Below, piece by piece: positions 1 to 59,194 of a stretch of DNA of 59,194 nucleotides. Made by a program: the position numbers and the translations under genes. This stretch comes from Tolypothrix carrinoi HA7290-LM1 (GTDB lineage: Bacteria > Cyanobacteriota > Cyanobacteriia > Cyanobacteriales > Nostocaceae): NCBI GenBank assembly GCA_019358935.1, contig JAHHIK010000047.1, positions 1 through 59,194 of the forward strand. Reading direction: 5' to 3'. The notes beneath the pieces are model-generated. The model was not told where the DNA came from, did no database searches, and saw only the letters and a list, made by a program, of their open reading frames with translations. Every line of letters begins with the position of its first letter. Position 1 is the stretch's first letter.

Positions 1-125
1 AGCATCTTTACGCTCAACTCTATAGCGTAATAATAGCACAAAAAGCACCACTGTGGGGTAAACCCCACGACGTGGTTTTCATCCCCGGCATGAATGCGCG
101 GGGCTTTCAACCTACCTTTTTGTAA
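1..125. mobile_element. Probable end of an IS200/IS605-family element (subterminal hairpins); any tnpB would run off the left edge
   Basis: Hairpins GTGGGGTAAACCCCAC (53-68) and CCCCGGCATGAATGCGCGGGG followed by CTTTCAACC resemble cyanobacterial IS605 ends; minus-strand ATG at 5-3. No transposase is visible. Confidence 0.4.
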
Positions 126-241
126 TGTAGCCAGGTAGAAATGATATTGACTGTGATGATGGCTAGCAAAATTTTTTGACGAAATTTTGGAGAATTCATC
201 TTTTACGCTGTTTGCAGAACCGTAAGAAGACAGCAACCGTC

Positions 242-272
242 GTAGAGACGTGGGAGTGTGGAACGTCTCTAC
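242..272. repeat. REP-like palindrome GTAGAGACG...CGTCTCTAC
   Basis: Inverted arms; relatives at about 30732, 38273-38302 and 40595-40645. Confidence 0.8.
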
Positions 273-316
273 AACGTTCTGGGTGGGCAAATAAGCGCTC
301 TTCGCGCTTACTACTT

Positions 317-1153
317 TTAAGAAGGTAAGTTAACTTTTTTGGCTAAACCCAGAGTCTTCAATACTTTGATGCTCCACCATGTAACATCAACTTCCCACCA
401 ATGCAAGCCAGATTTTGCCATTTGGGGAAAGGTGTGATGGTTGTTGTGCCAGCCTTCGCCGTAAGTTACAATGGATACCCACCAAAGGTTACGCGCACCG
501 TCGTTGGCTTCAAAGTTGCGGTAGCCCCAAGCGTGTGTGGCGGAGTTAACAAACCAAGTTGAGTGCCAAAGCAAGACTGCTCTAAGAAATATTCCGTAGA
601 TGACAAATGACCAGCCGCCGATGATATACAGCAGGATACCGAGGGGAATTTGCAAGAGTATGAAATAGCGATCTAGCCAACGGTAATATGGTTGTCGTGC
701 TAGGTCGGGGGCATATTTTGCATAAATTTCATAATCAAAGAACTCTGAACGAGGGTAAAAAATCCAGAGCATGTGGCTCCACCAAAATCCTCGTTGAGCA
801 GAGTACGGATCTAAATCGACATCTTCAGTATGAGCATGATGTTGTCGGTGTCCACCAATCCAAAAAATTGGACCTCCTTGCAAAGCTAACGCTCCGATAA
901 GAGCGATCGCATACTCCAACCACTTCGGGACTTGGAAACTTCGATGACTCAACAGTCGATGATACCCCAAACATATACCAATACTCCCAAATAGCCAGTG
1001 AAGAAATATCACTAGAGCTAATGCAGACCACGAGAAAAACCAGGGAGCAAGTAAAGCTATGCCATGAAATGTAGTAAAAAATACCACATTCGTCCAATTG
1101 AGCGCCGGAGAATTTCCGCCCTCAGGGGTACTGGCAAAAAATTTAGCAGTCAT
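317..1153 (-). CDS. desC: Delta-9 acyl-lipid desaturase (DesC-like)
   Basis: His boxes GYHRLLSHRSF, HRQHHAHT and EGWHNNHH; start placed at MTAK (ATG 1153). Confidence 0.9.
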   Translation of the reverse strand: MTAKFFASTPEGGNSPALNWTNVVFFTTFHGIALLAPWFFSWSALALVIFLHWLFGSIGICLGYHRLLSHRSFQVPKWLEYAIALIGALALQGGPIFWIGGHRQHHAHTEDVDLDPYSAQRGFWWSHMLWIFYPRSEFFDYEIYAKYAPDLARQPYYRWLDRYFILLQIPLGILLYIIGGWSFVIYGIFLRAVLLWHSTWFVNSATHAWGYRNFEANDGARNLWWVSIVTYGEGWHNNHHTFPQMAKSGLHWWEVDVTWWSIKVLKTLGLAKKVNLPS

Positions 1154-1397
1154 AAAAATTCCTGTCGATGGGTGAGGAAGCGATTTGCTTTTGTCAGGAG
1201 TTGCACTATGCTCGGCATTATTTGACAGATTTTGCAAGGTTGGCAATTGAGGAATGGCTCCGCAGAAAGCTGAGGCTAGATGCCTCACCCTACAAGAGTC
1301 ATTCTTTTTTTAGTGCGTTAGGCGTGCTAACACACCTCACGCATTGCTTTACCCGATTATCTGTTCCGCTCTTTCTAAAGCAATCCTTTATAGTAGA

Positions 1398-1459
1398 GCA
1401 AGTATCACTTACATTTTTATGCTAACAGTTCTGCGATTTATCTGCAAGTACCACTTGCA
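1398..1459. promoter_or_regulatory. Two palindromic operators, putative TetR sites
   Basis: GCAAGTatcACTTAC (1398-1412) and perfect TGCAAGTaccACTTGCA (1443-1459), both followed by T-rich DNA, between divergent desaturase and TetR genes. Confidence 0.7.
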
Positions 1460-1468
1460 TTTTTCTTT

Positions 1469-2707
1469 ATGCCGTCTCAATCCAATTCAGCTCGTCAACG
1501 TCTAATTGAAGCAGCGCTTGAATTATTTACCGCTCAGGGAGTCAGCGGCACTACAACCCGCCAAATTGCAGAAAAAGCAGAAGTCAATGAAGTTACGCTA
1601 TTCCGGCATTTTGGCAATAAGCACGGGCTACTTTTGGCTGTCTTAGAAGAATCCGCAGCCTTTAAAAATTTAGGTGAGTCTTTAGTTAGCAGAGCAATTC
1701 CACCTGGTAATGTGTATCAAGCTCTGAAAGATTATGCAAGTGAAAGCTTACACGCATTAGAACAAGTTCCAGAGTTTGTTAGGTCTGTGGTAGGTGAAGC
1801 TGACCAATACCCAGCAGAAAATCGCCGTGCTTTGGGACGGGGGTTAACAGAAGCAAACCGTTATGTAGCAGAGTACTTAGCCACTGTAATCGAACAGGGA
1901 CACTTGAATACCTATCTGCCGGCAGAAAAACTAGCGAGTTTGTTAAATGGGATGCTGCTGGGATATGCTGTGATTGAGTTCACTAGCGAATTTCACGAAC
2001 TTTGGGAAGATAGAGATGATTTTCTGGAGAATCTGGTGCAGTTGTTTTTACAAGGAGCAATGTCACCCGTACTCGAACCAAGTCAATATTCCTCAAGTTT
2101 GGTTGTAATAGATTCTAGTATTAGGGAAGTAGCTGATTTGCCGGCTTCTTTAGTTCATCAAATTCTCCAACAAGCGAGAAAATTGGGAGTGCAAGATTAT
2201 GCATTGGCGTATGTGTTATTTGCTGCTGGGTTATCTGTTGCGGAAGTAGTTGGCTTGCAGCGATCGCATCAATTTTACGATACTCAAGGGCATTTTCTGC
2301 AAATTGCCAATAACAGCGGATTTCGCCAAGTACCTGTTAATCAGTGGATAATGGGTAATCGCTATGGTTCCTACACTAATAATCCATTAACTAAATGGCT
2401 GAAAAGCCGTAAAGATAATCAATCTGCCATGTTTATTCATGAATCTGGGGAGTCAATGTCAGAATCACAAATTGACGTACACTGGCACATGTGGACACAA
2501 GGACTGTTAACACCAGAAGGACAACCCCCAGCAATTATTCAAACACAACAAACTTGGCGTGTAGAAATGTTGATGCGCGGCATGAGCTTAGAAAATCTTA
2601 GCATTTTAACAGGATGCGATCGCACTCAATTACAACCCTACGCCAAAAGAGCCAGAGAAAAAGCCGCTTTAGAGCAAGCAACTCGGTTAGATCAAAAACC
2701 GGGATAG
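1469..2707 (+). CDS. TetR-family regulator fused to a C-terminal degenerate tyrosine-recombinase-like domain
   Basis: N-terminal TetR HTH (TTTRQIAEKAEVNEVTLFRHFGNK); C-terminal DYALAYVLFAAGLSVAEVVGL and MRGMSLENLSILTG...PY resemble integrase boxes I and II. Confidence 0.85.
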   Translation: MPSQSNSARQRLIEAALELFTAQGVSGTTTRQIAEKAEVNEVTLFRHFGNKHGLLLAVLEESAAFKNLGESLVSRAIPPGNVYQALKDYASESLHALEQVPEFVRSVVGEADQYPAENRRALGRGLTEANRYVAEYLATVIEQGHLNTYLPAEKLASLLNGMLLGYAVIEFTSEFHELWEDRDDFLENLVQLFLQGAMSPVLEPSQYSSSLVVIDSSIREVADLPASLVHQILQQARKLGVQDYALAYVLFAAGLSVAEVVGLQRSHQFYDTQGHFLQIANNSGFRQVPVNQWIMGNRYGSYTNNPLTKWLKSRKDNQSAMFIHESGESMSESQIDVHWHMWTQGLLTPEGQPPAIIQTQQTWRVEMLMRGMSLENLSILTGCDRTQLQPYAKRAREKAALEQATRLDQKPG

Positions 2708-2800
2708 TTGATGGTTGGAGCGTTGTTGGTTGGAGCGTTGTTAGTTGGAGCGTTGATGGTTGGAGCGTTGGAGCGTTGATGGTTGGAGCGTTGTTGGGTG
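2707..2800. repeat. 15-bp tandem repeat GTTGATGGTTGGAGC (about 6 copies)
   Basis: Read directly just after the TetR stop. Confidence 0.9.
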
Positions 2801-2831
2801 TTGAGTGAATGAGAGCGATTAACTTTGATTT

Positions 2832-3145
2832 CAGCATTTATAACCACAGCTTGTGCGGTGGTAACGACAACTTCTGCATTTATAACCACAGCTTATGTTG
2901 TGGTAACGACAACTTCAGCATTTATAACCACAGCTTGTGCGGTGGTAACGACAGCTTCTGCATTCATAATCACAGGTTATGTTGTGGTCACGACAACTTA
3001 TGCGTTTCTGATGAAAGGTTATGTTGTGGTAACGACAACTTATGCATTTATAACCACAGCTTGTGCGGTGGTAACGACAACTGCTCGATTTATAAGTAAA
3101 GTTTTTGTTGTGGTAACGACAGCTTCTGCATTTCTAATGAAAGCC
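2832..3145. repeat. 42-bp tandem array (about 7.5 units, two 21-bp modules each) with an internal hairpin
   Basis: Unit CTGCATTTATAACCACAGCTTATGTTGTGGTAACGACAACTT; GTGGT(A/C)ACGAC recurs every 42 bp. Confidence 0.9.
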
Positions 3146-3207
3146 TTTTACATATTGACAAACACAAAAAATAAGATAAAAGTCCGTTTAGGATTCGTGA
3201 AAAAATA

Positions 3208-3241
3208 AGATCCCCGACTTCGCATAAGTTGTCGGGGATCT
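3208..3241. repeat. Palindrome AGATCCCCGAC-N12-GTCGGGGATCT
   Basis: Perfect 11-bp arms; inverted degenerate copy at 3704-3738; relatives at 18141-18173 and 21546-21578. Confidence 0.85.
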
Positions 3242-3273
3242 GAATAAAGTCTAAGCCATTAACCAAAAAATCT

Positions 3274-3684
3274 ATGAATATTACCTATAAACGCGACTTA
3301 GTTGATGTTGACTGGGAGGCAATGAAGGCAACATTAATCAAAGATAACTTTCATAACGGACGAACTACAGAGCAATTGAAAATATCTTTTACAAATAGTT
3401 ATTCGACATGTATTGCTTATGCAGAGCAACAAATTGTAGGTACAGCCAGAGTGTTATCTGATGGAGTATGTAATGCTTACATTGTCGATGTTTGGACTTA
3501 TTCAGAATACCGTCATCAAGGTATTGCGCGAAAAATGATGGAGATTCTTACAGAAGAATTGCCAGGACAACACGTTTACTTGTTTACCGATGACTCTGTT
3601 GATTTTTACAAGAAATTGGGATTTACAGAACAGCCTACAGGATTAAGTAAAGTCATCGGAAAATGGTTAGTGAATGATTATTAA
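3274..3684 (+). CDS. GNAT-family N-acetyltransferase
   Basis: Motif A DVWTYSEYRHQGIA; FYKKLGF. Confidence 0.9.
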   Translation: MNITYKRDLVDVDWEAMKATLIKDNFHNGRTTEQLKISFTNSYSTCIAYAEQQIVGTARVLSDGVCNAYIVDVWTYSEYRHQGIARKMMEILTEELPGQHVYLFTDDSVDFYKKLGFTEQPTGLSKVIGKWLVNDY

Positions 3685-3883
3685 GTTAAGTTTTGCCAAA
3701 AATAGATTCGGTGACAACTTATGCGAAGTTGGGGATCTGAACTTCGGATTTGAGATTTTTCTGCGACGAAAGTGACAGAATTCGGTATGCCAAGCAAAGC
3801 GTCTCCGACAAAAGAAGAAAAGGAAAGATTTGTCAGTTCGCTAAACTAGAAAATATACTCATCAACTGCACGCACTAACTACT

Positions 3884-4708
3884 TTGAAAACCGACAGCAT
3901 CTTTTATCGCATCTTCCAAAGCTTACCTAGCACTTTCTTTGAACTGATTAACCAACCAGCATCACTAGCCCAAGCTTACCAATTTTCCTCAGTAGAAGTC
4001 AAACAACTCGCTTTCAGAATTGATGGTGTATTTTTACCGAATACTTCAGAACTACCCATTTATTTTGCTGAGGTGCAATTTCAACCAGATAAAAAATTTT
4101 ACTCGCGGTTATTCGCAGAAATATTTAACTATCTGGATAAAACCGAATTAACTAACAATTGGCATGGTGTTGTTCTCTTTCCTAACCGCAGCGCTGATAC
4201 TGGAGATACACAGAGATATACAGAGTTACTCAACTCACCACGAGTGACTCGTATCTATCTTGACGAATTAACAGCGATCTCAGCATCATCTATTGGGATT
4301 GAGACAGTTAAATTAATCATCGAACCAGAATCAACTGCGATCGCAAAAGCTCTAGAGATAGTAAACAACACTCGACAACAAATCATCGATGCCGCCCAAC
4401 AGCGAGAAATTATACAATTAATAGAGACGATATTAATCTACAAATTGCCGCGCTTGAGCCGCGAGGAGATGGAAAAAATGTTTGGATTAAATGAGTTAAA
4501 GCAAACTAGATTTTATCAAGAAGTTTTTGCTGAAGGCAAGCTTGAAGGCAAGGAAGAAGGTAAGCTTGAAGGTAAGCTTGAAGGCAAGGAAGAAGGTAAG
4601 CTTGAAACTATACCTCAGTTATTGGCGTTAGGTCTGAGTATTGAACAGATAGCTCAAGCGTTAGGTTTGGATGAAGCTGTTGTTAGACAAGCCGCATCGA
4701 AATTATAA
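3884..4708 (+). CDS. Rpn-family PD-(D/E)XK nuclease / putative transposase (DUF2887-like)
   Basis: MKTDSIFYRIF start, FRIDGVFLP, FAEVQFQ, EGKxEG repeats, C-terminal GLSIEQIAQALGL helix-turn-helix. Confidence 0.9.
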   Translation: MKTDSIFYRIFQSLPSTFFELINQPASLAQAYQFSSVEVKQLAFRIDGVFLPNTSELPIYFAEVQFQPDKKFYSRLFAEIFNYLDKTELTNNWHGVVLFPNRSADTGDTQRYTELLNSPRVTRIYLDELTAISASSIGIETVKLIIEPESTAIAKALEIVNNTRQQIIDAAQQREIIQLIETILIYKLPRLSREEMEKMFGLNELKQTRFYQEVFAEGKLEGKEEGKLEGKLEGKEEGKLETIPQLLALGLSIEQIAQALGLDEAVVRQAASKL

Positions 4709-4746
4709 AGCGATCGCCCTTTGCGTAAGCCCTTGGTGGATACTCT

Positions 4747-4990
4747 CGATATTAATCTACAAATTGCCGCGCTTGAGCCGCGAGGAGATGGAAAAAATGT
4801 TTGGATTAAATGAGTTAAAGCAAACTAGATTTTATCAAGAAGTTTTTGCTGAAGGTAAAGAAGAAGGTAAGCTCGAAACCATACCTCAGTTATTGGCGTG
4901 CTTGTTTGAGTATTGAACAGATAGCTCAAGCTTTAGGTTTGGATGAACAAGTTGTTAGGCAAGCCGCATCGAAATTATAAAGCGATCGCC
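4747..4990 (+). pseudogene. Duplicate of the 3' part of the Rpn gene (fewer EGK repeats, +1 frameshift)
   Basis: Near-identical to 4428-4718; both copies end at GCGATCGCC. Confidence 0.9.
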
Positions 4991-5001
4991 TAAAATAAAT
5001 A

Positions 5002-5367
5002 ATGTTTATTCATTCACTAAAATCGAGGGATAATTCCTTGCTGACTATTAAAGAATTACTGCTTCAAGAAATTGAATCGACACCAGAAACCGTTCTTGCG
5101 GAAACTTTAGACTTTCTGCGTTTTCTGAAAACAAAACAACCAGAAATACAATCTTTACCCCAAGAATCACAAGTCACAACCGAACAAATAGATTTAAATG
5201 AAACTTCAACCGATAATTCTCAACAGCCATACCGTCCGGCTTCCGGACGTTCGATCCTGAAACATGTAGGTACATGGGCTGGCGATGATTTTGAAGAGTG
5301 TCTTCAGTCAGTTTATGCTACTCGTGGCAAAGCGAAATTCGACTGCGATAACCCATTTGATAAGTAA
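5002..5367 (+). CDS. Putative antitoxin (DUF2281-like)
   Basis: [26 protein letters not shown]; its stop overlaps the ATG of the PIN gene; true start may be further downstream. Confidence 0.7.
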
Positions 5368-5810
5368 TGTACCTACTTGACACAAATCACTGTAGTGCTA
5401 TTATCTTGGGCGAACTAAATGTTGTTCGTCAAGTGATTGAAGTTGGAGAATTAAACATCGCCACTTGTGTAATTGTGCAAGGAGAACTTACATATATGAT
5501 GGAGAATTCTGCACAAAGATAAATGAATCTCGTTCGTTTGGCAGAGTTTATCAAAGATATTCGTATCTATCGAGTTACAGAGGATATAGCTACGATTTAC
5601 GGTCAACTCAAAGCCACTTTGATGAAACAATTTGGTCTCAAAGAGAAAACCAAGCGAAGAAAAACTAAAATTACCGAACTAGGGTTCGATGAGAACGACC
5701 TTTGGATTGCTGCCATTGCTTTGCAACATAATCTTACCATTGTCTCAGCAGACAGTGACTTTCAACGCATTCAACAAGTTAAAGCATTATTGGTTGAATC
5801 CTGGCTTTGA
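5367..5810 (+). pseudogene. vapC: VapC/PIN toxin with an in-frame nonsense codon
   Basis: ATG 5367 MYLLDTN..., TAA at 5520-5522, same frame continues to ENDLWIAAIAL...VSADSDF. Confidence 0.85.
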
Positions 5811-5954
5811 ATCCTTTAGAACTATAGAATAGAAACTCAGCCTTTGTATTGCTTCAACTACTAGAAGAAAGAATTTAGTAGTAAATTTGACAGAATTGGA
5901 TCGACAAAAGTCTGTACTAAGCTTGTAGCATCGATAACGTTTGTGATATTTCCT

Positions 5955-8066
5955 ATGGATTCCCGGATTCGCTTTTTAATGTGCGCCCCTGACCACTATG
6001 ATGTGGACTATGTGATTAACCCCTGGATGGAAGGGAACATTCACAAGTCATCGCGCGATCGCGCTGTGGAACAGTGGCAAAAACTTCACCTTCTCCTCAA
6101 AGAACACGCTATTGTAGACTTAGTTGCACCTCACAAAGGTGTACCGGATATGGTATTTACCGCCAACGCCGGCTTAGTGTTGGGTAAGAACGTTGTTCTC
6201 AGTCGCTTTTTACACAAAGAGCGTCAGGGAGAAGAACCTTACTTTAAACAATGGTTTGAAGAAAACGGCTACACAGTCAACGAACTACCGAAAGATTTGC
6301 CCTTTGAAGGTGCGGGAGACGCACTTCTAGATCGAGAAGGACGCTGGTTATGGGCAGGATACGGTTTTCGTTCAGAATTAGATTCTCACCCATATTTAGC
6401 GAAGTGGCTGGATATCGAGGTGGTGTCTTTACGCTTGATAGATGAGCGCTTTTATCACCTGGATACTTGCTTCTGTCCCCTTGCGAATGGCTATTTGCTG
6501 TACTATCCAGGTGCTTTTGATTCTTACTCCAACCGCATGATTGAAATGCGCGTTGCCCCAGAAAAGCGGATTGCAATTGAAGAAGCGGACGCGGTAAACT
6601 TCGCCTGCAATACGGTGAATGTAGACCATATCGTGATTATGAACAAGGCTTCGGATGCTTTAAAAGCAAGCCTTAACGATGCGGGTTTTCAAGTGATGGA
6701 AACACCGTTAACAGAATTTCTCAAAGCAGGTGGTGCAGCAAAATGTCTGACACTGCGGGTAACGGAACCAGTACGCGCAGAAGTTCACGCGAATGTTTCG
6801 GTAGAAAGTCGGATTATTCGCATTGAAGGACACTTGCTCGATTCTGGCTTGATTAACCGCGCTTTGGATATGATTATCGATAGCGGCGGTAGTTTCCAAG
6901 TGCTAAATTTCAACTTGGGAGAACAGCGACAAAGTACTTCAGCGGCTGAGGTGAAGGTGTCAGCACCTTCGCATGAGGTGATGGAGCAAATTATATCTCA
7001 CTTAATTGATTTGGGTGCGGTAGATTTGCCTCAAGATGAGCGCGACGCGAAACTTGAGCCTGTGTTGCAAGCAGGAGTTGCACCAGATGATTTTTATGTA
7101 AGTACGATTTATCCTACCGAAGTGCGGATTAACGGTCAATGGGTGAAGGTGCTTTCGCAGCGGATGGATGGTGCGATCGCTCTTATCGAAACTCCTAATG
7201 GTTGGCAGGCACAGTGTAAACTTTTACGCGATTTAGAAATAGGCGAATATGTAGTAGTCGATGTGCAAGGTATCCGCACCATTCGCAAACCAGAATCGCG
7301 GGAACAACGCAATGCTCAAGAATTCAGCTTTATGTCGGCGGGTGTTTCCAGCGAACGTCGCGTGGAATTAGTTGTGGAGCAGGTGGCGTGGGAGTTACGT
7401 AAAATTCGCGATGCAGGCGGTAAAGTAGTTGTCACGGCGGGACCTGTGGTGATTCACACCGGCGGGGGCGAACATTTGGCGCGACTGATTCGAGAAGGAT
7501 ATGTCCAAGCTCTGTTGGGTGGAAATGCGATCGCTGTCCACGATATGGAGCAAAATATGATGGGGACTTCTCTCGGTGTGGATATGAAGCGGGGTGTGGC
7601 TGTACGCGGCGGACATCGCCACCATTTGAAGGTAATTAATACTGTCCGCCGTCATGGTAGCATTGCTGCGGCTGTGTCAGCTGGAGAGTTTAAGGGTGGT
7701 GTAATGTATGAGTGTGTCCGTGGTGGTGTACCTTTCAGCCTCGCGGGTTCGATTCGCGATGATGGTCCTTTGCCGGATACGCAGATGAATTTGATTCAAG
7801 CTCAGGAGGAATATGCGAAACTGCTTAAAGGTGCAGATATGATTTTGATGTTATCATCAATGCTGCACTCTATTGGCGTGGGAAATATGACTCCGGCTGG
7901 GGTGAAGATGGTTTGTGTGGATATTAATCCAGCGGTGGTGACGAAGTTAAGTGACAGAGGTTCGATTGAATCGGTCGGTGTGGTGACGGATGTCGGGTTG
8001 TTTTTGAGTTTGTTGGTGCAGCAGTTGGATAAGTTGACTAGTCCTTATCGAGCTGTGGTAGGTTAG
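5955..8066 (+). CDS. argZ: Arginine dihydrolase / ornithine cyclodeaminase (ArgZ/AgrE)
   Basis: Amidinotransferase domain (PDMVFTAN, FYHLDTCFCP, KAGGAAKCL) plus C-terminal LOR/SDH-like domain (GSIRDDGPLP), about 703 aa. Confidence 0.92.
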   Translation: MDSRIRFLMCAPDHYDVDYVINPWMEGNIHKSSRDRAVEQWQKLHLLLKEHAIVDLVAPHKGVPDMVFTANAGLVLGKNVVLSRFLHKERQGEEPYFKQWFEENGYTVNELPKDLPFEGAGDALLDREGRWLWAGYGFRSELDSHPYLAKWLDIEVVSLRLIDERFYHLDTCFCPLANGYLLYYPGAFDSYSNRMIEMRVAPEKRIAIEEADAVNFACNTVNVDHIVIMNKASDALKASLNDAGFQVMETPLTEFLKAGGAAKCLTLRVTEPVRAEVHANVSVESRIIRIEGHLLDSGLINRALDMIIDSGGSFQVLNFNLGEQRQSTSAAEVKVSAPSHEVMEQIISHLIDLGAVDLPQDERDAKLEPVLQAGVAPDDFYVSTIYPTEVRINGQWVKVLSQRMDGAIALIETPNGWQAQCKLLRDLEIGEYVVVDVQGIRTIRKPESREQRNAQEFSFMSAGVSSERRVELVVEQVAWELRKIRDAGGKVVVTAGPVVIHTGGGEHLARLIREGYVQALLGGNAIAVHDMEQNMMGTSLGVDMKRGVAVRGGHRHHLKVINTVRRHGSIAAAVSAGEFKGGVMYECVRGGVPFSLAGSIRDDGPLPDTQMNLIQAQEEYAKLLKGADMILMLSSMLHSIGVGNMTPAGVKMVCVDINPAVVTKLSDRGSIESVGVVTDVGLFLSLLVQQLDKLTSPYRAVVG

Positions 8067-8100
8067 GAAACGAACCGCAGAGGCACAGAGAAAGCAGAGG
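8066..8100 (+). repeat. Solo copy of the GAAACGAACCGCAGAG repeat
   Basis: Matches the repeats flanking the GxxExxY gene and the one inside the ROK gene. Confidence 0.75.
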
Positions 8101-8114
8101 TAAGAGGGGGAGAG

Positions 8115-8615
8115 ATGGAAGGGGTAGCTTTTAAGAGAGGGTTACAAGTTCGTTGGGTCAGTTTTATTGCTGACTTTCTGCTGGTGGGGATGGTTATCGG
8201 ACCGCTAGCGGCTCCTTTTCTTGCTGCGTCTGGGTTGCCAATGTTAAATTTGATTGCGGACATCATTTATTTCATGGGAAATCATGTGTGTCCGCAACCT
8301 AATATGGGGTTAGATTTGGCACCGCCGTATATTATGGCTGTGTGTATGCGCTGTTATGGTACGGTAACGGGTTTGCTGTTTACTCGGTTGCTGTATGGGG
8401 TGACTGGTGGTAAGGGTTTTTACTGGTTGAGTCAGTATGGGTGGAGTGGTGCAGCGACTTCTTGTGTGTTTATGATGGCTTATGCGTGGGAGTTAGCAGC
8501 GCAAGTTTTAGGTTGGTGGAATTTTAACAATTATCTAGTTACGCCGTTTGGGTTAATTACCGGTTTGGCATGGGGATTGTTTACTATGCCAATATTGCAC
8601 CATCCTAAGTCTTAA
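8115..8615 (+). CDS. DUF2085-like membrane protein
   Basis: HVCPQ and AVCMRCYG motifs, several hydrophobic segments. Confidence 0.75.
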   Translation: MEGVAFKRGLQVRWVSFIADFLLVGMVIGPLAAPFLAASGLPMLNLIADIIYFMGNHVCPQPNMGLDLAPPYIMAVCMRCYGTVTGLLFTRLLYGVTGGKGFYWLSQYGWSGAATSCVFMMAYAWELAAQVLGWWNFNNYLVTPFGLITGLAWGLFTMPILHHPKS

Positions 8616-8620
8616 TTGCT

Positions 8621-8680
8621 TCCCAATTCCCCATTCCCAATTCCCCATTCCCAATTCCCCATTCCCAATTCCCCATTCCC
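8621..8680. repeat. STRR heptamer tract (CCCAATT/CCCCATT)n
   Basis: Read directly between convergent genes. Confidence 0.95.
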
Positions 8681-10020
8681 TAAAGAATTGCTTGAATGGG
8701 TAGTCCAAATCCTAAATAATTACGAATCAAGAGAAATAAAACAAGTACTGCGATAAAAAAGGCAGTAGCTTGAATATCCTGAGTGAAGCTGGAAAATTTT
8801 TCTCTTGCTAACCCATACAAATTAACTAAATATAAAGGCATATCGCTGAGTGCAATCACGATAATAGCTCCGACGATGCCAAAATGAAAGAATGCAAAAG
8901 GTAGTCCCAGAAGAATCATCGCAAAACCAGCTAGATTACTTTGAGCCGAGTAAAATGGTTTGCCAATTGCCAACAAAGCAGGGCTGATAGTATGAAATAA
9001 CATCGAAAACCAAACACCGCAGCACAAAATCGGCATCATCCAAGTTGCTTCGCTATATCTTTTGTCATAAAGTGTGGCAATAACTAAATCACCAACAGTG
9101 ACTAAAGCAGCTAAGAAAACTGCAAATCCACCAAGTAGCAATCGACGTTGCCGGAGAATTTTAGCTCGCAAATTTGAGCGCGGTAAGTCAACATGGTTAG
9201 AAATTGTGGGAAAAATAACTCTATAACTAAGATGTTTGATAATTTCTTTGGGTACACATGCCAAAGTATAAGCAATTGTATATACCCCTAATATTTGAAA
9301 AGATAGTAGCTTACCAAGAATCAGGCGATCGGATTGATCGTTTAAAAACATTACCGCTGAAGCCATAAACATCCATCTACCGAAAGACAGAAGCTCTTTA
9401 AATGCATCTGGTTCCCAAGCAAAGCGGTTAGAATATCCTCGTATTAACCAAAAGCTTCCGACTGTTCTATATAATGCCCCAGCTAGTACTCCTAAAGCTA
9501 AAGCCAAGATGTTTCGAGTTAACCAAGTCCAAATAATAAATGTAGCCAGAGTTAAGATTTGTACGAGCAAATCAAACCGAGTTAACTTTCCTAAATCTAT
9601 GCGACGTTGAAGAGTATGTAAGCTAGTGGAAGCGAAGCCGTCAATGACTGAGGAAAATGCCATAATCGGAATTAACCAAATCAGGCGATCGTCATTATAG
9701 AACTTTGCAATTGGAAACGTAAGCAACAAGCAAAATAACCAAATTACGATGCCACGAATTGCTTGTAGTGTCCAAGCGGTATTCAGAAAAGCCGATTCAT
9801 CACCTTTTTTATTGTTGACAATACTTTGACCAATTCCCAGGTCTGAAAATAGTTCAATTCCCGCTCTTAATGTATTTACTAAAGCCATCAAACCAAAATA
9901 CTCTGGTATCAACAGCCGAGTCAAAATCAGGTTTCCGCCAAAACGCAAAATTTGACTAGTTCCGTAACCAGCAATTGTCCAAACTGCACCACGGATAGCA
10001 AGCTTTTTTACAGATGTCAT
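8680..10020 (-). CDS. Wzx-like polysaccharide flippase
   Basis: LILTRLLIPEYFGL, SDLGIG, SDRLILGKLL; many transmembrane segments. Confidence 0.88.
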   Translation of the reverse strand: MTSVKKLAIRGAVWTIAGYGTSQILRFGGNLILTRLLIPEYFGLMALVNTLRAGIELFSDLGIGQSIVNNKKGDESAFLNTAWTLQAIRGIVIWLFCLLLTFPIAKFYNDDRLIWLIPIMAFSSVIDGFASTSLHTLQRRIDLGKLTRFDLLVQILTLATFIIWTWLTRNILALALGVLAGALYRTVGSFWLIRGYSNRFAWEPDAFKELLSFGRWMFMASAVMFLNDQSDRLILGKLLSFQILGVYTIAYTLACVPKEIIKHLSYRVIFPTISNHVDLPRSNLRAKILRQRRLLLGGFAVFLAALVTVGDLVIATLYDKRYSEATWMMPILCCGVWFSMLFHTISPALLAIGKPFYSAQSNLAGFAMILLGLPFAFFHFGIVGAIIVIALSDMPLYLVNLYGLAREKFSSFTQDIQATAFFIAVLVLFLLIRNYLGFGLPIQAIL

Positions 10021-10666
10021 ACATTCCAAAGGAAAATTGGGTAAGCAAATAGATTATCAACGAGCTACTTTTTTAAGGACACAATATCCTCACAGTCATT
10101 AAATAATTTGGCAAGTTGTTATGAAGCTGAGTTGCTTTGAAGTATATAAAATAAGATTTTTTTATTTGAAAGCTATTCTGATAGGGTTTGAAAACACGCT
10201 ATCAAGCCGCTGTAAATCTTTGAGATGAGGGCTTCAGCCCTCACTACGAAACATAAGAGTATTTTTACTTTATCTTCAAACATTCAACACAATATCATAA
10301 TATTTGCTGAAAGTAAAATTACTTCCAGTATGTAAATTTACGATGTAGATATCTGATTTTTTTAAATCTTTGATAAAGATTAATCTGTGATTGACGATAA
10401 AATCACGAAGAAAAGTAGCAAAATTAAGACATCTAGCCGTCTGAAAAGTGAATTGGTGAGGCAGTAGCTTTAGTCAAGTAGAAGTGCTTAAATCTTAAAC
10501 GAGTATCTTTTTAATTAAACCCAAACCAATTTTTGAGTAGGGGGATATACTTTTTCGTTGGTAAGTTTGAGCAAGCAGTTATTTGCTTGCGTATTAATGA
10601 TGACATTAATCAAATTGGCATTACAAACCAGGGTAATTGCGTTCATAACATTCTGCACCTACACCG

Positions 10667-11788
10667 ATGAACTCAAAAATCTCATCGACAACTTCAGTTG
10701 CTAAACCTAAAGTCCATTTTTATTTCATTGATGCGCTACGGGGAATTGCTGCATTATGGGTGGTTTTTTATCATACCGATCCAGATGTGCGTCTTTTTGA
10801 ATTAAGCAAGTTATTGCCTAATTGGTTTACAGTGGTAGCGTTCAAATGGGGTAGTCTTGGTGTCAGCATATTCTTTGTCCTCAGTGGCTTTGTAATTGCA
10901 TATTCGCTACGTGAGGCAAAAATTGACTTTGGCTATTTTAAACGTTTTAGTCTGCGACGTTTAACTAGGTTAAGTCCACCTTATTATGTAGCAATTATCG
11001 TCGCTCTAGGCTTTGCGTTTATTTCCTCTTATGTCAAGCATGTAGCCTTTGCGCCGATGGGTGAATCTTTATCTTTTGAGAGGTTGCTGACACATTTATT
11101 TTATTTGCAAGGCATTTTTGGACACAAAAATATCGATGATGTTTACTGGACTTTGTGTTTAGAAGTGCAGTTTTATTTAGTCTTCTGTGCGTTGTTGGCG
11201 ATCGCTCAATGGCTAGATTTTTCCTGTAAATGGCGCTACGCTAAAGCAGCCGTGTTTGTCAGCGCTGCCACAGTCGCTGCTCTTTTTCCTCTAGGTGTAT
11301 TTCCCGATAATGGCAGACCAGTAATATTTTTACCTTTGTGGTACGCTTTTCTGCTGGGAGTGTTTGCTTATTGGTCATGGCGCGATAAGCTAAAGCCAAT
11401 CTTTTTTTACTTGTATGCGGGTTTAGTGCTAACCGCAGGAATCGTCAACTCATTAAATTTTGCGATCGCTTCTGCAATTACCGCCATCCTTATACTAGAA
11501 GCCGGTCGAGCAAATCGCATGGAATGGCTAAATTGGCGCTGGCTCCAATTCCTCGGTAAAATTTCTTACAGCCTTTATCTCACCCACGTTTATCTCTTGG
11601 GAATTGTCTTTTTCCTAGGATATAAAATACTTGGTCGTCATCTCTGGAGCGAAATTCTCTGCTTAGTACTGGGAATCGCCATCTGTATTGGCTTTGCCGC
11701 AATTATGTGGCAATTAGTAGAGAAACCATCGATTAAATTAAGCCAAAAGGTCAAGCTGGTAAAAAACACGGAGGCGATTCGTGTATGA
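10667..11788 (+). CDS. Acyltransferase_3 (OafA-like) O-acyltransferase
   Basis: IDALRGIAALWVVFYH, FFVLSGF, WTLCLEVQFY, LGKISYSLYLTH. Confidence 0.92.
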   Translation: MNSKISSTTSVAKPKVHFYFIDALRGIAALWVVFYHTDPDVRLFELSKLLPNWFTVVAFKWGSLGVSIFFVLSGFVIAYSLREAKIDFGYFKRFSLRRLTRLSPPYYVAIIVALGFAFISSYVKHVAFAPMGESLSFERLLTHLFYLQGIFGHKNIDDVYWTLCLEVQFYLVFCALLAIAQWLDFSCKWRYAKAAVFVSAATVAALFPLGVFPDNGRPVIFLPLWYAFLLGVFAYWSWRDKLKPIFFYLYAGLVLTAGIVNSLNFAIASAITAILILEAGRANRMEWLNWRWLQFLGKISYSLYLTHVYLLGIVFFLGYKILGRHLWSEILCLVLGIAICIGFAAIMWQLVEKPSIKLSQKVKLVKNTEAIRV

Positions 11789-12777
11789 AGTTATTAGTAA
11801 CTGGTGCATCCGGATTTTTAGGTCAGTATGTGGTAGTTGAAGCGCTGCGACAGGGATTTGAGGTACGGGCAGTAGTTAGACCAAGCAGTGATGAAAAACG
11901 CCTGTCTTGGTACAATCATCCACAGGTGGAGTTAGCCCGGATTGACTTACGGCAATCAAATATTGTCGATGCGTTGGATAATGTAAATGCGGTAATTCAC
12001 CTCGCAGCAACCAAACAAGGCAACTTTGAGACACAGTATAACAGTACTGTTGTCGGAACAGAGAACTTGCTCAAGGCGATGGTATCAGCGCAAGTGCAGC
12101 GATTAGTAGCAATTAGCAGCTTTTCTGTATTTGATTATTTGTACATTGCCTCAGGTGAAATCATCAGTGAAGATTCACCAATTGAGCGCGAACCAAAGCA
12201 GCGGGATATATACGCGCAAACCAAATTAATTCAAGAAAATCTCGTCCGTGATTTTTCAGATAAACATAATATAGATGTCACAATTATTCGACCGGGTGTA
12301 GTGTACGGGCGAGATAATTTGTGGAATGCTAGTCTTGGTGTGAAACTGAGCCAACAGCTGTGGATTCAAATCGGAAAAAATGCCCAAATTCCCTTGACTT
12401 ATGTAGAAAATTGTGCAGAAGCGATTGTAACGGCGGTAAATAGTCAAGAGGCAATTGGTAAAACATTAAATATCGTTGATGACGATTTGCCGACTCAAAA
12501 TATTTACTTTGAAAAATTGATCGAGTTGCAAAAGCGATCGCCCTTCACAATTAAGATCGATTGGACAATGATGCGCTGGCTAGCGCGTACAAGTTGGTTA
12601 TTTAACAAGTTACTAGCAGACAAAGTGAAGCTACCCGGTATTCTTATTCCCGCAAGATTACATGCTCGATTTAAACCGCTACGCTACAGCAACACTCGCG
12701 CTCAACAAGTGTTGAACTGGAAACCAAAATATTCCCTCGATGTAGCCCTAAAACGCAGTTGCAGTGATAGAGACTAG
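11785..12777 (+). CDS. NAD-dependent epimerase/dehydratase
   Basis: VTGASGFLG, YAQTK (YxxxK), RPGVVYG. Confidence 0.9.
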   Translation: MKLLVTGASGFLGQYVVVEALRQGFEVRAVVRPSSDEKRLSWYNHPQVELARIDLRQSNIVDALDNVNAVIHLAATKQGNFETQYNSTVVGTENLLKAMVSAQVQRLVAISSFSVFDYLYIASGEIISEDSPIEREPKQRDIYAQTKLIQENLVRDFSDKHNIDVTIIRPGVVYGRDNLWNASLGVKLSQQLWIQIGKNAQIPLTYVENCAEAIVTAVNSQEAIGKTLNIVDDDLPTQNIYFEKLIELQKRSPFTIKIDWTMMRWLARTSWLFNKLLADKVKLPGILIPARLHARFKPLRYSNTRAQQVLNWKPKYSLDVALKRSCSDRD

Positions 12778-12993
12778 GGACTGGGGACTGGGGACTAGGG
12801 GACAAGGAGGACAAGGGGACAAGGGAGACAAGGAGGACAAGGGGGCACTCTTGCATTCTTGAGTTTGTCTCCTCGTCTTCCTTGTCTCCACGCCAGTCGC
12901 TACAACGGAGGGAACCTCCGCAACGCGCTGGCTCCCCCTCTCCCTTGTCTCCCTTGTCTCCCCCTCCCCCCCTCTCCCCATTCCCCATTCCCA
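12772..12993. repeat. Composite inverted low-complexity repeat (GGGGACT, GGACAAGG, CCTTGTCT, CCCCATT) with an inserted hairpin element
   Basis: G-rich left arm and complementary C-rich right arm; element CGCCAGTCGC...GGAGGGAACCTCC...GCGCTGGCTC. Confidence 0.85.
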
Positions 12994-13001
12994 TATAAAT
13001 T

Positions 13002-14279
13002 ATGCGTATCGCCTACTTAACGGGAGAATATCCCAGAGCAACAGACACTTTTATTCAGCGTGAAGTAGCAGCCTTGCGGGATATGGGTGTAGAAGTACAC
13101 ACATTTTCCGTTCGCCGGACGGGGGATGAACACATGGTAGGACTAGAACAAAAGCGAGAACGCGATCGCACTTTCTACATCCTGCCCGTAAATGTGATTA
13201 ATTTGCTACTTGCACATCTAACTTTACTGGTGAGTTCCCCAAGCAGATATTTACGCGCAATTCAGTTAGCATGGTCTACACGGCAACCTGGATTGCGGGG
13301 AACGTTGTATCAATTATTCTACTTTCTCGAAGCCGGCATCCTTGCCAAAGAAATCAATCAACGGCAGATTCCGCATTTGCACAATCATTTTGCCGATTCT
13401 AGTTGTAGTGTAGCGATGCTGGCGGCTGAATTGGGGGGTTTTACTTTTAGCTTAACTTTGCACGGTCCATACATCTTTTTTGAGCCGTATCATTGGCGAA
13501 TCGACGAGAAAATCAAGCGATCGCTATTTGTTTCTTGTATCAGTCACTACTGCCGCAGTCAAGGAATGATATTTGCACCCCCAGAAAAATGGAAGCAAAT
13601 GCACATTATTCATTGTGGAATCGATCCAATTTTATTCGATGTCGTTTCTCACAACGAGTCAGGAAAAAACCTGCTGTATGTAGGAAGATTAGCCGTAGTG
13701 AAAGGTTTGCCGATATTACTTGAAAGCCTGAGTTTTTTAAAGCGATCGCATCCAGAGATTTTGCTCACAGTCGTTGGTGACGGTTCAGACCGAGTACACT
13801 TGGAACAATTAGCCGACCAATTAGGATTAAGTGCAAATGTAAAATTTGTTGGCTATCAGTCGCAAGCTGAAGTCCGCAGATATATGCAGCAAACAGATGT
13901 ATTCGTTATGTCCAGCTTTGCCGAAGGTGTACCAGTAGTACTGATGGAAGCGATGGCAGCAGGTGTACCCGTAGTAGCGACGCAGATTGCTGGAATTAGC
14001 GAGTTAGTAGAAGATGGTGTTAGCGGCTACTTGGTTCCGCCAGGAGATGCCTTTTATTTAGCTGAATGTTTAGAAAAGTTACTGGCAAATTCTCAATTGC
14101 GTGTAACTTTTGGTGTCGCAGGTCGAGCCAAGGTAGAGAAAGATTTTAATATCAATTATGAAGTCGCATGGCTGCATCGTGTCATGTCATCTGCCCTGCA
14201 AGGAAAAGTAGAATCTATTCGTCCGCATAACTCGGAAAAACTAGTTACAATCAGCGAAGAGCCGATTATCAATGCGTAG
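13002..14279 (+). CDS. GT4 glycosyltransferase (WcaL-like)
   Basis: VGRLAVVKG, SSFAEGVPVVLMEAMAAG. Confidence 0.92.
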   Translation: MRIAYLTGEYPRATDTFIQREVAALRDMGVEVHTFSVRRTGDEHMVGLEQKRERDRTFYILPVNVINLLLAHLTLLVSSPSRYLRAIQLAWSTRQPGLRGTLYQLFYFLEAGILAKEINQRQIPHLHNHFADSSCSVAMLAAELGGFTFSLTLHGPYIFFEPYHWRIDEKIKRSLFVSCISHYCRSQGMIFAPPEKWKQMHIIHCGIDPILFDVVSHNESGKNLLYVGRLAVVKGLPILLESLSFLKRSHPEILLTVVGDGSDRVHLEQLADQLGLSANVKFVGYQSQAEVRRYMQQTDVFVMSSFAEGVPVVLMEAMAAGVPVVATQIAGISELVEDGVSGYLVPPGDAFYLAECLEKLLANSQLRVTFGVAGRAKVEKDFNINYEVAWLHRVMSSALQGKVESIRPHNSEKLVTISEEPIINA

Positions 14280-14345
14280 ATTTGCTGAGAGATATGTTGT
14301 ATGATTGACTTTAAACCAGAATTTTAGATATCGAACCATTCATTC

Positions 14346-14891
14346 TCACCGAACTCTCCAACGTAATTTAGCCTCTTTTTTGACTTCATCAACAGATTTA
14401 TGGTAAGGAAAAGAGTAAACGTGCCTATTAGTGTAAACTTCTAGCAGATAGTAAACGCTTGAAGGAGCAAACTGAGCAGCACAAACTTCTTTCATGTTTT
14501 TCCGGTTGAATGCGATCGCCCTCAGAGTTAACATGGTAAAAATTCGGCTTGTGTTCTCGAATAATTGCTCTACACAAACAAACATGAGTGCAAGTACGGT
14601 ACTCATCTAGCAATTCAAAAAACATGTCAAACGCCTTATCATTGCCCCATTTAGTTTTATCTAACTCCAAGGCGTTGTTTTTGACATCCCATCCACTTTT
14701 CCTGTAATCCAGCGGCTAAATCCCCAAAAAGATGGACTACCTTCTTCAAAGCTGGAAAACGTAAGTGCATTTACAAATGTAATTAAATTACTAAATTGGC
14801 TACCTGTATTGTATTCCAAATACAAACTTGGGCGTTTCCGCAAGGAATCAAGCACATCGTATATATCCCTTATATCCTTGTAATCGCCCAT
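14346..14891 (-). pseudogene. Hypothetical gene split over three frames
   Basis: Overlapping ORFs 14661-14891, 14428-14670 and 14346-14606 read as one plausible protein with two frameshifts. Confidence 0.55.
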
Positions 14892-15184
14892 AATTCTAAT
14901 ATCGCACTCAAAGACTGCGGCACAAAAAGCCAATATAATTGTCAACTATGCTAGCTCTAGTCATGCTGCCGAGGTGATTTTTGATAACTTCCAACTCCAG
15001 AGCTGTCACGAATGGTATTTTAGCTATTATTTTGGCATAAGAGATACAGAACAATCATTGTTGGTTATTCGTCATTAGTAAACTACAAATGACAAAGCAC
15101 AAATTAACTAATCATGATTGCTGAAAGCTAATAGTAGAATAAGGTACAGACCTTCATCTGCGGATCGTAAGAGAGGAAGAGACA

Positions 15185-16027
15185 TTGGATGAACTGAGGA
15201 CGGCGCTAGAGTTAGCAACCGAAGAAGAATTGCAAGATTTAACCGCAATTCTGTTTGGTCGAAAATTTAATCCCATAGATTATGTTCACACACCAGAACC
15301 GATAGAAGTGCAAAGTAAAGACCACAAAGCTTGGCTAGATGCGCTCGAAGCACGCTTTCGCTTTTTGGCGGCAGATGGTATGACGGTATTAAGGGGACGC
15401 ACAAATCTGGTAACTTACCGAGAAGCTTTGATTCAAGTATGTAAGTATCTGAAAATTCGCTACTGTCATCAACTAGCAACCGTTGATTTAGAAGCCGAAG
15501 TTTTTTTGCATCTTTTAGGGCATGTGTGGAAAAAATTACCCGAAAAGGAAAAGCAAAAATTGACTGTGCAGGTGCAGCAGCAGCTTGCTAAATCTCAACC
15601 GAATCAACCGCTACCACTTTCATTACAGCGTGACCCATTGGGCTTGCTTTTCAAAGGTGGTAGCGCGATCGCACTCACCTCAATCGTACAACCAATGTTG
15701 CTCAAGCAAATCGCCCGTCAATTTGCGATGCACTTTGCCACCTATCAAATCGCCCAACAAGCAGCGGTTGAAGGTGGGGTAATCGCAACAACGCAGTTTC
15801 AAAACTATGTAGCTTTGCAGATGGCACAGCGGGGTATGGCTGTGAGTGCAGCTCGTTATACCGCAGTCAGAAGTGTATTTGCTATGTTAGGACCAGTCAT
15901 GTGGGGTTGGTTTTTTGCAGATTTAGGATGGAGAGCGATCGCCACCAACTACGGTAGAATCATACCCACCATCTTTGCCTTAGCTCAAATTCGCCTCACC
16001 CGCACCGAATGTTGGGAACCCGCTTGA
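15185..16027 (+). CDS. YaaW/UPF0174-family protein
   Basis: MDELRTALELAT..., YREALIQVCKYLK, ATNYGRIIP. Confidence 0.8.
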   Translation: MDELRTALELATEEELQDLTAILFGRKFNPIDYVHTPEPIEVQSKDHKAWLDALEARFRFLAADGMTVLRGRTNLVTYREALIQVCKYLKIRYCHQLATVDLEAEVFLHLLGHVWKKLPEKEKQKLTVQVQQQLAKSQPNQPLPLSLQRDPLGLLFKGGSAIALTSIVQPMLLKQIARQFAMHFATYQIAQQAAVEGGVIATTQFQNYVALQMAQRGMAVSAARYTAVRSVFAMLGPVMWGWFFADLGWRAIATNYGRIIPTIFALAQIRLTRTECWEPA

Positions 16028-17463
16028 AAACCGCTTTTCGCCATCCCAATCCTAATTTACAATTTCCTTGGAACTTGGCTCAACTCGGATTATTTATCTT
16101 TCCCTTGAGTCCGTTTTTAGGAGCCGTAACTCTAGGTTTGGCATCATTAAAAACTTGGTTGCGACAACACCGGACAATTATTCTGAGTCCCCTTAATTGG
16201 GGATTTGCCCTCCTCGGTGTATTGTTAATCATTAGCTCTGCCTTTGCTGAGAATAAAACAGAAGCTTTCCTTGGCTTGTTTAATTTCTTACCGTTCTTTT
16301 TATTTTTCGCCGGCTTTAGCGCTTTAATTCAAACACCCACCCAATTGCGCCAACTAACTTGGAATTTAGTCATATCTTCCATACCTGTGGTGATAATTGG
16401 CTTTGGGCAATTATTTTTGGGCTGGACTTCTAAATTAGAAATTTTGTGGATTGTCTTGGAAATAAACATCCTACCCCAAGGAGATCCACCAGGTCGCATG
16501 GCTTCAATTTTCATGCACGCTAACACCTTAGCTGCTTATCTGGTGATAGTTTTCATCCTGGGGTTAGGGTTGTGGTTAGAAAGCTATCAGCAGTTGAGAG
16601 GCAGGGGGCAGGGGGCAGGGGGCAGGGGGACAAGGGGACAGGGGGACAAGGGGGACAAGGGGGACAAGGACGACAAGGAGGACAAGGAGGACAAGGAGGA
16701 AATTTCTATATCTCCCTTGTCTTCCCCCTCTCCCTTGTCTTCCCCCTCTCCCTTGTCCCCCCCCTCTCCCCCTCTTTCCTTCCTCTTCCTCACTGCGGTA
16801 TTAATTGCCAACTTTGCAGCGTTGATTTTAACTAACTCGCGCAATGCTTGGGCGATCGCTATTGCTGCAAGTTTAGCTTATGCTGTTTACCAAGGTTGGC
16901 GGATTCTTATCGCTTTTGTTTCTGGTGTCGTCGCTAGCGTGATGTTAGCTGCTTTTGCTCCCGAAGCGATCGCAGTTATATTTCGCAAAGTCGTTCCTGC
17001 TTTCTTTTGGGCACGGTTAAACGACCAAATGTATCCCGATAGACCAACAGCCTTAATGCGAAAAACCCAATGGCAATTTGCTTGGTCTTTGGCTGAACAG
17101 CGTCCTTGGACTGGTTGGGGTTTACGCAATTTTACTGCTCTTTACAAAGCACATTCACAGATTCGCTTGGGTCATCCTCACAACTTGTTTTTGATGCTTT
17201 CCGCCGAAATAGGACTTCTGAGTACTCTATTATATTGTGGTTTACTCGGTTGGATTTTATTCACGGGTGTCCAAGTGTTGCGAAGGTCAAAAGATATCGA
17301 CCAAGAAGATAAATTGATACTTTTCAGTTACCTTCTTGTCTTGGTCGGGTGGGTGCTATTTAATACGGCAGACGTAACTTTATTTGATTTCCGCTTGAAT
17401 ACTCTAGCTTGGTTGCTGTTTTCTTGTGTTTGCGGAGTAGTCTATCGCTACAAAAATGTTTAA
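16009..17463 (+). CDS. O-antigen ligase / IctB-like membrane protein with an in-frame repeat insertion
   Basis: RMASIFMHANTLAAYL, LTNSRNAW, PWTGWG, HPHNLFL; low-complexity insert at about 16600-16775. Confidence 0.85.
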   Translation: MLGTRLKTAFRHPNPNLQFPWNLAQLGLFIFPLSPFLGAVTLGLASLKTWLRQHRTIILSPLNWGFALLGVLLIISSAFAENKTEAFLGLFNFLPFFLFFAGFSALIQTPTQLRQLTWNLVISSIPVVIIGFGQLFLGWTSKLEILWIVLEINILPQGDPPGRMASIFMHANTLAAYLVIVFILGLGLWLESYQQLRGRGQGAGGRGTRGQGDKGDKGDKDDKEDKEDKEEISISPLSSPSPLSSPSPLSPPSPPLSFLFLTAVLIANFAALILTNSRNAWAIAIAASLAYAVYQGWRILIAFVSGVVASVMLAAFAPEAIAVIFRKVVPAFFWARLNDQMYPDRPTALMRKTQWQFAWSLAEQRPWTGWGLRNFTALYKAHSQIRLGHPHNLFLMLSAEIGLLSTLLYCGLLGWILFTGVQVLRRSKDIDQEDKLILFSYLLVLVGWVLFNTADVTLFDFRLNTLAWLLFSCVCGVVYRYKNV

Positions 17464-17475
17464 AATTACTTCTTT

Positions 17476-17549
17476 CCCATTCCCCATTCCCCATTCCCCA
17501 TTCCCCATTCCCCATTCCCCATTCCCCATTCCCCATTCCCCATTCCCCC
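17476..17549. repeat. STRR tract (CCCCATT)n, about 10 copies
   Basis: Read directly. Confidence 0.95.
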
Positions 17550-17597
17550 TAAAATAGGTGTATCAACAAAAAAAAGACACCATTATAACCAACTGTT

Positions 17598-18119
17598 ATG
17601 TTCACAACAGCTGATTTTTTTCAATATACCCAATGGTCAGGAATTGCTACCTTGGTTTTGGCTGCGATCGCAATCCTGGGTTTTATTTTAAAATGGGGCA
17701 TCCGCTTTCGGCTGGTGGGTGCGACTGGCTTTATGCTGGTGATGACGGCTGGTTTGTTTACACTTTCGTTGGGACCTTTAAGCCGCACGGTGATTCCGGG
17801 TGCGCTGAAGTATTCTCTAGTTTATGACAATGGGTCTACACAAGCGGTGATTGCTATACCAGCAAGTATTACCCCTTCGGAATTAGAAGCTACTCTACGT
17901 CAAGCAGCCAGCAATCTATATTCTAACGGTCGCTTGGCTAGACGGGGAGATAACCAACTGACGATTCGATCGCGTACTATTATCCACCCAGAACCTGGGG
18001 TTTCTGTGCCACTATATTTGGGTGAGGTAAAGCGATCGCTTACTTCTCGTGAAGACTCAGAAATGGCGATTGAAATTTACAAGAGAAAATTCGCCCAACT
18101 GCCAAAACCAACCGCTTAA
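17598..18119 (+). CDS. ycf51: Ycf51 (DUF2518) family protein
   Basis: WGIRFRLVGATGFM, VYDNG, LEATLRQAASNL. Confidence 0.8.
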   Translation: MFTTADFFQYTQWSGIATLVLAAIAILGFILKWGIRFRLVGATGFMLVMTAGLFTLSLGPLSRTVIPGALKYSLVYDNGSTQAVIAIPASITPSELEATLRQAASNLYSNGRLARRGDNQLTIRSRTIIHPEPGVSVPLYLGEVKRSLTSREDSEMAIEIYKRKFAQLPKPTA

Positions 18120-18528
18120 TTGCCTAACTGAATGATTGCAAGATTACCGACTTATTCAATAAGTCGGTAATCTGACCAAAGATAAACCTTTAGTATATCT
18201 TTAAATATTTTATCCTGTTTTATTCTTCTTTTTATAGATAAGCTGAATTATTCGCTCTGGAGTTTATCTAAAGTTACTAAATGTATCGCTGTCAGAAATT
18301 GTATGCAGTACATAATGCCAAGGCTTTCTCTTCTGGTTCGTAAACAGCCTGGGTGTATTGCACTCAATTGATAACTACATTTCACTTACTTAACAAGTAT
18401 CTTCGTTCTTTGTAGAGATACTTGTATCTTTTTGCATCGATTCAACTACCTCACTGCTTTTTACTTTGCGGTATTTAATGCTGAAAATTTGCATGTTTTT
18501 CATTAAGAAAAACTCACATCAATCATAC

Positions 18529-18566
18529 GTAGGGTGCGTTACGCGCTTCGCACTAACGCACCCTAC
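18529..18566. repeat. GTAG-type REP-like palindrome GTAGGGTGCGTTA...TAACGCACCCTAC
   Basis: Perfect arms; relatives near 39751-39779 and 43370-43399. Confidence 0.85.
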
Positions 18567-18654
18567 AAATACTGAAAAATTAGGAGAAATTATTTTGAAT
18601 CTTTTCAACAGATAACTATATAACAGTGCCGAAAAAAATAGGGAGATTAAGTTA

Positions 18655-20337
18655 ATGCTAATTGATAGCCGTAATTTACCTACAGATGAAGTCATTCAAA
18701 CTGAAGTTTGTATTGTCGGTGCAGGTTCTGCCGGAATTACATTAACGCGAGAATTTATTGGGCAAGATTTTCGAGTTTGTCTATTAGAAAGTGGTGATTT
18801 GGAATTTAATCAAGAAACACAATCTCTCTGTGAAGGTGAAACTATTGCCGATAATTTTCCCGAACTACATGAAATGCGTCGGCGTCAGTATGGTGGATTG
18901 GCTAATGCTTGGGGTATTGAAATATATAACAAGCAAATTGGTCTGAGACATATGCCTTTGGACGAAATAGACTTTGAAAAACGCGATTGGTTGCCATATA
19001 GCGGATGGTCTTTTAATAAATCTCATCTTAATCCTTTCTACGAACGCGCTCAAGCAGTTTGCAAGCTGGGAAATTTTGCTTATGAGGCTGAAGCTTGGTT
19101 AGATAAGAAATCTCCTCAACTACCTTTCAAAAGTGATAATGTAACTACTAGCATGTTTCAGTTTGGAACTCGCGATATTTTTATCAATGAATATCGCGAT
19201 AAAATCAATCGTTCAGCTAATATAACTACTTATCTAAATGCAAATGTTGTAGAAATTGAAACTGACGAAACCGCTAAAACTGTAACTCGTGTCAAAGTAG
19301 CTTCTTTGCAACAAAATAGATTTTGGATAGCAGCAAAAGTATTTATATTAGCGACTGGGGGAATTGAAAATGCCCGGTTATTATTACTATCAAATAAAAC
19401 GCAAAAAAATGGCTTAGGCAATCAAAACGATTTAGTGGGCAGGTTCTTTATGGATCATCCTTTAATTCGTTCGGGTGTGATTGTACCTAATAATCGCAAA
19501 ATTTTTAATTCTACAGCTTTATATGACTTACGCTTGGTAAAGAATATCCCTGTAATGGGAAAAATTACTTTAGCTCAAGAAGTTATGCGTCGGGAAAAAT
19601 TGCTGAATATGAGTGCGTTACTTTTTCCCAGACATAACAAATTTACAACGGCGATTTTTCCGACACATAACGAATTTAGAACAGCGGGAAAAGCTTCTTT
19701 AAAAATCTTGCTTGCCGCAACTCGACGCGGGGAAATACCTGAAGATATTCCTAAACATTTAGCAAATGTAATTAAAGACTTTGATAGTCTTTTTCTTCAA
19801 TGGTATAAGCGTCAATTTCAAAAGCAACTGATGTTTTCTAATTTAAGTCAGGGTGGATGGTCGTACCAAAAAAATAAAGATAAGAAGTTTACAATGTTTG
19901 AAGTGGTCAGTCAAACTGAACAAGCTCCTCATCCTGATAACCGGGTGATGCTTAGTAGTAAACTTGATAAGCTTGGTTGTGCAAAAGCGCAGTTAAATTG
20001 GCGTTGGACTGAAACTGATATTAATAGTATAAAGACTTCGCAAGCAATTTTAGCTATTGAGTTTGCTCGCGCTGGATTGGGTGAATTCCAAATTGCATCA
20101 GATGGAGAACTTCCCCAAGTTCTATCTATCAGCACACATCATCATATGGGCACAACGCGGATGCATGACGATCGCAAACAGGGTGTTGTCGATGCAAATT
20201 GTCAAGTTCACGGTGTCTCGAATTTATTTTTAGCTGGTAGTTCGGTTTTCCCTACAGGCGGCTTTGCTAATCCTACCCTGACTATTGTCGCTTTGGCTGT
20301 GCGGCTGGCGGATTATGTGAAAAGTCGCTGTTTTTAG
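18655..20337 (+). CDS. GMC-family FAD oxidoreductase
   Basis: IVGAGSAG, ATGGIENARLLL, HHMGTTRM, ANPTLTIVALA. Confidence 0.92.
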   Translation: MLIDSRNLPTDEVIQTEVCIVGAGSAGITLTREFIGQDFRVCLLESGDLEFNQETQSLCEGETIADNFPELHEMRRRQYGGLANAWGIEIYNKQIGLRHMPLDEIDFEKRDWLPYSGWSFNKSHLNPFYERAQAVCKLGNFAYEAEAWLDKKSPQLPFKSDNVTTSMFQFGTRDIFINEYRDKINRSANITTYLNANVVEIETDETAKTVTRVKVASLQQNRFWIAAKVFILATGGIENARLLLLSNKTQKNGLGNQNDLVGRFFMDHPLIRSGVIVPNNRKIFNSTALYDLRLVKNIPVMGKITLAQEVMRREKLLNMSALLFPRHNKFTTAIFPTHNEFRTAGKASLKILLAATRRGEIPEDIPKHLANVIKDFDSLFLQWYKRQFQKQLMFSNLSQGGWSYQKNKDKKFTMFEVVSQTEQAPHPDNRVMLSSKLDKLGCAKAQLNWRWTETDINSIKTSQAILAIEFARAGLGEFQIASDGELPQVLSISTHHHMGTTRMHDDRKQGVVDANCQVHGVSNLFLAGSSVFPTGGFANPTLTIVALAVRLADYVKSRCF

Positions 20338-20339
20338 TT

Positions 20340-20460
20340 CCCGACGACTGAAGTAGCGGTTCATCTTGCACACAAACGAAGTCCACCTGCGTGGACTAGG
20401 GAAAATTAAGAATTTTTGAGCCTACGCAGGTAGGCTTTGTTAGTATAGCCTCACCCTACT
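20340..20460. repeat. Double-hairpin dispersed repeat (AGTCCACCTGCGTGGACT / AGCCTACGCAGGTAGGCT)
   Basis: Related half copy at about 28545-28598 (AGCCCACGGAGGTGGGCTTTGTTTGTATAGCC). Confidence 0.7.
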
Positions 20461-20822
20461 GACTAGCGATCGCTTATTCTTTTCTGGTTTTCATACTGCA
20501 TTCATTGTCTCATTTGTCAATGCTAAGTTCCGATATTTTCTGATTAAATCAATAATATTTATATCAAAAGCAATAATCAATATAGATTAGTTATTAATCA
20601 TCTTAACTGTCTCAAAAATTTGCTTAAGTGTCTTAACTGTCCTTGCATTTTCGCTTTGATGCTGAGAATATTTAAATGCATCTATACCAATAGTAAGACA
20701 TGAGCAATTTTCCGAGGGATTTAATGGGTAAACACTAATTATAAACCTGGATAATAATTCTTGCATTTTATAGATAGCATCTGCCAAAAAGTAAATTCTC
20801 AAAACAATCAAAGAGGTAATTT

Positions 20823-21314
20823 ATGAGCAATATTCAAGAAGTACTACCTGCTTCAGAATTTCTGAAAAAGAACTTAGGTATTTCCGAAATTCCCCTTGAA
20901 GCATACCTTAACTATGGATATGCACTGCTGGCTATTGCTGGAGCCGATGGAGAAGTTTCAGAAGCCGAATTTAACTGGTTACTAAATCATCAGCGCATGG
21001 CTGGCGCTCCTGAAGAAGTAATAGAGAAATACAAAACATTTGAATACAAAAATGCTGACTTAGAAAATTTGCTGAGTAAGATTACAGTTGATGTTTCTAC
21101 TTGGTCGAAATCAAGGTCATTGCTGTATCATGCAATTCAAATGTCTCGTGCCGATGACGATTACTCACTTGAAGAGCAAAAAGCTGTAAAAAAAGCAGCT
21201 AAACTGTTGAAGGTTGAAGATGATATTGCGCTTGCTCTCAATAGGTTGGTAGAGACAGAAGAAGCCGTAACTGCATTACGTAAAGCGCTACTACAAACTG
21301 AGGTTTTAGCTTAA
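20823..21314 (+). CDS. TerB-like domain protein
   Basis: AIAGADGEVSEAE and MSRADDDYSLEEQ motifs. Confidence 0.7.
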   Translation: MSNIQEVLPASEFLKKNLGISEIPLEAYLNYGYALLAIAGADGEVSEAEFNWLLNHQRMAGAPEEVIEKYKTFEYKNADLENLLSKITVDVSTWSKSRSLLYHAIQMSRADDDYSLEEQKAVKKAAKLLKVEDDIALALNRLVETEEAVTALRKALLQTEVLA

Positions 21315-21437
21315 TCGAAGAATAAAGGTTTCGGGCTATGGGTTTAAAACGTGATTTAAAAGCCTGAAACCCTCACTGTCTAAAGTATTTAGCTTTTTTA
21401 TCTAGCGAAAATCCTTTTATTTTGGCGAAGGTCTTGA

Positions 21438-21500
21438 ACCGCTAACACAACTGATCAAGATGGTTGGTATCACACAGGTGATATTGTCTATGTTGATGTG
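21438..21500 (+). pseudogene. Remnant of an AMP-dependent (acyl-CoA) ligase gene
   Basis: Translates to TANTTDQDGWYHTGDIVYVD, a core adenylate-forming enzyme motif. Confidence 0.65.
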
Positions 21501-21610
21501 GTTTTCTCAGTTAGTAGCCTCTTTCATTAATTTTTCTGGGCTACCATATCCCCGACTTCTTCAATAAATCGGGGATATAACTACTTTTTTCAGATATTTA
21601 TACTCAAAAG

Positions 21611-23185
21611 ATGAATATACTAATTATCCTGGGTGAAGTCATATTTTTAATACTCATTTTCTCGCTGTTTAACTGGCTAATTGGCATCATCTTCAAGCAA
21701 GTCGCTAAAGTTTCTTGGCTTCAAGCAAGAACTGCAAATCTCACCTTTCTGAAGAGGAGTATCAGCAGACTTTTAATTTTAATTTCTGTGATTCTGTGTC
21801 TTGTGCTGATTGGTGTGAATGGGATGGTGATTTATCGAGGTGGAAACATTCAAGAATTTCAACTTAATCTTATTCGCAGTCTTCCTACTCAATTTTGGCT
21901 CAATCTCTTCACGGCGAGCTTGAAAAGTGTGAGTTTGCTGATGCTAGTTAAATTTAGCATACCACCCTTAAGCCGGGGTATAGATTGGGTCTGTGATTAT
22001 GCAAAGAAAGCCGATCAAATCAAGGCTAATGATGAAAGTACCGAGGCTTTTTTTCAAGTCTTAAAAAGAATTATCATTCATACTCTTTGGATATCATCTG
22101 CTATCCTGTGCGCTAAATTTCTCTACCTACCAGAAGTCGTTCCCAAGTATCTTTATATTGCCTTAAAAATATACATTATTGTCACAGTTGGTTTACTCAT
22201 TGTTAAAGCTGTTGCTACTATCGTTGACACTCTCGACGCGCTGAGTCTTAAATACTCCAGTTCTAACAATCTACTGCGTTTATATGAGCGTTTACGCCAC
22301 TTAATTCCCCTCTTAAAAAAATGTTTGGAATACGTCCTCTATGTTGGCATAATAAATCTTGTTGTTCCAGAAATAGAACCTATCGCTTGGATAAGTGCTT
22401 ATACCCCTAGAATTGTGCAGATTATTGGGGTTTATTTTATTAGCAATGTTTTGATTGAAGTCATTTACTTCATTCTTGATGAGTTCTACTTAAAAACTAC
22501 AGATGTAAATGACTCGCAGCGACAGAAACGGCTAACACTGATTCCCTTAATACGGAGTTTTGCCAAATATTTCGTCTACTTCACTGCCGGAGTTACTATA
22601 CTCAAGCTGATTGGTATTGATCCTGCGCCTATCTTAGCAGGTGCAGGAATTGTGGGTATAGCAGTTGGTCTTGGGGCGCAAAACCTGATTAATGATGTCG
22701 TTTGTGGATTTTTGATTTTGTTTGAAAACTATTACTTGGTAGGTGATTATGTTGAAGTTGGGAAAGTGGAAGAGAGAAATATTGAGGGGATTGTAGAAGC
22801 GATTGAACTGCGAACCACTCACGTCCGCCATCCTGATGGTCAATTGCAGATTGTTCGTAATGGGGATATCGGATCAATTATCAACTACTCCAAGCAGTAT
22901 ATATATGCAAGGGTGGAAGTAAGCGTTTCCTATGACTCCAATTTAGATCATGTGTATAGAGTGGTTGAGAAGGTAGGACAGCAGTTAAAGGTGGATGAAC
23001 AGGATGTTCTAGAACCTACGCGAGTAGCTGGACTAGAAAGTTTTGGGGAGAATAATTTATTGCTGCTGACGCTGACAAAGGTCAAGCCTGGAAAACACAT
23101 TCATATTCAGCGTGTTCTCCGCAAGATATTAAAGGAAACTTTTAGCCAAGAAGAAATTGAGCTTTGTGGTTTTTCCAAGGATTGA
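21611..23185 (+). CDS. MscS-family mechanosensitive channel
   Basis: AGAGIVGIAVGLGAQNLIND, GDYV, GIVEAIELRTT. Confidence 0.9.
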   Translation: MNILIILGEVIFLILIFSLFNWLIGIIFKQVAKVSWLQARTANLTFLKRSISRLLILISVILCLVLIGVNGMVIYRGGNIQEFQLNLIRSLPTQFWLNLFTASLKSVSLLMLVKFSIPPLSRGIDWVCDYAKKADQIKANDESTEAFFQVLKRIIIHTLWISSAILCAKFLYLPEVVPKYLYIALKIYIIVTVGLLIVKAVATIVDTLDALSLKYSSSNNLLRLYERLRHLIPLLKKCLEYVLYVGIINLVVPEIEPIAWISAYTPRIVQIIGVYFISNVLIEVIYFILDEFYLKTTDVNDSQRQKRLTLIPLIRSFAKYFVYFTAGVTILKLIGIDPAPILAGAGIVGIAVGLGAQNLINDVVCGFLILFENYYLVGDYVEVGKVEERNIEGIVEAIELRTTHVRHPDGQLQIVRNGDIGSIINYSKQYIYARVEVSVSYDSNLDHVYRVVEKVGQQLKVDEQDVLEPTRVAGLESFGENNLLLLTLTKVKPGKHIHIQRVLRKILKETFSQEEIELCGFSKD

Positions 23186-23244
23186 TAATATCAAAGTTTT
23201 TTTGGCAAACTAGAATATATGCTTAGTTAATTTTCCATCCTACT

Positions 23245-24393
23245 TTGTCTACTCAAACTTCTAATTCATTATTTACTTTATCGATCGCACCCGCAAAGGT
23301 CATCCGTGGTGCGGGTGCGTTGACTTCTTGCGGTGAAGCAATTTCTCGTTTGGGAAATCGTCCGTTAATTTTAGCAGGCGATCGCACTCTCGCTTTAATT
23401 CAAACTCATTTACAACCAGTTTTACAACAATTGCAGGTTGCTCAAGCATCTTATGGCGCAGATTGTTGTGAAGATAGTTTAAAATCTTTACGCAAAGCGG
23501 CTAAAGAACATCTTGCTGATGTCATTATCGGTGTTGGTGGTGGTAAAGCACTTGATACAGCTAAATTAATCGCGCATCAATTACAGTTACCCGTAGTCAC
23601 AATTCCTACCTCAGCCGCGACCTGTGCCGCTTGGACTGCCCTTTCAAACGTATACTCTGAAAAGGGCGCATTTTTATATGATGTGGCGCTTTCTCAGTGT
23701 CCAGATTTATTGATACTTGATTATGATTTAATTGAAACTGCCCCCCAACGTACTTTAGTAGCGGGAATTGGGGATGCGATCGCTAAATGGTACGAAGCTT
23801 CAGTTAGCAGCGGACACTCAGAACAAACTTTAATTATTTCCGCCGTGCAACAAGCGCGAGTTTTGCGGGATATTCTCTTTCAAAAGTCAGCCGCAGCACT
23901 GCAAACCCCAGGAAGCGACATTTGGCGCGAAGTTGTAGACGCTACCGTTTTACTCGCTGGGGTAATTGGCGGAATTGGTGGGGCACAATGTCGTACTGTT
24001 GCGGCACATGCAGTGCATAATGGTTTAACCCACATTTGCAAACACGATAGTATTCACGGCGAGAAAGTCGCCTACGGTATCTTGGTGCAACTACGTTTAG
24101 AAGAAATGGTACAGGGAAATCAGCTAGCAGCTGCGGCAAGGCAACAGTTGTTGAAATTCTATACAGAAATCGGGTTGCCGCAAAAGTTGGGTGATTTAGG
24201 ATTGGGCAACATCACTTTAGGTGAGTTGCAAACAGCCGCAGAAATTGCTTTAGCCCCTAATTCTGACATCCATCGACTACCATTTAAAGTGGCGTTGGAA
24301 CAGTTGATGGCGGCGATGGTTTCCACCACTGCACCAATAGATACTACAGCTTTGCGGGTATCAATAAGGGGAATTGACGAGGTTCAGGAATGA
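23245..24393 (+). CDS. Iron-containing alcohol/glycerol dehydrogenase (GldA-like)
   Basis: GVGGGKALDTAK, IPTSAATCA, HAVHNGL, HGEKVAYG. Confidence 0.88.
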   Translation: MSTQTSNSLFTLSIAPAKVIRGAGALTSCGEAISRLGNRPLILAGDRTLALIQTHLQPVLQQLQVAQASYGADCCEDSLKSLRKAAKEHLADVIIGVGGGKALDTAKLIAHQLQLPVVTIPTSAATCAAWTALSNVYSEKGAFLYDVALSQCPDLLILDYDLIETAPQRTLVAGIGDAIAKWYEASVSSGHSEQTLIISAVQQARVLRDILFQKSAAALQTPGSDIWREVVDATVLLAGVIGGIGGAQCRTVAAHAVHNGLTHICKHDSIHGEKVAYGILVQLRLEEMVQGNQLAAAARQQLLKFYTEIGLPQKLGDLGLGNITLGELQTAAEIALAPNSDIHRLPFKVALEQLMAAMVSTTAPIDTTALRVSIRGIDEVQE

Positions 24394-25601
24394 GTTTTGA
24401 TTGGATTGTCCCGGCGGAACGTATACAGCAACTACCACCTTACGTATTTGCACGGTTAGATGAACTGAAAGCGAAAGCGCGGGAACAAGGATTAGATTTG
24501 ATTGATTTGGGGATGGGAAACCCCGATGGTGCGACACCGCAACCAGTTGTAGAAGCAGCGATCGCTGCTTTGCAAAATCCCGCCAATCACGGTTATCCAC
24601 CGTTTGAAGGTACTGCTAGCTTTCGTCGCGCCATTACTAATTGGTATCATCGGCGCTATGGTGTGACTCTCGACCCTGATAGCGAAGCTTTGCCGCTACT
24701 TGGTTCTAAAGAGGGATTGACACATTTAGCGATCGCCTATATAAATCCTGGCGATTTAGTTTTGGTACCTTCTCCCGCTTATCCCGCACATTTTCGCGGA
24801 CCTGCGATCGCTGGAGGCAAAGTCCACAGCTTGATTCTCAAACCAGAAAATGACTGGTTGATTGATTTAGCCGCAATTCCCGATGACGTTGCCAAAAGCG
24901 CGAAAATTCTCTACTTCAATTATCCCAGCAATCCCACCGCTGCGACTGCCCCCCGCGAATTCTTTGAGGAAATCGTCGCTTTCGCCCGGAAACACGAAAT
25001 CCTCTTGGTACACGATTTATGTTATGCTGAATTAGCTTTTGATGGCTATCAACCCACAAGTTTATTAGAAATTCCCGGCGCGAAAGAAATCGGTGTAGAA
25101 TTTCACACTCTTTCTAAAACTTATAATATGGCAGGTTGGCGCGTCGGTTTTGTGGTAGGAAATCGCCATGTAATTCAAGGTTTGCGGACTTTGAAAACCA
25201 ATCTTGATTATGGCATTTTTGCCGCTTTGCAAACCGCAGCGGAAACCGCTTTACAATTGCCTGATGTATACTTGCATGAAGTCCAGCAACGCTATCGTAC
25301 CAGACGCGACTTTTTGATTCAAGAGTTAGGAAATTTGGGTTGGGATGTTCCCAAAACCAAAGCGACGATGTATCTGTGGGTTCCGTGTCCCCCTGGTATG
25401 GGTTCAACAGATTTCGCGTTGAATGTCTTACAGCAAACTGGTGTGGTGGTGACACCGGGTAACGCTTTCGGAATTGCCGGTGAAGGATACGTGCGGATAA
25501 GCTTGATTGCGGATTGCGATCGCTTGGGTGAAGCAATGCGACGCTTCCAGCAAGCCGGTATCCGCTATCAGCCAGAAGCCGTTGTCTCTAGTTCACAATA
25601 G
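24390..25601 (+). CDS. PLP-dependent class I/II aminotransferase
   Basis: NYPSNPT, HDLCY, TLSKTYNMAGWRVG. Confidence 0.92.
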   Translation: MSFDWIVPAERIQQLPPYVFARLDELKAKAREQGLDLIDLGMGNPDGATPQPVVEAAIAALQNPANHGYPPFEGTASFRRAITNWYHRRYGVTLDPDSEALPLLGSKEGLTHLAIAYINPGDLVLVPSPAYPAHFRGPAIAGGKVHSLILKPENDWLIDLAAIPDDVAKSAKILYFNYPSNPTAATAPREFFEEIVAFARKHEILLVHDLCYAELAFDGYQPTSLLEIPGAKEIGVEFHTLSKTYNMAGWRVGFVVGNRHVIQGLRTLKTNLDYGIFAALQTAAETALQLPDVYLHEVQQRYRTRRDFLIQELGNLGWDVPKTKATMYLWVPCPPGMGSTDFALNVLQQTGVVVTPGNAFGIAGEGYVRISLIADCDRLGEAMRRFQQAGIRYQPEAVVSSSQ

Positions 25602-25632
25602 AGATAGCGAACTCTTACCAAAACTCAATTTA

Positions 25633-25959
25633 ATGCAAACCTCTAAAGCAACTATTCCGACAAATATAGTTTCTGGCTTTCATGCGCTTTCCGAACCGCT
25701 GAGGATTAGTGTGCTAGAACTGCTGCGACAGCAAGAACTGTGTGTGTGTGACTTGTGCGATGCTTTAGAGGTAAGCCAGTCGAAACTGTCTTTTCACCTC
25801 AAAACTCTCAAAGAAGCGGGTTTGGTTAACTCCCGGCAAGAAGGACGCTGGATTTATTACAGTCTCAACTTGTCTCAATTTCTGATTCTAGAGGAATATT
25901 TAGCAGAGTACCGCCGTTTTAGCCAGTTGTTACCTACTCGTTGCTGTCAAGACACTTGA
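25633..25959 (+). CDS. arsR: ArsR/SmtB metalloregulator
   Basis: ELCVCDLC box, SQSKLSFHLKTL; upstream of acr3-arsH-arsC. Confidence 0.92.
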   Translation: MQTSKATIPTNIVSGFHALSEPLRISVLELLRQQELCVCDLCDALEVSQSKLSFHLKTLKEAGLVNSRQEGRWIYYSLNLSQFLILEEYLAEYRRFSQLLPTRCCQDT

Positions 25960-25965
25960 TAATCT

Positions 25966-26036
25966 ATCAAGTTTTTTTAATGCATATTTATTAGATTACA
26001 CATTTTATCTATTATTCATATCAACTTTTTTTGAAA
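25966..26036. promoter_or_regulatory. Two ArsR operator repeats
   Basis: ATCAAGTTTTTTTAATG (25966-25982) and ATCAACTTTTTTTGAAA (26020-26036) resemble the ATCAAGTTTTTTTGATG site I recall for Synechocystis ArsR. Confidence 0.75.
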
Positions 26037-26079
26037 TGAAGGGTATATACTTTTGATATAACCCACAGGCATGAGGTCA

Positions 26080-26166
26080 ATGAACGCAAATAAATTGGCT
26101 CTCGCGTTTGGGATGCTTGCTTTATTCAGTAGTTGTACAGCAACAACCACCCCATCCTTTAGGTGA
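26080..26166 (+). pseudogene. Truncated lipoprotein gene (signal peptide only), possibly a pstS/sphX remnant
   Basis: GAGG RBS, MNANKLALAFGMLALFSSC (lipobox) TATTTPSFR then stop. Confidence 0.55.
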
Positions 26167-26340
26167 TAAATTCGTTTGCGTCAGTTCTTTATCAAAATAG
26201 AATTTACTCATAAATTTGATGCAAAACAATTACTGGGTAGTCTAAATCCTCCACTAATTGATTCTGACTTCTGACTTCTGAATTCTTATTCAATTTTCTA
26301 ATTTACGATTTATTGCACTAAAGTTATTGAGGTGATTATT

Positions 26341-27417
26341 GTGGAATATGTAGCGAAGAAAACTACTAAAAAACGCCTTTCTTTTCTTGACCGCTTCTTG
26401 ACCTTGTGGATTTTTCTCGCAATGGCTATTGGAGTTGCTTTAGGCTATTTATTCCCTGGAATAGAAGCATTTATTAACCAATTTCAAGTAGGTACAACTA
26501 ACATCCCAATTGCTATTGGCTTAATTTTGATGATGTATCCACCTTTAGCAAAAGTGCGATATGAAGAATTAGGAGATGTATTTCGTAACGGCAAAATTCT
26601 CGGTTTATCGTTATTGCAGAATTGGCTAATTGGTCCGGTTCTCATGTTTATACTTGCCATCGTTTTTCTACGTGATAAACCCGAATATATGGCAGGCTTA
26701 ATCATGATTGGATTAGCCCGTTGTATTGCGATGGTGATTGTGTGGAGTGATTTAGCTAGAGGAGACACTGAATATACAGCCGGATTGGTTGCTTTCAATA
26801 GTATTTTTCAAGTTCTCTTTTACAGTGTTTATGCCTGGTTCTTTCTTTCTGTTTTGCCACCTTTATTTGGCTTAAAAGGAAGTGTTGTTAATGTTAGCAT
26901 TGGAGAAATTGCTACAAGTGTTTTTATATATTTAGGAATTCCCTTTTTGGCTGGCTTTATCACTCGTGTTCTTTTAGTGAAAGCTAAAGGGAAGCCGTGG
27001 TATCACAATGAATTTATTCCAAAAATTAGTTTAATTACATTGATTGCCTTGTTATTTACCATCGTGGTGATGTTTAGTTTAAAGGGCAATTTAATTGTTC
27101 AAATTCCTATGGATGTTGTCCGAATTGCGATTCCGTTAATCGTCTACTTCGTGCTAATGTTCTTAACTAGTTTTTACATGGCATGGAGAATCAAAGCCGA
27201 TTATGCGAAAGCTGCGAGTTTGGCATTTACGGCAGCTGGCAATAATTTTGAGTTAGCGATCGCTGTTGCAATTGCCGTGTTTGGAATTAACTCCGGTGCT
27301 GCCTTTGCCGCTGTAATTGGACCCTTGGTAGAGGTTCCAGTCTTAATTGGTTTAGTAAGTGTAGCTTTCTGGATAAAAAGGCGATTTTTCCAAGCATCGT
27401 CATCAGCAGCCTTGTAG
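26341..27417 (+). CDS. acr3: ACR3-family arsenite efflux transporter
   Basis: [45 protein letters not shown]. Confidence 0.95.
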
Positions 27418-27437
27418 TTAAATAATTTTTCTTGCAA

Positions 27438-28073
27438 ATGACAACGTTTAATCACAAACCCAGAATATTGTTTTTATATGGCTCTTTGCGAGAGCGTTCT
27501 TATAGCCGTTTGTTAGCGGAAGAAGCTGCAAGAATTATTGAGGGATTTGGTGCTGAGGTGAAATTTTTTGACCCTCGCGAATTACCAATTCACAACAGTG
27601 TGCCAGAAACTCATTATAAGGTACAAGAATTACGAGAATTGAGTTTGTGGTCTGAGGGTCAAGTTTGGTCTTCACCAGAAATGCACGGTAATATTACTGG
27701 GATTATGAAAAACCAAATTGACTGGATTCCTCTGAGTATAGGTGCAGTTAGACCGACTCAAGGCAGAACTTTGGCAGTGATGCAAGTCAGCGGTGGTTCT
27801 CAGTCTTTCAACGCTGTAAATACGATGCGGATTTTGGGACGTTGGATGCGGATGTTTACGATTCCGAATCAATCTTCAGTGGCGAAAGCTTATCAAGAGT
27901 TTCACGACGATGGCACGATGAAAGATTCAGCTTACCGCGATCGCGTAATCGATGTGATGGAAGAACTTTATAAATTCACGTTGCTTTTACGCGACCAAGT
28001 TGATTATCTCACAGACCGTTACAGCGAACGTAAGGAAAAAGCAACGCTACAAGTTAATGCGAATCGAAGCTAA
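27438..28073 (+). CDS. arsH: ArsH NADPH-dependent FMN oxidoreductase
   Basis: [35 protein letters not shown]. Confidence 0.95.
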
Positions 28074-28114
28074 TAAAAGTTTCACTAATCAACTTAGCAA
28101 TAAATAACAACATC

Positions 28115-28510
28115 ATGAAACGAGTAATGTTTGTTTGCAAAAAAAATTCTCGCCGTTCCCAAATGGCTGAGGGATTTGCACGCATTTTAGGAGAAGGCAA
28201 AATTTCTGTTAATAGTTCGGGTTTGTCAGCGAGTCATGTAGACCCGAAAACGATTGATATAATGTCAGAAATTAATATTGATATTAGCAATCAAACTTCT
28301 AAGCCTTTAAGCGATTTTCATCCGGAAGATTTTGATGCGGTAATTTCTTTGTGTGGTTGTGGTGTTAATTTACCCGAAGCGTGGGTATTAAGAGAAGTTT
28401 TTCAAGATTGGCAATTAGACGATCCAGAAGGACAACCAATTGAAACTTTTCGCCGCGTTCGTGATGAAGTGAAACAGCGGGTAATAAAGTTGATAGAATC
28501 CCTAAATTAA
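28115..28510 (+). CDS. arsC: Arsenate reductase (LMW-PTP fold, cyanobacterial type)
   Basis: FVCKKNSRRSQMAEG, SLCGCG, DWQLDDP. Confidence 0.92.
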   Translation: MKRVMFVCKKNSRRSQMAEGFARILGEGKISVNSSGLSASHVDPKTIDIMSEINIDISNQTSKPLSDFHPEDFDAVISLCGCGVNLPEAWVLREVFQDWQLDDPEGQPIETFRRVRDEVKQRVIKLIESLN

Positions 28511-28689
28511 GTAGTTTTCTGTAATACCAACTTTCCTTATTCTTTAGCCCACGGAGGTGGGCTTTGTTTGTATAGCCGCGACTTATAGTCGCCAGGGCAT
28601 TAGTTTTCTATCTATAGTATGATGTCATTTTTCAGCGGATAAAGCTACAATTTTAGACTAAGCCAAATTTTGTGATTTTCTGAGGTGTT

Positions 28690-29709
28690 GTGGTTAATCA
28701 AACTTCTGAAAACCTTTTAAACCCTCACATTGAAAAACTATCGACTAAGGGTTACAAATTCACCTGGTTTGATTGGTTTTGTCTGTGGTATCCTCCAGCT
28801 TGGCTGATTTTATTTAACCGTCACTGGCAACATTATCACGCCGATCCAGATGGTTGGAATTGGCTAGAGTATTTATTATTTTTAATTCCGGGTGGATTTT
28901 ATCTCGCGGTATTAATTCGCTGGTTACGTCTTGGATGTCGTTTACCGCGTCGTGAAGTTGATGAATTTGAACCAAAATATCAACTAGCTTTTAGAGAAGA
29001 AATTCTCAGTTTAATTGTTAAAAATTATTTTCAAGCAGAATTACAACAACTTGAGAACTTGCCGCAAACAGGACCGATGATTGTGGCAATGAATCATGCA
29101 GGGATGTCTTTTCCGTGGGACTTTTTAAGTTTAGGTTATTTATTAAGTAAAACACGCGAATGGGTAGTGCAACCGATAGCGAATGTATCCTTATTTGAGC
29201 ATCCTTGGATGATTTGGTGGTTGCCGGTTGGATGGTCACAAGTGTTAGGTGGTGTGAAAGCCCAAAAAGATGACTTTGAAGCGGCGGTAAAAGAGCGTAA
29301 AATTATTTTATATGCACCAGAAGGTGTACGCGGACCTCAGAAAGGTTGGGCAAAGCGCTATCAGTTGCAAAAATTTGATTTGAGTTTTATTCAGTTAAGC
29401 GATCGCTATCAAATTCCGATTCTCCCAGTTGTATGTATTGGTAGCGAAAATTTACATCCTTTCGCTGTAAATTTCCGCAAATTGCAGAGATTAGTAAAAT
29501 TACCATTTTTGCCTTTATCTCCTTTGATGTTCGTCTTTCTTCTCTTTCCTTCAATGGGAGTTTGGGCGAATAAAACTGATTTGCGTTACTTTATTCAGCC
29601 GTTGTATACTACGGAAATTGACGGCGATAAAGTAAGTAGAACTGTGGTTTATCAAAAAGCACAACAATTGCGAGAAAAGCTGCAAAGTCAAATTAATCAA
29701 CTTCGGTAG
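28690..29709 (+). CDS. PlsC/DGAT-like acyltransferase
   Basis: AMNHAGMSFPWD and YAPEG motifs. Confidence 0.8.
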   Translation: MVNQTSENLLNPHIEKLSTKGYKFTWFDWFCLWYPPAWLILFNRHWQHYHADPDGWNWLEYLLFLIPGGFYLAVLIRWLRLGCRLPRREVDEFEPKYQLAFREEILSLIVKNYFQAELQQLENLPQTGPMIVAMNHAGMSFPWDFLSLGYLLSKTREWVVQPIANVSLFEHPWMIWWLPVGWSQVLGGVKAQKDDFEAAVKERKIILYAPEGVRGPQKGWAKRYQLQKFDLSFIQLSDRYQIPILPVVCIGSENLHPFAVNFRKLQRLVKLPFLPLSPLMFVFLLFPSMGVWANKTDLRYFIQPLYTTEIDGDKVSRTVVYQKAQQLREKLQSQINQLR

Positions 29710-29710
29710 G

Positions 29711-30015
29711 AGATAGTTGTTATTTGTTAGTTGATGGTGAACCACTGCGCTATCGCGCTCTGCCGACTTGAAGCAAGTGGTGAACCCGAAGGGTTGATGG
29801 TTGTTAGTAGATAGTTGATGGTTGTTAGTAGATAGTCGATGATTGGTGGTTGATGATTATTGGACTTAGAAAAGTACGATTAACCACTATCAACTAACCA
29901 CTATCCACCAACCACTATCAACTAACCACTATCCACCAACCACTATCCATCAACCACTATCCACCAACCACTATCCACCAACCACTATCAACTAACCACT
30001 ATCCACCAACCACTA
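29711..30015. repeat. Inverted low-complexity repeats (TAGTTGATGGTT / AACCACTATCCACC) between convergent genes
   Basis: Read directly; the left arm is interrupted by a hairpin element at about 29740-29793. Confidence 0.85.
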
Positions 30016-30699
30016 ACCATTACCAATTCCAAAACGATAACCTTTACCGTAAACGGTGTGAATTAATTGCGTTTCACCAGCTACCTCAATCTTGCGACGC
30101 AGCAGACGAATTAATGCCGCTATCACATTGCTGCTGGGTTGTTCGTCATATGACCACAAATGCTGCATAATTTGCGCGTGAGTCAGCAATTGTCCGGTGT
30201 TTTCCATGAAGTATTGCAACAGTTGACTTTCTTTTTCTGATAGTTCTATGATCCGTCCTGGGCGAAAGGCTACTTGATTTTCGCTATCAAGTTCTAAATC
30301 AGCTACAGTCAGCTTGGCTGTGGTAGTTTGCGTTTCCGTACCGGAGCGACGCAATAAAGCACGCACTCGTGCTAGTAATTCGCGCAATTCAAACGGTTTA
30401 ACTAAATAATCGTCCGCACCAGCATCTAAACCTTCTACTCTATCATCTAAAGTATCTTTGGCGGTGAGAAATAGCACGGGTGTAAGTTTACCAGTACGTC
30501 GCAATTGCTGACAAATTTCCAAACCGGTTTTTCCTGGCAGCATCCAATCTAAAATTAGTAAGTCATAATTGCCAGATAAAGCAAGTTGGCTACCATTTGT
30601 CCCATCATAAACCGCATCCACAGTGTAACCCTCGCGAGTTAACACACGACTTAAGGGGTCAGTTAGTTCAACTTCATCGTCAACTAAAAGAATCCGCAT
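30013..30699 (-). CDS. OmpR-family response regulator (RppA-like)
   Basis: LLVDDE, LDWMLP, GADDYLVKPF, IHTVYGKGY. Confidence 0.92.
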   Translation of the reverse strand: MRILLVDDEVELTDPLSRVLTREGYTVDAVYDGTNGSQLALSGNYDLLILDWMLPGKTGLEICQQLRRTGKLTPVLFLTAKDTLDDRVEGLDAGADDYLVKPFELRELLARVRALLRRSGTETQTTTAKLTVADLELDSENQVAFRPGRIIELSEKESQLLQYFMENTGQLLTHAQIMQHLWSYDEQPSSNVIAALIRLLRRKIEVAGETQLIHTVYGKGYRFGIGNG

Positions 30700-30810
30700 G
30701 TTAAAAGTTATGAGTTATGAGTTATGAGTTGTAGAGACGCGAAATTTCGCGTCTGTACCAAGCTATTTACATTCAAGACTCAAAACTGAAAATTTAACAT
30801 CTACCTACTT

Positions 30811-31455
30811 ATGATTACTGTTGCACTGCCTAAAGGGGAACTACTCAAAAATAGCATCCATTTGTTACAATCTGTGGGATTAGATTTTAGCGCTTTTTTG
30901 GATTCCGGAACTCGCCAACTTCAAATTTTTGACACCACAGGCAAAGCAAAAGCTTTGTTGGTAAGGGCGCAAGATGTGCCTGTTTATGTAGAATATGGTC
31001 AGGCACAATTGGGTATTGTCGGTTACGATGTGCTGCGGGAGAAAAAGCCGCAAGTTGCTCACTTGGTTGATTTGCAGTTTGGCTATTGTCGCATGTCTGT
31101 GGCGGTGAAAGCATCGAGTGCTTACCGTTCGGCGTTGGAATTACCTGCTGATGGTAGAGTGGCATCAAAGTATGTGAATTGCGCTCGTGAATATTTCCAA
31201 AGTTTAGATTTACCTGTGGAAATTGTGCCGTTGTATGGTTCAGTAGAATTAGGACCGATTACGGGGATGTCAGAGGCGATCGTTGATTTGGTTTCTTCTG
31301 GGCGGACTTTGCGCGAAAATGGTTTAATTGAAATTGCGACATTGTATGAAAGCACGGCACGGTTGATTGCCCATCCTCTAAGTTATCGTCTGAATACAGG
31401 TAATTTGCACAACTTAGTTGAAGATATGCGATCGCAAATTCTATCCGCAATCTAA
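30811..31455 (+). CDS. hisG: ATP phosphoribosyltransferase, short form
   Basis: [38 protein letters not shown]. Confidence 0.95.
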
Positions 31456-31568
31456 CATCTAGGTGAATGGCGGTTTGAATCTCTGGCATAATGTGGGAGT
31501 ATGAATATTAACGTTAGATTAGGAAAGCTTGCTTTTCTGATTGTAAAAATTAATATAATGCTCTTACT

Positions 31569-33452
31569 ATGAGCACTACCAAACCTCTAAAAAAATTCTA
31601 TACAGGGAACCGTCGTCGTGAAAATGACTGGCGGTTATTTTTGCGTTTAGTACCCTATGCGCGAAAACGTGGACGACTGCTAGCGCTTTCGATGTTGTTA
31701 CTCGTGCCGATCGCTGTCGCCGGTGCGATACAACCTTTGCTAATCGGACAAGCCATATCCCTAATTCGCTCGGAACCAAGCACTTACGAGTTTCTGAGAA
31801 ATCGCCCTTTAATGCAAGGGCTAAGTATCGTTGAAGGATTGTTGCTCTTAACCGTGAGCGTAAACCTGATATTTACAGGTTTTCAGGGTTATGTTGTACA
31901 AAAGCTAGGACAAGAAATCACCGCCGAAATTCGCCGAGATTTATTTCATCATGTTACATCTTTGGCGGTACGTTTTTTTGACCGGACACCTGTTGGTAAA
32001 CTAATTACCAGACTCACCAGTGATGTGGAAGTGTTAGGTGATGTCTTTTCCACTGGAGCGATCGGCATTGTCTCGGATTTGTTTTCAATGCTGGTGATTC
32101 TCGGTTTTATGTTTTCTATCGAGTGGGAACTCGCTTTGTTATTGCTGTTGATGCTGATACCAATCAGCTGGTTAATTGTTTTCTTTCAGCAACAGTTTCG
32201 CAAAGCTAATTACAAAGTGCGGGAAGAACTTTCTGTCCTTAATTCTCAGTTGCAAGAAAATATTACCGGGATTAATATAGTACAGTTATTCCGGCGGGAA
32301 AAATTTAACGCCCAATTGTTTCGCAATACAAACAAAGATTACGTCAAGGAAGTCGATCAAACCATCTTTTTTGATTCGGCAGTTTCCGCTACATTGGAAT
32401 GGATTTCTTTAATAGCGATCGCCAGTGTTTTATGTGTCGGCGGTTTGTTATTATTAGATAAACAGTTGACATTTGGCACATTATCTGCATTCATTTTCTA
32501 TGCCCAACGATTGTTCGATCCTTTGCGGCAATTTGCAGAAAAATTCACAACAATTCAAGCTGGTTTTACTGCGATTGAGCGGGTTAGCGATATTTTAGAT
32601 GAACCGATAGAAATACGCGATCGCACCAATCCGCGATACTCCTTTTTAGAATCAGAATTCGGATATATCGACGATATCGTAGAAAACTTAAATCCTCAAA
32701 CAGCAAATGGTAAGTCTGCAAAAGGAGAAATCCGGTTTGAACATGTTTGGTTTGCTTATAAAGACGATGAATATGTCATTAAAGACTTAGACTTTACCAT
32801 TCATCCAGGCGAGAAAATAGCATTAGTTGGTCCCACCGGTGCAGGTAAAAGTTCGATTATCCGTCTTTTGTGTCGTCTCTACGAACCCAGTAGAGGACGC
32901 ATTTTAGTAGATGGTGTAGATATTAAAGAAGTACCTCAAGCAGAACTGCGACGTTATATGGCAGTAATTTTGCAAGAAGGCTTTTTGTTTGCAGGTGATG
33001 TTAAAAGCAATATCACTTTAGGAGACAGCTACACCTTTGAGCAAATTCAACAAGCAGCACAAAAAACAAACATTGACGAATTTATAGAAAATCTCCCCCA
33101 AGGTTATGATACCCAACTAAGAGAAAGAGGGACAAATCTTTCGAGCGGACAAAAGCAACTTTTAGCTTTTGCCCGTGCTGCAATTCGCAATCCGCAAATT
33201 TTGGTACTAGATGAAGCAACCGCTAGTTTAGATGTAGGCACAGAAGCATTAATTCAACAAGCATTAAATCAGCTTTTAGTTGAACGTACTGCGATAATTA
33301 TTGCTCACCGTCTGTCTACGATTCGCAATGTGGATCGAATTTTTGTCTTGAAGCGAGGAGAATTAATCGAACAAGGAAGCCATGAAGAATTGTTGCAACA
33401 ACAAGGACTTTACGCCACTTTGCACAACTTACAAATGTTAGGAACTACTTAA
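31569..33452 (+). CDS. ABC exporter (fused TMD-NBD, MsbA/MdlB-like)
   Basis: GPTGAGKS, LSSGQKQ, ILVLDEAT, AHRLST. Confidence 0.93.
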   Translation: MSTTKPLKKFYTGNRRRENDWRLFLRLVPYARKRGRLLALSMLLLVPIAVAGAIQPLLIGQAISLIRSEPSTYEFLRNRPLMQGLSIVEGLLLLTVSVNLIFTGFQGYVVQKLGQEITAEIRRDLFHHVTSLAVRFFDRTPVGKLITRLTSDVEVLGDVFSTGAIGIVSDLFSMLVILGFMFSIEWELALLLLLMLIPISWLIVFFQQQFRKANYKVREELSVLNSQLQENITGINIVQLFRREKFNAQLFRNTNKDYVKEVDQTIFFDSAVSATLEWISLIAIASVLCVGGLLLLDKQLTFGTLSAFIFYAQRLFDPLRQFAEKFTTIQAGFTAIERVSDILDEPIEIRDRTNPRYSFLESEFGYIDDIVENLNPQTANGKSAKGEIRFEHVWFAYKDDEYVIKDLDFTIHPGEKIALVGPTGAGKSSIIRLLCRLYEPSRGRILVDGVDIKEVPQAELRRYMAVILQEGFLFAGDVKSNITLGDSYTFEQIQQAAQKTNIDEFIENLPQGYDTQLRERGTNLSSGQKQLLAFARAAIRNPQILVLDEATASLDVGTEALIQQALNQLLVERTAIIIAHRLSTIRNVDRIFVLKRGELIEQGSHEELLQQQGLYATLHNLQMLGTT

Positions 33453-33455
33453 TTT

Positions 33456-33504
33456 CGTAGTAAGCGCTTCAGCGCTTTATGGAAGCACTGAAGCGCTTAC
33501 TACG
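33456..33504. repeat. Palindrome CGTAGTAAGCGCTTCAG...CTGAAGCGCTTACTACG (REP-like or terminator)
   Basis: Long perfect arms between convergent genes; partial relatives near 291-314 and 10227-10249. Confidence 0.8.
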
Positions 33505-33603
33505 TTAAACACAAAAATTTAGATATTGATCGGGCAAACTAGTACTTTAATTTACAAGTTACTCAGTTTTGTGGTAGATGAAAACCCTTGGATTATCTGT
33601 ACA

Positions 33604-34593
33604 TTATCTGCTTGGCAATGCACAATAAGCTGGAACCTTGCTAGCAAGAAGATTGAGACTAGCTACAGCATATTTGGCAAACACTGACTCTTTTGTAGCA
33701 TTGCAAGAACCTTTCAGTTCTTTAGTTTTACTTTCGTCTTTGACAAGTCGAGCTTGATAAGTGTAGAGAGAACCAGACGGTTTTTCAAAAGTTATCTCTG
33801 CTTCAATAATAGAATTATCTAAGCTTTGCTTAATGATTTTGCCTGCCACTTTGTAGTCAAACCAATCCCATCCGTGACGAAGAATTAGTTCTCTTTCCAA
33901 AACTTGCATCGCAGGTGGCAAAATTCCCCAACCTCGATAGACTTTATTCAAGCAATTAATATCACCACTGCGCGTCAAAATCGACTTAAATGACTCTTGA
34001 TCTAGCGCACCGTAGTATCTTCCTTCTGGTAAGTCTATAGCTGTTGGTGCAAATCTATGTCCACCAAAGTGGCTTGATTTCCAAATCCGCACCTCATCTA
34101 AACCCAAATCAGAAATAGTAGCGTCTGCGTGATAGAAAAACGGATTGCCATATCTAGCACAACACATATCATGGCTACCGTGCGTACACACTAAAATATC
34201 TCTGGTTACACTTGTTTTTACTTCATATTTGGGAGTACTACCCGATAACCATTTTCTGATAGTAGGTGCTGCTTGCTCAATATTTGGCAGTTTAAACTCT
34301 TGTTTGCGATATCCATTGCCAAGACCTTCTTGTTGATGATAAATCAACAATGTGGTGTGGTCTATTTTATGTGATTCATTATTAGCAATCAAGAGAAATC
34401 TTATCGGCTGTTTAGTGCGCTTCAACTCTTCTACTAAAACTTTCAGACTATTTGGCACCCATCTGGAATTCAAGGCTTCGGAATGCCAAGGTGGAGGACA
34501 CTCTATTAAAACATAAGTTTGGTAGTTGGTGGCGCTACCAATAACATCTTCTCCTACTTGTTTGGAATGGTCGGAACAAAAGAAATGAGTCAT
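33604..34593 (-). CDS. Sucrase/ferredoxin-like (thioredoxin-like 2Fe-2S) protein
   Basis: LVCTHGSHDMCCARYG, SSHFGGHRFAP. Confidence 0.9.
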   Translation of the reverse strand: MTHFFCSDHSKQVGEDVIGSATNYQTYVLIECPPPWHSEALNSRWVPNSLKVLVEELKRTKQPIRFLLIANNESHKIDHTTLLIYHQQEGLGNGYRKQEFKLPNIEQAAPTIRKWLSGSTPKYEVKTSVTRDILVCTHGSHDMCCARYGNPFFYHADATISDLGLDEVRIWKSSHFGGHRFAPTAIDLPEGRYYGALDQESFKSILTRSGDINCLNKVYRGWGILPPAMQVLERELILRHGWDWFDYKVAGKIIKQSLDNSIIEAEITFEKPSGSLYTYQARLVKDESKTKELKGSCNATKESVFAKYAVASLNLLASKVPAYCALPSR

Positions 34594-34694
34594 TTACCTG
34601 TACTTAATTGTGTATTTTATAAACAAAAGTTCTCTAAATGAAAGTGTGATTTTCATGACAAAATTTTCCTCTTAACAATGTTTTCCACTGCTCA

Positions 34695-35465
34695 TCAATC
34701 ATAAACTGCTGCCTTTGATACCAAGCAAGACAATGAAGGAAAGATGTATATTCCCCACCTCAAACCTGGTAGCCACTTTATAACATCATTTATAGGAAAT
34801 GTCTCTTTTTTGAAGATATTTTCTCCAATAAAGCTAGGCGTACAAATAGATACTTTCTGGACTGCAATGTTTATTTTGTATACAATGCTATCTGGCTGTT
34901 CATGAATTTTTAATGGCAGAAACTTGTACTTTATAAAGTTTGTTACACTGCCAAAGTCAAATATATTGAACCTTGCCTGATAATCTAGACAGTATCTAGC
35001 TTTCAGCTTGCTTAAGGTATCGAGACACTTGTGATAATTATCACAAAAAATTATAAAAACAACGCTTTTATTTAAATTATCTCTTAATCTATGAATATAA
35101 TTTACTACAACATTTGTCTCTACACCTAAAGGTATATTATTACGCCACGCTAATAAAATCAACTGCTTAATTAGCTTTGCTAAAAAGTCAATACCAATTT
35201 GCCAAAATACTTGTAAAGTTAAATGCAGGCTTAGTTGATTGAAAGCGATCGCGTAATCCCAATCAGCTTTTTTACACCACTTAATGAAATTGCTATTTCT
35301 GCTGCGATCGCTAACTTTTTTATCTAATCCCCACCGCTGCTGTGGGTACTTTAACTGATATAAATTGAAACGATTTGTAAATTTTTTGACAAAAAATACT
35401 GCTTTTATTGCCCAGGATTTTTTTAACAATTCTTCAAGACTATATCGTTTTAATATTTTGTACAT
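34695..35465 (-). CDS. Hypothetical protein (AT-rich)
   Basis: Long ORF with no motif recognised; start uncertain. Confidence 0.5.
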   Translation of the reverse strand: MYKILKRYSLEELLKKSWAIKAVFFVKKFTNRFNLYQLKYPQQRWGLDKKVSDRSRNSNFIKWCKKADWDYAIAFNQLSLHLTLQVFWQIGIDFLAKLIKQLILLAWRNNIPLGVETNVVVNYIHRLRDNLNKSVVFIIFCDNYHKCLDTLSKLKARYCLDYQARFNIFDFGSVTNFIKYKFLPLKIHEQPDSIVYKINIAVQKVSICTPSFIGENIFKKETFPINDVIKWLPGLRWGIYIFPSLSCLVSKAAVYD

Positions 35466-35466
35466 C

Positions 35467-35483
35467 TTGCTAATTTTTCTCAA
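35467..35483. promoter_or_regulatory. Possible Fur-box-like palindrome
   Basis: TTGCTAA-TTT-TTCTCAA (minus strand TTGAGAAAAATTAGCAA) next to the ATG at 35465. Confidence 0.4.
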
Positions 35484-35825
35484 TAAGAGAATAAAAAAAT
35501 AGATTGGCGTTGTTCTAACTTGACATCTCACCCCCGACATTACAGCACAAGTTTCGGGTGGGGATCTGCATTGACTGTAACTGAAGTCAATAACAAAAGC
35601 AAGTATTTGATAACATTTCTGATTTTTCCTTGGCTGAAAAATTACCAAAAGCCTGTAAAATCAAGGTTATGTGCTTTTTTATAGCGGAAAATAGTTACAA
35701 TAGTAACCATTACTCCTATCTATATAATAGATAAAATTTGTCAAAACTAGATGTTGTTCAGAGCGGTGAATGCGCTTCGTGCGGCACTTTGTCAAGAGTA
35801 TACTTCTGTATCTCTTACCCAGTCA

Positions 35826-35978
35826 CGCCAGTTCGCACGGGCGGAGGACGCCTCCCTTCTCCTTCGGAGACGCTCCGCGAACGGGTTCGCCACTACGAAT
35901 AGACGGTACAGGCAACCGCGCCCGTGGACTCACCGCACGCGACTGGCTCCCCAATCCCCAGTCCCCAGTCCCCAGTCC
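35826..35978. repeat. Nested hairpin elements followed by a (CCCCAGT)n STRR tract
   Basis: Ends CGCCAGT... and ...GCGACTGGCTC match the element at about 12891-12934; several internal hairpins. Confidence 0.75.
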
Positions 35979-36022
35979 AAGCGTCCCTAGTATGATGGAG
36001 AAAATAGACGTGATTTGTGACT

Positions 36023-36826
36023 ATGGCTGTTGCTTCTTTCTGCTTTCATGCAGAATTGAATGATTTTTTACCACGGTATAAAAGACAAGTAATAATATCC
36101 CATTCTTTTGGTGAAAGAGCCTCAATAAAAGACATGATTGAGGCTTTGGGTGTGCCTCATACTGAAGTTGATAGTATGGAAGTTAACAATAATTTTGTTG
36201 ATTTTTCTTACATTGTTCAGGATAAAGACACTATCAATGTCTATCCAATTTCGGCTACACCTGATATTACACCAAGCGTCTCTGTTCGACCATTACCGCT
36301 AAGTGTCATCCGCTTCATTTTAGATATTCATTTAGGTAAGTTAGCGACATCTTTGCGACTGTTAGGTTTTGACACTTTATATCGCAATGACTATGACGAT
36401 GAAGAATTAGCCGAAATTTCCAGCAGTCAATCACGCATTCTCTTGACTCGTGATAAGGGTTTATTAATGCGGAGTTTGGTGACACACGGATATTATGTCA
36501 GAAGCACTAATCCTCAACAGCAAATTGTGGAAGTATTGCAACGCTTCGACTTATTTAAAATAGTATCGCCTTTTCAAAGATGTTTGCGCTGCAATGGATT
36601 GTTAACACCTGTAGCGAAGGAATCTGTAATTGATGAATTACCAGAAACAGTGCGATACTCCAAAGGAGTCGCTTCGCGATCGCGCAGCGTCTTTGCAGGA
36701 GAATCGCAAAATAATGAGTTCCATCGCTGCGAAGATTGCGCTCAAATTTATTGGCAAGGAACTCATTATGAGCGTTTGCAGCAGTTTATCGAGCAAGTAC
36801 TTGACTCAAAGACAGTGATTGAATAA
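36023..36826 (+). CDS. Mut7-C RNase domain protein with N-terminal ubiquitin-like domain
   Basis: SIKDMIEALGVPHTEV, DIHLGKLATSLRLLGFD, RCLRCNG, CEDCAQIYWQGTH. Confidence 0.9.
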   Translation: MAVASFCFHAELNDFLPRYKRQVIISHSFGERASIKDMIEALGVPHTEVDSMEVNNNFVDFSYIVQDKDTINVYPISATPDITPSVSVRPLPLSVIRFILDIHLGKLATSLRLLGFDTLYRNDYDDEELAEISSSQSRILLTRDKGLLMRSLVTHGYYVRSTNPQQQIVEVLQRFDLFKIVSPFQRCLRCNGLLTPVAKESVIDELPETVRYSKGVASRSRSVFAGESQNNEFHRCEDCAQIYWQGTHYERLQQFIEQVLDSKTVIE

Positions 36827-36833
36827 GTGAAGA

Positions 36834-37073
36834 TTATTGATTTTCAGATGGTATAATACCCCCTCCCGGAATAAAAGCAGTTATAATTTGATGCTCTCCA
36901 ACATTTTCTGAGTTTTCTTGCTCATGAATTAAATCGTCAAGGTTTGAGTCTTTTTCGTGTTCACTCGCTTCTTTTGCTTCAATTGGATCTGCCTCTTTAT
37001 CTAGATTAAGAGAGCGAGGAGGTTCTTTGGCACTAGATACATCGAAGAATGGTTTTGCTTTGTCAGAAGTCAT
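36834..37073 (-). CDS. Small acidic hypothetical protein
   Basis: 79-aa ORF with ATG that fills the gap between neighbours. Confidence 0.55.
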   Translation of the reverse strand: MTSDKAKPFFDVSSAKEPPRSLNLDKEADPIEAKEASEHEKDSNLDDLIHEQENSENVGEHQIITAFIPGGGIIPSENQ

Positions 37074-37168
37074 AAGTTGCTAAAGGGCGCTATTTATTTT
37101 AGTGTTTGTCATATCTAGATAACAAACATCTTTCTTGAGAGTGATGGTGTGGGAGGAGCGTAAAGACT

Positions 37169-38233
37169 GTGACATTAATTTTAGCGCTCGATTTTGGTGG
37201 AACCAAGCTGGCAGGGGGAGTGGTAAATGTGGGTTCTCGGCAATGGTTGCGTTATGAACGTTGCTTTTCACCAACGAATGCGAATGCTAGCAGTGATTTA
37301 GAAATGATGCGATCGCTTATCCATTCTCTTCTACAATCAGAAAAACCAGCTGCTATTGGTGTCAGTTTTGGGGGACCGGTTGACGCAACTACAGGAACGG
37401 TGCGACTATCGCATCATGTATCTGGGTGGGAAAATATTCGCTTAAAAGACTTGTTAGAAGCCGAGTTTGGCGTTTTTGTTAGCGTAGACAATGATGCTAA
37501 TGTTGCGGCTTTAGGTGAACATCGCTTTGGTGCGGGACAGGGCTATGAAAGTATGTTTTATATCACTGTCAGTACTGGTGTGGGTGGTGGTTGGATACTT
37601 AACAATCAGCCTTGGCGGGGTGCTGGGGGAATGGCGGGTGAAATTGGACACATGATTGTAGATCCGGCGGGACCGATGTGTTTGTGTGGAAAGCGGGGAT
37701 GTGTGGAAAGGTTGGCGTCGGGTGTGTATATGGCGCGGGATGTGCGCGAGATGTTGGAAAACGAACCGCAGAGAAGCAGCGGAAAGTCTGAGCGGAGGTT
37801 TCCTCCGTTCCCCGAAGGGGTTGCCGTTGGCGAAGCCTCTCCGACAGGAGAAGGCATCAGAGCTTTCCAAGAGAGAGAACGCAGAGAAGGGGAGATATTG
37901 AGGGATTTGGTGGGGGGGAATTTGGAGTTGGTGACGGGGAAGGTGGTGAGTGAGGCTGCGGGGTTGGGGGATGAGTTGGCAAAGGAGATTTTATACAGGG
38001 GTGCTTGGGGGTTGGGTGTGGGTATTGGGAATGTGGCGAATTTGATGAATCCGCAGCGGTTTGTGTTGGGTGGAAGTGTGACGAAAGCGGGGGAAAGATG
38101 GTGGGAGGTGGTGCGGAAAACGGCGCGGGAGACGGCTTTACCTGAGGTGGATTTGGAAATTGTGCCGGCAGCGTTGGAAGATGATGCGCCGTTGTGGGGT
38201 GCTGTGGCGTTGGCAACACAAGCTTTACAATAA
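37169..38233 (+). CDS. ROK-family sugar kinase with an in-frame repeat insertion
   Basis: LDFGGTK, DNDANVAALGE, GEIGH, CLCGKRGCVE. Confidence 0.9.
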   Translation: MTLILALDFGGTKLAGGVVNVGSRQWLRYERCFSPTNANASSDLEMMRSLIHSLLQSEKPAAIGVSFGGPVDATTGTVRLSHHVSGWENIRLKDLLEAEFGVFVSVDNDANVAALGEHRFGAGQGYESMFYITVSTGVGGGWILNNQPWRGAGGMAGEIGHMIVDPAGPMCLCGKRGCVERLASGVYMARDVREMLENEPQRSSGKSERRFPPFPEGVAVGEASPTGEGIRAFQERERREGEILRDLVGGNLELVTGKVVSEAAGLGDELAKEILYRGAWGLGVGIGNVANLMNPQRFVLGGSVTKAGERWWEVVRKTARETALPEVDLEIVPAALEDDAPLWGAVALATQALQ

Positions 38234-38302
38234 CTTTGTAAACGGATGACTGTAACATTAATACCATTATTTGTAGAGACGTTCGGTGCGGAACGTCTCG
38301 AC

Positions 38303-38431
38303 AATGCTTCTACAACTGAACGAGAAACAATATCTAAACTTGTCCAAAAATGCCTAGACGCAAAAGGCGTAAATTGTGAAGCATGGGAGAAAGAAATAAG
38401 CGATCGCGTCGCCTCTCTCTATGGACTGTAG
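38303..38431 (+). pseudogene. C-terminal remnant resembling a type IIG restriction-modification enzyme
   Basis: NASTTERETISKLVQKCLDAKGVNCEAWEKEISDRVASLYGL; begins right after a REP-like palindrome. Confidence 0.6.
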
Positions 38432-38489
38432 GACAATATATAAGAGAACAATCTCGCCTACAGTATTAAGAATTATTGAGGGAAAAATC

Positions 38490-39059
38490 ATGCAGTTCCC
38501 TGTAAACTTATTCACTTTTGAAGAATACCTTGAATTAGAGCAGCATAGCGAAATTCGCCACGAATATCTTGGTGGTCAAGTATTCGCTATGTCTGGTGGT
38601 AGCAAACAACACAATCTCATAGCCGGGAATATTTACTCACGCTTACGTTCCCATTTACGAGGTGGTTCCTGTAGTGTCTTCATGGCTGATATGAAAGTCA
38701 GGATAGAATTAGCTAGCCAAAATAAAAGTATTTTTTACTATCCTGATGTGATAGTAACCTGCGACCCCCAAGACCAAGACCGCTTTTCTTTAAATTATCC
38801 CTGCTTAATTATAGAAGTGCTATCACCCAGTACAGAAATAACAGACAGACGAGAAAAACTCGTTAATTACCGAACTTTAGAAAGCTTACAAGAATATGTA
38901 TTAGTTTCCCAAGATGAAATCAAAGTAGAAGTTTATCGTAAAGATACTCAAGGAAATTGGTCAGTGCAAATTTTAGTCAAGGACGATAACTTAGAATTAA
39001 ATTCGGTAGGGTTAACCCTAACAATGGCAGATATTTATGAAGATGTGCTAACAGTATAA
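38490..39059 (+). CDS. Uma2-family PD-(D/E)XK endonuclease
   Basis: RHEYLGG, YYPDVIVTC, IEVLSPST, LQEYVLVSQ. Confidence 0.92.
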   Translation: MQFPVNLFTFEEYLELEQHSEIRHEYLGGQVFAMSGGSKQHNLIAGNIYSRLRSHLRGGSCSVFMADMKVRIELASQNKSIFYYPDVIVTCDPQDQDRFSLNYPCLIIEVLSPSTEITDRREKLVNYRTLESLQEYVLVSQDEIKVEVYRKDTQGNWSVQILVKDDNLELNSVGLTLTMADIYEDVLTV

Positions 39060-39070
39060 GGTGAAAAACT

Positions 39071-39310
39071 ATGCAACCTGCTTTACGTATCACAACCAAA
39101 GTTTTACCAGGAAACAAAATAGAAATTGAAATTCCCGAAGCTCAAATTGGCGATACTGTAGATGTATTTGTGGTTTTACCAGAAAAAGTAGAAACCAAAA
39201 AGCGTTCTGTAATCGAGATACTAGAAGAAGTTCACGCCAAACGTCCTCCGAAAAGTGCTGAAGAAATAGACAGACAACTGCGAGAAAAACGCGAATCATG
39301 GGACAGCTAG
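39071..39310 (+). CDS. Putative antitoxin
   Basis: 79 aa ending SAEEIDRQLREKRESWDS; overlaps the PIN gene start. Confidence 0.75.
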   Translation: MQPALRITTKVLPGNKIEIEIPEAQIGDTVDVFVVLPEKVETKKRSVIEILEEVHAKRPPKSAEEIDRQLREKRESWDS

Positions 39311-39741
39311 TATTGCCTTCTTCGAGCAGAATCTATATAGACACAGCAGTAGCAATTTATAGTGTCGAGTGGAATCCTAATTATTATTCACTGCTAGAAC
39401 CCTTATGGTTAAAACTTCAAGCAGGATAAATCGAAGTTGTTAGCAGTGAACTAATTTTAATGGAAACTTTAGTACTTCCTTTAAAAAACGCTGATACATT
39501 TCTGCTTGATGCTTACGAACAATTGTTATTGTCCGGAGGAATGCGACTAATTCCTATTAGTCAATTAATTCTACGACAAGCTGCAAATATTCGGGCTACA
39601 ACTAACTTGAAAACACCAGATGCTATCCATGCAGCGACAGCCTTATCTGTTAGCTGTAACCAATTTGTTACTAACGATAAAGCCTTTCGTAATATTTCCA
39701 GTTTACCTGTTGTTATCCTTAGCGAAATATTAGCATCTTGA
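39298..39741 (+). pseudogene. vapC: VapC/PIN toxin with an in-frame nonsense codon
   Basis: ATG 39298 MGQLVLP...IYIDT, TAA at 39427-39429, same frame continues to KTPDAIHAATA...FVTND. Confidence 0.85.
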
Positions 39742-39788
39742 ACCTAGATATGGTGCGTTAGTGCGTTAACGCACCCTACTGATTAGTT

Positions 39789-40472
39789 TTAGGCTTGCGC
39801 GATCGCACTCACATCCTCATCAATCAACGAATTTAGCAAAGTCCACAGTTGCAAGTCTGCAAAATCAGAAATCGCCATAAATGCACCAATTTCTTGCAAT
39901 ACTTGCGCGTCGTGGGTCGAGGTGATACCGATGGTGCGTAAACCTGCACCAACAGCAGAACGAATACCTGAGGGAGAATCTTCGAGTGCGATCGCATCCG
40001 TTGCTTGTATCCCCAAATTATTCATTGCAACTAGATAAGGTGCAGGATCTGGTTTACCTGTTATATCTTCTCCTGCAATCACCACTGTATGAAAAGCTTC
40101 TTTAATTCCTAAAACTTCTAGTATAAATTGTACATTTAATCTAGGGGCATTAGTTACTAAAGCTCGTTTTAATTGATGTGTCTTTGTCCATTCTATAAGT
40201 TGAGAAAATCCGGCTAGCGGTTGCAAATCTGCGGCAAATTCGCGAAAAAGCGCTTCTTTTTCTTCGGCAAGTTTTACCCCCTCTTCTAGTAATAATTGTG
40301 GCAGGATGTCTTTGATAATTGCTGGGTTAAGCCGTCCACTAATTATTGATTTGTAGAAGTTTTCGTCAATTTCCATGCTGTAATTTTTAAGCATTTCCCG
40401 CCACGCTATGTAGTGGATAGGGTCAGTATTAACAATAGTTCCGTCTAGGTCAAAGAGAATTGCAGTCAGCAT
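39789..40472 (-). CDS. HAD-IA family hydrolase
   Basis: FDLDGT, KPDPAPY, EDSPSG. Confidence 0.92.
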   Translation of the reverse strand: MLTAILFDLDGTIVNTDPIHYIAWREMLKNYSMEIDENFYKSIISGRLNPAIIKDILPQLLLEEGVKLAEEKEALFREFAADLQPLAGFSQLIEWTKTHQLKRALVTNAPRLNVQFILEVLGIKEAFHTVVIAGEDITGKPDPAPYLVAMNNLGIQATDAIALEDSPSGIRSAVGAGLRTIGITSTHDAQVLQEIGAFMAISDFADLQLWTLLNSLIDEDVSAIAQA

Positions 40473-40710
40473 GGTGTTTTGCTTTAATGTAAAATATTGT
40501 AAAGTTGATGTAGATAGTTTACATTGTTGTTTTGTTCTTGTTAATCAGGAAAAAGAAATATGATTAATATCATGTCCGATAAATCATATATATTGTAGAG
40601 ACGTTCCAGTATATTGTAGAGACGTTCGGTGCGGAACGTCTCTACGGCGATTGCGGTGTTTTTATTACTGTCTTAATTCTGACAATTTTGACCAAATTCC
40701 TTGTAATCGA

Positions 40711-41502
40711 ATGTTATCCGCTACAAAATTTTTTCGCGTCGATGATCTGACGGTGCAGATTTACAATTCTGAAACCGAAATGGCGCAAGATGCAGCAGAA
40801 ATCGCCCAAAAGTATTTACAAGACATTTTGACTTCAAGAGATTCTGCGACTATATTATTAGCGACTGGTAATTCTCAACTGAAATTTTTGGATGCTTTGA
40901 TAAAGTTAGGTGGTGTAGATTGGTCGCGAGTGACGATGTTTCATCTAGATGAATATTTAGGAATTGCTGCTGACCATGTTGCGAGTTTTCGGCGCTATTT
41001 GCAAGAGCGTGTCCAGAAACAAGTACAGCCTAAGCAATTTCATTATATAGAAGGTGATGCATTACAACCTTTGGCAGAGTGCGATCGCTATACCAATTTA
41101 CTCAAAGCACAACCAATTGATTTATGCTGTCTCGGTATTGGCGAAAACGGACACATCGCTTTTAACGATCCGTCTGTAGCAAATTTCCACGATTCATATA
41201 GCGTGAAATTGGTAAAACTCGATATAGTCAACCGTCAGCAACAAGTCAACACTGGTTATTTTCCTCATCTGGAAAACGTACCCCAGTACGCTTTTACCCT
41301 CACCATCCCGATGATTTGCTCTGCTAAAAAAATTATCTGCCTTGCACCTGAAAAACGTAAAGCTCAGGTAGTAAAGCAGATGTTGCAGGGGTCAATTAAC
41401 ATTAACTGTCCCGCTTCTATATTACGTCAACAACCGCAGGCGACGTTATTTTTAGATGTGAATTCTGGTTCAGCATTTTTAGAGTCAGAAGTCACAAGCT
41501 AG
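40711..41502 (+). CDS. nagB: Glucosamine-6-phosphate deaminase
   Basis: LATGNSQ, FHLDEY, GIGENGHIAFNDP. Confidence 0.88.
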   Translation: MLSATKFFRVDDLTVQIYNSETEMAQDAAEIAQKYLQDILTSRDSATILLATGNSQLKFLDALIKLGGVDWSRVTMFHLDEYLGIAADHVASFRRYLQERVQKQVQPKQFHYIEGDALQPLAECDRYTNLLKAQPIDLCCLGIGENGHIAFNDPSVANFHDSYSVKLVKLDIVNRQQQVNTGYFPHLENVPQYAFTLTIPMICSAKKIICLAPEKRKAQVVKQMLQGSININCPASILRQQPQATLFLDVNSGSAFLESEVTS

Positions 41503-41554
41503 AAGTTATAACTTCGACTTCTAACTTGTGAATTCTAATTAAAAGCCGACTAAA

Positions 41555-42562
41555 TTAATATTTTGAGCGAGAACTTGTGACTTCATTAGGATCGCGGTAA
41601 ACTTTAGGTTCTTCGCGTTTGCGAACCAAACCTGCTAAACCAGCAAGACCAAGCAATCCTAGCCAACCCCAATTAGAATGGCGATCGCGTCTTACTTGAG
41701 TGGAAGTCGTGGTAGTAGTATTTGTACCAGTACCCGTTGTGCCACTGCCTGTAGTGTCGGTTGTACCAGTACCCGTTGTGCCCGTTGTACCACTGCCCGT
41801 GGTGTCGGTTGTACCAGTACCTGTTGTGCCTGTACCCGTGCTATCTGTTCCCGTAGTGCCTGTACCCGTGGTATCTGTACCCGTAGTGCCAGTTGTGCCT
41901 GTACCCGGAATGCCACCTGTACCAGTGCCTGTTGTATCAGTGCCAGTACCTGTTGTGCCGGTGCCTGTTGTACCAGTGCCAGTGCCTGTTGTGCCGGTGC
42001 CTGTTGTGCCGGTGCCTGTTGTACCAGTGCCTGTTCCATAAGTACCTGTACCAGTGCCTGTTGTACCAGTGCCTGTTCCATAAGTACCTGTACCAGTACC
42101 TGTAGTGCCAGTATCGGTTGTACCTGTGCCTGTACCAGTACCGATTGTACCTGTGCCAGTTCCATAAGTACCAGTGCCTGTACCAGTACCTGTTGTACCT
42201 GTGCCAGTTCCATAAGTACCAGTGCCAGTACCGTTTGTACCTGTGCCAGTTCCATAAGTGCCTGTACCAGTACCGGTTGTACCTGTGCCAGTTCCATAAG
42301 TACCAGTGCCAGTACCGGTTGTACCTGTGCCAGTTCCTGTTGTACCAGTACCAGTACCTGTTGTACCTGTGCCAGTTCCTGTTGTACCAGTACCAGTACC
42401 TGTTGTACCAGTACCAGTACTTGTTGTACCTGTTGTACCAGTGCCACTACCGCTACCTGAACTGCCAGTTTGAGCAGAAACAGACGGAGGTAAAGATATA
42501 GAAGCTAAACTGACGGCAAAGACACTAGCCAAAACGGTTTTAGATAAGTCAAAAGGCTTCAT
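41555..42562 (-). CDS. Secreted Gly/Thr-repeat protein with C-terminal WGxxGxxG motif
   Basis: Signal peptide, about 250 aa of GTGT(T/Y) repeats, NWGWLGLLGLAGLAGLVRKR. Confidence 0.9.
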   Translation of the reverse strand: MKPFDLSKTVLASVFAVSLASISLPPSVSAQTGSSGSGSGTGTTGTTSTGTGTTGTGTGTTGTGTGTTGTGTGTTGTGTGTTGTGTGTYGTGTGTTGTGTGTYGTGTGTNGTGTGTYGTGTGTTGTGTGTGTYGTGTGTIGTGTGTGTTDTGTTGTGTGTYGTGTGTTGTGTGTYGTGTGTTGTGTTGTGTTGTGTGTTGTGTTGTGTDTTGTGTGGIPGTGTTGTTGTDTTGTGTTGTDSTGTGTTGTGTTDTTGSGTTGTTGTGTTDTTGSGTTGTGTNTTTTTSTQVRRDRHSNWGWLGLLGLAGLAGLVRKREEPKVYRDPNEVTSSRSKY

Positions 42563-42826
42563 GTTTATTTTTCCTTTAAAGTTTTGGATTTCTTGAGATT
42601 ATTGATTGGAGAAAACGGCGATATCAATTTAATCAGCTTTATTAAATATTATGAACTTATGCGAAGTTCGGCATCTTACTTAAGTTATGCAAAAGAAAGT
42701 TTTAAAATATTTTCAGAAATAAAATTGAAAATTTGCCTAGATATTGTATAGGCATTGAAACAATTAAACAAAATTCTTTCTTTGTGCATAAATATTAGCT
42801 AGCGATCGCGCTCTGGTCAACAAGAA

Positions 42827-43001
42827 GGGTGTGGGGTTGCATGGTTAGGGTGTAGGGGAGAAGACGGCGCCCTTCGGGGCTTGAAACCCCGACCAATGCA
42901 ATCGTCCTAAAGAAAAGGATTGTGACCCACTGGTCGTTGGGGCTATTTCTTTCCCCACACCCCACACCCCACACCCCACACCCCGCCCCAACGGGGCTTG
43001 G
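42827..43001. repeat. Structured MITE-like element with (CCCCACA)n tract
   Basis: GGGTGTGGGG arm opposite CCCCACACCC arm; nested stems CCCCGACCA...TGGTCGTTGGGG. Confidence 0.65.
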
Positions 43002-43247
43002 TCACTTGCTGCAACCATCTGATGGTTGATATTTGATATTGTTTCGAGAACTGACTGCAAGTTGAAAACCAGACAAGCAAGCTTCAAGCTCAGGACACTC
43101 TTCACACTTAAGTTCTTTTCCTGGATTCTTACAGCCACAGGGAGGATTTATGAAACATTCAGAAGGATTTTTAGGTTTAAATGATTTTTGGAAGATAAAC
43201 TGTAAAGCCGCTTCTTGTAAACAAAAAATAATGTCTCGCGTCATCAT
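43002..43247 (-). CDS. Small Cys-containing hypothetical protein
   Basis: AGGAG RBS; CGC...CEECPELEAC motif. Confidence 0.6.
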   Translation of the reverse strand: MMTRDIIFCLQEAALQFIFQKSFKPKNPSECFINPPCGCKNPGKELKCEECPELEACLSGFQLAVSSRNNIKYQPSDGCSK

Positions 43248-43491
43248 AAAATTTCTCCTTTGAATATATTAATAATTTAGAAGAAACTAGGTATATATAG
43301 TGGTAGATGCTTTAATTCATTCAAGCGAATAAAACTTGTAAGCTAGCAGTGAATTACATCGAATTGCAAGGTGCGTTGGAACTTGTTCCGTAACGCACCG
43401 CAATTTATTTGTATAAGTAATCTAATCTCTGTCAGGCAATAACAACATATTGCACCAGCCAAGAAATCTAGCTTATAAAAAGGTACAAACG

Positions 43492-43689
43492 TTAATTAGC
43501 CGCACTGGGAGTCCATGCCGAAATTATGTCTTCTATGACAAGTTCTCTTTTTTGAGAATTTGCATTTTCAGCTACTAGGACTTGAAGCGTAGTTGTATAG
43601 ACGTTATCAATTAATTGGTGTCCATAACCGATCACTTTGCCCAGATATCCATTTTGTTGATTTAGGACGTAATCTCCAATGTTAAACAT
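43492..43689 (-). CDS. Small hypothetical protein (possibly SH3/KOW-like)
   Basis: GGAG RBS then MFNIGDYV...GKVIGYGH. Confidence 0.65.
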   Translation of the reverse strand: MFNIGDYVLNQQNGYLGKVIGYGHQLIDNVYTTTLQVLVAENANSQKRELVIEDIISAWTPSAAN

Positions 43690-43975
43690 AATTGTCTCCC
43701 AACCAAAGAGAATTTGTTGATGTTTATACATTCTCTATGGCTTTGCAAATTACAACTTCATACTAAAAGCATGTCTTATATCAAACTTAAGGAGTATTTT
43801 TATATTTATTTTTATTATAAATATTTTTTAATTAAAAGTATTTTCTTATACAAATCTTGTTTACAAAACACGCACCTCTGCCTATGGGAAGATATTTTAA
43901 ACACGAGAGAAATAGAAAACTGTTACCTTTGTTGTCTAGAACCTATTTCCACTGCGATTAACTGATAACTGTAAT

Positions 43976-44416
43976 TTAACCACAATCATCCTCGCGCTGA
44001 TTACCGTTTTTATCGCGTTTGAGACTTTCTTCTAGAGCTTGAATTTGCTCTCTCCGCGCTTCTAACTCTAGGGAACGACGCGCTAGTTCTTGGTTTTGTA
44101 AAGTTAAAGATTGACGCCACTGTTCTGCTCTTTCGGCTTCTTGATGCAAAAATTCCGGAGTGATGCCAGTGGTGAGGTAGGTTTGTACCAGATCCATTAC
44201 CCAATTGGTGGCATCTTCGAGTCTTTCGATGTCTCCTGTGGAGGAAAGCTCAACTAAAACGAGCAATTTCTCAGTTATAGAGCTGCCTTTTCCCAGGAGA
44301 ATGAAAGCTTCTTCTGGGATTATCGCCCAGAAGCTGTCAGCTTCCTGACGTGCCAACAAACGCAACTGGTGCTGATCGAGAAATTTGTTTTTATGCACCT
44401 GAGCTAGATAGAGCAT
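43976..44416 (-). CDS. Conserved-looking cyanobacterial hypothetical protein with coiled-coil C-terminus
   Basis: MLYLAQV..., EQWRQSLTLQNQELARR. Confidence 0.8.
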   Translation of the reverse strand: MLYLAQVHKNKFLDQHQLRLLARQEADSFWAIIPEEAFILLGKGSSITEKLLVLVELSSTGDIERLEDATNWVMDLVQTYLTTGITPEFLHQEAERAEQWRQSLTLQNQELARRSLELEARREQIQALEESLKRDKNGNQREDDCG

Positions 44417-44534
44417 GATGGTAAAAGTTAAAAGTTAAGAGTGAGGAGTGAGGAGTTTTAAGTTTTGAGTTTTGAATTAAAAACAAAATTCAACTCATAA
44501 CTCATAACTCATAACTCCTAACTCTCACTTTTAG

Positions 44535-47500
44535 TTATGCTAAACCACGCAGGCGATCGCGCAAAATTTCTGCTTGTTTTTCAGCTTCTGCTAAAGCATC
44601 CCGCGTTGCTTGCACTACCTCAGCTGCGGCTTTATCCACAAATTTGGGATTATTTAACCGGGTAGTGAGTGAGTTAATTTCCCCTTCTATTTTGCTGAGG
44701 CGTTTTTGTATTTTGCCACTTAATGCCTCTATATCTACCACACCCGTTAAAGGAAGTAGCACTTGTACTGTACCAACAACACCAGCGATCGCTTCAGTAG
44801 TCTCTTGTGGCTGTGGTGATTCTATCACCCGCATATTAGTATCAGTAGTGGGCTTGAACCACGCACCCCATAACTTTTGTCTAGCCTTAGCCATCACTAA
44901 ATTTTGGCTGACAAACCAAGTTGTGTAAACAAGACCAACCATTTGAAAGAAAGTTCCTAATAAAGGAATGTCGTTAATTTCATCCGCAACAACGAAAGCC
45001 AACCGAGTAAAAACAAGCACCACAATAATCAAACCAATTGTCTTCAAACCTCTCAGAGGGTTTTTCGCAACTACGGTTTGTTGATGTTCGCCGGCTATAG
45101 TTAAAGTCTCAACCTTTGCCAAATCTTTAATATAAGACTGTCCTGCGGTAAGAATTTGCCGTTCTTTTGCGCTGTCGCTTTGCAAATTCACCGTTACCTT
45201 TACCCCTGGCTTCACATCCGCTTCCGCTCGCAAATTCCGAATTGTGCGAATAGTACCAATCAGCAATTCAAATTGTTCTTCCAGATTGGGATCGATTAAA
45301 TTTGTCTCCACCTCTGGATAGCTTTGTAAAGATATCGTTTGCGGTGAATCTTCTGGTTGTTGGGTGAGAGTTTGCCAAATTTCTTCAGTGATGTGAGGCA
45401 TTAAAGGATGAAGTAGTTTTAAAATGCCTTCCAACACATAAGCTAAAGTTTGTTGTGCGACTTTACGCGATGCCGGATCTGCATCTTTTTGCAAGCGAGA
45501 TTTCACCAATTCAATATACTGGTCGCATAAATCACCCCAGATAAATTCGTAAAGTCCTTTTGCTGCTTCACCTAGTCCGTAGTTGTCGATGTGGTTCCGC
45601 GTTTGTTTGATTACTTGGTTGTACCGGGAGAGAATCCAGCGATCGCTTAATTCTATAGATTCTGGTTTACCCAATTGTTGGGGAGTTTGTTCATCCAAAT
45701 TCATCATCACAAATCGCGCTGCATTCCACAACTTGTTAGCAAAGTTGCGAGACGCTTGCACCGATGCTGATTCATCTTTTTCCCGATTGTACTCCAAGCG
45801 GATATCTTGACCTGCACCCGCTACTTCCTTAATCATTGCGTAGCGTAGGGCATCAGTACCATATTTGTCAATTAGCAACAGCGGATCGATGCCATTACCT
45901 TTACTCTTAGACTGCTTCTGCCCATTTTCATCTAATACTAACCCGTGGATGTAAACATCTTTAAATGGCATTTGCCCCGTAAAGTACCCACCCATCATTG
46001 TCATTCTGGCTACCCAGAAAAAGATGATATCAAAACCAGTTACCAAGGTGCTGGTAGGGTAATAAGTCGCTAAATCCTGAGTTTGTTCGGGCCATCCCAA
46101 AGTCGAAAAGGGCCACAATCCCGCAGAAAACCAGGTATCCAACACATCTGGGTCTTGTTGAAGCTTGACATTTTCTCCAAATTGTGATTTAGCTTTATCC
46201 CAAGCTTCGGCTTCTGATTTCGCCACTACAAACGGCGTATTGTCCTTGATTTCGCCGCCGGTTTCACTCACAGCATACCAAGCGGGGATTTGGTGTCCCC
46301 ACCATAATTGGCGAGAAATACACCAATCTTTCAACTTCACCAACCAATCACGATAAACCTTAGTCCAGCGTTGGGGGACAAACTCCGGGGAGTCTTTATC
46401 GTCGAGAAATTCCAGCGCTTGATCTGCGAGGGGGCGAATTTTGACAAACCACTGAGTAGAGAGGAGAGGTTCAATGGGGACTTTTCCGCGATCGCTATAA
46501 GGAACGCTATGTTTATAATCCTCCACCTTGACCAAAAAGCCGTCTGTTTCCAAGCGAGAAACCACATTTTTTCTTGCCTCAAAGCGGTCTTGTCCTTGGA
46601 ACTCTCCAGCATTTTCGTTGAGAGTGCCGTTTTTATTCATAATATTGATCAACGGCAGATTGTGACGCTTACCCATTTCAAAATCATTCAGGTCATGTGC
46701 GGGAGTCACCTTTACGCAACCGGTGCCGAAAGTCGGGTCAACAAACTCATCGCCAACAATCGGAATTTCTCGCTTCATAATTGGCAGCGTGACAGTTTTG
46801 CCAATTAAATGCTTATATCTCTCATCATTAGGATTAACCGCCACAGCCGTATCACCCAGCATCGTTTCTGGTCGCGTCGTTGCCACCTCCACATCACCAG
46901 AATTATCCGTTAGCGGATAGCGGAAGTGCCAAAGATGACCATTAACCTCTTGATTTTCCACCTCGACATCAGACACCGCCGATTGAGAAGCCGGACACCA
47001 GTTTACCAAATACTCACCCCGATAAATCAGCTTTTCTTCGTAGAGGCGAACAAAAGCTTCTAAAACAGCTTTCGATAAACCCTCATCGAGAGTGAAGCGT
47101 TCCCGCGACCAGTCAACCGAGACACCCAAGCGTCGCAACTGATTAACAATCGCCCCCCCAGACTCCCCCTTCCATTGCCAAGCGCGTTCCAGAAACTTCT
47201 CACGTCCTAAATCGTAGCGAGTTTTACCCTCAGCCTTAAGTTGATTTTCCAGAATTGTTTGCACGGCGATACTGGCATGGTCGGTTCCGGGTAGCCATAA
47301 AGTGTTGTATCCCTTCATGCGGTGGTAGCGCACTAAAGTATCAATTAGCGCACTTTCAAAAGCGTGACCCATGTGTAAGCTGCCGGTGACATTCGGCGGG
47401 GGAATCACGATGCAGTAGGGTTCGCCACCTTTGTTGGGGTCAGCTTTGTAGATTTGGTTTTCTTCCCAAAACTTTTGCCATTTGGCTTCGGTGGAGAAGG

Positions 47501-47540
47501 GGTCGTAGAGACTGGGGAGATTTGAATTTGTTGCGGTCAT
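44535..47540 (-). CDS. valS: Valine--tRNA ligase with inserted CAAD membrane-anchor domain
   Basis: [36 protein letters not shown]; hydrophobic insert at about 44865-45065. Confidence 0.97.
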
Positions 47541-47602
47541 GCTGGGAAAACTAAGGAAGATGGACTTTAATAAATTTTGCCATAGGGTTGGAGGAGGAGT
47601 TT

Positions 47603-48043
47603 ATGGAAACGAACCGCGAAGGCACGAAGTACACGAAGGAAGAAGAAAGAAGGATGAGACAGCTAGGTGATGAGGTGGAGCAGTTAGCGTATGCTGTGAT
47701 TGGTGCAGCGATTGAGGTACATCGGCTGTTGGGACCTGGGTTTTTGGAGGAGGTGTATCATAAGGCGCTGAAGGTGGAATTTGAGATGCGGGGAATACCT
47801 CATAAATTTAAACATCCAGTAGCAGTAACTTACAAAGGACATCCGATTGGGGAGGGACAATTGGATTTTCTCGTTAGCGATGTTTTAATAATTGAATTGA
47901 AAGCCGTTCAAAACCTAGCCCCCATCCACGAATCCCAAGTAATGTCCTACCTGAAAATGACCAAACACCCCCTTGCCCTCCTCATCAACTTCAACGTCCC
48001 CATCCTCAAACAAGGCATCAAACGCATTATCCTCTCTTCTTAA
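47603..48043 (+). CDS. GxxExxY protein (PD-(D/E)XK-like); alternative start at ATG 47654
   Basis: VHRLLGPGFLEEVY, LDFLV, IIELKAV, LINF. Confidence 0.92.
   Translation: METNREGTKYTKEEERRMRQLGDEVEQLAYAVIGAAIEVHRLLGPGFLEEVYHKALKVEFEMRGIPHKFKHPVAVTYKGHPIGEGQLDFLVSDVLIIELKAVQNLAPIHESQVMSYLKMTKHPLALLINFNVPILKQGIKRIILSS
47605..47652 (+). repeat. Left repeat flanking the GxxExxY gene
   Basis: GAAACGAACCGC-GAAGGCAC-GAAGTACAC-GAAG plus purine tail. Confidence 0.7.
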
Positions 48044-48086
48044 CTCTCTCTCTCTGCGCCCTCTGCGTCTCTGCGGTTCGTTTCAT
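48044..48086 (-). repeat. Right (inverted) repeat flanking the GxxExxY gene
   Basis: Reverse complement GAAACGAACCGC-AGAGACGC-AGAGGGCGC-AGAG plus purine tail. Confidence 0.75.
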
Positions 48087-49335
48087 GAAAACTCCCACAA
48101 CCTCACATTCCCCTTGGACATTCATCCCCACCCTATACTTCGCCTCCGGCATACCCTACATCATTATCAACAACGTTTCTGTAATTTTCTACAAAAAACT
48201 AGAAATAGACAACACCCAAATCGCCTTATGGACAAGCTTTCTTAACCTCCCTTGGGTTCTCAAAATGTTTTGGGGACCAATTGTAGACATCAACTCCACC
48301 AAAAGAACATGGATACTTACCACCCAATTCGCCATGTTCTGTTGCTTAACTTTAATAGCCCTTTCCCTACAACTGCCCAATTTCTTCTTCATATCCCTAG
48401 CAGCATTAGCAATAGGAGCATTTATTTCCGCCACTTATGACATTGCCACAGACGGCTTTTATATGTTGGCTTTAAATAAAGAACAGCAAGCCTTTTTTGT
48501 CGGCATTCGTTCCCTGGCTTATAGACTGGCAATGTTTTTCGGTTTAGGCTTTTTAGTAGTTTTAGCAGGTAAATTAGAAAAGCATCTCCAAAATATTCCC
48601 TTAAGCTGGACTATAGTTATTGCCTTTTCAGCTTTTATTTTAGCGATAATTTTTATTGTTCATCGCCTCACTTTACCCTTCCCAGAAAATCAACAAAATT
48701 CCGAAACCACAAATAATATTTATTTTAAGCATGTCATCGCCTCATATTTTCAGCAAGAAAAAATCGGTGTAATTATAGCCTTTATCTTACTTTATAGATT
48801 AGGTGAAGCAATGCTGCTGAAGTTAGCAAATTTATTCTTTTTAGATAAACCAGAAATAGGCGGTTTAGGATTATCTACAGAAGATGTGGGTCTAGCCTAC
48901 GGAACATTTGGCTTGATTTCCCTAATTTGCGGCGGAATTTTCGGTGGATTGTTAATTTCTAGATTTGGCTTAAAAAAGTGCCTTTTGCCGATGGCTTTAG
49001 CATTAAACTTACCTGATATCTTTTATGTATATATGGCTTATGCTAAACCACCATTAGCATTAGTTTATCCCCTAGTTTCTTTAGAACAATTTGGATATGG
49101 TTTAGGATTCACTGCTTTTAGTGTTTATTTGATGTACATTTGTCAAGGCGAATATAAAACTTCTCATTTTGCTATATCTACAGGCATCATGGCTTTAGGT
49201 TTGATGCTTCCGGGAGCGATTAGCGGTTATATTCAACAACCAGTTGGATATTTATTATCTTTTGTATTGGTCTGTTTACTTACCATTCCGGGAATGATAA
49301 CTTTATTTTTTATTCCTTTGAATGAAGACGATTAG
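48085..49335 (+). CDS. AmpG-like MFS permease
   Basis: PWVLKMFWGPIVD, SATYDIATDGFY, LLYRLGEA. Confidence 0.85.
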   Translation: MKTPTTSHSPWTFIPTLYFASGIPYIIINNVSVIFYKKLEIDNTQIALWTSFLNLPWVLKMFWGPIVDINSTKRTWILTTQFAMFCCLTLIALSLQLPNFFFISLAALAIGAFISATYDIATDGFYMLALNKEQQAFFVGIRSLAYRLAMFFGLGFLVVLAGKLEKHLQNIPLSWTIVIAFSAFILAIIFIVHRLTLPFPENQQNSETTNNIYFKHVIASYFQQEKIGVIIAFILLYRLGEAMLLKLANLFFLDKPEIGGLGLSTEDVGLAYGTFGLISLICGGIFGGLLISRFGLKKCLLPMALALNLPDIFYVYMAYAKPPLALVYPLVSLEQFGYGLGFTAFSVYLMYICQGEYKTSHFAISTGIMALGLMLPGAISGYIQQPVGYLLSFVLVCLLTIPGMITLFFIPLNEDD

Positions 49336-49376
49336 CATTTAGTAAAGCACATATATTGGTTTGAATCCAAAATACT

Positions 49377-50345
49377 ATGGGCTATGTTTTAGGTATTGAT
49401 GGTGGTGGAAGCAAGACAGTTTGCGTTTTAATGCAAGATACAGGTGAAGTGCTAGGTCGCGGTGAAGCCGGCTCGTCTAACTATCAAACTATAGGCATTA
49501 AAGCAACGCTACAATCACTTGAATCGGCAATTGATGCAGCGATAAATGAAGCTTACCGCTCTATAAATTATATCAATATTAAAGCAATTTGTCTAGGTTT
49601 AGCAGGTGTTGGACGTGCAACGGACATCGAGATAGTTAAAGCTTTGGTGCAAGATTTACAAAAGAGTAAATTACTACCTATAACTTGGGCTTTACAAGCA
49701 TCTAATATTGTAATTTATCACGATGCTTTGATTGCTTTAGTCGGGGGAATTGGTGATGATGTGGGAATTGTGGTTGCAGCCGGCACGGGTTCGATAGTTT
49801 TTGGGCGAAATCATCAGGGAAAGACGAAGCGAGTAGGTGGCTGGGGTTACATTTTAGGAGATGAAGGTAGCGCTTATAAAATTGCTGTGGCTGGTATGCA
49901 AGCTGCATTCAAGGCTTATGATGGACGTGAGATGTCAACAAGTCTTGTAGAGGCTTTCAAACAACATCTTAATTTGGCAAGTATAGAAGATTTAATAGAA
50001 GTAATATATCGGCGAGGATGGGGTGTTAAAGAAATAGCTGCTTTAGCGCCAATTGTTGATTTGACAGCAGCATCAGGAGATGAGGTAGCGAATAATATTA
50101 TTGAGTCAGCTGTGCAAGATTTGGTGAAAGCTACTTATACAGTTATTGATGCAATTTTTATTTCATCAGCTTTTGAGATAGTCACAACGGGAAGTGTATG
50201 GCAAGGTAGATGCAAGATTCATAAGAGGTTTGCAGCGTGTATTGTCGCGAAGTTTCCTTCAGCAAAGGTGATTTTTCCTCGGAATGAACCTGCTTATGGT
50301 GCTGCTTTGTTGGCTTTGAAGAGTTTGGCAAGGGAAGGGGAATAA
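49377..50345 (+). CDS. BadF/BadG/BcrA/BcrD-type N-acetylglucosamine kinase
   Basis: GIDGGGSKT, AAGTGS, GGWGYILGDEGS. Confidence 0.9.
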   Translation: MGYVLGIDGGGSKTVCVLMQDTGEVLGRGEAGSSNYQTIGIKATLQSLESAIDAAINEAYRSINYINIKAICLGLAGVGRATDIEIVKALVQDLQKSKLLPITWALQASNIVIYHDALIALVGGIGDDVGIVVAAGTGSIVFGRNHQGKTKRVGGWGYILGDEGSAYKIAVAGMQAAFKAYDGREMSTSLVEAFKQHLNLASIEDLIEVIYRRGWGVKEIAALAPIVDLTAASGDEVANNIIESAVQDLVKATYTVIDAIFISSAFEIVTTGSVWQGRCKIHKRFAACIVAKFPSAKVIFPRNEPAYGAALLALKSLAREGE

Positions 50346-50468
50346 AAGAGCGATCGCCGCAGCGTACTTTATATTAGAAGCGATCGCTCTTTGTGCATAA
50401 TTACAGGTTCTCATCAAGGCGATCGCGCTTAAAAGCACTTTACAAGCATTGCAGTCATAGGGCACATC

Positions 50469-50897
50469 CTAGCTTGTCGCTGCTCGTTTCTTTCCATTCC
50501 CGTTACTGTCCACACTGGCAACAAATGACGGTTGCTGTGAACTAGAAGTTGGCGACTCGCCTCGCAGTCCCTTGCGACGTTGCGTTTTACGAACTCCTCC
50601 CGCCATGCCATACTCTACACTGCTTTTGCCATATCGAGTACCAACTCCCATCAGCATATGCTCTGTCATATCTCCCAATTGACGCTCTGTTTGGAGCATT
50701 TCACTGTATAACTTATCCAGGTGGGAAAGGGCGCTGTTGTATGCATTTTCTTGAGTTCGCATCGTCTCAATTAGAGTTGAGAAGGCAGGTAGGGTGAGTC
50801 CATTGCCCACATCTAAATTCGGATCAATTGAGCTCATACCAGCCGCACGACGCACTGCTTTTTGTAACACCGGAGAGCTTCTTTTTCTACGACTCAT
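50469..50897 (-). CDS. Hypothetical protein (helical, basic termini)
   Basis: MSRRKRSS...SIDPNLDVGNGLTL...YGKSSVEYGMAGG; AAGG RBS. Confidence 0.8.
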   Translation of the reverse strand: MSRRKRSSPVLQKAVRRAAGMSSIDPNLDVGNGLTLPAFSTLIETMRTQENAYNSALSHLDKLYSEMLQTERQLGDMTEHMLMGVGTRYGKSSVEYGMAGGVRKTQRRKGLRGESPTSSSQQPSFVASVDSNGNGKKRAATS

Positions 50898-51040
50898 GAT
50901 ATGTACCTTGTAAAATAGTACTGTTAATATTCTTTACCTTAAAGAATATCCGTATCGATCAGCCTGAGAAAATTCTGGCAAATCTGCAACAATTTTTGCT
51001 ACAAGCTATAGTTGTCATAAATGCGCGATCTACTGAAATG

Positions 51041-51335
51041 AGAAAGCATTTAAGCATTTTGAGAAAGCAAACTCCGGTTTGCTTGCTCAAAACACCAAAA
51101 TTAGAAAACAAACTCCGGTTTGCTTGCTCAAAACACCAAAATTAGAAAACAAACTCCGGTTTGCTTGCGGAAAACACCAAAATTAGAAAGCATTTAAGCA
51201 TTTTGAGAAAGCAAACTCCGGTTTGCTTGCTCAAAACACCAAAATTAGAAAGCATTTAAGCATTTTGAGAAAGCAAACTCCGGTTTGCTTGTAGAAAACA
51301 CCAAAATCAGAAAGTAATTAGGCATTTTGAGAAAG
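51041..51335. repeat. Modular tandem array (21/21/20-bp modules) with five C-TCCG-G hairpins
   Basis: CTCCGG at 51072, 51113, 51154, 51216 and 51278 (periods 41, 41, 62, 62). Confidence 0.9.
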
Positions 51336-51388
51336 ATTAATTTTGGGGGCTGCGAGATCCCCGACGAAAGGAAAAAAGGACACTTTGT

Positions 51389-51722
51389 GCGATGTCTGAC
51401 GACAAGAAGCAGAGCTTCTACGCACTTTTGATGATGGGGTTGATGTGGGCGATCGCCGGATGCTACTTTACTACAGGCGATGTAGCTGCGACAAGAAGCA
51501 GAGCTTCTACGCATTTGGTGATGATGGGTTTGATTTAGGCGATCGCCGGATGCTACTTTACTACAGGCGATGTAGCTGCGACAAGAAGCAGAGCTTCTAC
51601 GCATTTGGTGATGATAGAGTGATGTGGGCGATGTCTACTTTAAGGGGCTACTTTCTACGCACTCTGAGCAACTGTGTCAAATAAGCGATGTGTTCGCGCG
51701 ACAATAAGCAGAGTTTCTACGC
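51389..51722. repeat. HIP1-anchored modular repeat block A
   Basis: Intact or split GCGATCGC sites alternate with recurring 20-26-bp linkers; includes a 90-bp tandem duplication. Confidence 0.9.
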
Positions 51723-51841
51723 AAATTGGGCATTTATTCAGTTAAAAAGCTACCGGATAGGCTGATACAGTAAAATTATAATGATAGGCTATAGTAACTC
51801 TATTGAAGCTAAACTTACTGTATGTTGGAATTGAGGTAAAA

Positions 51842-52060
51842 ATGGAAACTACAACGAGAAAACAAGCTTTAATCAAAGCTATTTATGAGCGATTAGAACA
51901 AGCTTATGAAGATACCTTAGAAGATGTCATAGAACTTTTAGACATTCGTAAAGCAGAAGACCAAGAGGATATTAAAGCTTTACATGAAGGACGGGAAGAT
52001 ATTAAGAAAAATGGCACTATTCCCTGGGAACAAGTTAAACGAGAATTAGCCAGTGAATAA
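51842..52060 (+). CDS. Putative antitoxin of the RelE toxin
   Basis: GAGG RBS; ends GTIPWEQVKRELASE; overlaps relE. Confidence 0.8.
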   Translation: METTTRKQALIKAIYERLEQAYEDTLEDVIELLDIRKAEDQEDIKALHEGREDIKKNGTIPWEQVKRELASE

Positions 52061-52319
52061 ATATAAAATTGAATTTTCTAATGCTGCATCTAAACAACTC
52101 AAAAAATTACCTATAAAAGTACGGACAAAGATACAAACAAAAATTGATGATCTAGCTGATAATCCCCGTCCTAACGGGGTTGTTAAGCTAGAAGATTCGG
52201 ACAATGGTTATCGAATCCGAGTCGGCAATTACCGAGTTATATACGATATTTTTGATGATGTGTTAGTAGTTAGTGTTGTGAAAGTAGGGCATCGTAAAGA
52301 GGTTTACCGCGACGAGTAA
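52053..52319 (+). CDS. relE: RelE/ParE-family toxin
   Basis: ASKQLKKLP, NPRPNG, YRIRVGNYRVIY, VGHRKEVYR. Confidence 0.92.
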   Translation: MNKYKIEFSNAASKQLKKLPIKVRTKIQTKIDDLADNPRPNGVVKLEDSDNGYRIRVGNYRVIYDIFDDVLVVSVVKVGHRKEVYRDE

Positions 52320-52371
52320 GACGGCAACACTAACAGCAGGAGAAAAGCTGTATATTTATACTCTCATAAAG

Positions 52372-52490
52372 GCGATGTAGCAGCGACAAGAAGCGTAGCT
52401 CTCTACGCACTTTTGATGATGGAGTGATGTGGGCGATCGCCGGATGCTACTTTACTACGGGCGATCGCTTTTGGTGATGTGGGCGATCGC
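52372..52490. repeat. HIP1-anchored modular repeat block B
   Basis: Same linkers as block A (GATGATGG...GATGTGG, CGGATGCTACTTTACTAC). Confidence 0.9.
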
Positions 52491-52541
52491 ATCTTAAGCC
52501 TAACTATAATTAATACTACAAAGAATCTGGAGGTCAGAACA

Positions 52542-52931
52542 ATGCAATATCAGGTATTTGTTAGGAGTCGATCCGAAAGCCACTTCGTTGCATCTGTTGT
52601 GGGAATGCCAAATTTAACAGTTGAGGGTAGAACGGAAGAAGAAGCGATGCCTGCGGCAACCCCTGCGGGGAACGCCAAGGCAAAAGCTTCCCTGAAATCC
52701 CAATTAGCAACGGGTAAGTTTGTGACGATTGAGGTGAATCTAGAAGATGGGTTGAATGAAACTGTATCTCAAGTAGAGAAGCCATTTTTTGAAACCGCAA
52801 CGGATGAAGAATGGGAAGCAGCACTCATGGATTTGGCAAATAGTTCCTTTTTTCGCAAAACACCGCCTCTTTCAGACGAAGCCATCAACCGCGAGAGTAT
52901 TTATGGTGAAAGAGAAGATAGCCAATTATGA
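52542..52931 (+). CDS. Putative antitoxin with HicB-like N-terminus
   Basis: FVASVVGMPNLTVEGRTEEEA; C-terminal PLSDEAINRESIY; ATGA overlap with the PIN gene. Confidence 0.75.
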   Translation: MQYQVFVRSRSESHFVASVVGMPNLTVEGRTEEEAMPAATPAGNAKAKASLKSQLATGKFVTIEVNLEDGLNETVSQVEKPFFETATDEEWEAALMDLANSSFFRKTPPLSDEAINRESIYGEREDSQL

Positions 52932-53379
52932 GTTATCTAATCGATACAAACGTTCTATTGCGTGTAGTACAGAAGAATAGTCCCATGCATACTGACGCTC
53001 GTAGAGCGTTTGTCACATTGCGGAAACAAAGTGAAAAGCTTTGTATTATTCCCCAGAATGTGCCTATCGTTTTGGGCAGTTGCAACACGTCCTTTGGCAA
53101 GTAATGGCTTAGGCTTGACGACAGATGAAGCAGAAAAAGCGGTTAAGAAACTAAAACGGATTTTTATATTATTTCCCGATACTCCAGTAATTTTTACTGT
53201 ATGGTAAAATTTGGTAACTAAGTATCAAGTTATGGGTAAACAGGCACACGATACGCGGTTAGTTGCTGCCATGATTGCTCACGAAATGACACATATCTTG
53301 ACCTTTAACACGGATGACTTTAAGCGGTTTTCCGAAATTACTGCTGTAGGTTCCAAGAACTATCGTACCACCAGCATAA
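52928..53379 (+). pseudogene. vapC: VapC/PIN toxin with frameshift(s) and a nonsense codon
   Basis: MSYLIDTNVLLR; frameshift near 53060; TAA at 53205-53207; HDTRLVAAM...TFNTDDF; probable further shift near 53350. Confidence 0.85.
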
Positions 53380-53401
53380 TTAGCGCTCACTATCGCTTCA
53401 T

Positions 53402-53522
53402 GCGATCGCACTCTGAGCAATTGTGTCAAATCTGCGATCGCATTTCTGATGATGGGGTTGATTTAGGCGATCGCCTCTGGTGGGCACTCTGTGTGATCGC
53501 ACTCTTGTTAATTGTGTCAAAT
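53402..53522. repeat. HIP1-anchored modular repeat block C
   Basis: GCGATCGC-ACTCTGAGCAATTGTGTCAAATCT-GCGATCGC-ATTTCTGATGATGGGGTTGATTTAG-GCGATCGC. Confidence 0.9.
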
Positions 53523-53534
53523 AGGAATAAAGAT

Positions 53535-53930
53535 TCAACTAAATGGATTCAATGTGGATATACCACAACCCTCAAAATCTTTAATATTTCTAGTAACAAG
53601 TGTCAAAGAATGTATTTTAGCTATTGCCGCGATAAATATATCAGCTTGTGTTCGCGGTTTACCTTGAGTTCTCAAAAAGCCTCTCAATTCACCCGCACAC
53701 TTGGCAATTTCTGAGGTGATGGGGAGAATTTGACAGTGAGTGAAGAGAAAGTTTTCAAACCAGTTTTGGATTCTAGCATTAGGCTTGGCTGTTAAACCAT
53801 AATAAATTTCTTCAATTGTAATAACACTTAAGTTAAGAGATGTCACAGTATCGATCCATGCTGTCACCCCTGAATTTGGCATTGGGCGAGTTAATTCACT
53901 AATAATATTCGTGTCACAAAGATAACTCAT
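53535..53930 (-). CDS. vapC: VapC/PIN toxin (intact)
   Basis: MSYLCDTNIISE, ADIFIAAIA, LVTRNIKDF. Confidence 0.92.
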   Translation of the reverse strand: MSYLCDTNIISELTRPMPNSGVTAWIDTVTSLNLSVITIEEIYYGLTAKPNARIQNWFENFLFTHCQILPITSEIAKCAGELRGFLRTQGKPRTQADIFIAAIAKIHSLTLVTRNIKDFEGCGISTLNPFS

Positions 53931-53931
53931 C

Positions 53932-54204
53932 CTAGTCTTCCGTAAAAGGATTGTCACGGTCGCTTCGTGGTGGTATCTCTAAGCTATAATTTTCTTCGGT
54001 ACATAACTGCTGAAGTTCTTTAAAGACTTGAGCAAGAGATGTTTTTGCAGTTTTTTGCCGCCAGTCTAAAAATTCTTTAAAAAGCTCAGGGTTTACAATT
54101 GCAGCAACTAGTTCCTCTTGAGTATAAATTAGCTGAGGTTCAAGACTTGTGGCATTAATTATGGAAGGTAGCTGTTTTTTGGCTTCTTCAAGTGTCCATT
54201 TCAT
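53932..54204 (-). CDS. Phd/YefM-like antitoxin
   Basis: MKWTLEEAKKQLPSIINAT...EPQLI; directly upstream of vapC. Confidence 0.8.
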   Translation of the reverse strand: MKWTLEEAKKQLPSIINATSLEPQLIYTQEELVAAIVNPELFKEFLDWRQKTAKTSLAQVFKELQQLCTEENYSLEIPPRSDRDNPFTED

Positions 54205-54273
54205 TCTAAAAATCTCCAAGTTTTGGAAGCATTGAATTATAGAGGCTGTTCTCAAGTTAGCTTATTTTCCCAA

Positions 54274-54660
54274 GCGATCGCACTCTTAGCCACTGTGTCA
54301 AATCTGCGATCGCACTTTTGGTGATGGGGTTAATTTAGGCGATGTCTGGCGACAAGAAGCAGAGCTTCTACGCACTTCTGGTTATGGGGTTGATGTAGGC
54401 GATGTCTGGCGACAAGAAGCAGAGCTTCTACGCACTTTTGATGATGGGGTTAATGAGGCGATCGCTTTGTTTACGAAAGGCTTAAGTTGAAATTAACTTG
54501 CTAAAGTTGCTTTGTGTCAAAGCGATCGCACTCTTCGCAACTGTGTCAAATCAGCGATCGCATTTCTGGTGATGGGTTTGATATGGGCGATCGCTGTTGT
54601 TTGTTTTTGAAACGCTTAAGTTGAAAATAAGTTGAAAATAACTTGCCAAAGTTGCCTGGT
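54274..54660. repeat. HIP1-anchored modular repeat block D
   Basis: Same linkers as blocks A-C, a 60-bp tandem duplication, and a twice-repeated GCTTAAGTTGAAA...AACTTGC.AAAGTTGC. Confidence 0.9.
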
Positions 54661-54805
54661 GTAAGTAGAGGAAAGTAGGCAAACTGGAACATGTAACAAG
54701 TACATCGCACTTTACAAATAACTCGTTACCTCGACTTTATCCATGTTTCCTCCTGAATGATTAATTTTTAAAGTGCGTAATTCCTAAAACTTTGGAGTAC
54801 ATATT

Positions 54806-55132
54806 ATGGGTTTATTCACTGATTTAATTAACGGGATTTTCTCACTCCTACCAGACTTTGTTGAAGACAACCTAGAAGACAAAATTCCTTTTCATACCGA
54901 AGATGGTAAATTAACGGTAAGCGATTGGGATGCGAATAAGGATAATCAGATAAACCCTACAGATGGTTACATCCACAGGAATGTTGATAGTTTAGGCGAT
55001 TTGAAAAAAAAATTAATGAAATTTGATGATGCAGGAGACATAACAGACAAGCTAGGTGAGTTAACAAATAAAGCGGATGATGTAAAAAACGTAGTGAGTG
55101 ACATATTTGATGCTATCAATAAGCTGAAGTGA
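54806..55132 (+). CDS. Acidic hypothetical protein, possible EF-hand-like loop
   Basis: GGAG RBS; DANKDNQINPTD. Confidence 0.7.
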   Translation: MGLFTDLINGIFSLLPDFVEDNLEDKIPFHTEDGKLTVSDWDANKDNQINPTDGYIHRNVDSLGDLKKKLMKFDDAGDITDKLGELTNKADDVKNVVSDIFDAINKLK

Positions 55133-55363
55133 AAAGTATTATCCTGAAAAATAGTTAAACTCTTTCAAAGTGAACTATAACTTTTGGATAAAATAGAAGG
55201 TTTGTTCGCTAACTATTTACGCGAACAAACTTGTCATTACCCTTACTGATGATTTTTAGCATCTTACGGTTCAGTTAAAGCTTAAAATCCGAACTTGATG
55301 CGCGAATTAAGCAATTTGTAAAAAAAATGGTGTTACAAAGAAAAATATAAATTAGGAAAAATC

Positions 55364-55762
55364 ATGAAGAATAATATTAAGTATGCCACAATCATTTATA
55401 TATTAACAATAGCTTTATCAGGCTGTACTGCTATAGACGATATTTTTAAAGCAGGTTCTAAAAATGCTGATACTTTGGTACAGCAGGGTTCCAGAAATGC
55501 TGATACTGTGGTACAGCAGGGTTCTATAAACGCAATAAAAAATAGATTGGATCAAAAATGCCTTCAACAATTTCGCAAAAGTCGTAGAGCGGAGTTAGTT
55601 CGTGACTTATTTAATGGTCAATCATCTGAAGATTATCTAATTCGTGCAACTAGAGATGCACTACAAAAATGTATCTTAGGAAAAGTTGCTGATTCCATAT
55701 TAGACAAATTGGTACAGGAAGAGATAGAAACAGCTAAAACTGAATATAAACCACACTTATAA
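55364..55762 (+). CDS. Putative lipoprotein
   Basis: Lipobox LSGC; internal 11-aa repeat GS(K/R)NADT(L/V)VQQ. Confidence 0.75.
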   Translation: MKNNIKYATIIYILTIALSGCTAIDDIFKAGSKNADTLVQQGSRNADTVVQQGSINAIKNRLDQKCLQQFRKSRRAELVRDLFNGQSSEDYLIRATRDALQKCILGKVADSILDKLVQEEIETAKTEYKPHL

Positions 55763-55911
55763 CCTGTTACCCCCAATCATTAAGTGTAAGGAAATTCCGT
55801 TTTAGTTGTGTTACCCAACTTTCTAGGGAGTTAAGGCGATCGCAACACAAATTGCTCTAATTGTATCGGCAACCAAATGTACCGGTGATAAATGCGTGGT
55901 AACAATAAAAC

Positions 55912-57713
55912 CTACCCGACACCATCCACCGCCCCCAAAGCCAAGAGTGCCGATCGCTGCGCCGCTGTTAACCCAGTCACCCCCCTGATGTTCATCCCTT
56001 CATAAAGGCGATCTACATTCAGGGTTTTAATGCACTCAAGAGTTTCCATATCCCAAAGCTTAATCACATCATCATGACTAGTATTAGCCAAGATGTTACC
56101 CAGAGAATTAAAACTAACAGAACATTTTCCACTAATATGACTATGCAAGACTCTAACACAGGTAAATTTATTGATATCCCATAAGCGAATTGTTTGGTCA
56201 GAACTGGCGGATGCCAAGGTGCAACCATCAGGACTAAAACTGACTGACCATACAGTAGTACTATGTCCTTGCAACACTTTTACGCAAGTAAAGTGACTGG
56301 TATCCCACAATCGAATTGAGCGATCGATACTACCAGTAGCGAGTATTTTAGCATCTGGACTAAAACTCAATCTAATTCTTGACAAACTTGTTTAACCAAT
56401 CGCTGGGTGGTATATTCCATCACGACTGGTTGCAGAAAGAAATGCTCACCGCTTTTTTCAATTAATGACCTTTGCAATAGAGATTTAATTGCTGAAGGTA
56501 CGAGACGCTGGGAAGAAGATGTGACTATATCAGCAACTAACTCGTCAAGGGATACTGGCTCTCGATTAATGCAGGTCCAGTACATTACTTCCTTTTCTAC
56601 TGCTGACAAATGGTAGAACTGCCGTTCTAACAAGTCGCGGATGTCGTCAAAAATTAGTATCCCCTGTTCCATATACTCCAAAACAGGGGCAATCTTACCA
56701 TTGAAAAGCTCTTGGGTTCCGGCTGCTACCATCTTGAGCGCTAAGGGATTACCGCCATAATGGTTGATGAGTTCTTGCCATTCTCGTTCTGTACCCGTGA
56801 ATTGTCCTTTTTGCTGAAATAACTGTTGCCCCTCGGTAGAATTTAATCCCTTTAATGGGAGCGATCGCACTCCTGTTCTGTCTCCTTCTAACGCTACCAT
56901 TTCTCTGGGTTTTTCTCTAGAAGTGAACAGAACACAACTATTATGGGGTACTTCACCAACACGCTTCAGTAATTGACCATATCCTTCGTAGCCAGGACGA
57001 CATTGCCCTGCTTGCCCACCACCAGATAAAATTGTCTCCACATTGTCTAAAATCAGCAGACAACGGTTATTTATCAAACATTCCATCAGCTGCGATACTT
57101 TTTCATCAAAACTTTCTAGTATCACCATCTCCTTTCGCAACGCCCACAGCAAAAATTGCAGTATGCTTGTTAATTGTGCCTCCACTGGTGGTGCATTTTG
57201 CAGACTCCGCCAAACCACTACCTCAAATTCGCCTTGAATTTGCAGCCCTAATTTTACTGCTAAACTGCTTTTGCCAATACCACCAATTCCCAGCAGTCCG
57301 ACTAAACGACACCGTTCTTCTAACACCCACTGCCGTAATTGCACTAGTTCCTCTGAGCGACCATAAAATACAGATACATCCGGTGCTTCACCCCAGTCAT
57401 ACTGAGGATTGGCGTGTCTCACTTCCAAATCGTCAGGGGGGCTTGGTCGGGTATAATCGCTTTTACACAACTCCAAATTAAAGGCAGCGAAAGCAGACTG
57501 CAAGGAACTTTTATCTACGGGTTCCAAGCGTGCCAAAATTCTAGATATAGTGTGTAGAGCTAAACGGGTGCGATCGCTCAGTTCTTCTAAAGAAAAGCTG
57601 TCTCCAGCATTATCATCAAATTCGGCTTCTATTTTGGCAGCTTGAAATTTATCCCAGCCTTTGAGCGTGAGGATAACACCCCGCCTGCGTCTGCTTGGTT
57701 GCTGTTTCATCAA
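55912..57713 (-). pseudogene. NB-ARC (STAND NTPase)-WD40 gene with an internal deletion and frameshift
   Basis: DWGEAPD, Walker A GIGGIGKS, LLILDNVE, GNPLAL; stop at 56367 joins out of frame to only about 3 WD40 repeats and the YEGMNI...LGA tail. Confidence 0.85.
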
Positions 57714-57986
57714 CGTTACCTAAAACGGAGTAGATGCATTTCAATAAAGGAAAATAGAAGGAGATGGTTGTGAAACAAAAATTTTAGCTTGACAAATTAA
57801 ATAAAATGTGATTCAAGCATATTTATTCGAGCTAACTCTTTTATTTAACCTACAATTTACTACTCATCTGCACCATATCCAACTTATCCAGGCTATTAAG
57901 GAGCCATATTCACGTTAATTTAGGAATTTTGAATTGGCGCATGTAGTATAGTTATAATACAAAAACATTTAACTAGAGGCAAAAAA

Positions 57987-59007
57987 TGAACCACCTGGAC
58001 TTCTAAAACCGGACTTGACGAACCCGGCAAATGGCATTCATGTCATAAATCTTATCGTCTACAAAATAGCCGAAGTTCTTCAAGCGTCCGGATATCCAGA
58101 ACCAACAATTTGGCAATCTTCTCCCATCACCACAGTTGCCAATAACTTCGACAAGCTTTATATCCCTGCTGAAAGTTTGTCTCGTTCCCCGAAATACACG
58201 CGCTACCTTAGCGATGGTAGGCTGTTAAGAACTCACACCAGCGCAATCATACCAGAGTTACTTCCCCATTTAAAGGGGGAACAACTCATCATACACCCAG
58301 GTATCTGTTATCGCCGCGATGTGGTGGATAAGCGTCATGTGGGTGAACCGCATCAAATGGATGTTTGGTTGATAAACCCGTGTAACGTCTCTAAAGTTAA
58401 ATTCATCGAAAGCATTCTTTATGCAGTTCTTCCAGGTGTAACTTACCGCTTAAATGAAACCGCGCACCCCTACACTCGCAACGGTGTAGAAATTGAGGTT
58501 TTAGTTAATGGTAACTGGCTAGAAGTCGGAGAATGTGGGGAAATTTACCCAGATTTACTGCAACCAGGTTACAACGGTTTAGCATCAGGTTGGGGATTAG
58601 ATCGTTTAGCCATGTTAATAAAAGGGATAGATGACATTCGCTTACTGCGAAGCACCCATCCCCAAATTGCTAACCAGATGACGAACCTGGAACCCTATTG
58701 TTTGGTGTCCAATCAACCCAATATCAACCAAGATATGTCAATTGTCACCGGGAGAGATACTGAATTAGAAGACATCTGCGAAAAGATACTTGAGGCGTTG
58801 GGTAATAATGCTGAACTATTAGAGTCAGTGGAATCCCCAGACTTCAACTGGCACATTGTTAAGCTCTCCGGCGGGGTAAAAACGCACTACAAACTCAACG
58901 AGTTATCAGCCGCCCTGCTTGTCACATACGACTTACGACTGGCACAACGCTTAACAGTTCTTTACAGTGAATCCCCAGAGCGCTTATTTGCCTCAGGTAG
59001 CAATTGA
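57987..59007 (+). pseudogene. PheS-related monomeric ligase paralog (SrmL-like), apparently damaged at both ends
   Basis: NFDKL, LLRTHTSA, GICYRRD, HQMD, HPYT, EVGECG, GWGLDRLAM, DDIRLL; RBS-linked ATG 57987 is out of frame with the TTG 58015 ORF; similarity appears to end near 58833. Confidence 0.65.
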
Positions 59008-59144
59008 CCTAAATATCCACCCACACCAACTTTCGCCAAATCCCCAAAGGTAGGGCGGAAGTTATGGTCTGCGATCGCCAACACTAAAGCCCCAATTACC
59101 AAAATAATTACGACCACGGATCTAACGGTGAGACGTGACAGCAT
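58962..59144 (-). CDS. Small membrane protein
   Basis: GAGGG RBS; MLSRLTVRSVVVIILVIGALVLAIAD hydrophobic helix. Confidence 0.6.
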   Translation of the reverse strand: MLSRLTVRSVVVIILVIGALVLAIADHNFRPTFGDLAKVGVGGYLGQLLPEANKRSGDSL

Positions 59145-59194
59145 TTTAACCCTCATCGATGTGTGAAAAATGCTTTAGTTGCAGTTTGAGTTCT

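Follow-up and report, generated by a model that had tools for sequence, protein, structure and literature searches.

Why do three toxin-antitoxin (TA) modules of Tolypothrix carrinoi lie one after another between blocks of the octamer HIP1, and what placed them there? We analyzed a window of 59,194 nucleotides, the whole stretch of contig C47 studied here. The initial annotation had described four blocks in one orientation with a single TA module between successive blocks, and all of this held up. Block 1 (51389-51722, + strand, like the others) has seven HIP1 joints, two intact and five split by SDR5-type inserts, with linkers B, C, and A. Block 2 (52372-52490) has one split and three intact HIP1 sites. 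Block 3 (53402-53522) runs HIP1-A-HIP1-B-HIP1 to 53474 and ends in a degenerate HIP1-A tail, and block 4 (54274-54660) combines eight HIP1 joints with linkers A and B. Every A and B linker is on the + strand. Block 4 also holds two 'P' segments (approximately 54466-54521 and 54595-54660), distinct from the linkers and carrying an AAGTT-N6-AACTT inverted repeat. The blocks cut cleanly at GCGAT into HIP1-plus-linker units of 22-33 nt and insert-holding units of about 60 nt. HIP1 is an 8-bp palindrome with about 7,900 copies in the genome; with 22 intact or split sites in 3.3 kb, the locus has the joint second-highest density.

What lies between the blocks? As in type II TA systems, a toxin domain above cut-off (ParE, PIN) adjoins a small antitoxin gene, the antitoxins being assigned weakly or by position. 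Cassette 1 encodes a putative 72-aa antitoxin (51842-52060, +), named from position and matching no Pfam family, and a RelE/ParE toxin (52053-52319, +; PF05016, 4e-15). Cassette 2 pairs a weakly assigned HicB-like gene (52542-52931, +; no Pfam match, and sub-threshold leads only in the Atlas) with a vapC (PIN) pseudogene (52928-53380, +), which, compared with two homologues, shifts frame near 53068 and runs into a stop codon at 53205-53207. Cassette 3 is inverted, as previously proposed: a VapC (PIN) toxin (53535-53930; PF01850, 1.7e-12) and a Phd/YefM-like antitoxin (53932-54255; Phd 0.0024, below cut-off, homologues starting near 54204) both occupy the - strand.

The array extends further left than the initial annotation had it. 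A fifth HIP1 triplet, block 0 (50350-50426, +), directly follows the badF-family stop codon, forms the left edge of the variable island, and bounds a further segment with orf142 (50469-50897, -), a cyanobacterial hypothetical gene that recurs in arrays, belongs to no Pfam family, and falls only into unnamed cyanobacterial clusters in the Atlas. Tandem repeats of 41/62 nt upstream of orf142 (51036-51335) are outside the linker family. To the right, two passenger ORFs of 108 and 132 aa (54806-55762, +; no Pfam match) lie behind a P segment and are followed by a HIP1 at 55836-55843, then by convergent NB-ARC and WD40 gene pieces (55912-57713, -), whose homologues elsewhere often follow P-ended arrays.

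The blocks had been described as HIP1 octamers, intact or split, joined by recurring linkers. The recurring linkers stand; the split octamers are not linker units and are best classed as a separate, already known SDR5-type element. They occur at 108 sites genome-wide, with dozens of BLAST matches on other contigs, and share with SDR5 precise placement inside HIP1, empty sites in homologues, and genome-wide dispersal. One such insert, 24 nt between GCGAT and CGC/CGT, lies in frame in the HicB-like gene (52649-52672, +) and is missing from two homologues. SDR5 (Elhai et al. 2008), known to us through the accessible text of PMC4390886, PMC5861425, and PMC13756078, is a small dispersed repeat of Nostocaceae that likewise sits precisely within HIP1; as these sources present it, it is a dispersed insert of about 21 nt, whereas linkers A, B, and C are local, sit between complete HIP1 octamers, and delimit gene cassettes. 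SDR5-type inserts would land in the joints after array assembly. The linkers themselves are not scattered across the genome, scattering having been fixed beforehand as a refuting outcome: all four genome matches of linker A (up to two mismatches) and all three of linker C are in the window, as are 5/5 matches of linker B at up to one mismatch, 7/11 at two, and 7/38 at three.

Could a known mobile element account for the array? attC ends have the form RYYYAAC ... GTTRRRY, and a motif scan of the five blocks on both strands found no such pairs 40-140 nt apart. No IntI was found in the genome (24 matches to TIGR02249, the best at 53.8 bits against a cut-off of 265, none on C47), and, in line with the earlier claim of no local integrase, no recombinase above cut-off is encoded on the contig. 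With no IntI, attC ends, or adjacent recombinase, an integron or CALIN is rejected, and the array is therefore integron-like in working and not an integron. Promoter-like sites, counted at the array head in search of attI/Pc, number 10 against 12.9 expected by chance, the promoter/terminator scan as a whole being at chance level. The HIP1-linker units show no folding advantage over shuffled sequences (z -0.85 to -1.86), and an Rfam search returned nothing significant, its single match having an E of 0.72. An IS, MITE, or composite transposon was rejected, as no transposase was found among the ORFs at 44-59 kb and the array ends are HIP1 only; the nearest transposase-search match is an Rpn-family gene at 3884-4708. 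A CRISPR array was dismissed because the spacers recur and take in whole gene pairs. Separately, a TetR protein 48 kb away (1469-2707) carries a partial integrase-like domain (PF00589, 18.8 bits against a cut-off of 27.1).

How far does this organization extend? The same linker was detected in 35 of 151 genomes of the family and 22 of 67 genera, at one locus in 32 of the 35; a reversed-pattern control gave 0. The adjoining host gene varies, with 30 distinct genes upstream across 40 loci, most loci having been found via the linker. A TA gene or remnant lies within 500 bp in 24 of the 35 genomes, the TA pool being defined from the same loci, and some dozen near-identical cassettes are seen repeatedly. 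Cassette 3 shows 90-94% identity in four genomes (G015, G016, G022, G023) whose badF region is 71-80% identical, and at locus L025 cassette 2 sits within another linker family with its HIP1 edges retained. Plasmids yielded no linkers and one weak VapC match, and phages no match. Judged by these comparisons, the array is one instance of a Nostocales-wide family with a shared TA pool. Other linker families of the same genome bound TA-like pairs on contigs C50 and C130 and unassigned two-gene pairs on C103. Among the other TA loci of this genome, only 16 of 76 are near a cluster of at least two HIP1 sites (5-6 expected; none of 500 resamplings reached 16), and 2 of 76 are near clusters of at least three, which is no enrichment.

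Differing content and order among relatives had also been set beforehand as a test, and the orthologous badF-pheS-like interval bears this out. It is empty in G005, contains McrBC-type genes in G009, and in G001 carries a different TA module (DUF433-DUF5615) between blocks with the same linkers. Breakpoints fall at or inside blocks, as predicted; the sequence 3' of the first block-0 HIP1 differs in G001 and in G003/G009.

Among non-reference copies of the cassettes, homology extends to the reference boundary on 65 of 80 sides, 54 of which have a HIP1 half-site there, 46 of them exact, against backgrounds of 1.5-1.9% (exact) and 11-16% (one mismatch); the copies are not independent, because a HIP1 that copies share at an edge has in part been inherited. 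Of 590 pairwise homology ends, 246 fall short of the boundary, in truncated or diverged flanks, and the 344 that reach it terminate at the first HIP1 in 220 cases, in the 110 nt after it in 116, and farther out in 8. Several copies found by gene similarity (L027, L029, L035, L037) have no blocks on one or both sides. Are the blocks then intergenic repeats, either regulatory or neutral, that grow as expanded HIP1/SDR5 nests beside TA genes in a tolerant hotspot and play no role in moving them? The genome-wide SDR5-type inserts, the position of 30 of 40 HIP1 clusters mostly outside long ORFs, and the four of 35 linker-bearing genomes with no recognized pool member nearby would fit this, but homology between cassette copies breaks off at the HIP1 edge and across genera a given cassette is accompanied by the same linkers, which makes such passive growth highly improbable.

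Order and polarity were scored with L034 left out of the joint count (no A/B match) and L087 out of all counts (it overlaps L061). The joints are combinatorial: across 238 of them at 46 loci, linker B precedes 30 sequence types and follows 32. None of the 46 loci mixes linker strands; 35 of them contain multiple linkers. Measured against the linkers, cassette orientation is the same in 47 cases and opposite in none, with 21 unscorable; ten of the 47 set the reference, leaving 37 as tests. The reading direction follows the linkers in some cassette types and opposes them in others. Order, by contrast, varies: of 20 cassette pairs present at two or more loci, seven occur both ways, most clearly c5/c10, c5/c4, and c8/c9. 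This bears on the proposal that one or a few ancestral TA islands, moved whole, gave rise to the arrays by deletion, with HIP1 merely marking the deletion end points, linkers multiplying by slippage, and no cassette-by-cassette gain. Such a history would account for fixed polarity without further assumptions, remnants and truncated cassettes are frequent, and HIP1-bounded deletion is known from the accessible part of PMC13756078. Deletion cannot reverse order, however, and the 30 host contexts and the presence of one cassette in two linker families also count against this history; we regard it as improbable.

Taken together, the comparisons show a shared pool, HIP1 boundaries, conflicting orders, fixed polarity, many host loci, and near-identity across genera. 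We consider it likely, at a probability of roughly 60%, that these are Nostocales-wide arrays in which linkers of about 25 nt and TA cassettes of 650-950 bp are both inter-HIP1 segments, reshuffled by host recombination at HIP1 without a dedicated integrase. The earlier claim of a repeat-delimited TA array exchanging cassettes without a local integrase is supported, with de novo capture, the recombination step, and circles as its inferred parts. A TA pair flanked by HIP1 would first enter an array at HIP1 alone and in either orientation, since cassette types read both with and against the linkers. Later exchange would be anchored on one side by a polar linker or neighboring cassette and resolved at HIP1 on the other; such one-sided anchoring would therefore keep polarity. 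Anchors of about 35-70 bp are short for RecA, which counts against host recombination. Donor DNA would probably arrive by natural transformation; ComEC is present in the genome, and in the accessible text of 10.1101/2024.09.10.611283 homologous HIP1 raises transformation 7- to 100-fold. Loss would be deletion between two HIP1 sites, and precise excision flanked by HIP1 is described in the part of PMC13756078 available. TA addiction may slow loss, and TA pairs would therefore be enriched among the survivors.

Might a dedicated enzyme do this work instead? A trans-acting site-specific enzyme, possibly the inserter of SDR5, would move cassettes as circles at a site made of HIP1 and a polar linker, making the arrays a true integron analogue. 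The very precise GCGAT|CGC joints, the same as those of SDR5-type inserts, the strict polarity, a linker conserved over 22 genera, and the recombinase genes elsewhere in the genome (20 tyrosine and 11 serine matches) all speak for it. Yet no recombinase ORF recurs beside arrays at the mapped loci, where selected ORFs were scanned, many joints lack a linker toward the cassette, the same architecture arises with several unrelated linker families, and HIP1 excision is similar in E. coli, to go by the title of Robinson 1997 as cited in PMC4390886. We therefore think such an enzyme unlikely and prefer host recombination at HIP1.

How do the arrays relate to known systems? What the comparisons establish is an architecture; its ingredients, HIP1 deletion, SDR5, and TA islands, are each already known. 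Integron arrays and CALINs (IntI, attI, attC), including the TA-rich sedentary chromosomal integrons of PMC13108822 as far as its accessible text goes, likewise hold modules between co-oriented repeats, vary in order and content, and are TA-enriched. In contrast, the present genome has no IntI, the blocks carry no attC ends, and the search for attI or Pc stayed at chance level. An 8-bp palindrome serves as the joint, the spacers are shuffled too, some cassette types are oriented one way and some the other, and host loci are many. HIP1-mediated deletion and plasmid recombination (Gupta 1993, smtB; Akiyama 1998; Robinson 1997), as relayed in parts of PMC13756078 and PMC4390886, likewise cross over at HIP1 with little other homology; as relayed, those were single laboratory events, whereas here a standing, polar, multi-genus pool is seen. 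Mixed-family TA 'islands' (Makarova 2009, PMC2701414) likewise bring TA pairs of different families into close spacing in a way unexplained by duplication; the accessible text leaves their assembly open, by preferential incorporation or cassette transfer, while here joints are visible. A ParDE-like module of Microcystis PCC 7806 is likewise a cyanobacterial TA pair between direct repeats, but it is one module with two identical 152-bp repeats, HIP1 and shuffling going unmentioned in the available parts of PMC7935541. Our literature search, which covered openly accessible text, found no account of HIP1-bounded TA arrays, which does not prove their absence from print.

Why would this matter? According to the accessible parts of PMC5861425 and PMC13756078, the function of HIP1 has been open for about 30 years. 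The arrays offer hundreds of natural HIP1 junctions whose donors are defined, together with a rule of polarity and variation between strains; therefore, HIP1-dependent exchange is directly testable with one marked cassette. They would be an integron-analogous cassette system sharing no integron parts. A bolder and rather doubtful possibility is that Nostocales have evolved an integrase-free (or trans-recombinase) cassette system, with HIP1 as universal crossover site and polar linkers as maintained adaptors through which TA, nuclease, and secreted-protein cassettes from a pool shared across the community could be plugged in beside almost any gene. If true, HIP1 would have a definite role in exchanging genes, and the engineering of cyanobacteria would gain a programmable joint. 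Alternatively, the arrays may have emerged as a by-product without having been selected as a system.

Read-derived contigs bear on the locus itself and, with block-skipping joints in sets X3 and X4 set aside because of their short sides and mixed metagenomes, show no recombination event, circle, or cassette-skipping joint. In X2, from a near-identical strain, cassettes 1 and 2 are present and the sequence ends at 53511-53560, which makes the missing coverage to its right uninformative. The assembled X1 contigs, from the probable source run and not independent, contain no block-to-block joint and cover all three modules with no differing letters.

HIP1-bounded arrays of TA gene pairs form a real and widespread family, apparently undescribed as a system. 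The four HIP1-linker blocks reported in the initial annotation are all present in the window, one contig of a 7.96-Mb genome with 7,903 HIP1 octamers. GCGAT cuts them into units of 22-33 nt (HIP1 plus linker) and of about 60 nt with an insert-interrupted octamer. The 3.3-kb locus contains 22 HIP1 sites, intact or split, which ties it for second place genome-wide. The linkers do not scatter through the genome: matches to linkers A and C at up to two mismatches, and to B at up to one, fall in the window only. The interrupting inserts differ from the linkers, occurring at 108 split-HIP1 sites genome-wide. Reviews give the small dispersed repeat SDR5 the same insert-in-HIP1 geometry (PMC4390886, PMC5861425, PMC13756078). 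One insert lies in frame within the HicB-like gene, where it separates GCGAT from CGC/CGT, and is missing from two homologues.

Among the three TA modules proposed, the ParE/RelE pair (module 1), the broken vapC of module 2 and the inverted phd-vapC (module 3) stand, while the RelE partner is unassigned and the other gene of module 2 is only weakly HicB-like. A fifth HIP1 triplet at 50350, after a badF-family gene, bounds orf142, a recurring hypothetical gene of no known family with several genome paralogues; 41/62-nt imperfect palindromic tandem repeats lie upstream of it, gene and repeats together spanning 50469-51335. In a sequencing run of a near-identical strain, foreign sequence, possibly an insertion element, is joined at 53511-53513, in the tail of block 3. 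Outside the array, the contig carries two more PIN-domain genes (5370-5774, 39331-39699) and a PheS-related ligase, SrmL (58015-59007; NF051887, above cut-off).

Content varies at the orthologous locus, compared as the interval from the badF-family gene to the pheS-like gene. This interval is about 180 bp in G005 and is occupied by McrBC-type genes in G009; in G001 it holds a cassette 3 remnant, orf142 and, between two blocks of the window's linkers, a DUF433-DUF5615 pair. In G001, G003 and G009 the variable part begins, as in the window, at the HIP1 right after the badF-family stop. Elsewhere, a badF-family 3' end is stranded beside HIP1 and a block (L036:9280-9326), and a WD40 piece, likewise stranded by HIP1 and a block, stops within its gene at a HIP1-like site (L031:11517-11609).

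The exact linker-B pattern occurs in 32 stretches of GTDB contigs, all titled Nostocales. A 33-nt pattern (up to three mismatches) matched 35/151 family genomes and 22/67 genera (reversed control, 0), at one locus per genome in 32 of the 35. Recurring pairs across mapped loci are RelE, Phd-VapC, HicBA, DUF433-DUF5615, PIN_3-RHH, HigBA and an HNH pair, accompanied by further PIN pairs, one XisHI pair, Uma2 and orf142. A TA gene or remnant lies within 500 bp of a linker in 24/35 genomes versus 86/7,884 HIP1 sites in T. carrinoi, a lenient control since the TA pool for the former count was drawn from the same loci. The nearest long upstream ORFs fall into 30 groups over 40 loci, although some may be island genes.

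Flanks of cassette copies match as far as a HIP1 and then diverge. The reference boundary is reached by 65 of 80 non-reference copy sides, 54 of them with a HIP1 half-site there, exact in 46 (background below 2% exact, 11-16% with one mismatch). Breakpoints within blocks were likewise found: 246 of 590 pairwise extensions stop early, with flanks truncated or diverged, and the remaining 344 stop at the first HIP1 (220), inside the block (116) or beyond (8). In a set of 238 joints from 46 loci, 30 different kinds of sequence come after linker B and 32 come before it, and any one cassette end adjoins at most three kinds; linkers and cassettes thus act alike, as inter-octamer segments. These counts are descriptive rather than independent trials because copies share ancestry. 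That the blocks are mere bystander repeats seems very improbable.

Both orders were seen for 7 of the 20 cassette pairs present in at least two loci, some via partial copies and most clearly for c5/c10, c5/c4 and c8/c9. Deletion from one ancestor cannot produce both, and we consider it improbable that the arrays are a deletion series. Cassette orientation relative to the linkers was the same in 47 copies, 10 of which set the reference, opposite in none and unscorable in 21; no locus of the 46 has mixed linker strands. Types c1, c2, c4, c5 and c6 read with the linkers, and c3, c8, c9, c10 and orf142 against them. Copies of cassette 3 in four other genera share 90-94% identity with the one in the window, against 71-80% for the badF region, which points to recent horizontal spread. 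Cassette 2 keeps its HIP1 edges in L025 within another linker family.

How are cassettes exchanged? The array works like that of an integron but lacks every integron feature with a clear test outcome. As anticipated, there is no local integrase: none of the genome's 20 tyrosine and 11 serine recombinase matches is on the contig, none of 52 scanned window ORFs encodes a recombinase above cut-off, and no genome match nears the IntI cut-off. The blocks showed no attC-type ends, again as expected, and HIP1-linker units fold unremarkably. Separately, a TetR-family protein (1469-2707) partly resembles a tyrosine recombinase in its C-terminal region, with a match below cut-off. A site-specific enzyme moving cassettes in trans is possible though unlikely. 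We favor, at a probability of roughly 0.6, exchange by host recombination anchored on polar homology (linker or neighboring cassette), with the crossover resolved at HIP1. The palindrome alone would permit inversions, of which none were seen, making polar anchoring the simplest account; the contigs covered here recorded no exchange event. First capture would occur at HIP1 alone, setting each cassette type's orientation at random; loss would be HIP1-to-HIP1 deletion; donor DNA would arrive by transformation, and the genome encodes ComEC. Host recombination fits the excision between flanking HIP1 (PMC13756078) and the 7- to 100-fold rise in transformation with one homologous HIP1 (10.1101/2024.09.10.611283). 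TA addiction may bias which cassettes persist, as a paper on integrons argues (PMC13108822).

Mixed TA islands are known, their assembly mechanism left open (PMC2701414); we found no literature account of the HIP1-bounded architecture, although Elhai 2008 may describe the short repeats. Elsewhere in the T. carrinoi genome, unrelated polar linker families, with 650-900-bp inserts, bound HigBA (C50:589-1559, L041), HNH and antitoxin-like pairs (C130:416-3925, L043; blocks of 12 and 26 HIP1 sites) and unassigned pairs (C103:1454-2502, L042). Without the window array, 16/76 TA loci have a cluster of at least two HIP1 no farther than 500 bp away (5-6 expected; reached in 0/500 resamplings), and the gap test gave 7/48 versus 55/1,150 (p = 0.01). 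Clusters of at least three, at 2/76, are not enriched; most TA loci thus lie outside such arrays. At C117:2283-5474, a PIN gene and a Phd gene lie close to a 3.2-kb stretch with 22 HIP1 sites.

Block 4 contains a separate element, the P segment (54466-54521, 54595-54660), with an AAGTT-N6-AACTT inverted repeat. Restricted to the window locus in this genome, it recurs at L031, L033, L062, L113, L119 and others, where it precedes varied passenger genes (CVNH, crystallin, pentapeptide, AMP-binding, unknowns). It often lies upstream of a convergent NB-ARC-WD40 gene, and its inverted repeat may serve as an operator bound by the N-terminal domain of the encoded protein.
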